Source: an uncultured Actinomycetota bacterium
GTDB lineage: Bacteria; Actinomycetota; Actinomycetes; JAHEKZ01
Length of the DNA: 64,000 bases
Direction: 5' to 3'
NCBI GenBank assembly: GCA_963743915.1
Contig: CAVURN010000002.1
Coordinates: forward strand, 576,001-640,000
The notes beneath the pieces were generated by a model. That model saw only the letters and a list, made by a program, of their open reading frames with translations, did no database searches and had not been told where the DNA came from. Positions 1-64,000 of the stretch are shown here, piece after piece (position 1 is the first letter of the stretch; each line of letters opens with the position of its first letter). Made by a program: the position numbers and the translations under genes.

Positions 1-105
1 GGCCCGGTGCTCGGTGTGGCTCAACGCCTCGTTCTCGCTGCGCAACCGGTCGATCTCCGCCTTCGCCTGCGCCAGCTCGCGCTCGAGCTCGTTCTCGTTC
101 GCCAT
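1..105 (-). CDS. Partial hypothetical protein with N-terminal coiled coil, running off the window start
   Basis: Read by hand from ATG at 105: MANENELERELAQAKAEIDRLRSENEALSHTEHRA..., with GC3-rich codons. Confidence 0.6.
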   Translation of the reverse strand, partial: MANENELERELAQAKAEIDRLRSENEALSHTEHRA

Positions 106-194
106 CACGACCCCGTCCTACAGTTCGCCGTCCCGGATGCGGGCGCGATCGGAGTCTTGCACACCCCGCAACGTCCGGACATCACCCGCGAGGG

Positions 195-1061
195 ATGAGT
201 CAACCCGCCGTCGGTAACGTCAAGACGCGCCTCGGCCCCGTCGATGCCTCCCAGGTGAGTCTCGTCGCCGCCCGGTCCCTGAGGGGTGCGCCCCTGGCCA
301 CCCTCATGGCGGTGCTGGTGCTCTCGGCCGGCGCCCTCACGTGGCAACACCTCGATCCTGAGAGCGTGGCCCGCTTCACCGGTCGAGAGCTGCGTCCGAC
401 CGCGACGACGACGAGCGGCGTGAGGCTTGCCGTTCCTTCGCTGTCGGTGGCGCCCGACCCCCACCACCAGTTCGTGGCGACCCAGCCGGGGTCCAGCGAT
501 CCGGTCACCTTCGACCCGTGCCGTCCGATTCACTACGTGGTACGACCGAGTGGCGAGCTCCCCGAGGGCGACGAGCTCATCGCGGACGCCTTCGCCCGGA
601 TCACCGCTGCGTCCGGACTGGTCTTCGTCGACGACGGCGCGACCAACGAGGGCCCCTCTCCGGCCCGACCGAACTTCCAGCCCGACCGGTATGGCGACCG
701 CTGGTCGCCGGTGCTCGTCGCCTGGTCGGACCCGCAGGAGTTCCCACGGCTCTCCGGTGAGGTGATCGGACTGACCTCGAGCCAGCCGGTCCTGGCCGAG
801 GACGGACAGCTGGCCCTGGTGTCCGGCCAGGTGGCGCTCGACGCGGCCCAGCTGGCCGACGTCGTGCGCTTCAACGGTGGCCGGGCGGTCGCGATCGCGA
901 CCATCACGCACGAGCTTGGTCACCTCGTCGGGCTCGCCCATGTCGATGACCCGCGGCAGCTGATGTATCCCCGCGCGCGGGCCCTGGTCAGCACCTTCGG
1001 CAACGGTGACCTGACCGGGTTGGTCGCCCTGGGGAACGGGACGTGTCACGACAAGCTGTGA
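195..1061 (+). CDS. Matrixin/metzincin family zinc metalloprotease, membrane-anchored
   Basis: HELGHLVGLAH zinc motif, Met-turn QLMYP, N-terminal TM helix. Confidence 0.85.
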   Translation: MSQPAVGNVKTRLGPVDASQVSLVAARSLRGAPLATLMAVLVLSAGALTWQHLDPESVARFTGRELRPTATTTSGVRLAVPSLSVAPDPHHQFVATQPGSSDPVTFDPCRPIHYVVRPSGELPEGDELIADAFARITAASGLVFVDDGATNEGPSPARPNFQPDRYGDRWSPVLVAWSDPQEFPRLSGEVIGLTSSQPVLAEDGQLALVSGQVALDAAQLADVVRFNGGRAVAIATITHELGHLVGLAHVDDPRQLMYPRARALVSTFGNGDLTGLVALGNGTCHDKL

Positions 1062-1110
1062 GGGGCACCTCAGCACATCGGTCGAGCTGGAGCGGCGTAG
1101 CCTGAGGACC

Positions 1111-1302
1111 ATGGCAGCGACGCCGAAGTGCATCATCGATCGCGCGCGCCCCTGCGGTGGTTGTGTGGCCGACTCCCCCGCCACCTGCCCATACACCTAC
1201 CTGTTGGCTGACGACGCCGCCTCGCCCTCTGCAGAAGCGGTGTCGCGGGGCAAGGGCACGAGCCCCACGAACTCCTTCGCGAAGGCCTCCACCCCTGCGT
1301 AG
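1111..1302 (+). CDS. Putative small Cys-rich protein
   Basis: C-x7-C-x2-C-x7-CP; TAGCCT hexamer 7 nt before ATG; 3' part overlaps the next gene antisense. Confidence 0.4.
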   Translation: MAATPKCIIDRARPCGGCVADSPATCPYTYLLADDAASPSAEAVSRGKGTSPTNSFAKASTPA

Positions 1303-1781
1303 TCGGTGTAGTCGTGGTCGCGCCGCACGTCGGTGTCGAGCCCGGCCGAGGCGGCGATCTTCTTCAGCATCGTCCGTTTGACGAACCCGTACTGTCGGTA
1401 GAGCAGCGCACCGGCGAAGAGTCCGACCATGTCCGGCTTCCATCCCGTCTCCTCGACGAGGTGGTCAAGGTAGCCGCGCGCCTCGACGTCCCCGTCCGGG
1501 CCGCTCGCCGACGACAGACTCACCTGGAAGAAGGCCGAGGGCAGTCGCCCGAGGTGCTCCGCGTTGCCCCGCACCCACCGGACCAGGCCGGAGTGGTGAC
1601 GTCCGACGTGGATGGACGAGCCGACGATCACTGCGTCGTAGCCGACTGGTGAGGTGGGGGCGTCAGCGACGCGGCACGCCCGCACGACGTGTCCGGCGGC
1701 CTCCATCGGCGCCTTCATCCGATGCACGACCTCGTCGGTGTGGCCCTCGGTGGTTCCGTAGACGATCAGCACAGCTCCCAT
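1197..1781 (-). CDS. Flavodoxin-domain protein, HemG (menaquinone-dependent protoporphyrinogen oxidase)-like
   Basis: IVYGTTEGHT FMN loop, VIVGSSIHVG, FAGALLY..YGF, DYTDY; start set at ATG 1781. Confidence 0.8.
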   Translation of the reverse strand: MGAVLIVYGTTEGHTDEVVHRMKAPMEAAGHVVRACRVADAPTSPVGYDAVIVGSSIHVGRHHSGLVRWVRGNAEHLGRLPSAFFQVSLSSASGPDGDVEARGYLDHLVEETGWKPDMVGLFAGALLYRQYGFVKRTMLKKIAASAGLDTDVRRDHDYTDYAGVEAFAKEFVGLVPLPRDTASAEGEAASSANR

Positions 1782-1849
1782 GCCCACAGGGTGGCCAGGC
1801 CGGGGTCGGCCAGGCAGAGGCCAAGGGCCCCCCTTCCGAGCGAGCTCTC

Positions 1850-1895
1850 TTGACGAATCATCCATCAGCCGCTACTAATATTAGTCATGGCTAAT
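1850..1895 (+). promoter_or_regulatory. ArsR promoter with tandem autoregulatory operator
   Basis: TTGACG at 1850; two adjacent ATYAG-N6-CTAAT dyads (1864-1879, 1880-1895) overlapping the ATG. Confidence 0.55.
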
Positions 1896-2228
1896 TCCAA
1901 TGCCCTGGCGGTCTGCGCCGACCCGACCCGCCAAGCGGTGCTCACCGCGCTGCGGCACGGACCTCGCTCGGTGGGCCAGATCGCCGCGGGGCTGCCCGTC
2001 AGCCAGAGCGCCGTGTCGCAGCACCTGCGCGTCCTGCGCGAGGCCGGGTTGGTGCGGTCTGAGTCAGCCGGCACCCGACGCCTGTACAGCGTGGACCTCG
2101 ACGGTCTGGGCGAGCTCCGCGCCTGGTTCGACCGGTTCTGGGACGACGCCCTCGAGGCGTTCGCCCGCCATGTCGAGCGCACTCATCCCCCGGGACCAGC
2201 GGCGTCCGCCCCGAAGGAGACCCCATGA
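1887..2228 (+). CDS. ArsR/SmtB family transcriptional regulator
   Basis: ADPTR...VSQSAVSQHLRVLREAGLV..G.RRLY winged HTH. Confidence 0.92.
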   Translation: MANSNALAVCADPTRQAVLTALRHGPRSVGQIAAGLPVSQSAVSQHLRVLREAGLVRSESAGTRRLYSVDLDGLGELRAWFDRFWDDALEAFARHVERTHPPGPAASAPKETP

Positions 2229-2671
2229 GAACCACCACTCCCCCCGTGATCCGGACGACGTCGGTGTCGTGCTCCCCCGATGAGGCCTTCGAGATCTTCA
2301 CCCATCAGCTCGGCCAGTGGTGGCCGCTGCCGAGCCACAGCGTCTTCGGTTCCGAGAGCGTGACGGTCGCCATCGTGGAGGGGCAGATCGTCGAACGTGC
2401 CGACGACGGGCGTACCTGTCTCTGGGGCGAGGTCATCACCTGGGACCCGCCCGACTCGCTCTCCTTCACCTGGCACCCAGGGCGACCCGCCGAGGAGCGG
2501 ACCGAGGTGACCGTCACCTTCCGCGCGGAGGCGGGCGCCACGCGCGTCGAGCTGGTGCACCAAGGCTGGGACCTGCTCGGTGCCGACGCAGAGGAGCGCC
2601 GTGCCGGGTACGCCGGCGACGGCGGGTGGACCCAGGTGCTCGCGGCACTGCACCGCCACCGCAGCCATTGA
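2225..2671 (+). CDS. SRPBCC/AHSA1-domain protein
   Basis: WDPP..LSFTW, TEVTVTF..GATRVELVHQGW; ATGA overlap with arsR. Confidence 0.88.
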   Translation: MRTTTPPVIRTTSVSCSPDEAFEIFTHQLGQWWPLPSHSVFGSESVTVAIVEGQIVERADDGRTCLWGEVITWDPPDSLSFTWHPGRPAEERTEVTVTFRAEAGATRVELVHQGWDLLGADAEERRAGYAGDGGWTQVLAALHRHRSH

Positions 2672-2673
2672 GC

Positions 2674-3132
2674 TCAGGCCGGACGCCGGACGAGCACCAC
2701 GTACTCGTCCTCGTCGGCGGTGGAGCGGAAGCGCTCATGCTCGACGAAGTCGAGCGACTGCACCGCGCTCAGGGCGCGCCCGTTGAAGGCGGCCACGGTC
2801 AGCCGGAACGCGGTCGGGGAGAACCGTGACCGGCCGAACTGCAGACCGGCCCCGATCACGCTGCGCCCGAGCCCCTGCCCGGTGAGATCCGGGCGCAGGC
2901 CTCCCCCGGTGTCCAGCGCGTCGGCGGAGTAGTCACCGCCGGGGACCTGGGCGTCCGGCCCGAAGCAGCGGAAGGCGACGAGCTCCTGGCCCTCGACCAC
3001 CGCGTAGTACCCGTTGCCCGGGTCGACCAGAAAGGACACGTCACCGGTTCCGTCGTACCGTCCGTACGGCTCGGGATACCGCCACCGGGCCACCTGTTCG
3101 GCATAGTGGGTGTTCATGGGGATCAGGTGCAC
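2674..3132 (-). CDS. GNAT family N-acetyltransferase
   Basis: C-terminal part of ORF 2674..3987: WRYPEPY, GLRPDLTGQGLG, FN.RA; start GTG 3132 uncertain. Confidence 0.8.
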   Translation of the reverse strand: MHLIPMNTHYAEQVARWRYPEPYGRYDGTGDVSFLVDPGNGYYAVVEGQELVAFRCFGPDAQVPGGDYSADALDTGGGLRPDLTGQGLGRSVIGAGLQFGRSRFSPTAFRLTVAAFNGRALSAVQSLDFVEHERFRSTADEDEYVVLVRRPA

Positions 3133-3165
3133 GCCGTCAGCGTACGAATCCGGCGGAGGGTCGCG

Positions 3166-3990
3166 ATGAGCCCCACGCCTACCTTCACCCAGCCCGGGGT
3201 CAGCTGGTCCGTGCGCGTCCAGGGTGTCCGGACCGGACGCATCCTGCTCGACCACGCTCCGGACGAGGTGCTCCCGACCGCGAGCATCGGCAAGGTCCTC
3301 CTGCTGCTCACCGTCGCCGAGCATCTTGCCGACGGTCGCCTGGCGGCGTCCCAGACGGTGAAACGCTCGGCCGTCGAACCCGTCGCTGACTCCGGCCTGT
3401 GGCAGCACCTCACCGTCGAGGAGCTCCCGGTCGCCGACGTCGCACGTCTGGTCGCCGCGGTCAGCGACAACCTCGCCACCAACGTCCTGATCGACCTGGT
3501 CGGACTCGACAACGTGGCTGAGACGGCCACCGGCCTGGGCCTGACCCACACCGCACTGCTCGACATCGTGCGCGACGACCGCACCTCCCAGCACCCACCC
3601 GCGCTGTCCACCGGCAACGCTGCGGAGGTGGTCCGCCTCTGCCGTGACATCGAGCTGGGGCGCGCGCTGTCCCCCGCTGCGTCGCAGCAGGTGCGTACCT
3701 GGTTGCGCGTCAACACCGACCTGTCGATGACCGCCTCGGCCTTCGGTCTCGACCCTCTGGCGCACGTCGACCCCGAGCGTGCCCTTCAGCTGTGGAACAA
3801 GACGGGAACGAACATCGGCGTCCGCTGCGACGTCGGTGTCCTGAGTGACGCAGGACGAGACGACACCGAGGCCGTGGCCTACGCGGTGCTCGCGCACTGG
3901 CGGCCGGACGAGGAAGCCGACCCGGTCCGGGACGACGTGCTGGCGACGATGCGTGAGGTCGGCGCGCTCGTCCGCGCCGCTCTGCACTGA
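3166..3990 (+). CDS. Serine hydrolase, class A beta-lactamase-like
   Basis: SxxK (ASIGK), SDN and KTG motifs; GGAGGG RBS; no signal peptide. Confidence 0.85.
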
Positions 3991-3996
3991 CCGGTT

Positions 3997-5188
3997 CTAG
4001 GTGCTCGAGCCGACAGCGTCGCGTGCCTCGACGAAGGCCGCCACTGCCCGGTCGACGTCCTCGTCGGTGTGAGCGGCCGACAGCTGCACCCGGATGCGCG
4101 CCTGCCCGTGGGGCACGACCGGGAAGGAGAAGGCCACGGCGTACACCCCTCGTTGCCACAGCTGCTCGGCGACCGCGCTGGCCACCACCGCGTCGCCGAA
4201 CATGACGGGCACGATGGCGTGCTCCCCCGGCAGCAGGGAGAAGCCTGCCTCCTCCATGCCGGTACGGAAGCGTGCAGAGTTGCGGTCGCAGGCGGAGCCG
4301 CAGGTCGTCGGACGACTGCAGCAGGTCGAGGACCGTGAGCGAGGCGCCGACGACGGCCGGGGCGACGGAGTTGGAGAAGAGATAGGGCCGCGCGCGCTGC
4401 TTGAGCACCTCGACGATCTCGCGTCGTGCCGCCACATAGCCGCCGCTGGCCCCGCCCAGGGCCTTTCCGAGAGTCCCGGTGACGATGTCGACCCGGTCGC
4501 CCACCCCGAACTTCGCGGGAGTGCCTCTGCCGCCGTCGCCGACGAAGCCGACCGCGTGCGAGTCGTCGACCATCACGAGGGCGTCGTACCGGTCGGCCAG
4601 GGCGCAGATCTCATCAAGTGGTGCGTAGTAGCCGTCCATCGAGAAGACGCCGTCGGTGACGATCAAGCGGTAGCGCGCGTCGGACGCCTCCTCCAACCGG
4701 CTCTCCAGCTCGGCCAGGTCACGGTTCGCGTAGCGGAGACGCCGCGCCTTGCAGAGCCGGATCCCGTCGATGATGCTCGCGTGGTTCAGCGCGTCGGAGA
4801 TGACGGCGTCGCGGTCGTCGAGCAGGGCTTCGAACACCCCCCCGTTCGCGTCGAAGCACGACGGAAACAGGATGGCGTCCTCCTGACCGAGCCACGACGC
4901 CAGACGGGTCTCGAGCTCGCGGTGGATGTCCTGCGTGCCGCAGATGAAGCGCACCGAAGCCATGCCGAACCCGCGCTCCTGCAGCGTGCGGGCGGCGGCC
5001 TCGAGCAGACGGGGGTCGTCAGCCAGGCCGAGGTAGTTGTTGGCGCACAGGTTGAGGATCTCGCGCCCCTCGACGTCGCGGACGTGCGTGCCCTGGGGGC
5101 TGGCCAGGATGCGTTCGGGTTTGTAGACGCCCGTCTCGCGCATCTCGGTGACGCGTCCTTGCAGCTCTTCTCTCAGCGCGTCCAGCAC
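3997..5188 (-). CDS. kbl: Glycine C-acetyltransferase (2-amino-3-ketobutyrate CoA ligase), apparent frameshift near 4287
   Basis: [34 protein letters not shown]; C-terminus ([16 protein letters not shown]) is in another frame. Confidence 0.92.
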
Positions 5189-5189
5189 G

Positions 5190-6224
5190 TCAGACCTCCG
5201 ACCAGTCGAGCAGAACCTTGCCACACTGGCCGCTGGCTGCCGTGTCGAACGCCTCTTCGAACTGGTCGTACCGGAAGCGGTGCGTGATGACCGGCGAGAT
5301 GTCCAGCCCGGCCGCGACCAGGACGGACATCGCGTACCACGTCTCGAACATCTCCCGGCCGTAGATGCCCTTGATGGTGAGCATCGAGGTGATGGTCTTC
5401 ACCCAGTCGAAGGGCGCCTCGTCGCTGCTGGGGAGCCCCAGGAGTGCGATCCGCCCACCGTTGGCCATGGTGTCGAGCATGCTCGACAGGGCGGCCGGGG
5501 CCCCGGACATCTCCAGGCCCACGTCCCACCCTTCCTTCATGTCGAGCTCCCGCATGACGTCGCGCAGATCCTGGCGGGTGGGGTCGACCGCCAGGGTGAC
5601 GCCGGTGCTGCGGGCCAGGTCGAGCCGATACTCGCTGATGTCGGTCACGACCACGTGGCGCGCACCGGCATGTCGGGCCACAGCCGCCGCCATGATGCCG
5701 ATCGGTCCGGCACCCGTCACGAGCACGTCCTCACCGAGCACGGGGAAGGCGAGTGCCGAGTGCACCGCATTGCCGAAGGGGTCGAAGATCGCGGCGATCT
5801 CGATGTCGAGCGCCACCGGGTGGCGCCACACGTTTCCTGCCGGCACGGAGATGTACTCGGCGAAGCCACCGTCCCGGTGGACGCCCACCCCCTTGGTGTT
5901 CGGGCACAGCTGACGCCGTCCGGCGCGGCAGTTGCGACAGCGACCGCACACGATGTGTCCCTCGACGCTGACAAGATCGCCCTCGCGCACGGTGTCGACG
6001 CCGGGACCCACCGCGGCGACGTGTCCGGCGATCTCGTGCCCCAGCACCACGGGAGGCGAGACCATGCCCTGGACCGAGGGGTCCCACGACCGGATGTGCA
6101 GGTCGGTGCCGCAGATCCCCGTGCGCGCGACCTTGATGATGACCTGACCGCTCTCCAGGACCGGCTCCGGCACGTCGGCCAGCTCGAGTCCCGGCCCCGT
6201 GGTGCGCTTGAGCAACGCCTTCAT
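5190..6224 (-). CDS. tdh: L-threonine 3-dehydrogenase
   Basis: [36 protein letters not shown]; adjacent to kbl. Confidence 0.95.
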
Positions 6225-6234
6225 GAGTCCTCCG

Positions 6235-7500
6235 TCATGCCCCCGCCGACCCGAACGCGGCGCGAACGGCAGAGCGTACCTGCCGGTGAGGCCAGGTCCA
6301 GGCCCCGATCACCGCGATCGTCAAGCCGACTGCACCGGCCAGCACGACGGCGGCCGCGGGGCTCGACCGGTCTGCGACGGCGGCCAGACCGATGAGCCCG
6401 GTGATGGCCATCGCGTTGAACCCCGCTCCTGCCACGCCGAACACCCGACCCCGTCGGTTCTCCGGTGTCAGCTGCATCGACAGAGCCATGAGGGTGACGA
6501 CGTAACCCTGGCCCAGACCGTTCATCACCCACAGCACGAAGGTCACCGCCACTGGCGGTTCCATCGCTGTCGCGAGCAAGGGCAGCATCGACGCGATCGC
6601 GAGCGGGAAGACCAGCTGCACCTGACGCTGCATGGGCAGGCGCGCCACCAGCAGCGCTCCGATCGCGGCGCCCGCGGGCGTCGCGGCCAGCAGCGCCGTT
6701 GCCGCCCATGGCGGTGCCCCGGCATCTGCCGCATAGGGCAGGGCCACGGCGTCGGTGGCCACGAGGATGGCGGCGGTGGCCCACAGCAGGAGCACCACGG
6801 CGCGGATCGATCCGGTCTTGACGATCGTGCGCAGGCCCGACTTCGCGTCGTGCAGGATGCGGCGTGCGCTCGTGCCGGCGGCCGCGGCGGCGGGACGCGG
6901 CACCACGAACGCGAGGACCACCAGCGCCGAGATGAGGAAGGTCAGGGCGTTGAAGAGGAGCGCCCAGGTCGCCGTGGTCACCCCGAGGGCAAGACCGGCG
7001 AGCAGGAAGCCGAGCACCTGCACCACCTGCTCGAAGGTGGTGCCGAGACCCACCACGGCCTGGTACTCCTGAGGGGACCGTGCCGCCTCCGGAAGCAGCG
7101 AGGACCGCGCCGACAGGGCCGGCGCGCTGAAAGTCTCCGCAACGAGCAGCACGATCACGGCCAGGACGTTGGCGTCGCGGGCCACGCACACCGCGAGCAG
7201 CGCCACGAGCAAAGCTCGCGCCACGTCGCTGTAGAGCATCACCGACCGCCGCGGGAACCGGTCGGCCAGCGAACCAAGGAAGGCGAACCCGAAGGTGCTC
7301 GGGACGTAGGACACGGCGAGGACGAGTGCAGTCAGCACCGCGTTGCCGTCGGTTCGCTCCAGCACGTACAGGGCGAGCACCACGCGGGCGAGCTGGTCGC
7401 CGACACCGGAGAGCAGGCGGGCCGCGAGCAGTGCCACGAGCTCGCTGTTGCCGAGGACTGCGCGGTACTGCGCGGCGCCACCGGCCGGCTGGTCACTCAC
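6235..7500 (-). CDS. MFS transporter
   Basis: About 12 TM segments, [10 protein letters not shown] motif A; GTGA overlap with glnE stop. Confidence 0.88.
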
Positions 7501-10475
7501 GCGTAGAACACCCTCTCGACGACTGCCCGGGCCCGACGCGTCGCGCGCCGGTAGTCCTCGACGAGGTCGCCGGACCGTCCCGGTGGGTACCCCATGACAC
7601 CGGCGACGAGGGCGAGATCCGCGGTGTCCCGCGGCACGCTGTCCCCCGGTCGACCCTTGGCCACCATGATGGCGTCGCGGATGCGCGTGGCCATCAGCCA
7701 CGCCGCACGCATGACATCGGCGTCATCGTGCTCGAGCACGCCTGCGTCCACCGCTGCCTTCATCGCCGTCAGGGTCCCAGTGGTCCGGAGTGCCGGGATG
7801 CTGCTGGCGTGCTGCATCTGGAGCAGCTGGACGGCCCACTCCACGTCAGCGAGACCGCCAGGACCCAGCTTGGTGTGCATCGCCGGGTCAGCCCCACGGG
7901 GCAGCCGCTCGGACTCGACGCGCGCCTTGATCCGACGGATCTCGGTGACGTCCCCGGGTGAGAGTCCCCCGTCCGGCCAACGGAGGCGATCGATCAGCTC
8001 GGTGAACTCGACACCGAGCTCGGCGTCCCCGGCCATGGGGAGCGCGCGCAGCAGAGCCTGGCTCTCCCACGTCAGTGACCAGCGCTCGTAGTACGCACGG
8101 TAGGAGGCCAGGCTTCGGACGAGCGCTCCGCTGCGTCCTTCCGGCCTCAGGTCCGCGTCGAGGACCATCGGGGGGTCGGGGGCGGGAAGGGTCAGCAGCC
8201 GCCGCAGCTCGGTGGCGACCGTCAGCGCGTAGGCCGTCGCGTCGTGCTCGTCCGCACCGGGGACCGGGTCGAAGACGAACAGGACGTCGAGGTCGCTGGC
8301 CAGGCTCAGCTCGCGACCACCGAACCGTCCCATCCCGATCACCGCGAAGCGTGCAGGGGCTTGTCGGGTCTGGCCGGCCAGCACGACGTCGAGGACGGTG
8401 CGCAGCGCGGCCTGCGCCACATCGGTCAGGGCCGGGCCCGAGTGATCCGGCCCGACCTGGTCGAGGACCTCGGCAGCGGCGAGCCGGAACAGCTCACGAC
8501 GGCGGATGGCCCGCACCGCCTCGGCGGCCGGCTCCGCGGACTCGGCGCGACCTGCGGTGGCTGCCATCTCGCCCTGCAGCTCCTCGAGGGAGCGCGGACG
8601 CAGGGCGTCGTCGGCGGCCAGCAGGTTGACCGCGTCCGGGGCCCGCAGAAGCAGGTCGGTGGCGAACCGGCTGCTCGCCAGGACCAGCGCCAGCCGTTCC
8701 GCGGTCGCCCCGGCGTCACGCAGCAGGGCCAGGTACCAGTGCGTGCTGCCCAGGGCCTCACTGACCCGGCGGAACGCGAGCAGCCCGGCGTCCGGATCCG
8801 GCGCATCGGCGAACCAGCCGAGCATGACCGGCAGGAGGGTGCGCTGGATGCTCGCGCGTCGGCTCACGCCGGAGGTGAGTGCCTCGAGGTGCCGCAGAGC
8901 CCCGGCGGGGTCCGCGTAGCCAAGGGCCTCCATCCGGGCCTTCGCAGCGTCCGGTGTGAGCCGCGACTCCCCCGCGTCGAGTCGCGCCACGGCAGCCAGC
9001 AGGGGTCGGTAGAACAGCTTCTCGTGGAGGCGTCGTACCTCGCGCGCGTGCCGTCGCCACTGCGACATCAGCTCGTCGACGGGATCCCGCGTGTAGCCGA
9101 GCGAGCGACCGAGCACACGCAGCGCGGCCGGGTCGCTGGGCATCAGATGGGTGCGCCGCAGTCGGCGCAGCTGCAGGCGGTGCTCGAGCACCCGCAGGTA
9201 ACGGTAGGCCTCACTCATGGACGCCGCATCGTCACGGCCCACGTACCCGCCGGCCGCGAGATCGGCGAGCGCCGTCAGTGTGTTTCCGCTGCGCACCGAC
9301 TCATCGGTGCGACCGTGCACGAGCTGGAGCAGCTGCACCGCGAACTCGATGTCGCGCAGTCCCCCAGGTCCGAGCTTGAGCTGTCGGTCTGCCTCCGCCT
9401 GCGGGACGTGCGCCTCGACGCGACGGCGCATCTGCTGCACGTCACCGACGAAGCCCTCCCGCCCGGCCGCTTGCCACACCAACGGGGAAATCGCGTCGAC
9501 GTACGCCGCCCCCAACGCCTCGTCCCCGGCCACCGGCCGAGCCTTGAGCAGGGCCTGGAACTCCCACGTCTTCGCCCACCGCTGGTAGTACGCGAGGTGG
9601 CTGGCGAGGGTGCGGGTGAGGGCCCCTGCCCGACCCTCGGGGCGCAATCCGGCATCCACCTCCCAGAGTGAGCCTTCCGCGGTGACGGTAGAGCACGCCC
9701 GGGTGAGGGATCCCGCCAGCCGGTCCCCGATCCGGGTGGCGGTCACCTCGTCGACCCCGACGTCGGGCTCGACGACGAAGATGACATCCACGTCGCTGAC
9801 GTAGTTCAGCTCACGCCCGCCGCACTTGCCCATGCCGATGACCGAAATGCGGACACCGTCGGCCTCGTCGCCCACCTCCGCCCGGGCGATGGCCAGAGCC
9901 GCCTCCAGCGCGGCAGCCGCCAGGTCAGCGAGCTCCGCGGCGACATCGGAGACGTCGGGACCCGAGCCGAGGTCGCGCGCGGCCACCTGCAGCAGACGGC
10001 GTCGATAGGCGAGGCGAAGCGCATCCATCGCCCGTGCCCCGTCGAGGCCACTGCGCGGCCGCGGCTGGTCCGGGTCGGCCTGCACGGCGATGAGCAGCTC
10101 GCTACGGAGTGCAGCGGCGGTCGGCCGGGACAGCTCCAGGCCGGGTTGGAGGACGAGCTGGGCATCCTGCGGATGACGCGTCAGGTGGTCGGTCAGCGCA
10201 CTGCTGACCCCGAGGACCGCCAGCAGCCGAGTCCCGGCATCGCCACTGACCGCAGAGAGCAGGGCCGTCGGATCGCTCGATGCCTCGAGCACGCGCGCAA
10301 GACCGGTCAACGCCGCGTCGGGGTCTGCGGTCGCACCGAGCGAGGACACCAACGCGTCGGGGAGCGGCTCTCCGCGTTCGGAGAGCCGGGTCAGGGTCCT
10401 CAGGGCCGCGTCCGCGTCGACGAACCCCCACCGGGACAGCCGCCCGGGGGTCGTCACGACACGTCCACCCGCCAC
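7497..10475 (-). CDS. glnE: Glutamine synthetase adenylyltransferase/deadenylase
   Basis: Two NT domains (GMGKCGGRELNYVSDVD; GMGRFGGRELSLASDLD), LRPEGR, KLGPGGL.D.E. Confidence 0.96.
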   Translation of the reverse strand: MAGGRVVTTPGRLSRWGFVDADAALRTLTRLSERGEPLPDALVSSLGATADPDAALTGLARVLEASSDPTALLSAVSGDAGTRLLAVLGVSSALTDHLTRHPQDAQLVLQPGLELSRPTAAALRSELLIAVQADPDQPRPRSGLDGARAMDALRLAYRRRLLQVAARDLGSGPDVSDVAAELADLAAAALEAALAIARAEVGDEADGVRISVIGMGKCGGRELNYVSDVDVIFVVEPDVGVDEVTATRIGDRLAGSLTRACSTVTAEGSLWEVDAGLRPEGRAGALTRTLASHLAYYQRWAKTWEFQALLKARPVAGDEALGAAYVDAISPLVWQAAGREGFVGDVQQMRRRVEAHVPQAEADRQLKLGPGGLRDIEFAVQLLQLVHGRTDESVRSGNTLTALADLAAGGYVGRDDAASMSEAYRYLRVLEHRLQLRRLRRTHLMPSDPAALRVLGRSLGYTRDPVDELMSQWRRHAREVRRLHEKLFYRPLLAAVARLDAGESRLTPDAAKARMEALGYADPAGALRHLEALTSGVSRRASIQRTLLPVMLGWFADAPDPDAGLLAFRRVSEALGSTHWYLALLRDAGATAERLALVLASSRFATDLLLRAPDAVNLLAADDALRPRSLEELQGEMAATAGRAESAEPAAEAVRAIRRRELFRLAAAEVLDQVGPDHSGPALTDVAQAALRTVLDVVLAGQTRQAPARFAVIGMGRFGGRELSLASDLDVLFVFDPVPGADEHDATAYALTVATELRRLLTLPAPDPPMVLDADLRPEGRSGALVRSLASYRAYYERWSLTWESQALLRALPMAGDAELGVEFTELIDRLRWPDGGLSPGDVTEIRRIKARVESERLPRGADPAMHTKLGPGGLADVEWAVQLLQMQHASSIPALRTTGTLTAMKAAVDAGVLEHDDADVMRAAWLMATRIRDAIMVAKGRPGDSVPRDTADLALVAGVMGYPPGRSGDLVEDYRRATRRARAVVERVFYA

Positions 10476-10527
10476 GCGCCCACCGTAGCGACGCCGGAGC
10501 AGCGTCCCGGCGTCGAAACGCGCCGAC

Positions 10528-11862
10528 CTAGAGGACCGGCAGGTACCGCTGGAGCTCGAAGGGCGTCACCTGGTTGCGGTACTCCTGCCACTCCGCCCGC
10601 TTGTTCCGCAGGAAGAAGTCGAACACCTGCTCCCCGAGCGTCTCGGCGACGAGCTCACTGCGCTCCATGACCGCGATCGCCTCGGCGAGGTTCTGCGGGA
10701 GCGGGTCGATACCCATGGCGCGTCGCTCTCCCTCGGTGAGTGACCACACATCGTCCTCGGCCCCGGACGGCAGCTCGTACCCCTCCTCGATGCCCCGCAG
10801 CCCGGCCGCGAGGAGCACCGCGAAGGCGAGGTAGGGATTGCACGCGGGGTCGAGCGTGCGCACCTCGATGCGCGTGCTCTGTCCCTTGGACGGCTTGTAC
10901 ATCGGGACCCGCACCATGGCGGAACGGTTGTTGTGGCCCCAGCAGACGTACGCCGGAGCCTCACCGCCTCCGTAGAGCCGCTTGTACGAGTTCACCCATT
11001 GGTTCGTGACAGCGCTGATCTCAGGGGCATGTCGGAGCAGGCCCGCGATGAACCCTCGGCCCACCTTCGACAGCTGGTACTCCGCCCCGGGCTCGAAGAA
11101 CGCGTTACGGTCGCCCTCGAAGAGCGACAGGTGCGTGTGCATGCCGGAGCCAGGGTGCTCGGCGAACGGTTTGGGCATGAAGGAGGCAAACAGCCCCTGC
11201 GAGAGCGCGACCTCCTTGATCACCGTGCGGAACGTCATGATGTTGTCAGCGGTGCTGAGCGCGTCCGCGTACCTGAGGTCGATCTCCTGCTGGCCCGGTG
11301 CACCTTCGTGGTGGCTGAACTCCACCGAGATCCCCATCGACTCGAGCATGTTGATGGCGGTGCGACGGAAGTCCTGACCGACCGACGTCGGTGTGTGGTC
11401 GAAGTAGCCGCCGTAGTCGATCGGCGTGGGGCCGACGCCCGCCTCGGGGAGGTCCTTGAAGAGGAAGAACTCGATCTCCGGGTGGGTGTAGAACGTGAAG
11501 CCCATGTCGGCTGCACGCCCGAGGGCACGTTTGAGGACGTAGCGCGGGTCCGCGTACGACGGTGATCCGTCGGGCATGAGGATGTCGCAGAACATCCGGG
11601 CGACACCCGGCTCACCCCTCCAGGGCAGCACCGTGAACGAGGTGGGGTCGGGCTTGACCAGCATGTCCGACTCCGAGACGCGGGCGAAGCCCTCGATGGC
11701 GGAGCCGTCGAAGCCGATCCCCTCGGCGAAGGCCGCTTCGAGCTCTGCGGGTGCCACGGCCACCGACTTCAGGTAGCCGAGTACGTCGGTGAACCACAGT
11801 CGAATGAAGCGGATGTCGCGTTCCTCGGTGGTGCGGAGCACGAACTCCTGCTGCTTGTCCAT
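10528..11862 (-). CDS. glnA2: Glutamine synthetase type I family, actinobacterial GlnA2-like
   Basis: MDKQQEFVLR start, GFDGSAIEG, HHEGAPGQQEID, GSGMHTHLSL, NPYL; next to glnE. Confidence 0.92.
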   Translation of the reverse strand: MDKQQEFVLRTTEERDIRFIRLWFTDVLGYLKSVAVAPAELEAAFAEGIGFDGSAIEGFARVSESDMLVKPDPTSFTVLPWRGEPGVARMFCDILMPDGSPSYADPRYVLKRALGRAADMGFTFYTHPEIEFFLFKDLPEAGVGPTPIDYGGYFDHTPTSVGQDFRRTAINMLESMGISVEFSHHEGAPGQQEIDLRYADALSTADNIMTFRTVIKEVALSQGLFASFMPKPFAEHPGSGMHTHLSLFEGDRNAFFEPGAEYQLSKVGRGFIAGLLRHAPEISAVTNQWVNSYKRLYGGGEAPAYVCWGHNNRSAMVRVPMYKPSKGQSTRIEVRTLDPACNPYLAFAVLLAAGLRGIEEGYELPSGAEDDVWSLTEGERRAMGIDPLPQNLAEAIAVMERSELVAETLGEQVFDFFLRNKRAEWQEYRNQVTPFELQRYLPVL

Positions 11863-11896
11863 GCACCCATCGTGACCGGGACGTGTTTCCGCGACG

Positions 11897-12256
11897 TTAC
11901 AGCGCGGCCTCCGCGACTGCCTGCTTCGTCTGTCGTGTGATGCGGTGCTCGGCCACGAACGACAGGAAGGGCACGGTTCCTGCCAGACACACCAGGATCG
12001 AGCGCTTGAGCGGCCACCGCATCCGGAATGCCAGGTCGAACACCGTGACGAGGTACCCCATGTACACGAACCCATGGACGCGGGGCACCAGGTCGAGCAC
12101 CGTCTCGACGTCCAGCACGTAGCGCAGCAACATGTTGGCGACGAGCAGCAGCAGACCGATACCGGCGGCCCACGCCATCACGCGGTACCGGGTCAGCGCC
12201 CCGCCGACGCTCGCGGACGACGGAGCGGCACCCGGTGCGTGGTCGCCTTCGGTCAT
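11897..12256 (-). CDS. DUF3817 membrane protein
   Basis: YRVMAW..G, HGFVYMGYL, AGTVPFLSFVAE. Confidence 0.8.
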   Translation of the reverse strand: MTEGDHAPGAAPSSASVGGALTRYRVMAWAAGIGLLLLVANMLLRYVLDVETVLDLVPRVHGFVYMGYLVTVFDLAFRMRWPLKRSILVCLAGTVPFLSFVAEHRITRQTKQAVAEAAL

Positions 12257-13041
12257 GTCCCGCCTCTCTCGTCGCGTCCCTCGATCGTGCCAAGCGCCTC
12301 GAGGGTCGGCACCTCCGGGTCCGCTCGCCGGTCCTCCGCCTCGACCCGCGCCATGCGCACGAACCAGAAGATCGCGAACAGCCCGAACAGCCACCACTGG
12401 ATGGCGTAGGCGAGGTTCTGCCAGTCGATCTCGCTGTCCGTGGTCAGTGCGGGCGGTGCGACCGGCCGCATAGGGGCGTCCGGCGCCGGCTCATCGACGA
12501 TGACGAACCCCTGGAGCAGAGGGGGCGGCGTCCACAGCGAGAGCAGCTCGGGACTCGACACGATCTCGACCTGACCCGAAGGCAGCGGATCACGCCCTGG
12601 CTTGCGCAGTGTCGTCGGCTCACTGGGTTCCAGCCACCCTTCGAGCCGCATCTCCCCTGCCGGCGGCGTCGGCGGGGACTCACCTTCCGGCAGCCATCCG
12701 CGAACCACGGGGACGGTGACCCCCGGAGTCTTCGCGAGGACGAAGGCCGTCAGCACCCACGCACCCGGCTCCCCGGCATCGAGACGGTCGACCACGAGCA
12801 GCTGACGGTCGCCGTCGTAGGAGCCACGCACGGTGACCCGGCGGCCGGTGTCGGCCGGGTCGACCGGCTCACCGACCTGATGGAAGTCGTCGAGCGGCAC
12901 GACACCCGACGGCGGCTCCCGCACGACCTCGGTGGTCGCCCGGTCCCACTGCCACCACCCCAGGAGCACGCACACGGCGACCACGACCACCAGCGACGCC
13001 AACAGCCCCAGCCAGCGGGGGGACAGCATCCAACGGGGCAC
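12253..13041 (-). CDS. SURF1 family protein
   Basis: LGWWQWDR, VVRGWLP, YAIQWWLF. Confidence 0.85.
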   Translation of the reverse strand: MPRWMLSPRWLGLLASLVVVVAVCVLLGWWQWDRATTEVVREPPSGVVPLDDFHQVGEPVDPADTGRRVTVRGSYDGDRQLLVVDRLDAGEPGAWVLTAFVLAKTPGVTVPVVRGWLPEGESPPTPPAGEMRLEGWLEPSEPTTLRKPGRDPLPSGQVEIVSSPELLSLWTPPPLLQGFVIVDEPAPDAPMRPVAPPALTTDSEIDWQNLAYAIQWWLFGLFAIFWFVRMARVEAEDRRADPEVPTLEALGTIEGRDERGGT

Positions 13042-13120
13042 TCAGGGACCGTATCCCGCGCACGGGTGGGCCCCTGCGAGGTGCCCGCTCCCGCCGTCGC
13101 CCGATGACTAGGCTCGACTT

Positions 13121-14846
13121 GTGGCGTCCGACCAGGCCTCCGATCCGGCCGCAGACCCGATGACGGGATCGAACGCCCCGTTGCGGGTGGCCCTCGTCCA
13201 GTCCGACGCCACGGTCGGAGACCTTCGGGGCAATCTCGAGATCGTGCGGCAGCGCACCCGCGCCGCGGCGGACGCGGGTGCCCGGCTGGTGGTGTTCCCC
13301 GAGATGTTCCTCACCGGCTACCCCGTCGAGGACCTCGCGCTCCGCAAGTCGTTCATCGAGGCCTCGCGCGAGCACCTGGCCGCCCTGGCCGAGCACCTGG
13401 CCGCCGACGGCCTGGGTGGCACGACGGTCGTGGTCGGGTACCTCGACCGAGCCGCTGACGGCCAGGACCGGCTGGGGCGCCCCCGTCACTCGCCGCAGAA
13501 TGCGGCGGCGGTCCTGCGCGACGGGGCCGTGGTGGCGCGGTACGCGAAACACCATCTCCCGAACTATGGCGTCTTCGACGAGTTCCGGTACTTCGTCCCG
13601 GGCAGCTCCCCGTGCACGTTCGACGTGGCGGGGTGGAACGTGGCCCTGGCGATCTGCGAGGACCTGTGGCAGGAGGGTGGGCCGGTCAGGTGGGCGCGTG
13701 ACGCCTCGGCCGACCTTCTCCTGGTCATCAACGGCTCGCCGTACGAGCGCGACAAGGACGACACCAGGCTCGACCTCTGTCGCCGTCGAGCGTCGGAGGC
13801 CGGCATGCCGTTGGCCTACGTGAACCTCGTCGGCGGCCAGGACGAGCTCGTCTTCGACGGTGACTCGCTCGTGGTCGACCGCGACGGGACGGTCCTGGGA
13901 CGCGCCGGACAGTTCGTCGAGGAGGTACTGGTCGTCGACGTGGGCGCCGAGGTGGTCGCACCCGTCACCGAGCGGCTGCCGGACGTCGAAGAGGTCTACC
14001 GGGCACTGATGTGCGGGCTCGAGGGCTACGTGCGCAAGAACGGGTTCCGGTCGGTGATCCTCGGTCTCTCCGGAGGCATCGACTCCGCGCTCACCGCGGC
14101 CATCGCCGTCGATGCCCTCGGCCCAGCGGCGGTCCACGGTGTCGGCATGCCCAGCGCCTACTCCTCGCAGCACTCCCGCGACGACGCTGCGGACCTGGCG
14201 CGACGCACGGGCCTGTCGTTCCGTGAAGTCCCGATCGCGCTCGATGGTCGACGCCTACCTGGACGCTCTGGCGCTGACCGGGCTCGCCGAGGAGAACCTG
14301 CAGGCGCGTGTGCGGGGCACGGCACTGATGGGGCTGTCGAACCAGGAGGGGCATCTGGTCCTGGCCACTGGCAACAAGAGCGAACTGTCCGTCGGGTACT
14401 CCACCCTCTACGGCGACGCCGTGGGTGGCTACGCACCGCTCAAGGACGTGCCCAAGACCCTCGTGTGGGAGCTGGCGCGCTGGCGCAACGCCGCCGCCGA
14501 GGCGGCCGGGCAGGAGGCACCCATCCCGCCCAACAGCATCGAGAAGCCCCCGTCCGCCGAGCTCCGGCCGGGACAGCTCGACACCGACGCCCTCCCCGAC
14601 TACGCCGTCCTCGACGACATCCTCGACGACTACGTCGAGCAGGACCGCGGGGCATCCGACCTCGTCGCGGCCGGGTTCCCCCGTGAGCTCGTCGAGCATG
14701 TCGTCACCCTGACGGACCGGGCGGAGTACAAGAGGCGCCAGTACCCTCCGGGGCCGAAGATCTCGTTCAAGGCGTTCGGACGTGACCGCCGGCTGCCGAT
14801 CACCAGCAGGTGGCGCGAAGACCTCGACACTCGTCGGCACCCGTGA
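13121..14846 (+). CDS. nadE: Glutamine-dependent NAD+ synthetase, apparent frameshift near 14240
   Basis: Nitrilase domain (FPE, KHHLPNYGVFDE, ICEDLW), GLSGGIDS; ENLQAR, TGNKSE and PPSAELRP continue in another frame. Confidence 0.93.
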
Positions 14847-15607
14847 CCCCGCGCACCGACCTGCCGCCCCCACCGCCCTGGGCCGAGCTCGCCCGGACGC
14901 CGAGCGCGCTCTTCCTCGACATCGACGGAACCCTGCTGGAGTTCGAGTCCCACCCCGGGCTGGTGCGGGCCACGGAGGGGCTCATCGAGCTGCTGCAAGC
15001 GGTCAGCGTCGCCCTCGACGGGGCCGTGGCGCTGATCTCAGGTCGCGCGCTCACCGACATCGACCGGGTGTTCCGTCCGTGGCAGCCCTACGCGGCCGGC
15101 GTCCACGGTGCTGAGGTCCGGGGCAGCACGGGAACCCGTCTCCACCAGGCCGACGACGTCCTGCTGGCCACGCTCCGCCGACGGGTCTCCGACGAGCTGA
15201 GCACCGAGGGCGTCTGGATGGAGGACAAAGGACACGGCTTCGCGCTGCACTACCGAGACGCTCCCGGTGCCGAGGAGTCCGTGCGCGCCCTCGCCCTCGA
15301 GCTGGCCGAGGCCTCAGGAGGGACCCTCGAGGTGCAGCCGGGCTCCTACGTGCAGGAGCTTCGGCCGGCCGCCTATGACAAAGGGCTCGCCGTGGACGAG
15401 CTCATGGAGCAACCCCCGTTCTCAGGCCGCCGGCCGGTCGTGGTCGGGGACGACCGCACCGACGAGTACGCCTTCGCCGCGGCGAATGCCCGGGAAGGGG
15501 TGTCCGTGCTGGTGGGGCCACGCAGCGATACGGTCGCGCAGTACCGGATCGCCGACCCGGCCGCGGTTCGTGGCTGGCTCTCGGGGATCCTCGAGGAGGT
15601 GTCGTGA
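14843..15607 (+). CDS. otsB: Trehalose-6-phosphate phosphatase
   Basis: HAD motifs FLDIDGTL, ISGR, EDK..ALHYR, DKG, GDDRTDE. Confidence 0.92.
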   Translation: MTPRTDLPPPPPWAELARTPSALFLDIDGTLLEFESHPGLVRATEGLIELLQAVSVALDGAVALISGRALTDIDRVFRPWQPYAAGVHGAEVRGSTGTRLHQADDVLLATLRRRVSDELSTEGVWMEDKGHGFALHYRDAPGAEESVRALALELAEASGGTLEVQPGSYVQELRPAAYDKGLAVDELMEQPPFSGRRPVVVGDDRTDEYAFAAANAREGVSVLVGPRSDTVAQYRIADPAAVRGWLSGILEEVS

Positions 15608-17390
15608 TGGCGGGTGACGCCCATCCTCTGGACCTCGCCGTCATCGGGAACGGCACCGTCGGCATGCTCGTCGACCGCCGCGGACGGTATGTCTGGGGGT
15701 GCCTGCCGCATCTTGCCGCCGACCCGTCCTTCTGCGAGCTGCTGCAGCCCACGACCGAGGGCCACGGCGTCTGCTCGGTCGACCTCGAGGGGTTCGTCTC
15801 CAGCGAGCAGCACTACCTGCCGAACACCGCCGTGCTGGTCACCACGCTCTACGCCGAGGACGGCAGCTCGGTGGAGATCACCGACTTCTCGCCGCGTTTC
15901 CGCCGCTGGGACCGGCTCTACCACCCGGTGATGTTCGTCCGACGGATCCGGCCCATGGCCGGCGTTCCTCGCGTGACGCTCCGGGTGCGCCCCCTCGCCG
16001 ACTGGGGAGCACGCATCCCGGACCGGACCAGCGGCAGCCACCACATCCGCTGGGTGCTCAAGGACACCACGCTGCGCCTCACCACCGACACCAGAGTCCC
16101 GTTCGTCGAACGCGAGCTGCCCCTGGTCCTCGACCGTCCCGTGAACATGATTCTCGGTCCCGACGAGAGCCTGACGACGTCCGCCGAGGCCTTCGTGCTC
16201 GAGGCGTACGACCGCACCGTCGACTACTGGCAGTCGTGGTCGCGATCGCTGTCGATCCCGTTCGAGTGGCAGGACGCGGTGATCCGTGCGGCGATCACCC
16301 TCAAGCTCTGCCAGTACGAGGGAACCGGTGCGATCGTCGCGGCTCTGACGACCTCGATCCCGGAGGCACCGAACTCCGAACGGAACTGGGACTACCGCTA
16401 CTGCTGGTTGCGCGACGCCGCCTTCGTCGTCCGGACGCTCAATCAGCTCGGGGCGACCAAGAGCATGGAGGACTTCCTCGGGTACATCTACACCCTGGCA
16501 TCGGGGCTGGAGGGGATGCAGCCGGTGTACGGCATCCACTTCGAGAGGGTGCTGGCCGAAGAGGTCGAACCTCACCTGCGTGGCTACCAGGGGCACGGCC
16601 CGGTGCGCAGCGGCAACTTGGCCTACCTGCAACGTCAGCACGACGTCTACGGCAGCGTGGTCCTGGCCTCCACCCACCTGTTCTTCGACCAGCGGCTCAC
16701 CACGCCCGGGGACAGCGGCGCCTACGAGCAGCTCGAACGGGCCGGCGACCTCGCGTACTCCGTCTACGACCAGCCTGATGCCGGACTGTGGGAGTTCCGT
16801 GGACGCGAAGGCGTCCACACCTACAGCAGCGTCATGTGCTGGGTGGCTGCCGACCGGTTGGCGAAGATCGCCCAGCAGCTCGGACGCACCGAGCGCGTCA
16901 CGCACTGGCGTGCCCGCGCCGACGAGATGCGCGAGCGGATCCTGCAGGAGGCCTACGACCCGGAGCAGGGCGCCTTCATGGAGACATGGGGTGGGAGCCG
17001 CCTGGATGCCTCGACCCTGGTGCTGGCCGACCTCGGGTTCGTCGGAGCCGACGACGACCGGTTCCTCGGAACCCTCGCGGCGGTCGAGAAGCACCTGCGA
17101 CGCGGCAACTACGTGTTCCGGTACATCGACGCCGACGACTTCGGTGAGCCGCACACGTCGTTCAACCTCTGCACCTTCTGGTACCTCGATGCGCTGGCGC
17201 GCGTCGGACGCACCGACGAGGCACGCGAGCTCTTCGAGCACATCCTCGCCCGGCGCAACCACCTCGGTCTGATGTCGGAGGACCTGGACCCCGAGACGGG
17301 CGAGCAGTGGGGGAACTTCCCTCAGACCTACTCGATGCTCGGCATCATCCAGATCGCGATGCGGCTGTCGGAGCCGTGGGAGCTCGCGAC

Positions 17391-17394
<4 letters not shown>
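15604..17394 (+). CDS. Glycoside hydrolase family 15, trehalase-like
   Basis: [35 protein letters not shown]. Confidence 0.9.
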
Positions 17395-18764
<1,370 letters not shown>

Positions 18765-18860
18765 CCGCGCGCCGAGCGGGATGTTTGGGATATGGGCCCG
18801 ACGGTGCCACCATGGAGGCAGTCCGGGGACCGCTCAGGCCTCGAGGCGAAAGGATCTGCC

Positions 18861-19715
18861 ATGACGCACTTCGCCCCTTCGTCCGACCACGGCCGCCGCC
18901 TGTACGGAGGCGATCCGTCACGACGGGTCACCCTGCACGACCTGGCCCGCGCCAAGGAACGCGGCGAGCGATGGCCGATGCTCACCGCCTACGACGCCAT
19001 GACCGCCCGCCTGTTCGACGAGGCCGGCATCCCGGTGCTGCTCGTCGGCGACTCCGCCGCCAACGTGGTCTACGGCTACGACACCACCCTCCCCATCACG
19101 ATGGACGAATTGGTGCCGCTCGTCGCGGCCGTCACCCGCTCCACGCGTCGCGCCCTGGTGGTGGCCGACATGCCGTTCGGGACGTACCAGGCGTCGCCTG
19201 ACCAGGCGCTCGGCGAGGCAGCCCGCTTTCTCAAGGAGGGCGGCGCGCACGCGGTCAAGCTCGAAGGCGGCCAGCGGATCCTTCCGCAGGTCGAAGCGCT
19301 CGTCGGCGCGGGCATTCCGGTGATGGGGCACCTCGGACTCACCCCGCAGTCGGTCAACGCCCTCGGCGGCTACCGCGTGCAGGGGCGTGGAGGCGCCGGT
19401 GAGCGCCTGCTGCGCGACGCCAAGTCACTCGAGGCCGCAGGCGCCTTCGCCGTCGTGCTCGAGGTCGTCCCCGCCGCACTCGCCGAGCGCGTCACCGCCG
19501 CCCTGTCCATCCCGACCATCGGCATCGGTGCCGGTAACGCCTGCGACGCCCAGGTCAACGTCTGGCAGGACCTCGTCGGCCTCACGCCGGCGCCGCGTCC
19601 GAAGTTCGTGCGCGAGTACGCCGACGTCCGCTCGATCATGGCCGACGCCGTCCGTGCCTGGTCCGAGGACGTCGTGTCGGGTGCCTACCCCGCCGACGAG
19701 CACTCCTACGAGTGA
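18861..19715 (+). CDS. panB: 3-methyl-2-oxobutanoate hydroxymethyltransferase
   Basis: [27 protein letters not shown]. Confidence 0.96.
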
Positions 19716-20404
19716 GGGCGGCCGTTCCACCCGGCGATTCGCACCCCTGAGTGCACCCGGTAGCGGCGGTTGATGGCGATCAGGTTCGCCGTCAGGGCCT
19801 CGACCTGACGGGCGTTGCGCAGCCGTCCGGCGTGGACGCCTCGGAGCCCGTCGATGCTGTCGGCAAGGTCGATGACCTGCTGCACCGCGACGTCGTCATC
19901 TCCGACGACCATCACATCGGTCTCCAGCGCAGCAGCTTCATCGAGGAGCTTCGACGCCGAGACATGGTGGAAGGCGCCGACGACACGCGCTGACGGCACC
20001 AGCTGCTGCGCCTGTTCGCAGGCACTCCCCTCGGGGACCGGCAGCGCGAACGGACCTTGGGCATCGAAGCCGAGTGGGTTCACACAGTCCACCAGAACGC
20101 TGTCGGCGATCGAGTCTCCGAGCTGCTGCAGCGTTGCTGCGTGCGCCGCCCAAGGAACGGTCAGCAGCACCAGATCAGCGTCACAGGCGTCGAGGTTCGT
20201 GCCGCCGGTGACCTCTCCACGCGTCGACGTGGGTAAGGACGCCGCAGACTGCCGAGCGCGATCGCCGTCACGGGAACCGATCGCCACCCGGTGCCCAGCC
20301 GCAGCGAGCCGCACCGCCAGTCCTCGCCCGAGCGCACCCGTACCGCCGATGATTCCCACACGGGTGGCCCTGGCACCGGGCTCACCCTCGACACGCTCAC
20401 CCAT
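19706..20404 (-). CDS. npdG: NADPH-dependent F420 reductase
   Basis: [36 protein letters not shown]. Confidence 0.88.
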
Positions 20405-20442
20405 GGCGTGCATCGTCGCACCCGCACCGGCACGATGGTCAG

Positions 20443-21069
20443 GTGGATGTCAGCCGAGTGATGGTCCTGCGCGAGCTATTGGCGTCGTCGGGGTGGATCG
20501 AGCGCACCCAGGACTTCGCCCGCACGATCCGCCGCCGAACCACCGAGCCAGGCGGATTGCTGCTGGTCGGGACGCCCGATGCGGAGCCGTGGCACCTGGC
20601 CGCCCACCTCGATGACGAGTCCCGATGGACCGGTACGCCCGAGCTGAGCCCCACGCTGGTGCGTTACGCCGTGCCGCTCGAGGCTCCTCCGCACCTGTCG
20701 TTCACGCTCGAGCGCCTGGAGGCTGCACGCCGAGGTGAGACGGTCTTCGTCGTGAGCGAGGAGAGTGCTCCGGAGCAGCTGCTCCAACGCGCATGGGACG
20801 CACGCAAGCTGGGTGCGACGGTGCTCTCGCTGGACGCCGGTGATGCCGAGCTGCACGAAGTTGCGCATGAGTCACTGACGGTGCTGTCGACAGATACTGA
20901 GCTCGTCACACCTGAGCTCGTCAGATCGGAGCTCGAGGTCGTCTCGTTCGACAGCGTGCAGCACCTGGTGAGCGTCGCTGCAGGTGAGGCTGCACAGTCG
21001 AAGCCATCTCGTTCGGTGCGCGAACGCATGGCATCGCTGCTCGAGAACATCACCGGACCACGCATCTGA
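20443..21069 (+). CDS. Hypothetical protein (SIS-like fold possible)
   Basis: LLLVGTP..EPWHLAAHL, FDSVQHLVS; coding-like codon usage. Confidence 0.7.
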   Translation: MDVSRVMVLRELLASSGWIERTQDFARTIRRRTTEPGGLLLVGTPDAEPWHLAAHLDDESRWTGTPELSPTLVRYAVPLEAPPHLSFTLERLEAARRGETVFVVSEESAPEQLLQRAWDARKLGATVLSLDAGDAELHEVAHESLTVLSTDTELVTPELVRSELEVVSFDSVQHLVSVAAGEAAQSKPSRSVRERMASLLENITGPRI

Positions 21070-21287
21070 CGATGCACTATGCGTCGTGCACAGTGAGGTG
21101 CACGCACGAGACAATCGACGCGCAGACTCGCGCAATCGCTCATATCACGACAGAATGTGCCGCGCGACGTTCGCGACACGAACGCGCGAATGCATGAACG
21201 GTGCTGGCGTCACGGTTGTGACGGTGACATCGTGCAACTCAAAGGCGTTCGGCGAAGGGGCCGGACACAGACGCGTCAGGAGGCACG

Positions 21288-21806
21288 GTGGCTGCAAAGA
21301 CCACCACGGCCAAGAAGGCAGCGAAGCGTTCGACCGCTGCCAAGCGGACGACGAAGAAGTCGACTGCTCGCAAGGCCGCAACGAAGCGCACGACCAAGAA
21401 GGCGACCGCCAAGAAGACGGCCAAGAGGGCCCCTGCGAAGCGGACCGCCAAGAAGGCCACCAAGAAGTCGGCCGCCAAGCGCACTGCCAAGAAGGCCACG
21501 AGGAAGACGGCCAAGAAGGCACCCGCGAAGCGGACCGCCAAGAAGGCCACGAGGAAGACCGCCAAGAAGGCACCCGCGAAGCGGACCGCCAAGAAGGCCA
21601 CCAAGAAGGCGGCCAAGCGCGCTCCTGCCAAGCGGACCGCCAAGAAGGCCACGAGGAAGACCGCCAAGAAGGCACCCGCGAAGCGGACCGCCAAGAAGGC
21701 CACCAAGAAGGCGGCCAAGCGCGCTCCTGCCAAGCGGACCGCGAAGAAGGCCACTCGGAAGACCGCCGCCAAGCGGACCGCCAAGAAGACGGCTCGTCGG
21801 CGCTGA
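21288..21806 (+). CDS. Histone H1-like Lys/Ala/Thr/Arg-rich DNA-binding protein
   Basis: AGGAGG RBS; almost entirely KRTAKKA.. repeats; followed by a terminator hairpin. Confidence 0.85.
21438..21790 (+). repeat. Coding tandem repeats, mostly 51 nt (17 aa) units
   Basis: AAGCGGACCGCCAAGAAGGCCAC recurs; units [17 protein letters not shown] and [17 protein letters not shown]. Confidence 0.85.
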
Positions 21807-21816
21807 GTCATCCGCA

Positions 21817-21860
21817 GCACGTCAAAGGCCCCGACCGGATGGTCGGGGCCTTTGACGTGC
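21817..21860. terminator. Bidirectional intrinsic terminator hairpin
   Basis: Perfect 20-bp stem GCACGTCAAAGGCCCCGACC-ggat-GGTCGGGGCCTTTGACGTGC between convergent genes. Confidence 0.85.
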
Positions 21861-21862
21861 GG

Positions 21863-22063
21863 TCAGCCTTCGGCGTCGTCGTTCCAGCGAGGGTCGCTGT
21901 CCCACTCCTCTGAGCGCTGACGCGCGTGCTCGAGCGCTGTGGCAGCCTCCGTGTAGTCGCTGAACGGCCCAAGTCGGACGGTGTTGGGGCACCCTTCCCC
22001 CGTCTCGACCGCCGAGTGGTCGAGGCACCACCAGTACTCGGGCGGGTCGATACCCGTCGTCAT
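21863..22063 (-). CDS. Small hypothetical protein, divergent from map
   Basis: YWWCLDHSAVE..CP..RLGPF...A..R.EEWD; GGGAG RBS. Confidence 0.75.
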   Translation of the reverse strand: MTTGIDPPEYWWCLDHSAVETGEGCPNTVRLGPFSDYTEAATALEHARQRSEEWDSDPRWNDDAEG

Positions 22064-22101
22064 GAGCCACTCCCTTCACCGTCTCCTAGACTGGGCCCAT
22101 C

Positions 22102-22950
22102 ATGTCGGTTCTGTCACCCGGTCGCGTCTCGCCGCGGCGTCCCGTGCCCCCGGAGATCGCACGTCCGGAATACGTCAACCGTCCTGCACCGGCGCCGTAC
22201 ACCGGTCCCGAGGTCAAAGACGCCGACACGATCGAACGCATGCGAGTCGCCGGACGTCTGGCTGCCCAGGCCATGCGCACCGTGGCCGGACACATCGCAC
22301 CTGGTGTCACGACCGACGAGCTCGACCGCATCGGCCACGAGTTCCTCTGCGACCACGGCGCGTATCCCTCGACCCTGGGGTACAAGGGCTTCCCCAAGTC
22401 GTTGTGCACCTCGGTCAACGAGGTGATCTGTCACGGCATCCCTGACAGCACGGTCCTGAACGATGGCGACATCATCAACATCGACATCACTGCCTACATC
22501 GGCGGCGTCCACGGTGACACCGACGCCACCTACCTGGTGGGAGAGGTCGACGAGGAGTCGCGTCTGCTGGTGGAGCGCACCGAGCAGGCGATGATGCGGG
22601 CCATCAGAGCCGTCGCCCCCGGTCGGCCGGTCAACGTGATCGGGCGTGTCATCGAGGCCTACGCCCGGCGCTTCGGATACGGCGTCGTCCGTGACTTCAC
22701 CGGTCACGGCATCGGTACGGCGTTCCACTCCGGTCTGGTCATTCCTCATTACGACGAGCCGGCCTACGACACCGTCATCGAGACGGGGATGACCTTCACC
22801 ATCGAGCCGATGCTGACGCTGGGCACCATCGAGTACTCGATCTGGGACGACGGGTGGACGGTGGTGACCGCCGACAACAAGCGCACCGCGCAGTTCGAGC
22901 ACACCATTCTGGTCACCGACACGGGTGCCGAGATCCTCACGCTCCCCTGA
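22102..22950 (+). CDS. map: Type I methionine aminopeptidase
   Basis: [35 protein letters not shown]. Confidence 0.97.
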
Positions 22951-22961
22951 ACCCGCCTACC

Positions 22962-23033
22962 GGTGATCGGTGCATTTCAGTCACGTTCGAGCTGCTTCAT
23001 CACCCTTCGAATGCCTGAGGTGCTTCGATCACC
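22962..23033. repeat. 72-bp imperfect palindrome (REP doublet-like), copy 1
   Basis: GGTGATCG...CGATCACC; arms 22960-22983 and 23012-23035 complementary at 19/24. Confidence 0.75.
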
Positions 23034-24040
23034 GGGATTGGCCCACCTTGAAGTGGGGCGCGGTTCACGAAACTCGCACGCGACCCCGGCCATGGCCCCG
23101 GTTCCACCAGCCACACGCCGGACGGCCACCGCCACCGTGACCGCAGCTGAGCGTCCCGCAGCTGGCGCCAACGGGCCGCCACACCGGCGGTGTCGACCCT
23201 CAATCGATCGCTTCCGTAGCGCAGGAACCGGAAGTCGCGGTCCTCGAACCACTCTTGCCTCATCTTCTCGTTCCACAGGGCGTCGGACACCTCATACTTC
23301 GCCCGCCCATCGGCCTCGCCGATCAGCCCCCACTCCGGCCAGAGCTTGTCCGGCCGGTACCACTGCACGCTGCCATCTCCGACCCACCATTGCAGCAGCG
23401 GACAGGGGATGCCCTGGATCAGGAGGTGGCCTCGGGAGAACGACTCAAGCGGCGTCTCTGACAGACCATCTGCCCACGTCAGGCATTGTCTGGCGCGTTT
23501 CGCGAAGTTGATGTCACCGAGATCGTCCAGTACCTCAAGGGCTCGGTATCGATGTTCGGGATCCCGGGCAATCGCTGCATCCAGGGGCACGAGCGCCTGC
23601 GGGATCGGTGAGACCCGGCAGATGTCCACCATGGTGCGGGGCAACGAGGTCACTGGCAGCCCCTCAATCTCGACGACGTCATCCGCAACCACTCCGTAAC
23701 GGTGGACCAGTACGCCGGACAACCTTGACCCGCCGGGAGATCGAGTTACCTCCGGTCGGACCTTCGACCACAGGGGAAGAGTGTGCAGGGTGGCCGCGGA
23801 CCGGTGACTGACCACCACATCGGGACCTGCGGCCACGGCTCCACGCAGGAGCGGTAGCAGGCAGTCGTCTCGGGCCTCGGTGTACACCCCACCGCGGACG
23901 CGCATCAACAGGCCCTGGCGCACCCACCTGCGCAGGTCGTTGTCCGTGCACCCGAGCTGTAACAACGCACCACGGGAAGCTGCTCCCTGAGAGGCCAGGT
24001 GGTCCTCCACGGGTGCAGGGAGCACGTGATCGCCGGCCAT
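23000..24040 (-). CDS. AbiEi-like N-terminal wHTH protein with C-terminal PD-(D/E)XK/Vsr-like (DUF559-type) domain
   Basis: LMRVRGGVY, VVSHRSAATLH, VTSLPRTMVD, SETPLES, RPD..W..LIGEADG.AKY, EK.R. Confidence 0.8.
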   Translation of the reverse strand: MAGDHVLPAPVEDHLASQGAASRGALLQLGCTDNDLRRWVRQGLLMRVRGGVYTEARDDCLLPLLRGAVAAGPDVVVSHRSAATLHTLPLWSKVRPEVTRSPGGSRLSGVLVHRYGVVADDVVEIEGLPVTSLPRTMVDICRVSPIPQALVPLDAAIARDPEHRYRALEVLDDLGDINFAKRARQCLTWADGLSETPLESFSRGHLLIQGIPCPLLQWWVGDGSVQWYRPDKLWPEWGLIGEADGRAKYEVSDALWNEKMRQEWFEDRDFRFLRYGSDRLRVDTAGVAARWRQLRDAQLRSRWRWPSGVWLVEPGPWPGSRASFVNRAPLQGGPIPVIEAPQAFEG

Positions 24041-24145
24041 CGAGTGATGGTGAACGTTGGTACCGACGTCCGGACGAAATCCACAGCCGTCGAGAGCGGC
24101 GATCCGAAATTCGGCCGACCTCGCCCCACGACGCCCCCACCCTCT

Positions 24146-24217
24146 GGTGATCGAAGCGTCCTAGTCACTTTGACGGGCGTTGGGATCCGCCAGAGTGACT
24201 AGATCGCTCCGATCACC
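24146..24217. repeat. 72-bp imperfect palindrome (REP doublet-like), copy 2
   Basis: GGTGATCG...CGATCACC; 31-bp arms complementary at 26/31. Confidence 0.8.
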
Positions 24218-24232
24218 GTCGCGAGGGTAAGG

Positions 24233-25432
24233 ATGCGGACGCCTGCGACCGATACCCCCACCATGCGTACTGGGAAGACTGCCGCGTCCTCAGCGGACGC
24301 CTGCCGTCGCTGCACCGCTCTGCTGCCCTCCGGTGTTGCCCGCTGCTCGTTGTGTGGTTGGCCGGCCGGAGTCGGTTTCCCGCCCACCGACGGCGAGCTC
24401 GCCATGACGACGCCTCCGGACGACGTCGAACCGGAGGTCGAGGCACCCGACCACGGACAGCTCGACGCCCTCGCCGGCATCGCCGAGCGACAGGCGCCGC
24501 CGAGCGAAGAACCCGCCGAGGCGATGCCAGTGACGCCGGAGACCGGAGCGATCGGAGCCCCGGTCGAGGCTGCCCATGTTCAGGAGCCGGATGTCGCCCA
24601 CGATCGCGAGCCTTCACCCGCTCCCGAGACCGATGGCGCGATCGAGCAGTTCGACCCGCTCACCGCGCCTCTCGAGACCCTGATCGAGGACATCGAGCCG
24701 CAGCGTGGGGACGACGTGGTGGCGGTGGACGACAGCTCGGCTGTGCCCTCGCGGTCCGGGCGCACCTTCGACGTCCAGCGCCTCTGCCAGGTACTGGTCA
24801 TGAGTGCTGCGCTGTCGAACCTCGCCCTCGCTGGCCTGGAGGTCATCGCCGAGGGTTCGATGGCGGTGCTCGCCCTGGCACTGGTGAGCCTCGGCATCTG
24901 GACGGCCGCGGCCATCACTTTCCTGCACTGGGTGTCTCGCACCTACGCCCGCGTCGTCAGCACGTCGCCGGTCCGACAACGGCACGGCGCGACGATGGCT
25001 GTCGCGGGCTGGATGATCCCGGTTGCCGGGTTCGTCATCGGCTACCGCGTGCTGCAGGACCTCTGGGCCGGCTCGGACCCAGCCACCCGCAGCAACCCCG
25101 AGGCGACTCCGGCGAAGGCACGTGTCATCGACGTGTGGCTGCTCGGACTGGTCACGGCGACCGTGTTCGGGTACGCCATGCCCCTGGCGCTGGGCGACTC
25201 CACCCTCTGGGGCGTCCTCAGCTCGGTCGGCGTGCTCACGGCCGCCTTGGCGCTCATCCAGGTCATGAGCACCCTCGGCGCCTGGTCCGTCGACACCGAC
25301 ACCGACAGCACGACCGCACCGACGACGTCCATCCAGGTAGCTGACGAGGGAACCGTCACGACACGGGTCGACCACCTCGAGGCAGTTGCACCTGACGTCG
25401 TTCCTGAGGAAGCGCCCGTCTCCGTCGACTGA
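24233..25432 (+). CDS. DUF4328-like membrane protein with N-terminal Zn-ribbon and acidic linker
   Basis: CRRC-x10-CSLC; R..G..AVAGWMIP..G..YRVLQDLW; several TM helices; start uncertain. Confidence 0.65.
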   Translation: MRTPATDTPTMRTGKTAASSADACRRCTALLPSGVARCSLCGWPAGVGFPPTDGELAMTTPPDDVEPEVEAPDHGQLDALAGIAERQAPPSEEPAEAMPVTPETGAIGAPVEAAHVQEPDVAHDREPSPAPETDGAIEQFDPLTAPLETLIEDIEPQRGDDVVAVDDSSAVPSRSGRTFDVQRLCQVLVMSAALSNLALAGLEVIAEGSMAVLALALVSLGIWTAAAITFLHWVSRTYARVVSTSPVRQRHGATMAVAGWMIPVAGFVIGYRVLQDLWAGSDPATRSNPEATPAKARVIDVWLLGLVTATVFGYAMPLALGDSTLWGVLSSVGVLTAALALIQVMSTLGAWSVDTDTDSTTAPTTSIQVADEGTVTTRVDHLEAVAPDVVPEEAPVSVD

Positions 25433-25550
25433 CTCCGACGCCAAGCTCGACCTCGCAGGCCTGTTTCACCCGAGCACTCCTTCATGGTTGGCTGGCATCA
25501 ACCAGAGCCGATGGCGGGTCAAGACCGCCGTGCAGGGAGGCCGGACACGC

Positions 25551-26327
25551 ATGGGTCGGGTGATCGGTGTCGACGTGGGCGGCACCGGCATCAAGGGTGC
25601 ACTGGTCGACACCGAGCACGGTGACCTCGTGACCGCGCGGATCCGCGTCCCCACGCCGCACCCCGGAACGCCCGCCCATGTGGCGCAGACGGTGTGCGAC
25701 GTCGTGGGCCAGATCGACGCCACCGGGGCAGTCGGTGTCACGCTGCCGGCCGTCGTACGAGCCGGCATCGTCGAGACGGCCTCCAACATCGACGCGTCCT
25801 GGATCGGCACGGACGCGCCGGCCTTGCTCGAGGCCGCGCTCGGTCGACCGGTCGTGGTCGTCAACGACGCCGACGCCGCGGGGCTGGCCGAGATCCGGTG
25901 GGGCGCAGGGCGAGGCATCGGTGGAACCGTCGTCGTCATCACGTTGGGCACCGGGATCGGCAGCGGCCTGTTCATCGATGGCTGTCTGGTGCCCAACACC
26001 GAGCTGGGACATCTGCATCTCCATCACGGCGACGCGGAGGACTGGGCTGCCGAGTCCATCCGCGAGCATGACGACCTGTCGTGGGGGAAGTGGGCGGCGC
26101 GGGTGGACGCCTATCTGCACAAGCTCGAAGCCCTGATGTGGCCCACGCTCATCATCATCGGCGGTGGGATCTCGAAGAAGGCAGACAAGTTCCTCCCTCG
26201 CCTCACGGTGCGGACCCCCGTCGTCGCAGCCCAGCTCCACAACGAGGCGGGCATCGCCGGGGCGGCCTTGCTGGCAGACTCCCTCGAGCACCCGCCTCAA
26301 CCCACCGCGAACCGGCCTCAGGAGTGA
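25551..26327 (+). CDS. ppgK: Polyphosphate glucokinase (ROK family)
   Basis: GVDVGGTGIKGA, NDADAAG.AE, TLGTGIGS, PNTELGHL, GGGISK. Confidence 0.9.
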   Translation: MGRVIGVDVGGTGIKGALVDTEHGDLVTARIRVPTPHPGTPAHVAQTVCDVVGQIDATGAVGVTLPAVVRAGIVETASNIDASWIGTDAPALLEAALGRPVVVVNDADAAGLAEIRWGAGRGIGGTVVVITLGTGIGSGLFIDGCLVPNTELGHLHLHHGDAEDWAAESIREHDDLSWGKWAARVDAYLHKLEALMWPTLIIIGGGISKKADKFLPRLTVRTPVVAAQLHNEAGIAGAALLADSLEHPPQPTANRPQE

Positions 26328-26328
26328 G

Positions 26329-27360
26329 ATGACCAGCGAACGCACGATGCAGCTCGGGATGGTGGGTCTGGGACGCATGGGCGCCAACATGGTGCGCCGT
26401 CTCATGCGCGACGGCCATGAGTGCGTGGTGCACGACGTCGCGCCGGCAGCCGTCCAGGACCTTGTCGGCGAGGGCGCCGTAGGCGCGACCTCACTGGCCG
26501 ACCTCGCCGAGAAGTTGGACGCGCCGCGAGCGGTGTGGGTCATGGTGCCCGCGGGCTACGTGCAGCAGACCGTCGATGCGCTGGCCGAGGTCCTGAGCGA
26601 GGGCGACATCGTCATCGACGGTGGCAACAGCTACTACCGCGACGACATCACCCGTGCCGCCGCGTTGCGGCAACGGGGCATCCACTACGTCGACTGCGGG
26701 ACCAGCGGCGGCGTCTGGGGTCTGGATCGCGGGTACTGCCTGATGATCGGTGGCGACACCGGAGCGGTGCAGCACCTCGATCCGGTCTTCGCGTCCTTGG
26801 CGCCGGGACACGGCGACACCAGCCCCACTCCCCACCGCACGAGCACCACCGGGACCGCCGATCGCGGGTACCTCCACTGTGGCCCGATCGGGGCGGGGCA
26901 CTTCGTCAAGATGGTTCACAACGGCATCGAGTACGGGATGATGGCCGCCCTGGCCGAGGGGCTCGCCATCATCAAGCACGCCGACGCCGGCCTGCACGCG
27001 GGAGAGATCGACGCCGAGACGACCCCGCTGCGCGACCCACAGGCCTACCAGTACGAGATCGACGTCGCCGAGGTCGCCGAGGTCTGGAGACGGGGCTCGG
27101 TGATCGAGTCCTGGCTCCTGGACCTGACGGCCGACGCGCTCGCGAAGTCCCCCGACCTGGCTGAGTTCGCTGGTCGGGTCAGCGACTCCGGAGAGGGACG
27201 GTGGACCATGCTCGCCTCGATCGACGAGGGGGTGCCGGCACCGGTGATCTACGCGGCGCTCAACGCGCGCTTCGAGTCCCGCGACATGGGCTTGTTCACG
27301 AACCGGGTCCTGTCCGCGATGCGCAACGAGTTCGGCGGACACGACGAGAAGAGCCCCTGA
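26329..27360 (+). CDS. gnd: 6-phosphogluconate dehydrogenase, decarboxylating, short form
   Basis: GLGRMG, IDGGNS, DCGTSGG, GHFVKMVHNGIEYG, DSGEGRW, FGGH. Confidence 0.94.
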   Translation: MTSERTMQLGMVGLGRMGANMVRRLMRDGHECVVHDVAPAAVQDLVGEGAVGATSLADLAEKLDAPRAVWVMVPAGYVQQTVDALAEVLSEGDIVIDGGNSYYRDDITRAAALRQRGIHYVDCGTSGGVWGLDRGYCLMIGGDTGAVQHLDPVFASLAPGHGDTSPTPHRTSTTGTADRGYLHCGPIGAGHFVKMVHNGIEYGMMAALAEGLAIIKHADAGLHAGEIDAETTPLRDPQAYQYEIDVAEVAEVWRRGSVIESWLLDLTADALAKSPDLAEFAGRVSDSGEGRWTMLASIDEGVPAPVIYAALNARFESRDMGLFTNRVLSAMRNEFGGHDEKSP

Positions 27361-27362
27361 CG

Positions 27363-28043
27363 ATGCATCACCTGCTGCAGGTCTGGGCGGACCCTGCCGA
27401 GGTCGCATTGCGCGCAGCTGCCTACGTGGCCGAGCGGGCCTCCGAGGCCGTGGCCGACCACGGTGCGTTCACCTTCGCCGTCAGCGGCGGCAGCACTCCC
27501 CAAGGCATGTTCGTGGCCTTGAGCGGCATGGACGTCCCCTGGTCCAAGACGCAGATCTTCCAGGTCGACGAGCGGATCGCGCCGCCGGACGACACCGACC
27601 GCAACCTGCACCACCTGCGGCAGGCGCTCGGCGACGTCCCCGCGTCCCTTGAGACCATGCCGGTGGAGCTCCCCGATCTGGCGGCCGCAGCGGAGGAGTA
27701 TGCGGCACACCTGCCCGCCCACTTCGATCTCGTCCATCTCGGGCTCGGGCCGGACGGCCATACGGCGTCCCTCGTTCCGGGCGACGCGGTGCTCGCCGAA
27801 CGGGATGCGGCCGTCGCCGTGACAGCCGAGCCGTACCAAGGCCGTCGACGGATGACGCTGACCTACTCCGGTCTGGCGAGAGCGCGCCAGATCCTCTGGT
27901 TGGTCACCGGCGTCGACAAGCGTGACGCCCTCGCGCGGCTGCTCGCCGGGGACACCGACATCCCCGCTGGGCGGGTCACCGCCGACGCGTCGCTCGTCAT
28001 GGCTGACCAAGCCGCCGCTCCAGAACCAGGAGCTGCGGCATGA
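27363..28043 (+). CDS. pgl: 6-phosphogluconolactonase
   Basis: [28 protein letters not shown]. Confidence 0.9.
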
Positions 28044-29482
28044 CGTCGGACACCGGTACCCCGGCGCCGCTGACGCCTGACCCGCACGTGATCGTCCTGT
28101 TCGGCGCCACCGGCGACCTCGCCAAGCGCAAGCTGCTCCCGGGGCTGTACCACCTGTACGTCTCCGGTCTCATGCCACCGGCGTTCCGCATCATCGGCAC
28201 CTCGCCCGACGCCTGGGAGCGCGCTGAATTCCTGGACCACGTCCACGAGTCCCTGCAGCAGTTCGGACGCCGGGAGGTGCGGGACGGCCCTTGGGCCAGC
28301 TTCCGTGACGCGGTCGACTACGTCCCGTCGACCGGTGACGACGGTGACGCCCTGGCCGCATCGGTCGCGACCGCCCGGCACGATCTCGGCAGCTCCGTCC
28401 GCACGCTGCACTACCTGTCGGTTCCGCCGTTCGCGTTCGAGAGCGTGGTCGGCATGCTGGGGGCTGCCGGGCTCACCGACGAACCGAGTCGCGTCATCAT
28501 CGAGAAGCCCTTCGGCCACGACCTGGAGTCGGCGCGCCACCTCAATGCGGTCCTGCACTCCGCCTTCGCCGAGGAGCAGATCTTCCGCATCGACCACTTC
28601 CTCGGCAAGGAGGACGTGCAGAACATCCTTGCGGCGCGGTTCGCGAACGGCTTCTTCGAGCCGATCTGGAACCGCGGACACATCGACAACGTGCAGATTG
28701 ACGTCCCCGAGACCCTCGGCCTCGAGCACCGTGCCGGCTTCTACGAGAGCACCGGCGCCTACCGGGACATGATCGTCACCCACCTGCTCCAGGCGATGGG
28801 GTTCGTCGCGATGGAGCGGCCCGAGAACCTCCAGCCCGATGAGCTGTACCGGCACAAGGAAGGGGCGTTCGAGGCAATCGTTCCGCTCGATCCACAGGAC
28901 GTCGTCCGCGGGCAGTACGAGGGGTACCGGTCCGAGGACGGCGTCGCGTCGGACTCCGACACCGAGACCTTCGCCGCCGCGCGGGTGAGCCTGGACAACG
29001 AGCGCTGGCGCGGCGTCCCCTTCTACCTGCGGACCGGCAAGCGGATGGCCGAGTCGCGACGAACCGTCACCCTGACGTTCGGCGCGCCGGAGCACGACCT
29101 GTTCCCCGGCGCGCGGCAGACGAACGCCCTGCGGTTCGAGCTGTCCGAGCCAGGGAAGATCCGGCTCGCGTTCTTGGCCAAGGAGCCGGGTCCGACCATG
29201 GACCTCGGACCGGCCGCCATGGTCTTCGAGTACGCCACGTCCTTCAATGTCCGGCACGAGCTGGAGGCGTACGAGCGGTTGATCCACGACGCCATGATCG
29301 GCGACCGCACGCTGTTCACCAGGGCCCCGGGCATCGAGCGACTCTGGGAGGTGTCGGCCTCGGTCCTGGAGCACCCTCGACCCGTCGTGCCCTACTCCCC
29401 CGGGTCGTGGGGGCCGGCAGAAGCGGACGCGCTGCTCGAGGGCCGTCGCTGGGCGCTTCCGGACACCGCCCCTACAGGTTGA
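28040..29482 (+). CDS. zwf: Glucose-6-phosphate dehydrogenase
   Basis: [36 protein letters not shown]. Confidence 0.95.
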
Positions 29483-31325
29483 GCTCGTCCAGACGTTCGG
29501 CCAGGATCAAGCGGGCGGCGGCCTCGATGAGGGCCAGGTGGGAGAAGGCCTGCGGGGTGTTGCCGAGGTGCCGGGCGCTCTCCACCTCGAACTCCTCGGC
29601 GTAGAGCCCGAGGGGCGACCCGATGCGCAGGAGCCGCTGCATCCGGTCGTCCGCCCGCTTCCGCTCGCCGATCATGGCCAGTCCCGAGACCTGCCAGAAC
29701 GAGCAGATCAGGAATGAGCCCTCTTTGCCGTGGAGTCCGTCGTCGGTGACGTCGGTGCGGTAGCGGAGCACGAACCCGTCCTCAGTCAGATCACGGTCGA
29801 TCGCCTCGACGGTGGCTCGGAACCGTTCGTCGTGGCCGGGCAAGAAGCCGAAGAGACCGGCGAGCAACGAGGACGCATCGAGCGCGTCGGTGTCGTAGTG
29901 CTGACGCAGCACTCCGTCACTGCTCACCCCACGAGCGAGGATGTCCGTCTTGATGGCTTCAGCGGTCTCTGCCCAACGGCGCTCGAGGTCGGAGTCACCG
30001 CGGATGGCGGCCAGCTTCGAGGCACGGTCCATCGCCACCCAGCACATGAGCTTCGACGAGACGTAGTGCTGCGGGGCGCCGCGCGCCTCCCAGATCCCCT
30101 GGTCAGGATCGGTCCAGACCTGCGACGCCCGCTCCGCCTGGCTCTGGATCAGCGGCCACAGCCGGCCTGGAAGACGCTGACTGCGCCGAGTATGGAGAAG
30201 CAGCGAGTCGAGGACTGACCCGAACACGTCGTTCTGACGCTGCTGGAAGGCACCGTTGCCCACCCGCACGGGCCGAGCGCCTTCGTACCCGGTGAGCTCG
30301 TCAAGGGTGGTCTCGGTGAGGTCGCGACGACCGTCGATCCCGTACATGATCTGCAGGCCGCCGTCGGGGTTCGGTTGCAGGTCGGCGACAAACTGCATGA
30401 ACTCCTCGGCTTCGCGGTCGAGGTCGAGGAAATGCAGGGCCTGCAGCGTGAACGTGCTGTCACGCATCCACGCGTACCGGTAGTCCCAGTTGCGCTCTCC
30501 GCCTGGAGTCTCGGGGAGCGAGGTGGTCAGGGCGGCAACAGTCGCACCCGTCGGCAGGTAGGTGAGGCCCTTGATGGTCAGCGCAGACCTCTCCACCGCG
30601 TGTCGAAGGTAGTGGTCGGGGATCCGCGCCCGCGCCAGCCAGCGCCGCCAGTACTCGACGGTCGCGTCGATGCGTGCGGCCGCGTCGTCCACATCTGTCG
30701 GAGCGGGGACGTCGGACCACGACAATGCGACGCACGCCCGATCGCCTCTGTCCAGCGTGTGGCGCGATCGCACCGAGTCGCCCTCAGCCCCCAGCACCAT
30801 GGACGAGGTGATCGTCAGCGAGACGCCGGCCACGGTGACCGTTGCCACCTGGCTGTCGTCTTGGACCGCCCACCCACCTCGGTAGCGTCCATAGCCGAAG
30901 GCCGGCTCACACACGACTTCGACCTCTGAGCTGCCCTCGATGCACTCGATCGTGCGAACCAGCATGTGCTCGGCATCCACGTCGTTGGGCGGCCGAGTGT
31001 GCGGGGTGGCGCTGTCGGGACCGCGCCGAGCTCCGAAGGTCAGTGCATCACGGACGACCACCCAACCCGTTGGCGTGTGCCACGTCGTCTCGAGCACATT
31101 TGTCCCCGGGATGTAGACCCGCGACGTGGGAACGTCCATCCCGTCGGGAGACACGCGGAAGGAGCCGGCTCCTCGGTCGAGAAGGCTGCCGAAGACGCTC
31201 GGGGAATCGAACGCCGGCACGCACAGCCAGTCCACCGACCCGTCAGGCGCGACCAGCGCTCCCGTGTGGCAGTTGGACAGGAAGGCGTACTCGGCGATCG
31301 GGGGGAACGGGGAGCGGGACGCCAT
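29472..31325 (-). CDS. Glycoside hydrolase family 15, actinobacterial trehalase/glucoamylase-like
   Basis: [46 protein letters not shown]; TAGATT 7 nt before ATG 31325. Confidence 0.92.
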
Positions 31326-31384
31326 GGGCGTCAATCTAGGGGCAAAGCCACATGATTGGCGCCGCGTTGGGTAGCACCACAGTC

Positions 31385-31621
31385 ATGGTGGACCACGGCG
31401 AGTACTTCAACCTCGGGCAGGCCGCCACGGGCGACGTCCATGCCACGACGGGGCTCTGGGGACCTGCGTTGTGCGACACGCCGCTGCTCATCGTGGACGA
31501 CAACCGCCGCTACTCCGGGGACGAGCTGCGGTGTCTCGCGGTCTGCCCCGGATGCCGCAGCGCGGCGCTCGTGCGCGCTCGATCGCGCCTTGTGCGGGAA
31601 CGCAGGCGGCAAACGGGCTAG
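31385..31621 (+). CDS. Possible small hypothetical protein with His/Cys residues
   Basis: VH..G..LC...C.AVCPGC; GC3-rich codons; start uncertain (31352 or 31385). Confidence 0.4.
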   Translation: MVDHGEYFNLGQAATGDVHATTGLWGPALCDTPLLIVDDNRRYSGDELRCLAVCPGCRSAALVRARSRLVRERRRQTG

Positions 31622-32007
31622 CCCAGCTGGCCGGGATGGCCGCCCTTGGTGGACAGCTCGTCCAGGGTGTGGGTGCACCGATTGAGCAGCGCAACCGCCT
31701 GCACCATCCCCTGGTCCGCTTGCCTTGCCTCAAGGTGTCGGCGGGTTTGGGGCCTCCCCCAACCACTGGACTCTCCCGTACTCGACCTTGACGGTGCCGC
31801 GTCGAGCAGTGTGGATGACGCATTTCGGAAGGCCCTGGGCTCTCCGGTGAGCACGCGGGACTTCACTGTGAGCAGGGGGATCCCCAGCAGCTCCGCGCGG
31901 ACCCACGCACGGACTTCGAAGTCACCCTGCTCGTCATCCGGCGGCTGTTCGTTTCGACGTCGCCTGCTGCGTCCACCGCGTTCATGTCTGCGGCGCCGAG
32001 AGCTCAT
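31618..32007 (-). CDS. Hypothetical protein with Arg-rich N-terminus
   Basis: GAGGA RBS; third gene of a co-oriented trio. Confidence 0.5.
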   Translation of the reverse strand: MSSRRRRHERGGRSRRRRNEQPPDDEQGDFEVRAWVRAELLGIPLLTVKSRVLTGEPRAFRNASSTLLDAAPSRSSTGESSGWGRPQTRRHLEARQADQGMVQAVALLNRCTHTLDELSTKGGHPGQLG

Positions 32008-32034
32008 GTGGTCACGTCCTCTTGCCGACGATCA

Positions 32035-32211
32035 TCACTCGCCCTGATGACGCACCGCGGAGATGGCCGCACTGGCGACTGTCAGGCTGAGCAGCCCCGC
32101 GAACGCTCCCCCTGCGACCTTCGAGACACGCTTCGCTCCAGCACTGGTGAGGGCGGCCAGGGCGTATCCCGCCGCAATCTCCTTCTTGCTCTTGCTCCTG
32201 ATCAGACCCAT
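32035..32211 (-). CDS. 58-aa small membrane protein, not in the ORF track
   Basis: Hand translation MGLIRSKSKKEIAAGYALAALTSAGAKRVSKVAGGAFAGLLSLTVASAAISAVRHQGE; GAGGA RBS. Confidence 0.6.
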   Translation of the reverse strand: MGLIRSKSKKEIAAGYALAALTSAGAKRVSKVAGGAFAGLLSLTVASAAISAVRHQGE

Positions 32212-32260
32212 GACAGTCCTCGCTTCTTTCGTCGTCGTTGAAGGGGTTTCCGTAGTGTCG

Positions 32261-33379
32261 TCAGCTGATCGAGTCGATGAGTTGCCGCTTGCTCATGGAG
32301 CTCCTCACCTCGAGCCCCTCAGCCTCTGCCATGCGGATGAGGTCGCGCTTCGTGAGTGCCTCGAGCGGGACACCTTCCTGGACAAGCGCCTCGACCAGTT
32401 CTGACTTGTTCAAGGTGGAGGCGCCGTCCACCTCCACCGTCTGCGCCACGGCGACCAGGTCCTGCTTGGTCAGGGCGCTCAGGCGCTCGGCGTCAACTGT
32501 CGCGTGTCCATTGCGGGACGACTCGTTCGTCGAGACCTGGGCCTGCTTCCGCGCTCGGTCCGCCGCAACGGCTCGACGCTTCGCCTCGTTCGCCCTTGCC
32601 TTTGCCTCCTGCGCCAGGTGATCGGCTTCACGCGCAGCCTCATCCGCTGCCTCCTTCGCAGCCCGCGCTGCGGCGTCAGCGAGTCTCTCGGCCTCAGCGA
32701 TTGCCGCATTGGCTTCATCGATGGCGCTGGCAGCCAGAGCGGCCGAGTGTTCGGCGCGCTGCTGCGCGTCGCGGACTCTGCGGGCGGCTGCCTTCTCCTC
32801 TTTCTCGAGCCTCTGCCTGGCCGCACCTTCTTCGTGCGAGCGGACCTCATCGACGTGGCGCTCAGCCCGTGCCTGAGCCTGTCGGACCCTTTCCTCCTGC
32901 TGTCGGATCACCTCGGCGACTGCAGCCTCGGCCTCCTGTCGAGCCTCATCGATCCGAGAACGCACCTGTTCCTCAAGGTCGCGGCGCGCTGCCGCTCGCG
33001 TCGTCTCGGTCTCATGAGCGATCTGAGCGGCCGACTCGGCTTCTTCATTGGCCTGCTGAGCCAGCAAGACCGCTCGGCTCTCAGCCTCCTGCGCCTGAGC
33101 AGCGGCTTCGTCCGCCTGCTTCATCAGACGGGTCACGGGGTCACGCCGCGAGACGGTGTCCTTGACCCGCGTCACCGTGCGCCGGGCACCCTCACCAGCG
33201 CCATCAGTCGCGGATGAGGCCAAGTCGCCCACACTCCCGGAAATCCCATCAGCCGCGTTCGCCGTGGTCTCGATCACCGGGTGGAAGGCTTTTGAGACCA
33301 GCCATGCGGTGTTGCTCGGAAGCTCCTTGACACCCAGCACCGCGGTGCGGCCCAGAGAGCCCTTCTTTCGCTCGGACAT
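32261..33379 (-). CDS. Long coiled-coil protein with two C-terminal Rho_N/SAP-like (HeH) motifs
   Basis: GAGGAGG RBS; Ala/Glu/Arg heptads; LTKQDLVAVA..V.G.STLNKSELVEAL and LTKRDLIRMA..GL..RSSMSKRQLIDSI. Confidence 0.8.
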   Translation of the reverse strand: MSERKKGSLGRTAVLGVKELPSNTAWLVSKAFHPVIETTANAADGISGSVGDLASSATDGAGEGARRTVTRVKDTVSRRDPVTRLMKQADEAAAQAQEAESRAVLLAQQANEEAESAAQIAHETETTRAAARRDLEEQVRSRIDEARQEAEAAVAEVIRQQEERVRQAQARAERHVDEVRSHEEGAARQRLEKEEKAAARRVRDAQQRAEHSAALAASAIDEANAAIAEAERLADAAARAAKEAADEAAREADHLAQEAKARANEAKRRAVAADRARKQAQVSTNESSRNGHATVDAERLSALTKQDLVAVAQTVEVDGASTLNKSELVEALVQEGVPLEALTKRDLIRMAEAEGLEVRSSMSKRQLIDSIS

Positions 33380-33410
33380 GTGGTCCTCCTCAAGGTAATG
33401 AGGTGACACC

Positions 33411-33434
33411 TACCCGTCCGACGTCATGAGAAAC
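33411..33434 (-). promoter_or_regulatory. SigF/SigB-type general stress promoter
   Basis: Minus strand GTTT-N15-GGGTA, about 30 nt upstream of ATG 33379. Confidence 0.65.
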
Positions 33435-33988
33435 CCGTCGGGGCTCGGGACACCGCCGTCGAGGCTGCCTACGGCCTGTTGGCGCCGAGCGCAGTGCTCA
33501 AGGGGCGGTACACCTCGGGTACCAGCTGCGCGACCAGGTCAACCGCCTCGAACTCGACCGGAGGGACGTCCGGTGGCCCCATCACGCGCTGCGCTGGGCA
33601 TGGAGCAGCTGGCGGAGCGTCTGGAGCAGTGGGATCTGCATCATGACGGTCGTGTACCCGGTATCGGCAGTGGTAATCGGATCGCCGGGGCGCGAACCGC
33701 TCCACAGCCGTGAAGATCCAGTTCGCCTCGCCGGGCTCTACCCAATCCCTGCGTGCCGTCGACAAGTCTGTGCCTGCTGGAGCAGCGCAGAGGGCCGGCT
33801 ACACGACCATCGAGGAAGCGCAGTCACTCATCGACGACCAACTCGGCGGGTGCCTGCGCTACTTAGCCGTGAGGTCACGCCACCTTGGCCGCCTGGGTTA
33901 GCCGAGTGGCCCATGACGGCACTTCGGTTAGGCAGTCGCGGCGATAGAGTCACGGCCGACGAGTCGTGCGAGGCGGAGGAGATCTGCG

Positions 33989-34459
33989 GTGGAGATCAAG
34001 GAGCTCGGGCACCTGGTGCTGTACGTGCGCGACCTGAGGGCGTCGGTGCGCTTCTACCGCGACGTGCTCGGCTGGCGTCCGATCCTCGGCGGCGACGACG
34101 ACAACCCGCTGCCGTTCCCGGCGGCCGTGTTCAACGCGCCGTCGAACCGGACCCACCACGAGCTGCTTCTCATCGAGGTCGGTCCCGACGCAGCGGCGAT
34201 CCCCGAGGGACGACGGGTCGGGCTGTACCACTTCGGCCTCAGGGTCGGCGACAGCGACGACGAGCTGCGCGAAGCGCTCGCCACACTGCAGGAGAACGAC
34301 GTTACGATCCTCGGTCGCAGCGACCACACGGTGACGCACAGCCTCTACATCGCCGACCCCGACGGCAACGAGGTCGAGCTGTTCATCGACGTCCCCGGCG
34401 TCGACTGGAAGAACGACCCGGCGCTTCTCGGCGCCCCGATCAAGCCCCTCGTGCTCTGA
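33989..34459 (+). CDS. VOC/glyoxalase family protein
   Basis: LGHLVLYV.DL..S.RFY..VLG, HHEL, GLYHFG, SLY..DPDGNEVEL. Confidence 0.9.
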   Translation: MEIKELGHLVLYVRDLRASVRFYRDVLGWRPILGGDDDNPLPFPAAVFNAPSNRTHHELLLIEVGPDAAAIPEGRRVGLYHFGLRVGDSDDELREALATLQENDVTILGRSDHTVTHSLYIADPDGNEVELFIDVPGVDWKNDPALLGAPIKPLVL

Positions 34460-34596
34460 ACGAGCCCGCTGTACGTCATGAATGAGAGTCATGACCGCGC
34501 CCTTCCCCCTGATTTTCAAGAATCACCAACCCGCCGTCAGTCGACCTCTTCAAACACCAAAAGGACAAGATCAGTGCCGTAACCGGCCCACTACCA

Positions 34597-34642
34597 GGGA
34601 TCGGGACGGCTCAGGCGTCGACCATGAAACCGTCCCGGTCCC
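34597..34642. terminator. Hairpin between the convergent VOC gene and rnpB
   Basis: GGGATCGGGACGG...CCGTCCCGGTCCC, 12/13 complementary. Confidence 0.4.
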
Positions 34643-34687
34643 AACCGAGGCGGCAGATTAGCGGCGTCTGCGCGGGTCAGGGCTGGG

Positions 34688-35089
34688 GCGAGCGAGTTGG
34701 CCTGTAAGCCGGGTTCTGTCCTCACGCCGTGAGGCGTGAGGGGCGACCATCCATCTGGGGCCGCCGTTGCCGACGACCTCGTGCGGTCTACCCGCAGGCT
34801 CGGACGGGCCGTCCTCGAACGCCTGCGCAGCGCCGGCCGGAGCCGACGCCTCTTGACCTTGCTCCGGGTGGGGTTTGCCGAGCCGCCGCAGTCACCTGCG
34901 GCGCTGGTGGTCTCTTACACCACCGTTTCACCCTTACCGCCCGGCGAACCGGACGGCGGTCTGCTTTCTGTGGCACTGTCCCGCGGGTCACCCCGGGTGG
35001 GCGTTACCCACCACCTTGCCCTGTGGAGCCCGGACTTTCCTCGACCGGTGGTTGCCCACCGACCGCGGCCGCCCGGCCAACTCGCTCGC
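34688..35089 (-). ncRNA. rnpB: RNase P RNA (class A)
   Basis: GAGGAAAGTCCGGGCTCC near the 5' end, ACAGAACCCGGCTTA at the 3' end, 15-bp P1 helix; TACCCT -10 at 35096-35101. Confidence 0.97.
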
Positions 35090-35154
35090 GTGGACAGGGT
35101 ACGGGGCCGGACCGGTCGGGGGCCAACCTGACCGGGCTCCTAGAGTGACCGCTC

Positions 35155-35940
35155 GTGCTCATCCTGCTTCCACCGTCCGAGGGCAAGGCACCCACCGACG
35201 CCGGCCACCCCTTCGACATCGAAGGCATGTCTCTCCCGGAGCTGACGGCAACCAGACGTCGCGTCTGCGACGCCCTGGTAAAGCTCAGCTCCGGACGCGA
35301 GAAGCGCGCCCGTGAGGTGTTGAGACTGTCCGCCCGCCAGATCGACGAGCTCGACCGCAACCGCGAGCTCGCTGAGCCGCGGGCGCTTCCGGCGTCCGAG
35401 GTGTACTCCGGTGTGCTGTACGCCGCCCTCGACTACTCATCGCTCACGCCGGCAGCTCGTAAGCGTGCCGACCGATGGGTGCTCGTGTCCTCGGCCCTGT
35501 GGGGTGCGGTGCACCTGTCCGATCCGATCCCCTCCTACCGGCTGTCCGGTGACGTGTCCCTCCCCCGACTCGGGCCGGTCGCGACTCTGTGGCGCAAACC
35601 CCTGACGCGCGTGATTCCGCAGGTTGCTGCGGACGGTGTCGTGCTCGACCTGCGTTCCGGCACGTACGCCAAGATGTGGTCACCGGACGCCGAGCTCGCA
35701 CCGCGCACCGCGGTTGCGCGTGTGCTCCACCAACGACCCGATGGCAGTCGTACCGTCGTCAGCCACTTCAACAAGGCCACCAAAGGACGCCTCGTGCGTG
35801 CGCTGGTGTCTCAGGGAAAGACGCCGCGCTCCGTGCCGGAACTGGTTGACCTCATCAGCGCGCTGGGCTTCGCCACGGAGCTGAGTGAGGGTCGTCCGGG
35901 CAAGCCGTGGTCGCTGGACGTCGTGGTCGACGAGCTGTGA
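35155..35940 (+). CDS. yaaA: Peroxide stress protein YaaA (UPF0246)
   Basis: LILLPPSEGK, YSGVLY.AL, IPSYRL, DLRS..Y, VSHFNK..KG. Confidence 0.9.
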   Translation: MLILLPPSEGKAPTDAGHPFDIEGMSLPELTATRRRVCDALVKLSSGREKRAREVLRLSARQIDELDRNRELAEPRALPASEVYSGVLYAALDYSSLTPAARKRADRWVLVSSALWGAVHLSDPIPSYRLSGDVSLPRLGPVATLWRKPLTRVIPQVAADGVVLDLRSGTYAKMWSPDAELAPRTAVARVLHQRPDGSRTVVSHFNKATKGRLVRALVSQGKTPRSVPELVDLISALGFATELSEGRPGKPWSLDVVVDEL

Positions 35941-35943
35941 CGC

Positions 35944-37044
35944 TCAGCCCAGGTGAGGGACGGCGTTGACGCTGCTGACCGACACGTTGCCGTCGCCGAA
36001 CCAGCTGATCGTCGACATCGTGGCCGGCCTGATCTCGATCCGGTAGTAGGCGTGCGCCGGCGCGTCCAGAGCCAGCCGCAGCAAGGTCTTCAACGGCGTC
36101 ACGTGGGTGACGAGGAGCAGCGTCGATCCCTCGTACTGCTCGAGGATCCGGTCGCGTGCAGTGGTGACGCGCCGCTCGACGTCGTCGAAGGACTCACCGC
36201 CTGGAGGCGCAACGGCGGTCGACGCGAGCCACCGGTCCAGCTCCACCGGTGACTGCTGCATGACGTCGGCGAAGGTCAGGCCGTCCCACTCCCCGAACGC
36301 GCATTCGCGCAGGTCGTGCTCCTCGACCACGTCGACACCGACGTGCTCTGCCACCACCTCGGCCGTCTGCCGGGTGCGCGCCATCGGTGAGGTGACGATG
36401 AGGTCGCAGCCCCCGGATGCGGCGAGGTGCCGACCCGCCCGATGAGCCTGCTCGCGTCCGCGGTCGTTGAGGTCGGGGTCGTCGCCGCCCCAGCCGCTGA
36501 ACCGCTTCTCTGCGGTGTGCGGAGTCTCGCCGTGGCGCAGCAGGATGGTCGTGGTCACCACTGGATGCGCCGACGACCAGCCCACCAGCACGTTCTTGAC
36601 CGGTTCCGCCGTCGACACCCCTTCGACGGCGGTCGGCGCCCGTCCGTCGAGCGCAGCGTTGACCAGCCGGTCAGCATGCGCGTTCTTGGCTCGAGGCACC
36701 CAGGTGTAGGTGACGGCGTCCACCGGGAAGATCTCGCGCGCCCGCAGCGCCCTCTCACGCATGTCGGCGTGCTTGATCTTCCACCGTCCGCTCATCTGCT
36801 CGACCACGAGCTTGGAGTCCAGCCGCGCCTCGACCTCCGCCGTTGCGTCGATGTCGTGCGCGGCCTGCAGCCCCGCCACCAGCCCGTCGTACTCGGCGAC
36901 GTTGTTGGTGGCGACGCCGATCGCGCGGCCCTCTTCGAAGAGCACGTCACCGGTCTCGGCGTCCTTCACGACGGTTCCGTAGGCGGCGGGACCGGGATTG
37001 CCCCGCGATCCGCCGTCGGCCTCGACGATCAGACGACGTCCCAT
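35944..37044 (-). CDS. Bifunctional RNase HI / histidine acid phosphatase
   Basis: EADGGSRGNPGPA, TNNVAEY, DSKLVVEQM; RHGET phosphatase motif. Confidence 0.93.
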   Translation of the reverse strand: MGRRLIVEADGGSRGNPGPAAYGTVVKDAETGDVLFEEGRAIGVATNNVAEYDGLVAGLQAAHDIDATAEVEARLDSKLVVEQMSGRWKIKHADMRERALRAREIFPVDAVTYTWVPRAKNAHADRLVNAALDGRAPTAVEGVSTAEPVKNVLVGWSSAHPVVTTTILLRHGETPHTAEKRFSGWGGDDPDLNDRGREQAHRAGRHLAASGGCDLIVTSPMARTRQTAEVVAEHVGVDVVEEHDLRECAFGEWDGLTFADVMQQSPVELDRWLASTAVAPPGGESFDDVERRVTTARDRILEQYEGSTLLLVTHVTPLKTLLRLALDAPAHAYYRIEIRPATMSTISWFGDGNVSVSSVNAVPHLG

Positions 37045-37046
37045 GA

Positions 37047-37790
37047 CTACAGCCCGGACTCGGAGGTCCGCACCTGGATCCGGCGGCACTCCTCGCAGCG
37101 GATGATCGAGTCTTCATCCGCCTCGCGGATCCGTCCGACGTCGGTGGCGGAGAGCTCGAGGCGGCAGCCTTCGCACTGCCGGTGTCTGATGGCGACGGCA
37201 GCGAGGCCGTCCAGCTGCCCCCGCAGCTTCTCGTAGAACGTGAGCAGCTCGTCGCCGATGTCAGGGACGACAGTTGCGCGCTGCTGGCGGGCGAACTCGG
37301 CGTCCTTCTCGATCGCGTCGAGCGCGGCGACGCGACGGCGTTCGGCATCCCCGACCGCAGCCGCCAGACGCTGCTGCTCGGCGTCCAGCGCTGTTGCTCG
37401 GCGTTCGGCGTCCTCCAGGCGTTGCATCACTTCGAGCTCGACGTCCTCGAGGTCGCGTTGACGCTTGGCAAGCGAGCCGATCTCGTGCTGCAGGCTCTCC
37501 AGCTCTTTCGCAGAACCGACGGCGCCCGAGTCGAGTCGCTGCTGGTCACGGGCCATCCGCTGGCGCACCTGGTCGATGTCCGACTCGAGCTTGTCCTGCT
37601 CGCGCGCGATGTCGCTGACCTGCGTCTGCACCTCGACCAGCTGCCCACGCACGGACGCCTGCTGCGTCGCCAGCTCCTCCAGCTCGGCGCTCTCGGGCAG
37701 CCGGGTGCGGCGGTGCTCGAGCTGCGCGAGCGTCTGGTCGATGGCCTGCAGGTCGAGCAGACGGGCCTGTTCGGTCGGTGACGCCTTCAG
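37047..37790 (-). CDS. C4 zinc-ribbon coiled-coil protein (DUF164); probable CTG start
   Basis: CEGC..CEEC; frame is open 46 codons upstream of GTG 37652, reaching CTG 37790 behind GAGGAGG. Confidence 0.88.
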   Translation of the reverse strand: MKASPTEQARLLDLQAIDQTLAQLEHRRTRLPESAELEELATQQASVRGQLVEVQTQVSDIAREQDKLESDIDQVRQRMARDQQRLDSGAVGSAKELESLQHEIGSLAKRQRDLEDVELEVMQRLEDAERRATALDAEQQRLAAAVGDAERRRVAALDAIEKDAEFARQQRATVVPDIGDELLTFYEKLRGQLDGLAAVAIRHRQCEGCRLELSATDVGRIREADEDSIIRCEECRRIQVRTSESGL

Positions 37791-38947
37791 CGGTCCTCCT
37801 CGGGGCGGGACGCGACGTGACCAGCAACGGGGTCGGTCACGGTCGTCGAGACGTGGGTCTCCACCGTAGTGCCGTCGCCGGCCAGCGCCTCACGGAGCCG
37901 CGTCTCGGCGCTGGGCAGCCAGGGCCACTCGCTCGCCCAGTGCCCCGGGTCGACGAGAGCGGGGCCGCCCGCCGCCAGGTGCTCGGACGCGGGGTGGTGC
38001 CGCAGGTCTGCGGTCACGAACGCGTCCACACCAGCGCTCCGGACGTGCGGCAGCAGCGAGTCCCCTGCTCCGCCGCAGACAGCGACCCGCTCGACCCGCT
38101 CATCGGGCTCGCCGAAGTAGCGCACGCCCTGCGGGGTGGCCGGGAGCACCCTCGCCACGTGCCCCGCGAACTGCCGCAGACTCATGGGTGTCGCCAGCGT
38201 TCCGACACGGCCGAGGCCGGTCCCCGACGCGCTGGGGGCCACCTCGAACACGTCGATGGCCACCTCCTCGTAGGGATGCGCCGCGCGCACGGCGTCCAGA
38301 GCTGAGGCACGCAGACGACGTGGCACCAGCATCTCGACCCGCACTTCGGGTGTGACCTCGACGCGTCCGACCTCGCCTATGTGGGGTGTTGCACCCTCAC
38401 CCGGGGTGAAGGTGCCCGTCCCCTCGACCGTCCAGGCGCAGCGGGTGTACTCGCCCAGAGTGCCTGCGCCGGCGTCGCGCAGGGCATCGATCACGGCCCG
38501 TGCGTGCGACGGGGGGACGAAGGTGATCACCTTGTCGGACGGCTCCGAGGGCCAGGCGCGGAGCGGAACGGTGTCGCGCAGACCCAGAACGCCAGCGAGG
38601 GCGTCGTTGACGCCATCGGCGGCGACGTCGGCATTGGTGTGCGCCGTGAACAGCGCGCAGCCACCACGGATGAGGCGGTGGACCAGCGAGCCTTTGGGAG
38701 TGTCAGCGGCGACCGAGTGCACGGGACGGAGCAACAGCGGGTGGTGCGTCACCAGCAGGTCGGCCCGCCATGCCAGTGCCTCGTCGACGACAGCCGGCAG
38801 CGGGTCGACGGCGAAGAGCACCCGCCGGACGTCGTCTGCGCGATCTCCGCAGACCAGCCCCACGGCGTCCCACTCCTCGGCCGTCTGCGGCGGGTACAGG
38901 GTCTCCAGAACGTCGACGACCTGGCCAAGGGTGGGTGCGGCAGTCAC
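37787..38947 (-). CDS. Nif3-like dinuclear metal centre protein
   Basis: AEEWDAVGL, THHPL, HTNAD, HPYEE, AVCGGAG, DLRHH, HWASE. Confidence 0.93.
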   Translation of the reverse strand: MTAAPTLGQVVDVLETLYPPQTAEEWDAVGLVCGDRADDVRRVLFAVDPLPAVVDEALAWRADLLVTHHPLLLRPVHSVAADTPKGSLVHRLIRGGCALFTAHTNADVAADGVNDALAGVLGLRDTVPLRAWPSEPSDKVITFVPPSHARAVIDALRDAGAGTLGEYTRCAWTVEGTGTFTPGEGATPHIGEVGRVEVTPEVRVEMLVPRRLRASALDAVRAAHPYEEVAIDVFEVAPSASGTGLGRVGTLATPMSLRQFAGHVARVLPATPQGVRYFGEPDERVERVAVCGGAGDSLLPHVRSAGVDAFVTADLRHHPASEHLAAGGPALVDPGHWASEWPWLPSAETRLREALAGDGTTVETHVSTTVTDPVAGHVASRPEEDR

Positions 38948-38979
38948 CGCCCGAATGTACTGCCCGCCAAGGCAAGGCC

Positions 38980-39035
38980 TGCCGAGTGCGGTGCTGGTTG
39001 ACGCTCCGCGGCGTCAACCAGCACCGCACTCGGCA
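38980..39035. repeat. Perfect 25-bp inverted repeat; probable pts operon terminator or REP-like element
   Basis: TGCCGAGTGCGGTGCTGGTTGACGC-tccgcg-GCGTCAACCAGCACCGCACTCGGCA. Confidence 0.85.
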
Positions 39036-39047
39036 AGTCGGCGGGAT

Positions 39048-40683
39048 CTACAGCCCGAGGACGGCCCAGACCGCCTGGCGGGCGTCGGCCGCACTCGCTG
39101 CGTCGAACACCGCCTCTGCCGCCGTCCGACAGGCGCCGAGGTCGACGTCGGCCAGCAGCGCGCGGACGTCCGGGACCGCCACCGGTGCCATCGACAGGGA
39201 ACGCACGCCCAGCCCGACCAGCACCGCGGCGAGTGCCGGGTCAGCGGCAGCCTCGCCGCAGACGCCGATCGGACGCCCTGTCAGCTCGGCGCCCCGACAC
39301 GCCTCGGCCACCAGGTCCAGAACGGCCGGTTGCCACGGGTCGAGCAGCGAGCCGAGCTCGCCCTGCTGGCGGTCCGCTGCCAGCGCGTACTGAGCGAGGT
39401 CGTTGGTCCCGATGCTCGCGAAGTCGACCTCGAACAGCATCTGACGTGCTCGCAGGGCGGCCGCCGGCACCTCGACCATCACGCCGACGGTCGGCAGCCC
39501 GGCTGCCCGCGCCTGGGCGCCGAACCAGCGGGCCTCGGCGACCGTGGACACCATCGGCGCCATCACCCACGGCTGCGCGCCGGTGCGGGCGGCCGCGGAC
39601 GCGAGCGCGGTCAGCTGGCGATCGAGCACCTCCGGGCGTGACACGGCGGTGCGCAGTCCCCGGACGCCGAGCGCAGGGTTCTCCTCGTCGCCGAGGCCGA
39701 GGAAAGGCAAGGGCTTGTCCGAGCCGCCGTCGAGGGTGCGCACCACGATGCGACGTCCCGACGTAGCGCGAGAACACCTGGGTGTAGGCCTCGACCTGCT
39801 CGTCGAGCGATGGCTCGTCCGGGCGTCCGAGGAAGAGGAACTCGGTGCGGAACAGACCGATGCCCTCCGCGTCCACCTCAGCGGCGGACGTGGCGTCGGC
39901 GAGCGTTCCGACGTTGACGAGGAGCTTGACGTCCACGCCGTCCCTGGTGTGCCCGGGTCCGCTCACCACCTTGGCCCGGCTCCGACGGCGCTGCTCGCGC
40001 TCGCGAAGGGCCGTGGTCAGCGCAGCATCGGGGCTGACATGCACCTCGCCGAGGTCACCGTCGACGACGATCTCTTGGCCATCGGTGGCATCGCGCGCGC
40101 TTCGCACGGCGACCACCGCCGGGATGCCCAGGCTGCGCGCGAGGATCGCGGTGTGGCTGGTCGGCCCGCCCTGCTCGGTCACGATCGCCAGCACCGTCTC
40201 GGCGTCCAGGGTGGCGGTGTCGGCCGGCGCCAGGTCGCGGGCGACGAGGACATGGGCGTAGCCGGGGCGCGGCAGCTCGGCCACCGCGCGGCCCTCGAGG
40301 GCGGCGACCATGCGCTCGCCGACGTCGATGATGTCGGGTGCCCGCTCGGCGAAGTAGCCACCCAGCGACTGCAGCTTCTCGGCGAACTGAGCGGCAGTGA
40401 GACGGACGGCGTCGGACGGCGCGGTACCTCCGTCGACGAGCTTCTGGGACCCGCCCACCAGCTCGGGGTCGGCGGCGAACTGCACGAGCGCCTCGAGCAC
40501 CGCGCGGCCTTCCGGGCTCGTCGCCCGCGCAGCCCTCGCACGCATGTCCTCGCAGACGCGGGCCGATGCCTGCTCGACCGTCGTTGCCGCTTCGACGCTC
40601 GTAGCGCTGGCGCCGTCGTGGCGCACCGCCGGGCCCGCCGCCAGCCCCGGGCTGGCGGCGATCCCGACGAGCGTGTCGGTCAT
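39048..40683 (-). CDS. ptsI: PTS enzyme I, apparent frameshift near 39758
   Basis: GGPTSHTAI, GIGLFRTEFLF; RTLD.GSDK, ENPALG.RG, SIGTNDL and VCGE lie in the next frame. Confidence 0.92.
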
Positions 40684-40961
40684 CAGCCGGCTTCCTCGGC
40701 ATCGAGGTCCTGCTCGAGCAGTGCGACGAGGGAATCCAGTGCCGCCTCGGCGCCGTCCCCGTCCGCCTGCAGGACGACCGTCTCACCGTGGCTCACGCCG
40801 AGGCCGAGCACCGCCAGGATGCTGGCGGCGTTCACCGCCTCACCATCCCCCTTGGCGATGGTGACCGGGACGCCCGCAGCTGCGGCCGCCTGGGTGAACA
40901 ACGTCGCCGGGCGGGCGTGCAGGCCCACCGAGCTGGCGACCACGACCTCACGTTGTGCCAT
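40683..40961 (-). CDS. ptsH: PTS phosphocarrier HPr
   Basis: GLHARPA, NAASIL; AGGAGG RBS before ATG 40961. Confidence 0.93.
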   Translation of the reverse strand: MAQREVVVASSVGLHARPATLFTQAAAAAGVPVTIAKGDGEAVNAASILAVLGLGVSHGETVVLQADGDGAEAALDSLVALLEQDLDAEEAG

Positions 40962-40987
40962 GACTCCTCCTTGGATCGGTTCGTCGC

Positions 40988-42505
40988 CTACGCGGTCGCG
41001 AACAGGCCGGCGTCCTCTGCAGCCTCGAGCGCCGCCTCGTCCTTCGGACGGAACCGGCTCTTGAGCAGGATGACCAGCGAAGCAGCCAGCGCAGTGCCCG
41101 CGACCACCGCCAGGATGTAGGTGGGCCAGCCCTCGACCAGACCGAAGACCCACACCCCGCCGTGCGGTGCTCGCAGTTCGTTGCCGAACAGCATCACCAG
41201 TCCCCCGGTGAGAGCGCTGCCGGCCATGACCGACGGCATGACCCGCAGCGGATCGCCGGCAGCGAAGGGAATCGCACCCTCGGTGATGAAGGACGCACCG
41301 AGGATCCATGCGGCCTTGCCGTTCTCCCGCTCGGCGTGGCTGAACAGCTGCGGTCGTACCGCACTGGCCAGAGCCATCGCCAAGGGCGGGACCATTCCGG
41401 CCGCCATGACCGTCGCCATCACCTGCAAAGCCACGGCGTCCTGCGCCGCGATCGCCTCGGCTGTGAGACCGGTGACGGCGAACGTGTAGGCCACCTTGTT
41501 GATGGGTCCGCCCATGTCGACCGCCATCATCAGACCGAGGATCACGCCGAGCAGCACAGCGCTCGTGCCGGACAGCGAGTTCAGCCAGTCGGTCAGCTCG
41601 TTGAACACCCAGGCCAGGGGCCGACCGATGACGATGAGCATGAGCGCGCCGTTGACCAGCGTGGCGATCAACGGGATGACGACGACCGGCATGACACCTC
41701 TGACTGCCGTCGGCACCTTCAGCCGTGAGATGGCGAGTGCGAGGAGCCCACCGGTGATTCCTCCGACGAGGGCACCGAGGAAGCCGGCGCCCATGATGCC
41801 GGCCGCCCATCCGGCGATGAAGCCGGGCGCAAGACCGGGGCGGTCGGCGATCGCGTACGCGATGTAGCCGGCAAGGATGGCGTTGAGGAAGCTGAACATC
41901 CCGGCACCGATGATGAACAGCAGTCCTGCCCAGTCGTACAGGCTGAGCGCGCTGAACTGGTCGATGAAGGCGGGCACGTCCGCGTTGACCTCGACGATCC
42001 TGTAGCCCGCGTCGCCTTCGGCGATCCGGGCCAGCATGAAGCTGAGCGCGATGAGAATGCCGCCGGCGGCCACGAACGGGATCAGGTAGCTCACACCGGT
42101 CATCAACCAGCCGCGGACCACGGTGCCCTTGCCCACCTGCCCGCTGGCCCTGGCGACCGGCGCCGCCGCTGCGGCGACGTGGGGATCGACGGCCGGCGCA
42201 GACGCTGCCGCTTCTTCCGCGTCCGCGATGACGTCGGCGGCGTGGTTGATGGCGTGCTTCACCGAGACGGTGACCGTCGGCTTGCCGGCGAAGCGCTGAC
42301 GGTCGCGCACCTCCACGTCCGCGGCGAAGACGACCACGTCAGCGGCAGCGATGACTGCCGGGTCGAGGGGTACGGCACCGGCCGATCCCTGGGTCTCGAC
42401 CTCGATCTCATGACCGGCGTCACGGCCGGCGCCTTCGAGCGCCTCCGCCGCCATGTAGGTGTGCGCGATGCCCGTGGGGCACGACGTCACGGCAACGATC
42501 TTCAC
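40988..42505 (-). CDS. fruA: Fructose-specific PTS IIBC
   Basis: CPTGIAHTYMAAE, VETQGS, DMGGPINK, FITEGAIPF, APHGG. Confidence 0.93.
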   Translation of the reverse strand: MKIVAVTSCPTGIAHTYMAAEALEGAGRDAGHEIEVETQGSAGAVPLDPAVIAAADVVVFAADVEVRDRQRFAGKPTVTVSVKHAINHAADVIADAEEAAASAPAVDPHVAAAAAPVARASGQVGKGTVVRGWLMTGVSYLIPFVAAGGILIALSFMLARIAEGDAGYRIVEVNADVPAFIDQFSALSLYDWAGLLFIIGAGMFSFLNAILAGYIAYAIADRPGLAPGFIAGWAAGIMGAGFLGALVGGITGGLLALAISRLKVPTAVRGVMPVVVIPLIATLVNGALMLIVIGRPLAWVFNELTDWLNSLSGTSAVLLGVILGLMMAVDMGGPINKVAYTFAVTGLTAEAIAAQDAVALQVMATVMAAGMVPPLAMALASAVRPQLFSHAERENGKAAWILGASFITEGAIPFAAGDPLRVMPSVMAGSALTGGLVMLFGNELRAPHGGVWVFGLVEGWPTYILAVVAGTALAASLVILLKSRFRPKDEAALEAAEDAGLFATA

Positions 42506-42954
42506 GACACGACCACCTCTCGTTCGAACAGGTCGACGACGTCCTGTGCGTCGCCCGCCTGCAGGAGCGCGTCCTTGAAGGACGCATGGACCAACCGGCG
42601 AGCGAGCGCTGCCAGGACTTTCAGGTGCGCGTCGCCGCCTCCGGCGGGCGCCGCGATCAGGAAGATCAGATGGGCCGGACCGTCGGCCGCGCCGTAGTCG
42701 ACGCCAGACGTCGACCGGCCGAACGCCACCGTCGGCTCGGTGACCGCGTCGGACCGCGCGTGCGGGATGCCGATGCCGCCTTCGAGGCCGGTCGGCATCT
42801 GTTGCTCGCGTGCGCGGACATCAGCGAGGAAGACGTCCAGGTCCGTCACTCGGCCCTGTGCCTGCATGAGCTCGGCGAGACGGGCGGTGGCGGCGTCCTT
42901 GTCGCCGGCCTCGAGGGCCAGGTCGACGAGCGACGTCGAGATCAGACTGGTCAT
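42502..42954 (-). CDS. Fructose-family PTS IIA
   Basis: RE..PTG..GIGIPHA, FLIAAP, HL..LA.LAR. Confidence 0.9.
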   Translation of the reverse strand: MTSLISTSLVDLALEAGDKDAATARLAELMQAQGRVTDLDVFLADVRAREQQMPTGLEGGIGIPHARSDAVTEPTVAFGRSTSGVDYGAADGPAHLIFLIAAPAGGGDAHLKVLAALARRLVHASFKDALLQAGDAQDVVDLFEREVVVS

Positions 42955-43901
42955 GCGAGCTCCTTGGTGAGGGCGGCCGGGGACGTGGTCAGGTCGACCA
43001 CCCGGACGGCGGAGGTGTCGATGAGATCCGGGTCGGGAACCCCGGTTCCGGATGTGGCGACCGCTGCGGTGGCCCACGCCACTCCCGTACGCAGCGCCTG
43101 CAGCGGACCGCGTCCGACGGCCTGGAGGTAGCCCGCCAGAAGTGCGTCGCCTGCGCCCACCGTGTTGCGCACCTCCGCCACCGGCGCAGCTGCGTGGACG
43201 CGCGAGGTGTCGTCGACCAGCACGGCTCCGTCGGCACCGAGGCTGCACAGGACGCGTCCGGCACCACGTTCCCGCAGGACGTCGCAGGCCTCCACCACTC
43301 CCCCGACCGACGTCACCGGGCGCCCGACGGCCTCCGCAAGCTCGTCACGGTTGGGTTTGACGAGGTCGGGCTGGTGCCGAAGCCCGGCGGTCAGGGCCGG
43401 ACCACTGGTGTCGAGAGCGACGAGAGCGCCGGACGCGTGCGCGCGCTCGATGAGCATCGCGACGACCACAGGCCCGGCACCCGGAGGCAGGCTTCCCCCG
43501 ATGACGACCCAGTCACCGGACTGCACGCGGCGCTCGACGGCCTCGAGCACGGCGTCGATCTCCTCGGCGGAGAGGAGGGGGCCGGGTTCGTTGAGCTTGG
43601 TGGTGGTTCCGTCCGGCTCGGCAACGGTGATGTTCGCGCGAGTCGCTCCGCCGATGCTGACGGGCTCGACATCGACACCGGCATCGGCGAGCTGGGCCAC
43701 CAGCGCCTTGCCGATCGAACCTCCCACCGGCAGGACCGCCAGCGCCTCACCGCCGTGTGCGACGAGTGCGCGGGCGACATTGACGCCCTTGCCGCCGGGG
43801 TCGTCACGTGTGGCGTCCGCGCGGAGCACAGCCCCGCGGACGAGCTCGTGCACCAGAAGGGTGCGGTCGAGGCTGGGGTTGAGCGTGACGGTGACAATCA
43901 T
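42951..43901 (-). CDS. fruK: 1-phosphofructokinase
   Basis: TVTLNPSLD, GGKGVNVA, KPN..EL, NTVGAGD. Confidence 0.92.
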   Translation of the reverse strand: MIVTVTLNPSLDRTLLVHELVRGAVLRADATRDDPGGKGVNVARALVAHGGEALAVLPVGGSIGKALVAQLADAGVDVEPVSIGGATRANITVAEPDGTTTKLNEPGPLLSAEEIDAVLEAVERRVQSGDWVVIGGSLPPGAGPVVVAMLIERAHASGALVALDTSGPALTAGLRHQPDLVKPNRDELAEAVGRPVTSVGGVVEACDVLRERGAGRVLCSLGADGAVLVDDTSRVHAAAPVAEVRNTVGAGDALLAGYLQAVGRGPLQALRTGVAWATAAVATSGTGVPDPDLIDTSAVRVVDLTTSPAALTKELA

Positions 43902-44659
43902 GCGCACACCACCCGGGGCCCAACAGCCTCGATCTCGGCGACGACCGCCGCATCGAGCCCGGTGTCGGTGATGACAGTGTCGACGTCGGCGAGCGATCCG
44001 AAACGGGCGAAGTGGTCGGCACCGAACTTGGTGTGGTCGGCCAGCACGACCGCCCGGCGCGCCGAATGGATGAGTGCGCTCTTCACCGCGGCTTCGGAGC
44101 GGTCGGGCGTCGTCAGCCCTCGTGCGGCGGAGACGCCGTTGGCGCCGACGAACGCGACGTCGACGAAGAGGCCACGCAGGAACTGCTGGGCCGCCTCGTC
44201 CACGGTGGCGAGGGTCCGCTGGCGCACGCGACCGCCTACCAGGTGGAGCGTGATGTTCGGGGCGATGGCCAGACGCATCGCGTGCGGGAGGCTGTTGGTG
44301 ACGACGGTGATCTCGCGGTCGACCGGCAGCAGCTCGACCAGGCGCATCGTCGTGGTGCCGGCGTCGATCGCGATGGTCCCGTCGTCGGGCAGCTCGGCCA
44401 GCGCAGCCTTGGCGATGCGCTCCTTCTCGGCGACCAGGACGCCCTCACGGACCGCCACCGCAGGCTCGACCCCGAGCCGCTCGACGGGGATGGCGCCACC
44501 GTGGACGCGTCGCACGAGCCCCTGGCGCTCCAGGACGGTGAGGTCGCGGCGCACCGTCTCAGCCGTGACCCCGAGCTCGTCGGCGGCGCGAGAGACGTCC
44601 ACGCGACCGTCTCGACGGGCCGTGCTGAGGATCAGCTGTTGGCGCTCGGCGGGGTACAT
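43898..44659 (-). CDS. fruR: DeoR/GlpR family regulator of the fructose operon
   Basis: ERQQ.I, VTAETVRRDL, RVHGGA, DAGTT, DHTKFG. Confidence 0.9.
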   Translation of the reverse strand: MYPAERQQLILSTARRDGRVDVSRAADELGVTAETVRRDLTVLERQGLVRRVHGGAIPVERLGVEPAVAVREGVLVAEKERIAKAALAELPDDGTIAIDAGTTTMRLVELLPVDREITVVTNSLPHAMRLAIAPNITLHLVGGRVRQRTLATVDEAAQQFLRGLFVDVAFVGANGVSAARGLTTPDRSEAAVKSALIHSARRAVVLADHTKFGADHFARFGSLADVDTVITDTGLDAAVVAEIEAVGPRVVCA

Positions 44660-44742
44660 GCGGATCATCGAAGACCCTAACCAAACAGATGTCAATAGAT
44701 TCGGACAGAATCCCACACAAAACTTCCCGAAACTCACACTGT
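44660..44742 (-). promoter_or_regulatory. fru operon promoter/operator region
   Basis: AT-rich; TTGACA at 44690-44695 on the minus strand; repeated TGTNNG-like units. Confidence 0.5.
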
Positions 44743-44845
44743 GACGCCTTGTCTTACCCATGGGTCGGACGTAGGACTGCCCCTATCGGCTCGGCGCGCA
44801 CCAGGGTCGTCCTGAGCAGCAGCCGCCGGGCGGAGAGGCAACGCC

Positions 44846-45130
44846 ATGTACGGAACGGTGATGATCGCGCGTCCGGCAGTCTCCATCGACGAGCTCCGCG
44901 CACGCTTGGAGAAGTGGGAGGCGAACCGCTCTCGCCCGATCGGTTACGTCGACCAGTGGGTGATGGCCGCCGATGACGACCGCGTGGTGATGGCAGTTCG
45001 CTTCGAGTCGAAGGAGAAGTACCTCGCCCTCGCTGACGACCCCGCCCAGGACGAGTGGTGGAGCACCGAGATGGCGCCGCTCCTCTCCGGCGACCCGGAG
45101 TGGATCGACGGGGAGTGGATCAAGGTCTAG
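44846..45130 (+). CDS. Small hypothetical protein, possibly ABM-like dimeric alpha/beta barrel
   Basis: V.F.S.E.Y..A..P.QD.WW pattern; GGAGAGG RBS. Confidence 0.7.
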   Translation: MYGTVMIARPAVSIDELRARLEKWEANRSRPIGYVDQWVMAADDDRVVMAVRFESKEKYLALADDPAQDEWWSTEMAPLLSGDPEWIDGEWIKV

Positions 45131-45990
45131 GGAGTCTGCGGGGAGCGGTGGCCGATCCAGAGGGTGAAGCGGGTCAATGACCGAAAGCCCATCGACCGGT
45201 AGACCGGCTGACCGTCGTCGGAGGCGATGAGCACGGCTGGCTTGGTGGGGTCTGCGTTCGCCGCGGCCTGGGTGACGGCACGCCCGAATCCGCGCCCGCG
45301 ATACTCCGGTCGGCAGGTCACCAGCGTGACGTCGACGATCTGGTCGGTGACGAAGGATGCTGCCGTGGCCACTGGCACGCCGTCGCAGTAGCCGACGAAC
45401 ACGTGCCAGGCGGGATGGTCGAGCAGGGTCGGTCCGACGAAGACGCCGCGACGCCACGGAAGCAGGTCGGGGACCGGGTACGCCTCAAGCAGCACCTGTT
45501 CGAAATGGTCGAGCTGCTCGAGGGTCTGTGCCTGCAGCACCCGCAGGTCTTGCGGAACGGGGCGTCCGGCGTCCGCAAGGTGGGGCAATCGCGCCATGCA
45601 CGGCGGATGGCCGACCGGGTCGAGACCCATGCCCCGCAGGTCCGGCGTGGGGAAGAGGCTGTAGACGAGGTACGGCCCGCCCTGGCGTGCCGAAAAGGCC
45701 TCCGTCTGGCGGCGGATGAGAGAAGCAGCGCCTTCGGCGTCGACGGGACGGCTCCAGATCACCGGGTTGCCGAAGACGCTGGCCGATCCGGCGTCCACCC
45801 AGGTGGCGCCTGCGGCCTGGTCGCCCCCGACCGTGGCGCCGACTGTTGCGCCCCACGAGGTCCACAGCTGACGCTCGGCACGTCCGAAGTCGAGCAGCAG
45901 GTTGTCACCGTCCGGCGTCTGTGCGTCGTACCCCGGGTCGAGGTACTCCCCCTCGGTGGCCGCGAGCGATGCGGCGTCGAGCTCGGCCAT
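45127..45990 (-). CDS. GNAT family N-acetyltransferase
   Basis: V..RPEYRGRGFG..V, G.PVY.SMGF. Confidence 0.85.
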   Translation of the reverse strand: MAELDAASLAATEGEYLDPGYDAQTPDGDNLLLDFGRAERQLWTSWGATVGATVGGDQAAGATWVDAGSASVFGNPVIWSRPVDAEGAASLIRRQTEAFSARQGGPYLVYSLFPTPDLRGMGLDPVGHPPCMARLPHLADAGRPVPQDLRVLQAQTLEQLDHFEQVLLEAYPVPDLLPWRRGVFVGPTLLDHPAWHVFVGYCDGVPVATAASFVTDQIVDVTLVTCRPEYRGRGFGRAVTQAAANADPTKPAVLIASDDGQPVYRSMGFRSLTRFTLWIGHRSPQTP

Positions 45991-45991
45991 C

Positions 45992-46327
45992 TCAGTGGGT
46001 CACCGCGTCGTTCCCCATCTGGACCAGAACGATGCCGACCATGACCACTGCGAGCCCGATTGCGGTCATGACGGAGATCTTGTCGCCGAAGATCCACATT
46101 CCGATCACGGTGACCAGCGCGATCCCGAACGCGGACCAGATCGCGTAGACAACACCCTGCGGGATGCCGGTCTTGAGGACGAGCGACAGGAGGTAGAACG
46201 AGATGCCGTATCCGATGACCACCGCGATCGAGGGAAGCAGCTTCGAGAACCCGTCCGTGGCACGCAGGAAGGCCGTGCCCACGACCTCGAACGCAATCGC
46301 CAGCGCGAGGAGCAACCACGTCGGCAT
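45992..46327 (-). CDS. SMR/DMT small multidrug efflux protein (EmrE/QacE-like)
   Basis: AIAFEV.GT..L..GF, YAIWS..G; 4 TM helices. Confidence 0.9.
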   Translation of the reverse strand: MPTWLLLALAIAFEVVGTAFLRATDGFSKLLPSIAVVIGYGISFYLLSLVLKTGIPQGVVYAIWSAFGIALVTVIGMWIFGDKISVMTAIGLAVVMVGIVLVQMGNDAVTH

Positions 46328-46465
46328 GAGATCCGTCCTTGTCGAGAAGTTGGGGACAAGTCGCGCCAGCCTACCTACCCGGGCGTAGCTCCTTGGTGCC
46401 CTGTGAGTGCTGACGGGCAAAGAGTAGGAAGGCACTCTCAGGCCCGTCCCTTGGAGGCACCCGAG

Positions 46466-46792
46466 ATGCCCAGTGCCTGGACAGCGAGTGTGTCGTCGCG
46501 CCGACTTCCTGTTCCGCGCTCACGGGGCCTGATCGCACTGACTGCCGACGTCTGGAGGGCGGGGCGTTCGCGTTTCCTCGTCAACCTCGTCGGATGGCCG
46601 CTCGGTGTCGCCCTGGGTGTCTGGCTGCTGTTGGCGTACGAAGGAGTCGCTGGTGTTGGGCTGATGGTGGTCCTCGGACTGGTCACCGAGTGGGCCTACC
46701 GCGTCGACGAGGGTTCCGGGGAGCTGCGATGGTGGCAAGAGGTGCTTCTCTGGATCGACGACGCCGATGACGGCGATGGCTCGGACGACTGA
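46466..46792 (+). CDS. Small hypothetical membrane protein
   Basis: GGAGG RBS; two hydrophobic helices; acidic tail. Confidence 0.5.
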   Translation: MPSAWTASVSSRRLPVPRSRGLIALTADVWRAGRSRFLVNLVGWPLGVALGVWLLLAYEGVAGVGLMVVLGLVTEWAYRVDEGSGELRWWQEVLLWIDDADDGDGSDD

Positions 46793-46859
46793 CCCGCAAA
46801 CTCACATCAAGATCACCGGACTGCCGGACACGGCCCACGACGAAGGGCATCCTGTGGGC

Positions 46860-47237
46860 ATGACCGCGCCCACCGCCGCACCGGAGAGCGACGCCGCGCC
46901 GCGGCGGACACGTACAGCCAGACGAGTCGCGATGGTTGCCGCAACCCTCATCGTGCTGCTCGCGCTCGGTCTCATCGCGGGATACGGCTGGTGGCGCTAC
47001 GAGAAGGTGTATGCCTACGACGACTATCTGCGGGGCTACGCGCTCGGGGAGCACTGGCACGCGACGGATCGCAAGGGCAATTGCGAGACCGAGGCGCGAC
47101 GCCTGTATCCGAGCACGAGGGCACATCCCTTCCCACGCGGCCTCAACGCCTTCCGGGCCGGCTGCGCAGACGGACTTGCGGGCGTCCCAGCATCAGGTTG
47201 GACCTTGCACGACCGCCTGGCAGTGATGGCCGACTAG
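46860..47237 (+). CDS. Hypothetical membrane-anchored protein with two Cys
   Basis: Basic residues followed by a TM helix; Y..GY..G...C...F..GC.DG. Confidence 0.6.
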   Translation: MTAPTAAPESDAAPRRTRTARRVAMVAATLIVLLALGLIAGYGWWRYEKVYAYDDYLRGYALGEHWHATDRKGNCETEARRLYPSTRAHPFPRGLNAFRAGCADGLAGVPASGWTLHDRLAVMAD

Positions 47238-47285
47238 GCCTGTTGCCGTATGGTGGCCGCGCACCGCTCGCACGCAGCAGGCCAC

Positions 47286-47717
47286 ATGCCTCCGCCCAGG
47301 CCGAAAACGCTTCCGAAGACTCTCGCAGCGGTCGCACTGACGACGGCGCTCATCAGCGGATGCAGCCTCTTCAACCGTGACGCGGCAGCCACCTGGGACC
47401 TGGCACCAGACCAGTCGCTTGACGCCGAGACCACCACCTTCACCGCGCTAGTCACGCGCCTCGACTGCAACAGCGGGATCACCGGCGAGGTGAACGAGCC
47501 CGAAATCGAGTTCACCGACAGCGAGGTGGTCATCACCTTCACCGTCAGCCCCCGCACACGCGGCGATGGGGATTGCCAGGGCAACGACCAGATTCGTCAT
47601 GAAGTCGATCTGCCGCAGGCGCTTGGGGATCGGGCGCTCGTCGACGGCCAATGCGCGGCTTCGGAGGCGGACGGCACCGAGCCATGCCGTCCCGACGGCG
47701 TCCGCTACACCCCGTAA
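47286..47717 (+). CDS. Hypothetical lipoprotein
   Basis: Lipobox LISGC; C.SG..G, CQGN, LGDR.LVDG.C. Confidence 0.7.
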   Translation: MPPPRPKTLPKTLAAVALTTALISGCSLFNRDAAATWDLAPDQSLDAETTTFTALVTRLDCNSGITGEVNEPEIEFTDSEVVITFTVSPRTRGDGDCQGNDQIRHEVDLPQALGDRALVDGQCAASEADGTEPCRPDGVRYTP

Positions 47718-47740
47718 GACTGCCTTGAAGGGAACTTCGA

Positions 47741-47816
47741 TGGTGGGCGCAGACGGACTTGAACCGCCGACCGCCGGTTTGTAAGACCGGAGCTCTACCA
47801 GCTGAGCTATACGCCC
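47741..47816 (-). tRNA. tRNA-Val(TAC)
   Basis: GGGCGTATAGCTCAGCTGGTAGAGC..CCGGT-CTTACAA-ACCGG..GGTTCAAGTCC..CGCCCACCA, 76 nt with CCA. Confidence 0.97.
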
Positions 47817-47843
47817 GGGAAGCCGCCGAGCCTAGCTTCGGCG

Positions 47844-48307
47844 TCAGCCAGGGACGCGAGGACCTTCTCGTACTCGTCGGGGTCTCGAGCATCGGGAATC
47901 GCGTTGACCACGGTGTACCGGACGACACCCTGCTTGTCGATGATGAACGTCCCACGCAACGGCGCTCCCGCGCCTCTCGTTGAAGACACCGTAGGCACGA
48001 GAGACCTCACCGTGCGGCCAGTGGTCGCTCAGCAGGCTGAAGGCGTACCCCTCACGCTCGGCGAAGATGCGGAGCGAGAACTTCGCGTCGCACGAGACCG
48101 CCAGCGTCACGGTCTCGTCGTTGTCGAAGGTGGCGATGCGCTCGTTGAGCTCGCACAGCTCGCCGGTGCACACCCCGGTGAAGGCCCACGGGTAGAAGAC
48201 CAGGACCACGTTGCGTTCCGTCCTCGGAACGACGAGAGCGTGATCGGCTCGCCGTGCTGGTTGGGCAGGGTGAAGTCGGGTGCCGGCTGACCGACGTCGA
48301 CAGGCAT
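47844..48307 (-). CDS. Peroxiredoxin (AhpE-like) with apparent frameshifts near 48218, 47970 and possibly 47848
   Basis: APDFTL, VLVFYPWAFTGVCTGELC, LSDHWPHG and RGTFIID are spread over three ORFs; usual position between DUF3052 and tRNA-Val. Confidence 0.85.
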
Positions 48308-48352
48308 GGCGTGACCTTCCGTGCGGGGGTTACTCGGCGAGTCAACCAGGAG

Positions 48353-48388
48353 GGGACCTTCGGCGCACGTCGGCGGGACCTAGGTCCT
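48353..48388 (+). promoter_or_regulatory. Tandem DosR/DevR-like boxes
   Basis: GGGACCTTCGGCGC and GGGACCTAGGTCCT, starts 22 bp apart, upstream of the DoxX gene. Confidence 0.6.
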
Positions 48389-48457
48389 TGATCACTCAAC
48401 CGTCGAAGGAGGACCCTCAGGACAAGAGCTTTTCGCATCTCACGTGAGGAGACGGAG

Positions 48458-49106
48458 ATGACCACCACCCACCACAGCGACCTGAGTGTCAGCACCAGTG
48501 AGCGCGGTTGGTACCACGACTTCACCATGGCGGCCGTCCACGAAGTACTGGGCGGCCGCTTCTCGCATCTTCATCGGGTTCGTGTTCCTGTGGGCATTCC
48601 TCGACAAGAACTTCGGGCTCGGCTACACCACCCAGAGCGAGGGAGCCTGGAACTTCGCCACCGGCGACGGAAGCCCGACTTTCGGCTTCCTCACCTTCGG
48701 CACCAACCCGGACGGCCCTTTCGCCGGCTTCTTCCAGAACCTCGGTGAGAGTGCCGGCGTGATGGGCGCAGAGGGCCCGACCCTCTACCCCGGATCCTGG
48801 GTCAACTGGGGCTTCATGCTCGCCCTGCTCGGTGTCGGCGTCGCGCTGATGCTCGGCATCCTCGTCCGCATCAGCTCCATCGGCGGAGCCGTGCTGCTCG
48901 TCCTCATGTACCTGGCCGAGTGGCCGCTCAACGCGGTCGACCCCGAGACCGGATTCAACACCGCGAACAACCCGATCATGGACGACCACATCATCTACGC
49001 GGTCGTGATGATCATGCTGATGCTCTTCACCGCCGAGCGGACCATCGGACTTGGCAAGTGGTGGGAGTCCACCAGCCTGGTCCAGCGCTTCCCCTGGCTC
49101 GCCTGA
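48458..49106 (+). CDS. DoxX/TQO-subunit family membrane protein; ATG 48458 with early frameshift, or GTG 48486
   Basis: R..IGFVFLWAFLDK.FGLGY.T, GSPT.GFL, NP..DDH..YA, GLG.WW. Confidence 0.85.
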
Positions 49107-49121
49107 CACCGTCCAACAACG

Positions 49122-49153
49122 CGAGGACCCCGTTCCACGGAGCGGGGTCTTCG
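49122..49153. terminator. Hairpin between convergent DoxX and DUF3052 genes
   Basis: CGAGGACCCCGTTCC-ac-GGAGCGGGGTCTTCG. Confidence 0.65.
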
Positions 49154-49184
49154 ACGTGGTGCTGCGGAGCTGCGGAGTGTGGAA

Positions 49185-49613
49185 TCAGCGTCCGAGCTTC
49201 GGAGCCACCAGACGGGTGCCCGCCCACTCCGGGGCGGCGCTCATGCTCTTGGTGGAGGACAACCCCGCCGTGCGGGCCGCCTCACCGATCTCGCTGGGCT
49301 CCACGTGGCCGTCCCGACCGGCCTTCGGGGTGAAGAGCCAGACCACCCCGCCGGACGTGATCGCCGAGAGCGCGTCGACGAGAGCATCCACGAGGTCACC
49401 GTCGTCATCGCGCCACCACAGCACGACGACGTCCGCCACGTCGTCGAACTCATCGCCCACCATGGGCGTGCCGAGGATCGTCTCGATCGCGGTGCGCAGT
49501 GTGGCGTCGCTGTCACCATCGGCCCCGATCTCGAGGACCACCTGTCCACTGGCGAAGCCCATGCGCTCGGCCTGGCCAGCAGACCCTTCGGCCGGCGCGT
49601 CACTCGCGCTCAC
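49185..49613 (-). CDS. DUF3052 family protein
   Basis: DVVVLWWRDDDGDLVDALVD, W..TPK.GR, EAA.TAGL. Confidence 0.88.
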   Translation of the reverse strand: MSASDAPAEGSAGQAERMGFASGQVVLEIGADGDSDATLRTAIETILGTPMVGDEFDDVADVVVLWWRDDDGDLVDALVDALSAITSGGVVWLFTPKAGRDGHVEPSEIGEAARTAGLSSTKSMSAAPEWAGTRLVAPKLGR

Positions 49614-49774
49614 GCGTACCCCTTCCCGATCGTTCCCGGGCTGTCACCCGAGGTCGTGACCGGTAGTCCATTACAGCGCGCGGCGACACGCAAGCACATC
49701 AGCCCATTTGTGTGGTGCGGCTGAGGGCAGAGAGTGAACCTGAGGGCGCCCCGGCAGCCGTGCCGGGGCAGCGA

Positions 49775-49972
49775 TCAGGCGGTTTCGGCGTCCACGTGGT
49801 GGACCACGGCGTCTGAACCGGGGAAGACCAGGCCCTCGTGACCGTCGTCGAAGCGGACCAGGAACGGGGGCGTCCCTCCCTCGCCACGCACCTCGAGGAT
49901 CTCCGCGGTGCGGTCGGGCTCACCGACGTGATGGGATTTCAGGATGAGTGTCTCGCCGATCTTGGCGTGCAT
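49775..49972 (-). CDS. DUF1918 domain protein (Rv0569-like)
   Basis: MHA.IG..L....HVG..DR..EI.EVRG..G.PPF.VRF.DGHE.LVFPG.DA; GGAGG RBS. Confidence 0.85.
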   Translation of the reverse strand: MHAKIGETLILKSHHVGEPDRTAEILEVRGEGGTPPFLVRFDDGHEGLVFPGSDAVVHHVDAETA

Positions 49973-50032
49973 GGCGGCCTCCCTCCGGACTCCGAGTGCC
50001 TCCACCCTGTCAAAGCAGGCCGCCCGGGGGAA

Positions 50033-50046
50033 GGGACCTTCGGCGG
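50033..50046. promoter_or_regulatory. DosR-like box upstream of DUF1918
   Basis: GGGACCTTCGGC, identical to the 12-mer at 48353. Confidence 0.5.
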
Positions 50047-50116
50047 GGAGCAGTCGCGTCCGCGAGCGTAGGCTGGCCGGAGCAGCTGTTCCCGCACGAA
50101 GTGAGGCGATATCAGC

Positions 50117-52853
50117 GTGGAGACCGGACGCGAGCGCACCCCCCTGATCAGCAGCGGTCTGCCGACCCAGCTGGTGGACGTCGACCCTGAGGAGACACAG
50201 GAGTGGCGTGACTCGCTCGACGACGTCATCGACACCCAGGGTGCTTACCGCGCCCGCTACGTCATGCTCAGCCTGCTCCAACGCGCCCGGGAGCGGAACG
50301 TCGGAGTTCCCTCGCTGCGCGCCACCGACTACATCAACACCATTCCGCCGGAGCAGGAGCCGTGGTTCCCGGGCGACGAGTGGATGGAGCAGCGCATCCG
50401 TGCCTACGTCCGCTGGAACGCGGCGATCATGGTGCACCGCGCCCAGCGCCCGGGGGTCGGCGTCGGCGGACACATCTCGACCTACGCGTCCAGCGCCTAC
50501 CTCTACGAGGTGGGCTTCAACCACTTCTTCCGCGGCCCGGACGCCCCCGGGGGCGGCGACCAGATCTTCTTCCAGGGACACGCGTCGCCCGGCATCTATG
50601 CGCGCGCGTTCCTCGAGGGGCGGTTGGACGAGAACCGGATGGACGGGTTCCGGCAGGAACTGTCCCACCCGGGGGGTGGCCTGCCGTCGTATCCGCACCC
50701 GCGCCTCATGCCCGACTTCTGGCAGTTCCCCACGGTGTCGATGGGTCTCGGTCCGATCAACGCCATCTACCAGGCCCAGTTCAACCGGTACCTGCACAAC
50801 CGCGGCATCAAGGACACCTCCGAGCAGCATGTCTGGGCGTTCCTCGGGGACGGTGAGATGGACGAGGTCGAGTCGCTGGGGCCGATCGGGCTCGCCGCGC
50901 GCGAGGAGCTGGACAACCTCACGTTCGTCATCAACTGCAACCTGCAGCGTCTGGACGGCCCTGTCCGCGGCAACGGCAAGATCATCCAAGAGCTCGAGGC
51001 CTTCTTCCGCGGCGCCGGCTGGAACGTCATCAAGGTGGTGTGGGGTCGCAAGTGGGACGAGCTGCTTGCTCAGGACGCCGACGGCGCGCTCGTGAACCTG
51101 ATGAACGTCACGCCCGACGGAGACTTCCAGACCTACAAGTCCGAGAACGGTGCCTTCGTCCGCGAGCACTTCTTCGGCCGCGACCCGCGGACGCGCAAGA
51201 TGGTCGAGGACTGGACCGACGACGAGATCTGGTCGCTGCAGCGCGGCGGGCACGACTACCGCAAGCTGTACGCCGCCTATCACTCTGCTCTCGAGCACAA
51301 GGGGCAGCCGACCGTGATCCTGGCCAAGACCATCAAGGGGTGGACGCTGGGCTCGCACTTCGAGGGTCGCAACTCGACGCACCAGATGAAGAAGCTGACC
51401 CTCGACGACCTCAAGGGCTTCCGTGACCGGTTGAAGATCCCGATCGACGACGCCGACCTCGACGCCAAGCTGCCGCCCTACTACCGACCGGGCGAGGACA
51501 GCGACACCACCCGGTACCTGCACGAGCGCCGTCAGGCCCTGGGCGGCTCGATCCCACAGCGACGTACCGAGAGCCGTCCGCTCGTGCTCCCGGGTGACCT
51601 CGCCTACGACGTGGCGAAGCGGGGCGCCGGCAAGCAGCAGGTGGCCACCACCATGGCCTTCGTCCGACTGCTCAAGGACCTGCTCAAGGACCCGGAGATC
51701 GGCCCTCGCATCGTGCCGATCATCCCGGACGAGGCGCGCACCTTCGGCATGGACGCCATGTTCCCGGTGCAGAAGATCTACAACCCGCACGGCCAGACCT
51801 ACGTCTCGGTCGACCGCGAGCTGATGCTGTCGTACAAGGAGGCCACCGACGGCCAGCTGCTGCACCAGGGCATCAACGAAGCCGGCTCGACGGCGTCCTT
51901 CATCGCAGCGGGCACGTCGTACTCGACGCACGACGAGCCGATGATCCCCGTCTACATCTTCTACTCGATGTTCGGATTCCAGCGCACCGCGTGACGCGCT
52001 CTGGGGTGCGGGCGACCAGATGACCCGCGGGTTCCTGATCGGCGCGACCGCCGGACGCACCACGCTCAACGGCGAAGGCCTGCAGCACGAGGACGGCCAC
52101 TCGCACCTGCTCGCTGCCACCAACCCGGCCGTGATGGCGTACGACCCCGCGTACGCCTTCGAGATCGGGCACATCGTCAGGGACGGACTCCGCCGGATGT
52201 ACGGCGAGGACTCCGAGAACGTCTTCTACTACCTGACGATGTACAACGAACCGATCGACCAGCCGGCCGAGCCAGAGGGGCTCGACGTCGACGGACTGCT
52301 CCGTGGCATGTACCGGTACCGACCGGCCGAGGCCGAGGGAACCGCGTCCGCGCAGATTCTGGCGAGTGGCTCGGCCATGCCGGGCGCGTTGCGGGCACAG
52401 CAGCTGCTGGCTGACGACTGGGGCGTTGCCGCCGACGTGTGGTCGGTCACGTCGTGGGTCGAGCTCCACCGCGACGGCCTGCGCACTGACGACGCCAACC
52501 TGCTCGATCCCGTGTCTGAGCCGAAGCAGGCGTACGTGACCCGCCGGCTGGGCGACGCGTCCGGTCCGGTCGTCGCGGTCTCGGACTACCAACGAGCCGT
52601 CCAGGAGCTGATCCGCCCCTGGGTTCCCGGCGACTACGTCACCCTGGGCACCGACGGTTACGGACTGTCCGACACCCGCGGCGCGCTGCGGCGGCACTTC
52701 CGCATCGATGCCGAGTCGATCACCGTGCGGACGCTGCAGGAGCTCGCGCGGCGCGGCGAGGTCAAGCGCGAGGTGGTCAAGGAGGCATTCGACCGCTACC
52801 GGCTCGACGACCCGCGCGCCGCCGACCCTGGCGCCGGCATGGGCGACGCCTGA
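50117..52853 (+). CDS. aceE: Pyruvate dehydrogenase E1, homodimeric type, apparent frameshift near 51990
   Basis: [29 protein letters not shown]; then [12 protein letters not shown] and LGTDG.G.SD.R in the +1 frame. Confidence 0.95.
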
Positions 52854-52855
52854 CG

Positions 52856-53692
52856 ATGAGCAAGAACCTGGCGACGCCTCCGGACCGCGAGGACGACGCG
52901 TCCAAGCTCGACAAGAAGCTGTACGAGCGCGAGCTCTACCGGCTGCAGACCGAGCTGGCGAAGGTGCAGGAGTGGACGCGCTCGACGGGCCAGCGCGTCG
53001 TCATCATCTTCGAGGGCAGGGACGCCGCCGGCAAAGGTGGCGCCATCAAGCGGATCACCCAGTACCTGAACCCGCGCATCGCCCGCATCGTCGCCCTTCC
53101 CTCCCCCACCGAACGGCAACGCACCCAGTGGTACTTCCAGCGGTACATCGAGCACCTGCCAGCGGCCGGCGAGATCGTCCTGTTCGACCGCAGCTGGTAC
53201 AACCGCGCCGGCGTCGAGCGGGTGATGGAGTTCTGCACCTACGACGAGTACCGACGCTTCCTGCACCAGACGCCCATCTTCGAGCGGATGCTCGTCGAGG
53301 AGGGGATTCAGCTGCGCAAGTACTGGTTCAGCGTGAGCAACGAGGAGCAGGAGCGTCGGTTCCACTCGCGTCTCGATGATCCCCTCCGCCGCTGGAAGCT
53401 GTCGCCGATGGACGTCGAGTCGATCCGACGCTGGGAGGACTACTCGCGGGCGAAGGACGAGATGTTCGTCCACACCGACATCCACGAGGCGCCGTGGTTC
53501 GTCGTCGAGGCCGACGACAAGCGCAGGGCGCGGATCAACATGATCGCCCACCTGATCTCGACGCTCCCGTACGGCGAGACCGAACCGGCTCCGATCAAGC
53601 TTCCTCGCCGTCCGGCTCCCACCGGCTACCAGCGACCGGGCAAGGAGCACTTCTCCTACGTGCCCGACCACGCCGCGACCCTCACCTCCTGA
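52856..53692 (+). CDS. ppk2: Polyphosphate kinase 2
   Basis: FEGRDAAGKGG, WYFQRY, FDRSWYNRAGVE, WKLSPMD. Confidence 0.95.
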   Translation: MSKNLATPPDREDDASKLDKKLYERELYRLQTELAKVQEWTRSTGQRVVIIFEGRDAAGKGGAIKRITQYLNPRIARIVALPSPTERQRTQWYFQRYIEHLPAAGEIVLFDRSWYNRAGVERVMEFCTYDEYRRFLHQTPIFERMLVEEGIQLRKYWFSVSNEEQERRFHSRLDDPLRRWKLSPMDVESIRRWEDYSRAKDEMFVHTDIHEAPWFVVEADDKRRARINMIAHLISTLPYGETEPAPIKLPRRPAPTGYQRPGKEHFSYVPDHAATLTS

Positions 53693-53829
53693 GGCGCATG
53701 GGCCGAGCCAGCCCGAAGCAGCGCCCAGTTCAGGGCGTAGGTCGAGGCGGATCATCTCGGCCCGCTGCGACCGGTCCTCCTTTGGGCGCAGCGTGACATC
53801 TCATCGAGAGGTAGTCGCGCGCCCGACTA

Positions 53830-53854
53830 TTTACTACACTCTGCTACATCAAAA
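53830..53854 (+). promoter_or_regulatory. Promoter/operator copy A, upstream of the cupin operon
   Basis: TTTACTACACTCTGCTACATCAAAA; 21/25 identical to the reverse complement of 57236-57260; contains TACACT. Confidence 0.65.
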
Positions 53855-53893
53855 ATATTCAGGCACCGTCGTCGATGGAGGAAGGGATACGTC

Positions 53894-54226
53894 ATGGACA
53901 AGCTCTCCCTGGACGCCGTCGCACACGAACACCTGAAGATTTCCCACGAAGCCACGAGCGGCCGTAGCGGCGAAACGGTCTACGGCAGTCACGAACGACT
54001 CCTGCGCCAGACCCTCATCGCTTTGACCACCGGCACCACAATGGCCGAGCACGAGAGCCCTGGTGAAGCCACGTTGCTCGTGGTCGCTGGACACGTCCGG
54101 CTGTCTTCCGCCGACGACGAGTGTGAGGGCCTGCCCGGAGACCTGATCGCGATACCCCCAGCACGGCACACCCTCGAAGCGCTCACAGACTCTGCCGTCC
54201 TACTCACCGTGGCCAAGGACAGATGA
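53894..54226 (+). CDS. Cupin domain protein
   Basis: LRQTLIAL..G....EHESPGEATL.V..G, IPPARH.L.A..DS..LLTV. Confidence 0.85.
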   Translation: MDKLSLDAVAHEHLKISHEATSGRSGETVYGSHERLLRQTLIALTTGTTMAEHESPGEATLLVVAGHVRLSSADDECEGLPGDLIAIPPARHTLEALTDSAVLLTVAKDR

Positions 54227-54537
54227 CAATGCCCAAGCACACCAGCGGCCAACATTGTGATCACGCGGATCTGGGCCGTATCCACGAAGCCCTCAACGAG
54301 ACCTACTCCGAGACTCTCACCGATGTGCGCAACAAGGCCGAGGGTCTTGACCGGGCAGCATGCGGTCCACACCTGACCCACCTTGCCGAACTCGCTGCCG
54401 CCGCTGCTGCCGGTGGCGCCTCGGCCAGCACATGGCGTGACGACATCCTTGCCAACGCCGGTCCGTCGGCGGCCGGCCCTCTCGATGCCGCCGAGGCCTG
54501 CATGCGCCAATCCGGTCTCTGGCCCTGGAATCCCTGA
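54223..54537 (+). CDS. Hypothetical His/Cys-containing protein
   Basis: ATGA overlap with the cupin gene; HCDH, C..H..H, CMRQSGLWPW. Confidence 0.65.
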   Translation: MTMPKHTSGQHCDHADLGRIHEALNETYSETLTDVRNKAEGLDRAACGPHLTHLAELAAAAAAGGASASTWRDDILANAGPSAAGPLDAAEACMRQSGLWPWNP

Positions 54538-54597
54538 GTGACCGCTTCACCTCACGGTGGTCAAACCCTGACCAGGTAAATACTGAGAAGGAGTCCC

Positions 54598-55836
54598 ATG
54601 GAGCAGCACACCATGGTGATCGTTGGCGCGGGTCTGGCCGGGGCCAGGGCCGCGCAGACGCTGCGTGACGAGGGCCACGACGGGCGCATCCTGCTGGTTG
54701 GTGACGAACCGGAACGACCCTACGCGCGGCCCGACCTCTCCAAGGGATACCTCCTGGGGACCGCGACACGAGACTCGCTCTACGTCCACGCCGAGGGTTG
54801 GTACACCGAGAACGATGTGGACCTACGCACGGAAACAAGAGTCACTGACCTTGACCTCGCCACCCGTGAGGTAGTGCTCGACGACGGTGAACGCATCGGG
54901 TTCGAGGCTGCCCTACTCACGACCGGATCGTCTCCCCGGAAGATCACCGTGCCAGGGGCGGGGCTCGCCGGCGTCCACTACCTGCGTCGCCTGTCCGACT
55001 CCGACGCGTTGCGTTCGGCCATGACCGGTGAGGTTCGGCGGGTCGTCGTGATCGGAGGTGGCTGGATCGGGCTCGAGGTTGCGGCGGCCGCACGTACCCT
55101 TGGTCACGACGTCACCGTCATCGAGCCGCAAGCGATGGTGCTCCGTGGACCATTGGGCGACGAGCTCGGTGCCGTGTTCGCCGACCTTCACCGCACCAAC
55201 GGCGTACGACTGCTACTAGGCGTCGGCGCCACCGAGCTCCGTGGCCAGTCCGGAGTCGCCACGACAGTAGTCACGACGGCCGAAGAGGAGATCCGGGCCG
55301 ACCTGATCGTCGTCGGTGTCGGTGCGAGCCCCAACACCGATCTAGCCCAACGCGCCGGCCTCTCCGTGGACAACGGCGTGACCGCCGACGAGTCGCTGCG
55401 CACATCCCACCCAGACGTCTTCGTTGCAGGGGACATTGCAAACGCCTTGCACCCTGTGTTTCGTCGTCCACTGCGGGTAGAGCACTGGTCGAACGCGCTC
55501 CACTCCGGTCCGGCCGCAGCTCGGTCGATGCTCGGGCATCAGGTCAGCTACGACCGGATCCCGTACTTCTATACCGACCAGTTCGACCTCGGGATGGAGT
55601 ACTCCGGCGACACTGGACCCGCTGGCCACGACCGGATCGTCTACCGGGGTGAACCAGGCTCCGGGGCCTTTATCGCTTTCTGGCTCCGCGATGAACGGGT
55701 TGTCGCCGGGATGAACGTCAACGTCTGGGACGTGGCCGACTCGATCCAAGGTCTCATCCGCTCCGGCGCAGCTGTCAACGCGTCGGCCCTGGCCGACCCG
55801 GACGTGCCGCTCGACGACGTTACTCAGTCGAGATAG
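54598..55836 (+). CDS. FAD-dependent NAD(P)H ferredoxin reductase-like oxidoreductase
   Basis: GAGLAG, PYARPDLSK, IGGGWIGLE, VAGD, RVEHW.NA, PYFYTDQFD. Confidence 0.9.
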   Translation: MEQHTMVIVGAGLAGARAAQTLRDEGHDGRILLVGDEPERPYARPDLSKGYLLGTATRDSLYVHAEGWYTENDVDLRTETRVTDLDLATREVVLDDGERIGFEAALLTTGSSPRKITVPGAGLAGVHYLRRLSDSDALRSAMTGEVRRVVVIGGGWIGLEVAAAARTLGHDVTVIEPQAMVLRGPLGDELGAVFADLHRTNGVRLLLGVGATELRGQSGVATTVVTTAEEEIRADLIVVGVGASPNTDLAQRAGLSVDNGVTADESLRTSHPDVFVAGDIANALHPVFRRPLRVEHWSNALHSGPAAARSMLGHQVSYDRIPYFYTDQFDLGMEYSGDTGPAGHDRIVYRGEPGSGAFIAFWLRDERVVAGMNVNVWDVADSIQGLIRSGAAVNASALADPDVPLDDVTQSR

Positions 55837-55867
55837 CCACAACGCGACTTGGTCTGCCCGAACCCTT

Positions 55868-56239
55868 TCAACTGCTGGACTCGTTCAAGAGGTCGACGAG
55901 AACCTTCGCATGACTGATCTCCGCCTGCTTGGTGGCCGTGAGCAGGGTGAGGTTCTTGCGTGTGGCAAGGGCACGCAGGTGATCGAAGGCCGCGGCGCGC
56001 TCGGGCTCATCGAGTTCTACTAGATACCGATCGCGGAACTGCCCGAACAACTCACGATCATGGCCATACCAGGTACGAAGCTCCGTCGAAGGCGCAACGG
56101 CTTTGCACCACTCGTCGAGGTCAGCCTTCTCCTTGGACAGGCCCCGTGGCCAAATCCGGTCAACCAGAACCCGGGATCCATCGCCTGCCCGACGCTCGTC
56201 GTAGGCGTGTCCAACCCGGATCGTGTGCAGATCTGCCAT
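55868..56239 (-). CDS. DUF488 (YeaO-like) protein
   Basis: DG.RVLVDRIWPRGLSKE, APSTELR.WY.H, F..F..RY..EL. Confidence 0.88.
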   Translation of the reverse strand: MADLHTIRVGHAYDERRAGDGSRVLVDRIWPRGLSKEKADLDEWCKAVAPSTELRTWYGHDRELFGQFRDRYLVELDEPERAAAFDHLRALATRKNLTLLTATKQAEISHAKVLVDLLNESSS

Positions 56240-56546
56240 TGGTGAGCAAGCGTACGCGTCGCCAGACGTACTACCTTCTAGGCATCGCCTGGTCCTCGCT
56301 TCGGGGGTGATCGCGTCGGCGTCCCTCGGATTCAAGAATCACGTCTTCCTCGAACTGCTCACCTGTTCCGTGGGCGAAGTCATGGGACGTGGCGGCTACG
56401 AGTCTGTAGCGCGAACCCGATCAGCAGGGCAGACATCAACGGGTCGGCCGCAGTAACTGCCTGCTCCTAGCTGGGTTCCACCGCAACGAAGACGAGAAGC
56501 CAGAGAGCGACTATCGCCCCGACATGCAGGTGCCATGGCGCTCGCT

Positions 56547-57242
56547 TCACGTGGCCACCCGGCGGGCGGCCGGGTGCATTCGGAGCCGACAGGCACCTGG
56601 TTCAGCGAAGGGAAGCAGCTCGGCACCCTCTGGATCTCCCCCCAACTCGGCCAAAGCGCCACGGACGATGCCGAGATGCACCGGACAGACCACGTCTGGT
56701 TGCGCACGTGCGGCGTCGAGCAGAGGGCACCTGATCAGCTGGGCGCTCGTCGCTCGCGAATCGGGTCGCGGAGCAAACCCGAGTCCTTCGAGGAGATCGA
56801 TGACCGCACGCCGAGCGCGCGCAGGCGTCCCCGCTGAGGCGCCAGCAACCAAGACCTTGCCCCAAGCCTCACCGGCACTTATCGCATCCGAACGGGGGTT
56901 CACACTGCTTCTTGACAGCTGACCGGCAAGTGCAGTGGCCAATCCGGCGTAGTCGCGGACGCGGTGGTCCGGTTCGGTGTTCTGGATGGCAGCCGCGTAT
57001 ACCCATGCTGGACGACCGCGGCCATTGGCGGCCGAGCGCTCGCGGGTAACAAGTCGGCGCTCAACGAGCGCATCGAGGTGCTTTCGCACCGTGTTGGCGT
57101 GAAGATCCAGTTGGGTCGCCAGCGCGCCGACCGTCGTTGCCGAATCAGACCGCTGCAGCTCCTCCAGAACTCGAGATCGCTGCGGGGACAGGGACGCGTG
57201 ACCCACATCATGCCGAGTTGGTGCAGGACCCATTATTTTCAC
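56547..57242 (-). CDS. wHTH regulator with three C-terminal Cys (ArnR/SufR-like metalloregulator)
   Basis: LH.NTVR.HLD.L, GRGRPAW.Y; CP-x12-C..H..-C. Confidence 0.82.
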   Translation of the reverse strand: MKIMGPAPTRHDVGHASLSPQRSRVLEELQRSDSATTVGALATQLDLHANTVRKHLDALVERRLVTRERSAANGRGRPAWVYAAAIQNTEPDHRVRDYAGLATALAGQLSRSSVNPRSDAISAGEAWGKVLVAGASAGTPARARRAVIDLLEGLGFAPRPDSRATSAQLIRCPLLDAARAQPDVVCPVHLGIVRGALAELGGDPEGAELLPFAEPGACRLRMHPAARRVAT

Positions 57243-57260
57243 GTATCACAGTGTAGTAAA
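57236..57260 (-). promoter_or_regulatory. Promoter/operator copy B, overlapping the regulator start
   Basis: Minus strand TTTACTACACTGTGATACGTGAAAA; TACACT is 7 nt before GTG 57242. Confidence 0.65.
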
Positions 57261-57304
57261 TTGAGCTCAAAAGACACACACCAGACGCACGGAAAGAGAT
57301 TTCC

Positions 57305-57651
57305 ATGGCAACGGAGGATGACGCCGAAGCAATCGACGCAGTTGTCGTCCATCACGCCGTTTTCGCCGAGGCACTCACTGCCCGCGTTGCGGCGCTGACG
57401 AGGAGCGAGGACTGTTCGCCGAGCTGCGCCTGGACTCTGAGTTCACCGCGCACGTCGATGCGCTGTGCACCGAGCATCGCACAATCGAGGACCTCTTGAC
57501 CCGAGTGTCTCGGGGTGATCTCGGGGCAGGCGAAGCCCTGGAGAAACCTCTTCGACGCCACATCGTCAAGGAGGAGAACGGCGTATTCCCGGCTGCCGCG
57601 ATCGCCCTCGACTGCGCGGCCTGGGACAGATTGGACGTTCTCGGATCGTGA
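57305..57651 (+). pseudogene. Deleted or chimeric hemerythrin (HHE) gene
   Basis: N-terminus MATEDD..AVVVHHA joined out of frame near 57397 to DEERGLF..HVDALCTEH..HIVKEENGVFP..stop 57651. Confidence 0.7.
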
Positions 57652-58415
57652 GCACGTACCTGCCGCCACAGCACGGCGCCTGGGCCTTCTTGGCGCTGCC
57701 GCTCGTGCTCGGGTTCATCGTGACGCCGTGGACTCCGCTGTTGCTTGTTCTGGCAATGGCCTGGATTGCCGCCTATCCGCTGTCGTACGCCGCGTTCGGC
57801 CTCGTCCGGGCCAAGCGCCCCCAACGCTTTCGCGCGCCCTTCCTCCTTTGGTGTGCGGTCGTCGTGCCAGCTGTGGTCGTCCTACTGGTGTGGCGTCCCT
57901 GGCTGCTGTGGGTGGGCCTCGGATACGCCGTTCTGTTCGCCGTCAACCTCGCCTACGCGCGTCGCAACAACGAACGAGCTCTCACCAACGACGTCGTATT
58001 CGTCATCGAGTGCGCGGCAATGGTGCCCGTGACATGGGCGGTGGGGGCAGGAGGCAAGTCATGGACGCCACCGAGCTTCGGTGAGGTGCCTGACGATGTA
58101 TGGATCCTCACCTTGGTCTGCGCGCTCGTGCTGCTCGGCTCGACACTGCACGTGAAGTCATTGATTCGCGAGCGCCGGGACCCACGGTACGCACGAGCAT
58201 CGCTCGTCGTTGCCTCTCTCTCCGTGCTTACGGCCGTGGTCCTGGCGGTCTGGTGGGAGTGGCCCTCTGGTGCCTGGCTGATCGCACCATTTGCTGTGCT
58301 CGCCGTTCGGGCGTTTGCAGTACCTGGTCGATCAATGCGTCCCGGAGCGATCGGCATGATCGAACTCGCCTGCTTCGTGCTGGTGGCCGTGTCGGCGGTT
58401 CTCGCCGCCACATAG
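57648..58415 (+). CDS. YwiC-like membrane protein
   Basis: LPPQHGAWAFL..P, ER.L.ND, HVKSLIRER, IGMIE. Confidence 0.88.
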   Translation: MSTYLPPQHGAWAFLALPLVLGFIVTPWTPLLLVLAMAWIAAYPLSYAAFGLVRAKRPQRFRAPFLLWCAVVVPAVVVLLVWRPWLLWVGLGYAVLFAVNLAYARRNNERALTNDVVFVIECAAMVPVTWAVGAGGKSWTPPSFGEVPDDVWILTLVCALVLLGSTLHVKSLIRERRDPRYARASLVVASLSVLTAVVLAVWWEWPSGAWLIAPFAVLAVRAFAVPGRSMRPGAIGMIELACFVLVAVSAVLAAT

Positions 58416-58585
58416 GGCCTGCGACGACTCAGGTGCGCCGGCACCACAGAGGACCTACCGGCCAGGTCTTCACCGCGGGGTCAACCAATGCGGGTCCGGC
58501 TGGCCTTGACGGCCCGGGCGGAGTTGTGGGGGGTCCACAACCCCCGGAAACCGGGTGCATCAGCGGTTCACCTACCCTGCGGGGC

Positions 58586-59772
58586 ATGCCGTCCCCACGG
58601 GCCAGCGCCGCCACCGTGCGCCGGATCGAGCGCGCCTCCGGCCAGCTCGCCAGCGAGGCGATGGCCCGCGTCGAGGCGTCACTCCCCTGGTTCCGCGCGA
58701 TGTCGGCCGAGGACCGCTCCTGGATCACGCTGGTCGCACAGGCGGGCATCGGCGCCTTCGTCGCCTGGAGCCGGCGGCCGGACGCCGCACGCGCCATCAC
58801 CGCCGAGGTGTTCGGCTCCGCGCCGCGCGAGCTGGCCCGCGTGGTCACGCTGCAGCAGACCGTCGAGCTGGTGCGGACCACGATCGAGGTCGTCGAGGAG
58901 CACTCCGCCGAGCTCGCCGCCCCCGGGGACGAGGCACAGCTGCGTGAGGCGGTGCTGGTCTTCGCCCGCGAGGTGGCCTTCGCCGCCGCCGAGGTCTACG
59001 CCCAGGCAGCCGAGGTGCGGGGCGCCTGGGATGCCCGGCTGGAGTCGCTGCTGGCCGACGCCGTCATGCGCGGCGACGTCGGCGACGACGACCTCTCGCG
59101 AGCCGCCGCACTGGGCTGGTCGCGCGCGCCCGCATGTGTTCGCCATGGCCGGCACGACGCCGGACGCCACCGCCGCGACGGTCGTCGACGCGCTCCGGCG
59201 CGCCGCACGTCACAACGGGCTGGACGCGGTCAGCGGCGTCCACGGCCACGAGCTGATCTGCGTGCTGGGCGGCACGCTCGGGGAGGCCCTCGACCCGCTT
59301 CCTGCGGCGTCGGCACTGGTCGCCCAGTTCGGCCCCGGCCAGGTCGTCGTCGGACCGGTCGTCGACGACCTCACGCGGGCCGTCCGTTCGGTCGCGGCGG
59401 CCCGAGCCGGCCTGCGCGCCGCAGCCGGGTGGCCGGATGCGCCACGCCCGGTGCTCCGCCGACGCCCTGCTCCCCGAGCGGGCGCTCGACGGTGACGCCG
59501 AGGCGCGTCGCACGCTCGTGCAGCACGTCTACCGACCACTCGCCGAGGCCGGAGGCGGGCTGTTGGAGACCGCGGCCGCGGTGCTCGAGCAGTCCCCGTC
59601 GCTGGAGGCCGCCGCCCGGGCGCTCTTCGTCCACGCCAACACCGTCCGCTACCGGCTCCGCAGGATCACCGACGTCAGCGGGCTGGTCCCCACCGAGCCT
59701 CGCGACGCCTTCACCTTGCGGGTGGCCCTGACCCTTGGCCGACTCGACGAGCACCCACCGCCGATCTTGTAG
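58586..59772 (+). CDS. fasR: PucR/CdaR family fatty acid synthesis regulator (FasR/MabR-like), apparent frameshifts near 59130 and 59455
   Basis: [43 protein letters not shown]; directly upstream of fabD. Confidence 0.88.
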
Positions 59773-59783
59773 GAATCCCACAA
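59767..59783. promoter_or_regulatory. FasR/MabR-type operator
   Basis: TTGT-N9-ACAA at the regulator 3' end, upstream of fabD. Confidence 0.65.
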
Positions 59784-59849
59784 CGCAACCCCTCGGGCTT
59801 GGTTCGCGCCGGTACCGGTTCCCGACGCGCGGTGGGGCAGAGTGGCTCC

Positions 59850-61035
59850 GTGCTCGTCATCGTCGCGCCCGGTCAGGGCGCCCAGGCTCCCGGCTTCCTC
59901 TCCCCCTGGCTCGAGCTGCCCGGATTCGAGGAGCGCCTCCAGTGGCTCGCCGCGGTGGCAGACCTCGATCTGCTGCACTTCGGCACCGAGGCTGACGCCG
60001 ACACCATCCGGGACACCGCCGTCGCCCAGCCGCTGCTGGTGGCGTCCGGACTGGTCTCGCTGCTCAGCCTCTTCCCCCATCCGGCCGACGCGTTCGGCAA
60101 GGTGGGCGTCGGCGCCGGTCACTCGGTCGGTGAGATCACCGCCGCCGCAGCCGCCGGCGTCATGTCGGCCGAGCAGGCGATGGTCTTCGTCCGCGAACGC
60201 GGCAAGGCCATGAAGGCCGCGGCAGCCGTCACCGAGACCGGGATGACCGCCGTCCTCGGCGGTGACCAGGAGACCGTCGTCGCGGCCATCGAGAAGCACG
60301 GCCTCACCGCTGCGAACATCAACGGTGCCGGCCAGATCGTCGCCGCAGGCACGACCGAGGACCTCGCACGCTTCCACGACGATCCCCCCGAGGGGACACG
60401 GCTCCGCCCGCTCTCGGTGGCAGGTGCGTTCCACACCCAGCACATGGCACCGGCGGTCAGCACCCTCGCCGGGTACGCACGAGCCATCTACACGCACGAC
60501 GCCCGCACCCGCCTGCTGTCGAACGCCGACGGTGGCGTCGTCCAGACCGGCCGCGAGTACCTCGCCCACCTGGTGCAACAGGTCTCCAGCCCGGTCCGGT
60601 GGGACCTGTGCATGCAGACCATGACCGACCTCGGCGTGACGGCGCTGATCGAGGTGCCGCCGGCGGGGACGCTGGCCGGCCTCGCCAAGCGGGCCATGCC
60701 CGGCGTCGAGGTCGTGGCGCTCAAGACACCCGACGACCTCGAGGCCGCCCGCGACCTCGTCGAACGTCACGGGACGCCCAGCCTGCTCGACTCCTCACCG
60801 TCCTGGCGGATGCTGGTCGCCCCGGCCAAGGGCATGTTCCGACGCGGCGTCGCCGCCGTCGGCGACGATCTCGAGCCTGGAGCCATCGCGGGCGTCGTCG
60901 CCACCAACCGGGGCGAGCAGCCGGTCGTCGCCCCGCACGGAGGAACCGTCGTCGAGTGGCTCGTCGAGGACGGCGACCCCGATCTCGCCCGGGCAGCCGG
61001 TCGTCCGCCTGCACCCGCACGAAGGTCTGTCGTGA
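59850..61035 (+). CDS. fabD: Malonyl-CoA:ACP transacylase with C-terminal biotinyl/lipoyl-like domain; extra C near 60980
   Basis: APGQGAQ, GHSVGE, VAGAFHT, PVRW; corrected tail [17 protein letters not shown]..stop 61035. Confidence 0.9.
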
Positions 61036-62037
61036 GCGCACCGCTCAGCCCTCGTCCCGGTGCCCCGTTCGCGCGGATCCTGGGCGTCGGTGGCTACCGT
61101 CCCGCGCGCGTCGTCACCAACGACGACATCTGCCAGTACATCGACTCCTCCGACGAGTGGATCCGTGAGCGCTCCGGGATCGTCACCCGTCACTTCGCCG
61201 ACGCCGACGAGACGGTGGTCGACATGTCCGCGGCGGCCGCCGGCCAAGGCGCTCGCGGCCGCAGGCGTCGCCGCCGACCAGATCGACACCGTGATCGTCA
61301 GCACCGTCACCCACCTGACGCAGACGCCGTCCGCCGCTGCGGAGCTCGCCTTCCGGCTCGGCACCAAGGCCCCTGCCGCGTTCGACCTCAGCGCTGCGTG
61401 CGCCGGCTTCAGCTACGGCCTCGCGATCGCCCAGGACCTCATCCGGGGTGGCAGCGCGACCCACGTGCTGGTCGTCGGCGTCGAGAAGCTCTCGGACCTC
61501 ACCGACCCCACCGACCGCAGCATCGCGTTCATCTTCGGCGACGGTGCGGGAGCGGTCGTCGTCGGGCCGTCCGACACCCCCGGCATCGGGCCGGTCATCT
61601 GGGGGTCGGACGGCGAGCAGACCGAGGCCATCACGCAGGACTTCACGTGGAACGTGCTGCGGGACGACCCCGGTCACAAGTTTCCCTCGCTGCGCATGAA
61701 CGGCCAACAGGTGTTCCGCTGGGCGGTCTTCGAGATCGCCAAGGTCGCGCAGGAGGCACTCGACGCCGCAGGCATCACCTCAGAGCAGCTCGACGTCTTC
61801 ATCCCGCACCAGGCCAACATGCGGATCACCGACGCGATGAAGAAGAAGCTCAATCTGCCGGACCGGGTGGTCGTCGCGAGGGACATCGCCGAGACGGGAA
61901 ACACCTCGGCGGCGTCGATCCCGCTCGCGATGGGCCGCATGCTCGAAGAGGGTCAGATCAAGAAGGGCGACGTCGCGCTGCTCATCGGCTTCGGCGCCGG
62001 ACTCGTCTACTCCGCGCAGGTCGTCGTCGTGCCATAG
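61032..62037 (+). CDS. fabH: Beta-ketoacyl-ACP synthase III, apparent frameshift near 61240
   Basis: SDEWI..RSGI, AACAGF, FGDGAGA, PHQAN, GNTSAAS, GFGAGL. Confidence 0.92.
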
Positions 62038-62104
62038 TCGTCCCGACCTCCCGCCTCCGCGGGAACAACCAGCAGATGCCAGTCACCGATCACAAGGAGC
62101 TCCC

Positions 62105-62350
62105 ATGGCGGACCAGCAGGAGATTCTCAGCGGCCTCGCTGAGATCGTGAACGAGGTCGCGGGTGTGCCCGTGGACAGCGTTCAGCTCGACAAGGCTTTC
62201 ACCGACGACCTGGACATCGACTCGCTGTCCATGGTCGAGGTGGTCGTGGCCGCCGAGGAGAAGTTCGGCGTCAAGATCCCCGACGACGACGTCAAGGACC
62301 TCCGCACCGTCGGCGATGCCGTCTCGTACATCGCGCAGGCCGGGGCCTGA
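62105..62350 (+). CDS. acpP: Acyl carrier protein
   Basis: [11 protein letters not shown] phosphopantetheine Ser; AAGGAG RBS. Confidence 0.96.
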
Positions 62351-62353
62351 ACC

Positions 62354-63618
<1,265 letters not shown>

Positions 63619-63622
<4 letters not shown>

Positions 63623-64000
63623 CCACGACCGAACCGGCCCCGGCGCCCGCCAGGAAACCGAAGATCCCCCGCGAGGACGATCCCCGCAACCCGAACAAGC
63701 GGCTGCGCGCGCTGTTCGACGACGGGACGTTCGTCGCGCTCACCGCCGACGGTGACTCCGGAATGCTCGCCGGCCACGGCCTCGTCCGCGGCACGCATGC
63801 AGTGGCCTTCGCGTCGGACGCCACCGTCATGGGCGGCGCCATGGGTGCCGAGGGCTGCAAGGTCATCCTCGCCGCCTACGCCCGTGCCCTCGCCGACGAC
63901 ATCCCGGTGATCGGGCTGTGGCACTCCGGCGGCGCGCGGCTGGCTGAAGGCGTCGTCTCGCTGCACGCCGTCGGCGAGGTCTTCAACATCATGACCCGCG
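63619..64000 (+). CDS. Acyl-CoA carboxylase carboxyltransferase (AccD6-like), partial
   Basis: Hand translation DPR.P..RL..LFD, DATVMGGAMG, W.SGGARL.EG; GTGA overlap with fabF. Confidence 0.88.

Follow-up and report, generated by a model that had tools for sequence, protein, structure and literature searches.

The locus raised the question of why a single gene should stand between two palindromes of identical length, and whether the encoded protein and the palindromes belong together. In the window, which is the whole stretch of 64,000 nucleotides of actinobacterial DNA that was analysed, the gene (positions 23000–24040, minus strand) encoded a protein of 346 amino acids with three domains, as judged from the open reading frame, an AlphaFold2 model and fold comparison. 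The gene was free-standing between the genes for methionine aminopeptidase (map, Peptidase_M24) and a DUF4328 protein (Pfam), with no intron or intein around it. Hairpin copy 1 (22962–23033) began 11 nt past the map stop codon and overlapped the 3′ end of the gene, and copy 2 (24146–24217) was located 105 nt upstream of the gene start, in the divergent spacer toward the DUF4328 gene. Both copies ran exactly 72 bp, from GGTGATCG to CGATCACC, which confirmed the positions and span given in the original prediction. The stop codon of the gene fell in the centre of copy 1, in the loop as had been predicted, and the last 11 codons and the stop were encoded by the right arm and centre of this copy. 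A ATCCACAG motif (24079–24086) was located 46 nt upstream of the gene start, between the gene and copy 2.

All four arms matched the predicted consensus GGTGATCGRWGCN5AGKCA. The window contained four matches at up to two mismatches, compared with 0.12 expected, and none of 100 shuffles reached four. When the genome (2.9 Mb, 90% complete) was scanned, 22 candidate arm pairs were found, and the removal of three chance pairs without inner arms left 19 hairpin loci, designated family A. Sixteen of these spanned exactly 72 bp, and the others spanned 73, 74, and 85 bp. The covariance model R1 gave 38 matches, representing the 19 loci on two strands, with 57.2 bits for copy 1 (plus strand) and 67.3 (plus) and 66.8 bits (minus) for copy 2. 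On RNA folding, the two copies formed long hairpins on both strands (−33.8 to −49.5 kcal/mol, z −3.7 to −7.1), and all 19 family A copies folded as a single long hairpin. With regard to G–U pairs, about eight copies appeared by eye to fold better on the transcribed strand and two on the opposite strand, and the rest were ties.

The variable positions had been predicted to agree within a hairpin more than between hairpins, and this was borne out only in part. Over 23 copies from six genomes, the 22 pairs of the arms were 87% paired, compared with 26–41% when the arms were slid against each other, and the arm covariation was 0.182 versus 0.140 in shuffles, a value reached by one of 500 shuffles and one that kinship of the copies can inflate. 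In a rigid 32-pair register that included the variable centre, the covariation among 16 copies of the genome did not exceed that of shuffles (182 of 500 as high).

The family A loci were located outside high-GC3 open reading frames, save for overlaps with the ends of reading frames, and 13 of the 19 copies were found no more than 30 nt 3′ of a stop codon. None of the 19 copies was followed by a T-run within the next 25 nt, which distinguishes these hairpins from intrinsic terminators. No direct repeat indicating a target-site duplication was evident, and the flanks mostly prolonged the palindrome by C/G (cc...gg). A central GGCGTCC motif was considered as a marker of element polarity and was rejected, since only a minority of the 19 copies contained it. 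An Rfam search of positions 22800–24400 returned microRNA precursor models as the best matches, at 30 and 24.6 bits against gathering thresholds of 128 and 65, and these were also rejected.

The predicted protein was composed of a winged helix (residues ~1–60), an AbiEi-type middle domain (residues ~59–191), and a Vsr/DUF559-type nuclease domain (residues ~194–300). When the AlphaFold2 model (pLDDT 86.2, pTM 0.80) was compared with known structures, the AbiEi part was matched to S. agalactiae AbiEi (PDB code 6y8q) with a Z score of 10.8 over residues 6–191 and to M. tuberculosis Rv2827c (1zel) with a Z score of 8.4. The nuclease domain (residues 194–300) was aligned with 3hrl (Z 8.1, r.m.s.d. 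of 2.6 over 92 residues), with I-Bth0305I (3r3p; Z 7.8, r.m.s.d. of 2.5 over 96 residues, Foldseek TM 0.75), and with 1vsr (Z 5.8, r.m.s.d. of 3.0 over 98 residues). The AbiEi assignment was weak by Pfam, with AbiEi_4 at 23.3 bits under the cut-off of 25, whereas it was firm by the modelled structure and by the PADLOC AbiEi models, the best of which matched at E 1.2e-14. Pfam DUF559 gave no match to the protein at E up to 1, and NCBIfam gave no family. DUF559 matched the paralogues at 16.4–23.4 bits, only one of them above the cut-off of 20.6, and more distant homologues carried PF04480 or PF18741. The candidate catalytic residues Asp231, Glu242, Asp244, and Lys248 (RPD...EADG..K) were invariant in all 12 orthologue-level sequences. 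The C-terminal tail (residues 331–346) was disordered in the model and unconserved among orthologues. The fold thus modelled agreed with the AbiEi-like winged helix and Vsr-like nuclease that had been predicted.

Neither the AbiEii toxin (PF08843, DUF1814) nor a Y1 transposase of the RAYT type was matched beside the gene, as predicted, or anywhere else in the genome, which was 90% complete; the Y1_Tnp search gave positive matches in control genomes. No recognised transposase (DDE, HUH, serine or tyrosine recombinase) was found by Pfam and NCBIfam, and no mismatch-repair gene or partner methyltransferase was seen next to the gene. The gene was present in a single copy, as judged from tblastn and AbiEi_4 scans.

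The only close orthologue belonged to another species (G009; 61% identity), where it occupied the same map–DUF4328 locus with a hairpin on each side, one of them 87 nt upstream of its start. In a tree of the single map gene, G009 was not sister to the source genome; its sister was G002, which had a solo hairpin at the site. On this single-gene tree, the family A gene was shared at one locus by two non-sister species, and some hairpins were also found at orthologous sites. The gene-less site downstream of map that had been sought in relatives was found as well. Three gene-less map loci contained one hairpin, one contained a degenerate relic, six contained none, and one (G006) contained ~1.1 kb of other DNA. 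When filled and empty sites were aligned, neither a clean insertion boundary nor a target-site duplication could be read because the intergenic DNA was too diverged. A search for related loci in genome contigs gave one locus (L037, 59% identity), and none was found among 146 candidate stretches of metagenome contigs; orthologue-level proteins of metagenomic origin were recovered as P0001–P0011. Family A numbered 19 and 12 copies in the two gene-bearing genomes and 0–6 in 11 genomes of the genus in which the locus was assembled and gene-less.

At orthologous sites the outer 12 nt of the arms were kept and the inner arm was altered on both sides. Several family A copies occupied corresponding positions in species with just 83–85% identity between their map genes, and many copies are therefore old. 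Hairpin sites turned over between species, and both hairpins and gene have been gained and lost between species. Two outcomes that would have counted against the original prediction were contradicted in silico: the arms were not confined to this locus, and homologues of the gene did have flanking palindromes.

The genome contained at least 10 genes with the AbiEi-like and nuclease architecture, each in a single copy by the same scans. Seven of 10 members were framed by inverted repeats, and these belonged to seven different families (A, B, E, F, G, H, and I), as expected from the suggestion that other paralogue clades would have their own arm sequence. Each of the seven families also had dispersed gene-less copies, with 5–24 or more copies per family. 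Family B, with 24 copies, bracketed the gene at C3:486512–487453 with 61 nt at 93% identity, and 18 of its copies were located just 3′ of stop codons; copies of families A and B were preferentially sited ~10 nt after the stop. As judged by eye, family B copies pointed in either direction with respect to the neighbouring gene. Family E consisted of inverted arrays of 32-nt arms around C5:20871–21878, and its orthologues had inverted arm arrays alongside in nine of 11 genomes of the genus, the arm containing an 8-nt block specific to each species. Related GTCCACAG motifs were present upstream of nine of 10 family members, compared with 45 of 2209 crude genes. No flanking repeat was found at C1:22659 or at the frameshifted C2:388754, and family C was one-sided (2–3 of the 10 members in this genome). 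Among more distant members in relatives, 12 of 16 had no detectable flanking repeat; in a matched flank test, 4 of the 16 passed compared with 1 of 299 random genes (Fisher p = 2e-5). A given gene would be bracketed by chance with a probability of 4.7e-5 (family A) or 7.6e-5 (family B), and the joint chance of both brackets was ~1.5e-7. The association between gene and repeat is specific, repeated, and conserved, but not universal.

These observations favour the reading that both palindromes belong to a dispersed 72-bp REP-like family and that the bracketed gene encodes its cognate protein, an AbiEi-type DNA-binding module joined to a Vsr/DUF559-type nuclease, with a probability of roughly 60%. 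The computational checks suggested with the original prediction all came out in its favour, and the association supports the proposed module of protein and own arms, the biochemistry of the arms excepted. In the proposed mechanism, the winged-helix module would recognise the conserved 22-nt arms, by analogy with the binding of paired 23-bp inverted repeats by AbiEi, and autoregulation of the gene through hairpin copy 2 is also probable. The nuclease domain may nick or cut at or next to the palindrome, and such cutting could drive either the spread of palindrome copies to other positions, chiefly directly downstream of stop codons, or their maintenance and removal. The genome would then run at least seven nuclease–palindrome pairs in parallel, with one repeat family per nuclease. 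Binding, cleavage and mobilisation by the protein, and a causal direction in which the protein spreads the hairpins, are what we infer from this arrangement.

The closest known parallel is the REPIN/RAYT system, in which REP-associated tyrosine transposases are paired with REP doublets (Bertels & Rainey 2011, PMC3116915). The two systems share short extragenic palindromes in many copies, arranged as inverted doublets that fold to a hairpin. In each, the gene is present once and has its own repeat on both sides, and where a genome contains several such genes, each goes with a different repeat type. Many repeat sites are likewise common to species in both, and the repeat populations are larger where the gene is present. 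The mostly vertical inheritance of REPIN/RAYT systems had a mixed counterpart here: the family A gene had the same locus in two species that were non-sister on the single-gene tree, and some hairpins were at orthologous sites, but the family E unit occupied three contexts. The organisation is REPIN/RAYT-like on an unrelated enzyme. The predicted protein is an AbiEi module with a Vsr/DUF559-type nuclease and not an IS200/IS605-like HUH Y1 transposase, and any mobilisation must therefore proceed by a different chemistry. The copy numbers were 5–24 rather than hundreds, the host was an actinobacterium, and in family E the 32-nt arms were arranged in tandem and the palindrome enclosed the gene.

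Other known systems were matched in part. The N-terminal winged helix and AbiEi-type second domain, and an inverted repeat of ~22–23 bp upstream of the gene, resembled the AbiE type IV toxin–antitoxin system and its operators as reported in PMC7319586. In contrast to AbiE, there was no AbiEii toxin gene or bicistronic operon, the 346-aa protein had an extra C-terminal nuclease domain, and the ‘operator’ was a genome-wide repeat family located mostly 3′ of genes. The modelled fold of the C-terminal domain was like that of Vsr/DUF559 nucleases (1vsr, 3hrl) and of the EDxHD homing endonuclease I-Bth0305I (3r3p; Taylor et al. 2011, PMC3239194). According to the description of I-Bth0305I, the two proteins share a multidomain build with a separate DNA-binding part, and a pseudopalindromic target is plausible. 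Unlike the EDxHD homing endonucleases described there, the gene lies outside any intron or intein, and the repeats on either side of it are also found where the gene is absent. As in insertion sequences with MITEs, the inverted arms of family E flank a gene and occur elsewhere as gene-less arm-to-arm copies; unlike in insertion sequences, the gene units were single-copy with no recognised transposase and no visible target-site duplication, and the genes of families A and B were flanked by two complete palindromes.

The homing endonuclease likeness is one of several points that agree with an alternative in which the gene cassette itself is a mobile, homing-type element, the arms being its ends or recognition site and the gene-less palindromes its footprints, solo relics, or uncut targets. 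The family E gene interrupted, precisely at the midpoint, a palindrome that is common in gene-less form, and its locus was the only one of ~16 multi-arm loci split by a gene. Across the genus, the family E unit was found in three chromosomal contexts and had its arms in each of them. A solo hairpin remained at the map locus in three gene-less species, and a ATCCACAG-type motif persisted in the gene-less map–DUF4328 spacers of five relatives. Metagenome contigs from two studies joined position 22950 to 24190 without the gene, a weak hint as the matching sides were just 22–30 nt; of the metagenome contig data, only such joints were taken into account. However, a single-copy gene compared with 5–24 or more repeats would imply many former residences for a small genome, families A and B flanked their genes by two complete hairpins rather than half sites, and the siting ~10 nt after stops fits the insertion of a small element, or selection, better. 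A mobile cassette of this kind was considered unlikely.

The upstream position of copy 2 bears on a different alternative, in which the protein is an orphan AbiEi-type transcription factor, the palindromes are its operators, and the flanking copies serve only autoregulation and termination. AbiEi and Rv2827c bind 23-bp inverted repeats and autoregulate through them (PMC7319586), the first two domains of the protein are AbiEi-like, and the distances of 105 nt and, in G009, 87 nt from hairpin to gene start would suit an operator. This explanation is nevertheless quite improbable, as the A and B copies were mostly just 3′ of stops (13 of 19 and 18 of 24) and not in promoters, four charged residues of the nuclease domain were invariant in all 12 orthologue-level sequences, hairpin sites turned over between species, and ten paralogues with private 3′-palindrome regulons correspond to no known regulatory design.

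A role of the palindromes as REP-like terminators or mRNA stabilisers of the host, functionally unrelated to the genes, which would merely tend to land or survive between hairpins, is very improbable. The copies are indeed 3′ of genes, several of them between convergent genes, and fold stably as RNA; family B also bracketed an ordinary amidase gene. Two genomes kept hairpins with no orthologue-level match detected, namely G013 (10 hairpins; 73% complete, with the map locus unassembled) and G014 of another genus (~10 hairpins; 88% complete). This explanation leaves unaccounted for the seven paralogues framed by seven different dispersed families, the family E pairing that recurred in nine of 11 genomes, and the species-wise co-variation of arms and gene, and it is opposed by the missing T-run and by the small probability that the brackets of families A and B would both arise by chance. 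A coincidence, in which two copies of a common repeat fell into the spacers beside the gene, is hardly credible, for although 19 copies in ~2700 spacers gave at least one adjacent pair somewhere in ~12% of trials, the same bracket was present in a second, non-sister species and six other family members had analogous brackets.

The cognate-protein reading extends to a broader and more tentative proposal, somewhat short of an even chance, of a second class of REPIN-like replicator in Actinobacteria, mechanistically unrelated to the first, in which a winged-helix/Vsr-type nuclease would recognise and propagate its own palindromes, with seven or more orthogonal pairs in one small genome and arms that would co-evolve with the proteins. 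A literature search found no description of a nuclease gene–palindrome partnership like this, which points to a partnership that appears undescribed.

Few non-coding features are as common in bacterial genomes as REP-type repeats, and to our knowledge the RAYT transposases, worked out mainly in Proteobacteria, have been the only kind of protein partner known for them. The AbiEi-like helix-turn-helix with DUF559 is a very common and uncharacterised actinobacterial architecture, whose genes are as a rule annotated as encoding orphan antitoxins or hypothetical proteins, and here it showed a logic of one gene and one repeat family, several times within one genome and across species. The long-standing question of what maintains REP-like repeats is directly testable in this system. 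If the protein acts on the palindromes, this would provide a function for a large family of ‘orphan antitoxins’, an origin for the dispersed palindromes of high-GC Gram-positives, and a range of natural nucleases that each act on a different target of ~22 bp, and the REPIN/RAYT lifestyle would have evolved convergently on a different enzyme. Should the second replicator class prove true, these genes would represent a naturally occurring collection of sequence-specific nucleases whose specificities are diversifying.

The 346-residue window gene (23000–24040, minus strand), flanked by the genes of a methionine aminopeptidase (map) and a DUF4328 protein, was located between two palindromes (22962–23033 and 24146–24217). 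As claimed in the original prediction, each palindrome ran from GGTGATCG to CGATCACC and spanned exactly 72 bp, and the stop codon of the gene lay in the centre of the first copy. Each copy folded as a long hairpin. The four arms were the sole matches to the predicted arm motif in the window at up to two mismatches, with 0.12 expected, and none of 100 shuffles reached four. The genome was composed of five contigs (2.92 Mb, 70% G+C, 90% complete), with the window located in contig C2. Beside map, a 172-residue reading frame (21288–21806, plus strand) consisted almost entirely of alanine/lysine-rich repeats of the AKKA/TAKK type, resembled histone-like or HU-tail proteins of actinobacteria, and was also kept in the related genome G009. 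Metagenome contigs from two studies joined 22950 to 24190 and skipped the gene, at a depth of ~11 compared with ~6 for the contig that carried it. Because each side of this joint matched over just 22–30 nt (likeness threshold 88), it hints only weakly at a naturally occurring allele without the gene.

Pfam matched the window protein with AbiEi_4 alone, below threshold, NCBIfam gave no match, and the AbiEi models of PADLOC matched residues 12–145. The structure, predicted from an alignment of 12 orthologue-level sequences (47–92% identity), was confident (pLDDT 86.2, pTM 0.80) and agreed with the anticipated architecture, an AbiEi-like region (residues 1 to ~191–210) and a Vsr/DUF559-like domain (residues 194–300). 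The former was matched to AbiEi (6y8q, Z 10.8) and Rv2827c (1zel, Z 8.4), and the latter to the DUF559-type NGO0050 (3hrl, Z 8.1, rmsd 2.6 over 92), the catalytic domain of the homing endonuclease I-Bth0305I (3r3p, Z 7.8, rmsd 2.5 over 96, Foldseek TM 0.75), and Vsr (1vsr, Z 5.8). Residues D231, E242, D244, and K248 were invariant in all 12 sequences. The C-terminal 16 residues, which were disordered and unconserved, corresponded to the translated hairpin arm, and the reading frame of the G009 orthologue ran through the entire hairpin. Characterised AbiEi proteins are described in the matched text of PMC7319586 as binding paired 23-bp inverted repeats in their own promoters, and I-Bth0305I in that of PMC3239194 as a homodimer whose target is pseudopalindromic and whose nuclease domain is Vsr-like.

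The arm motif recurred throughout the genome, with 16 exact matches and 30 at up to one mismatch. Pairing of the outer arms gave 22 candidate hairpins (family A), 19 of which were kept; the other three (C1:92809, C2:594161, and C3:289598) had no inner arm and were plain G+C-rich chance pairs. Searching with a covariance model trained on 23 copies gave 38 hits over both strands, which corresponded to these 19 loci. The span was exactly 72 bp in 16 of the 19 copies and 73, 74, and 85 bp in the others. The outer 12 nt were nearly invariant, the next 10 nt variable, and the central ~28 nt copy-specific, and every copy folded as a single hairpin. Thirteen copies followed a high-GC3 reading frame at no more than 30 nt past its stop codon, several of them between convergent genes, although formal enrichment at stops is over-optimistic because the crude gene set inflates the intergenic denominator. 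The hairpins had no T-run downstream, and no Rfam family matched them.

The decisive result is that the paralogues each have their own palindromes. The genome held 10 genes of the AbiEi-like and nuclease architecture, each once (tblastn and AbiEi_4 scan; all genes outside the window were crude ORF and GC3 calls), and seven of them were framed by seven repeat families, in line with the suggestion that other paralogues might have their own arm sequence. In addition to family A, the gene at C3:486512–487453 was framed by family B, a 62-bp palindrome conserved over its full length at 24 loci (18 of them no more than 30 nt past a stop), with 61 nt at 93% identity on both sides. The gene at C5:20871–21878 was enclosed by three tandem 32-nt arms per side in inverted orientation (family E), the only one of ~16 multi-arm family E loci split by a gene. 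Families F (C5:548631–549695; a 48–51-nt palindrome, ~6 hairpins), G (C5:90929–91906; ~60-nt hairpins, the right one overlapping the ORF end, 13 arms), H (C1:646303–647403; 18-nt inverted arms beside the ORF ends, 19 arms), and I (C3:578622–579728; 19-nt inverted arms, 7 arms) completed the set. The family C repeat was present on one side of its gene only, and two of the 10 members had no flanking repeats. One member without them, at C2:388754–389626, was apparently frameshifted, with its AbiEi_4 helix-turn-helix in a separate upstream 81-residue reading frame (C2:389596–389841), and may be a decaying copy.

Family B hairpins also bracketed a doubtful 101-residue reading frame and an amidase gene (C5:527495–529049; Pfam Amidase, E 5.8e-87), which indicates that these hairpins can frame ordinary genes too. 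A gene-less family E member, a 54-bp palindrome (GCCGAGTGCGGTGCTGG...CCAGCACCGCACTCGGC), was located in the window at 38981–39034 (C2:614981–615034). The largest family E locus, C2:554852–555203, was a nested palindrome of ~350 bp, gene-free inside, with four forward and then five reverse arms at mostly 32-nt spacing (three forward and five reverse by a stricter pattern).

In the search of 41 genomes from the same genus, family, and class (a tally that includes G025, on which no claim depends), the sole orthologue of the window gene was that of G009, with 61% identity; other matches reached at most 44%. It occupied the same map–DUF4328 slot, with a family A hairpin at either side. Gene-less sites, for which a search in relatives had been proposed, were present in all 11 other genus genomes with an assembled locus: one hairpin in G002, G004, and G010, a degenerate relic in G001, no hairpin in six, and ~1.1 kb of other DNA in G006 (L031, G006:C3). 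This DNA was unrelated and lower-G+C-looking, and the map hit of G006 was split over two frames. In a single-gene map tree of 12 rows, omitting G006 for its split hit and G013, where orthologous map was not found, G009 was sister to G002 and not to the genome of the window. The clade of G003, G011, and G012 had neither an orthologue nor any family A hairpin. Family A counts were 19 and 12 in the gene-bearing genomes (this genome and G009) and 6, 5, 4, 4, 2, 1, 1, 0, 0, 0, and 0 in the 11 genomes with a gene-less locus. However, G013 (10 hairpins; 73% complete, map locus missing altogether) and G014 of another genus (~10; 88% complete) had no orthologue-level hit and go against a simple rule linking gene presence to hairpin number. 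Some hairpin sites were orthologous in two or three species and others were lineage-specific; orthologous copies kept the outer arm, with the inner arm altered on both sides and the centre scrambled. Directly 3′ of one G009 hairpin (L054, G009:C132), 15 nt of the right arm were partially duplicated (GCTCCGATCACGCA twice).

Orthologues of the family E gene (62–75% identity) occurred in 10 of the 13 other genomes of the genus, and the gene lay inside inverted arm arrays at 9 of 11 loci, this genome included; the exceptions, in G013 and G002, were truncated or partial hits. The arms retained CCGAGTGC and TTGAC, with a species-specific 8-nt block. A loose arm pattern gave 6–64 matches in the 11 gene-bearing genomes and 3, 4, and 11 in the three genomes that lacked the gene, with 0–3 for a control pattern. 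The unit occurred in three chromosomal contexts at odds with the single-gene map tree, and thus was moved or exchanged. No orthologue of the family B gene was found in the genus.

Nine of the 10 architecture members carried a GTCCACAG/ATCCACAG motif 42–87 nt upstream (24079–24086 in the window), compared with 45 of 2209 crude genes. The motif was also present (GAGTTATCCACAGGC) in the gene-less map–DUF4328 spacers of G004, G005, G007, G008, and G010 (L021, L024, L025, L028, and L029), where its persistence reads as a putative relic of the upstream region and hence suggests loss of the gene. In several cases the sequence was TTGTCCACA or CTGTCCACA, similar to the actinobacterial DnaA-box consensus; the motif may be a promoter element, an operator, or a DnaA site.

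As a control, the two flanks of each of 300 random, similarly sized genes were compared with one another. Two genes passed this test, and one of the two proved to be the family F member, leaving 1 of 299. Among distant family members in relatives, mostly draft assemblies of non-independent kin, 4 of 16 passed the identical test and 12 failed (Fisher p = 2e-5). By random placement, the per-gene chance of bracketing was 4.7e-5 for family A and 7.6e-5 for family B. Being specific, present seven times over in a single genome, and kept across species, the gene–repeat association rules out coincidental bracketing and makes it unlikely that the palindromes are purely host-side terminators.

The organisation is that of REPIN/RAYT systems, in which, according to the matched text of PMC3116915, a single-copy gene lies between REPs of its own type and a genome contains several different pairs; here also there was one gene per repeat type and multiple pairs. 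However, the defining HUH Y1 transposase of the RAYT type was not found in this genome. Nor is this an AbiE pair, since no AbiEii toxin, whose absence nearby had already been noted, was detectable in the whole genome at 90% completeness. The window gene does not encode an intron-borne homing endonuclease, and the system is no recognised insertion sequence. A full-text literature search, with subscription journals outside its coverage, gave no such nuclease–palindrome association among the matches listed, including those for I-Bth0305I, DUF559, and MTES_1575/AbiEi_4 (PF13338)/PF04480. Among the same matches, nothing combined DUF559 with AbiEi or REPIN/RAYT with Actinobacteria, palindromic repeats with Vsr-like proteins in Actinobacteria gave nothing relevant, and AbiEi with inverted repeats gave AbiE toxin–antitoxin regulation only.

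A cognate nuclease–palindrome system is the best explanation, with a probability of about 0.6. The main rival, a mobile homing-type cassette whose gene-less palindromes would be relics or targets, is a considerably weaker candidate: it suits family E and the solo hairpins, but less so the single-copy genes against 5–24 or more repeats placed ~10 nt after stop codons. A regulator with the palindromes as its regulon is improbable, leaving both the nuclease domain and the 3′ positions unexplained. In a cognate nuclease–palindrome system, the AbiEi-type module would recognise the palindrome arms and the Vsr-type domain would nick or cut, by which the palindromes may be spread, maintained, or removed.
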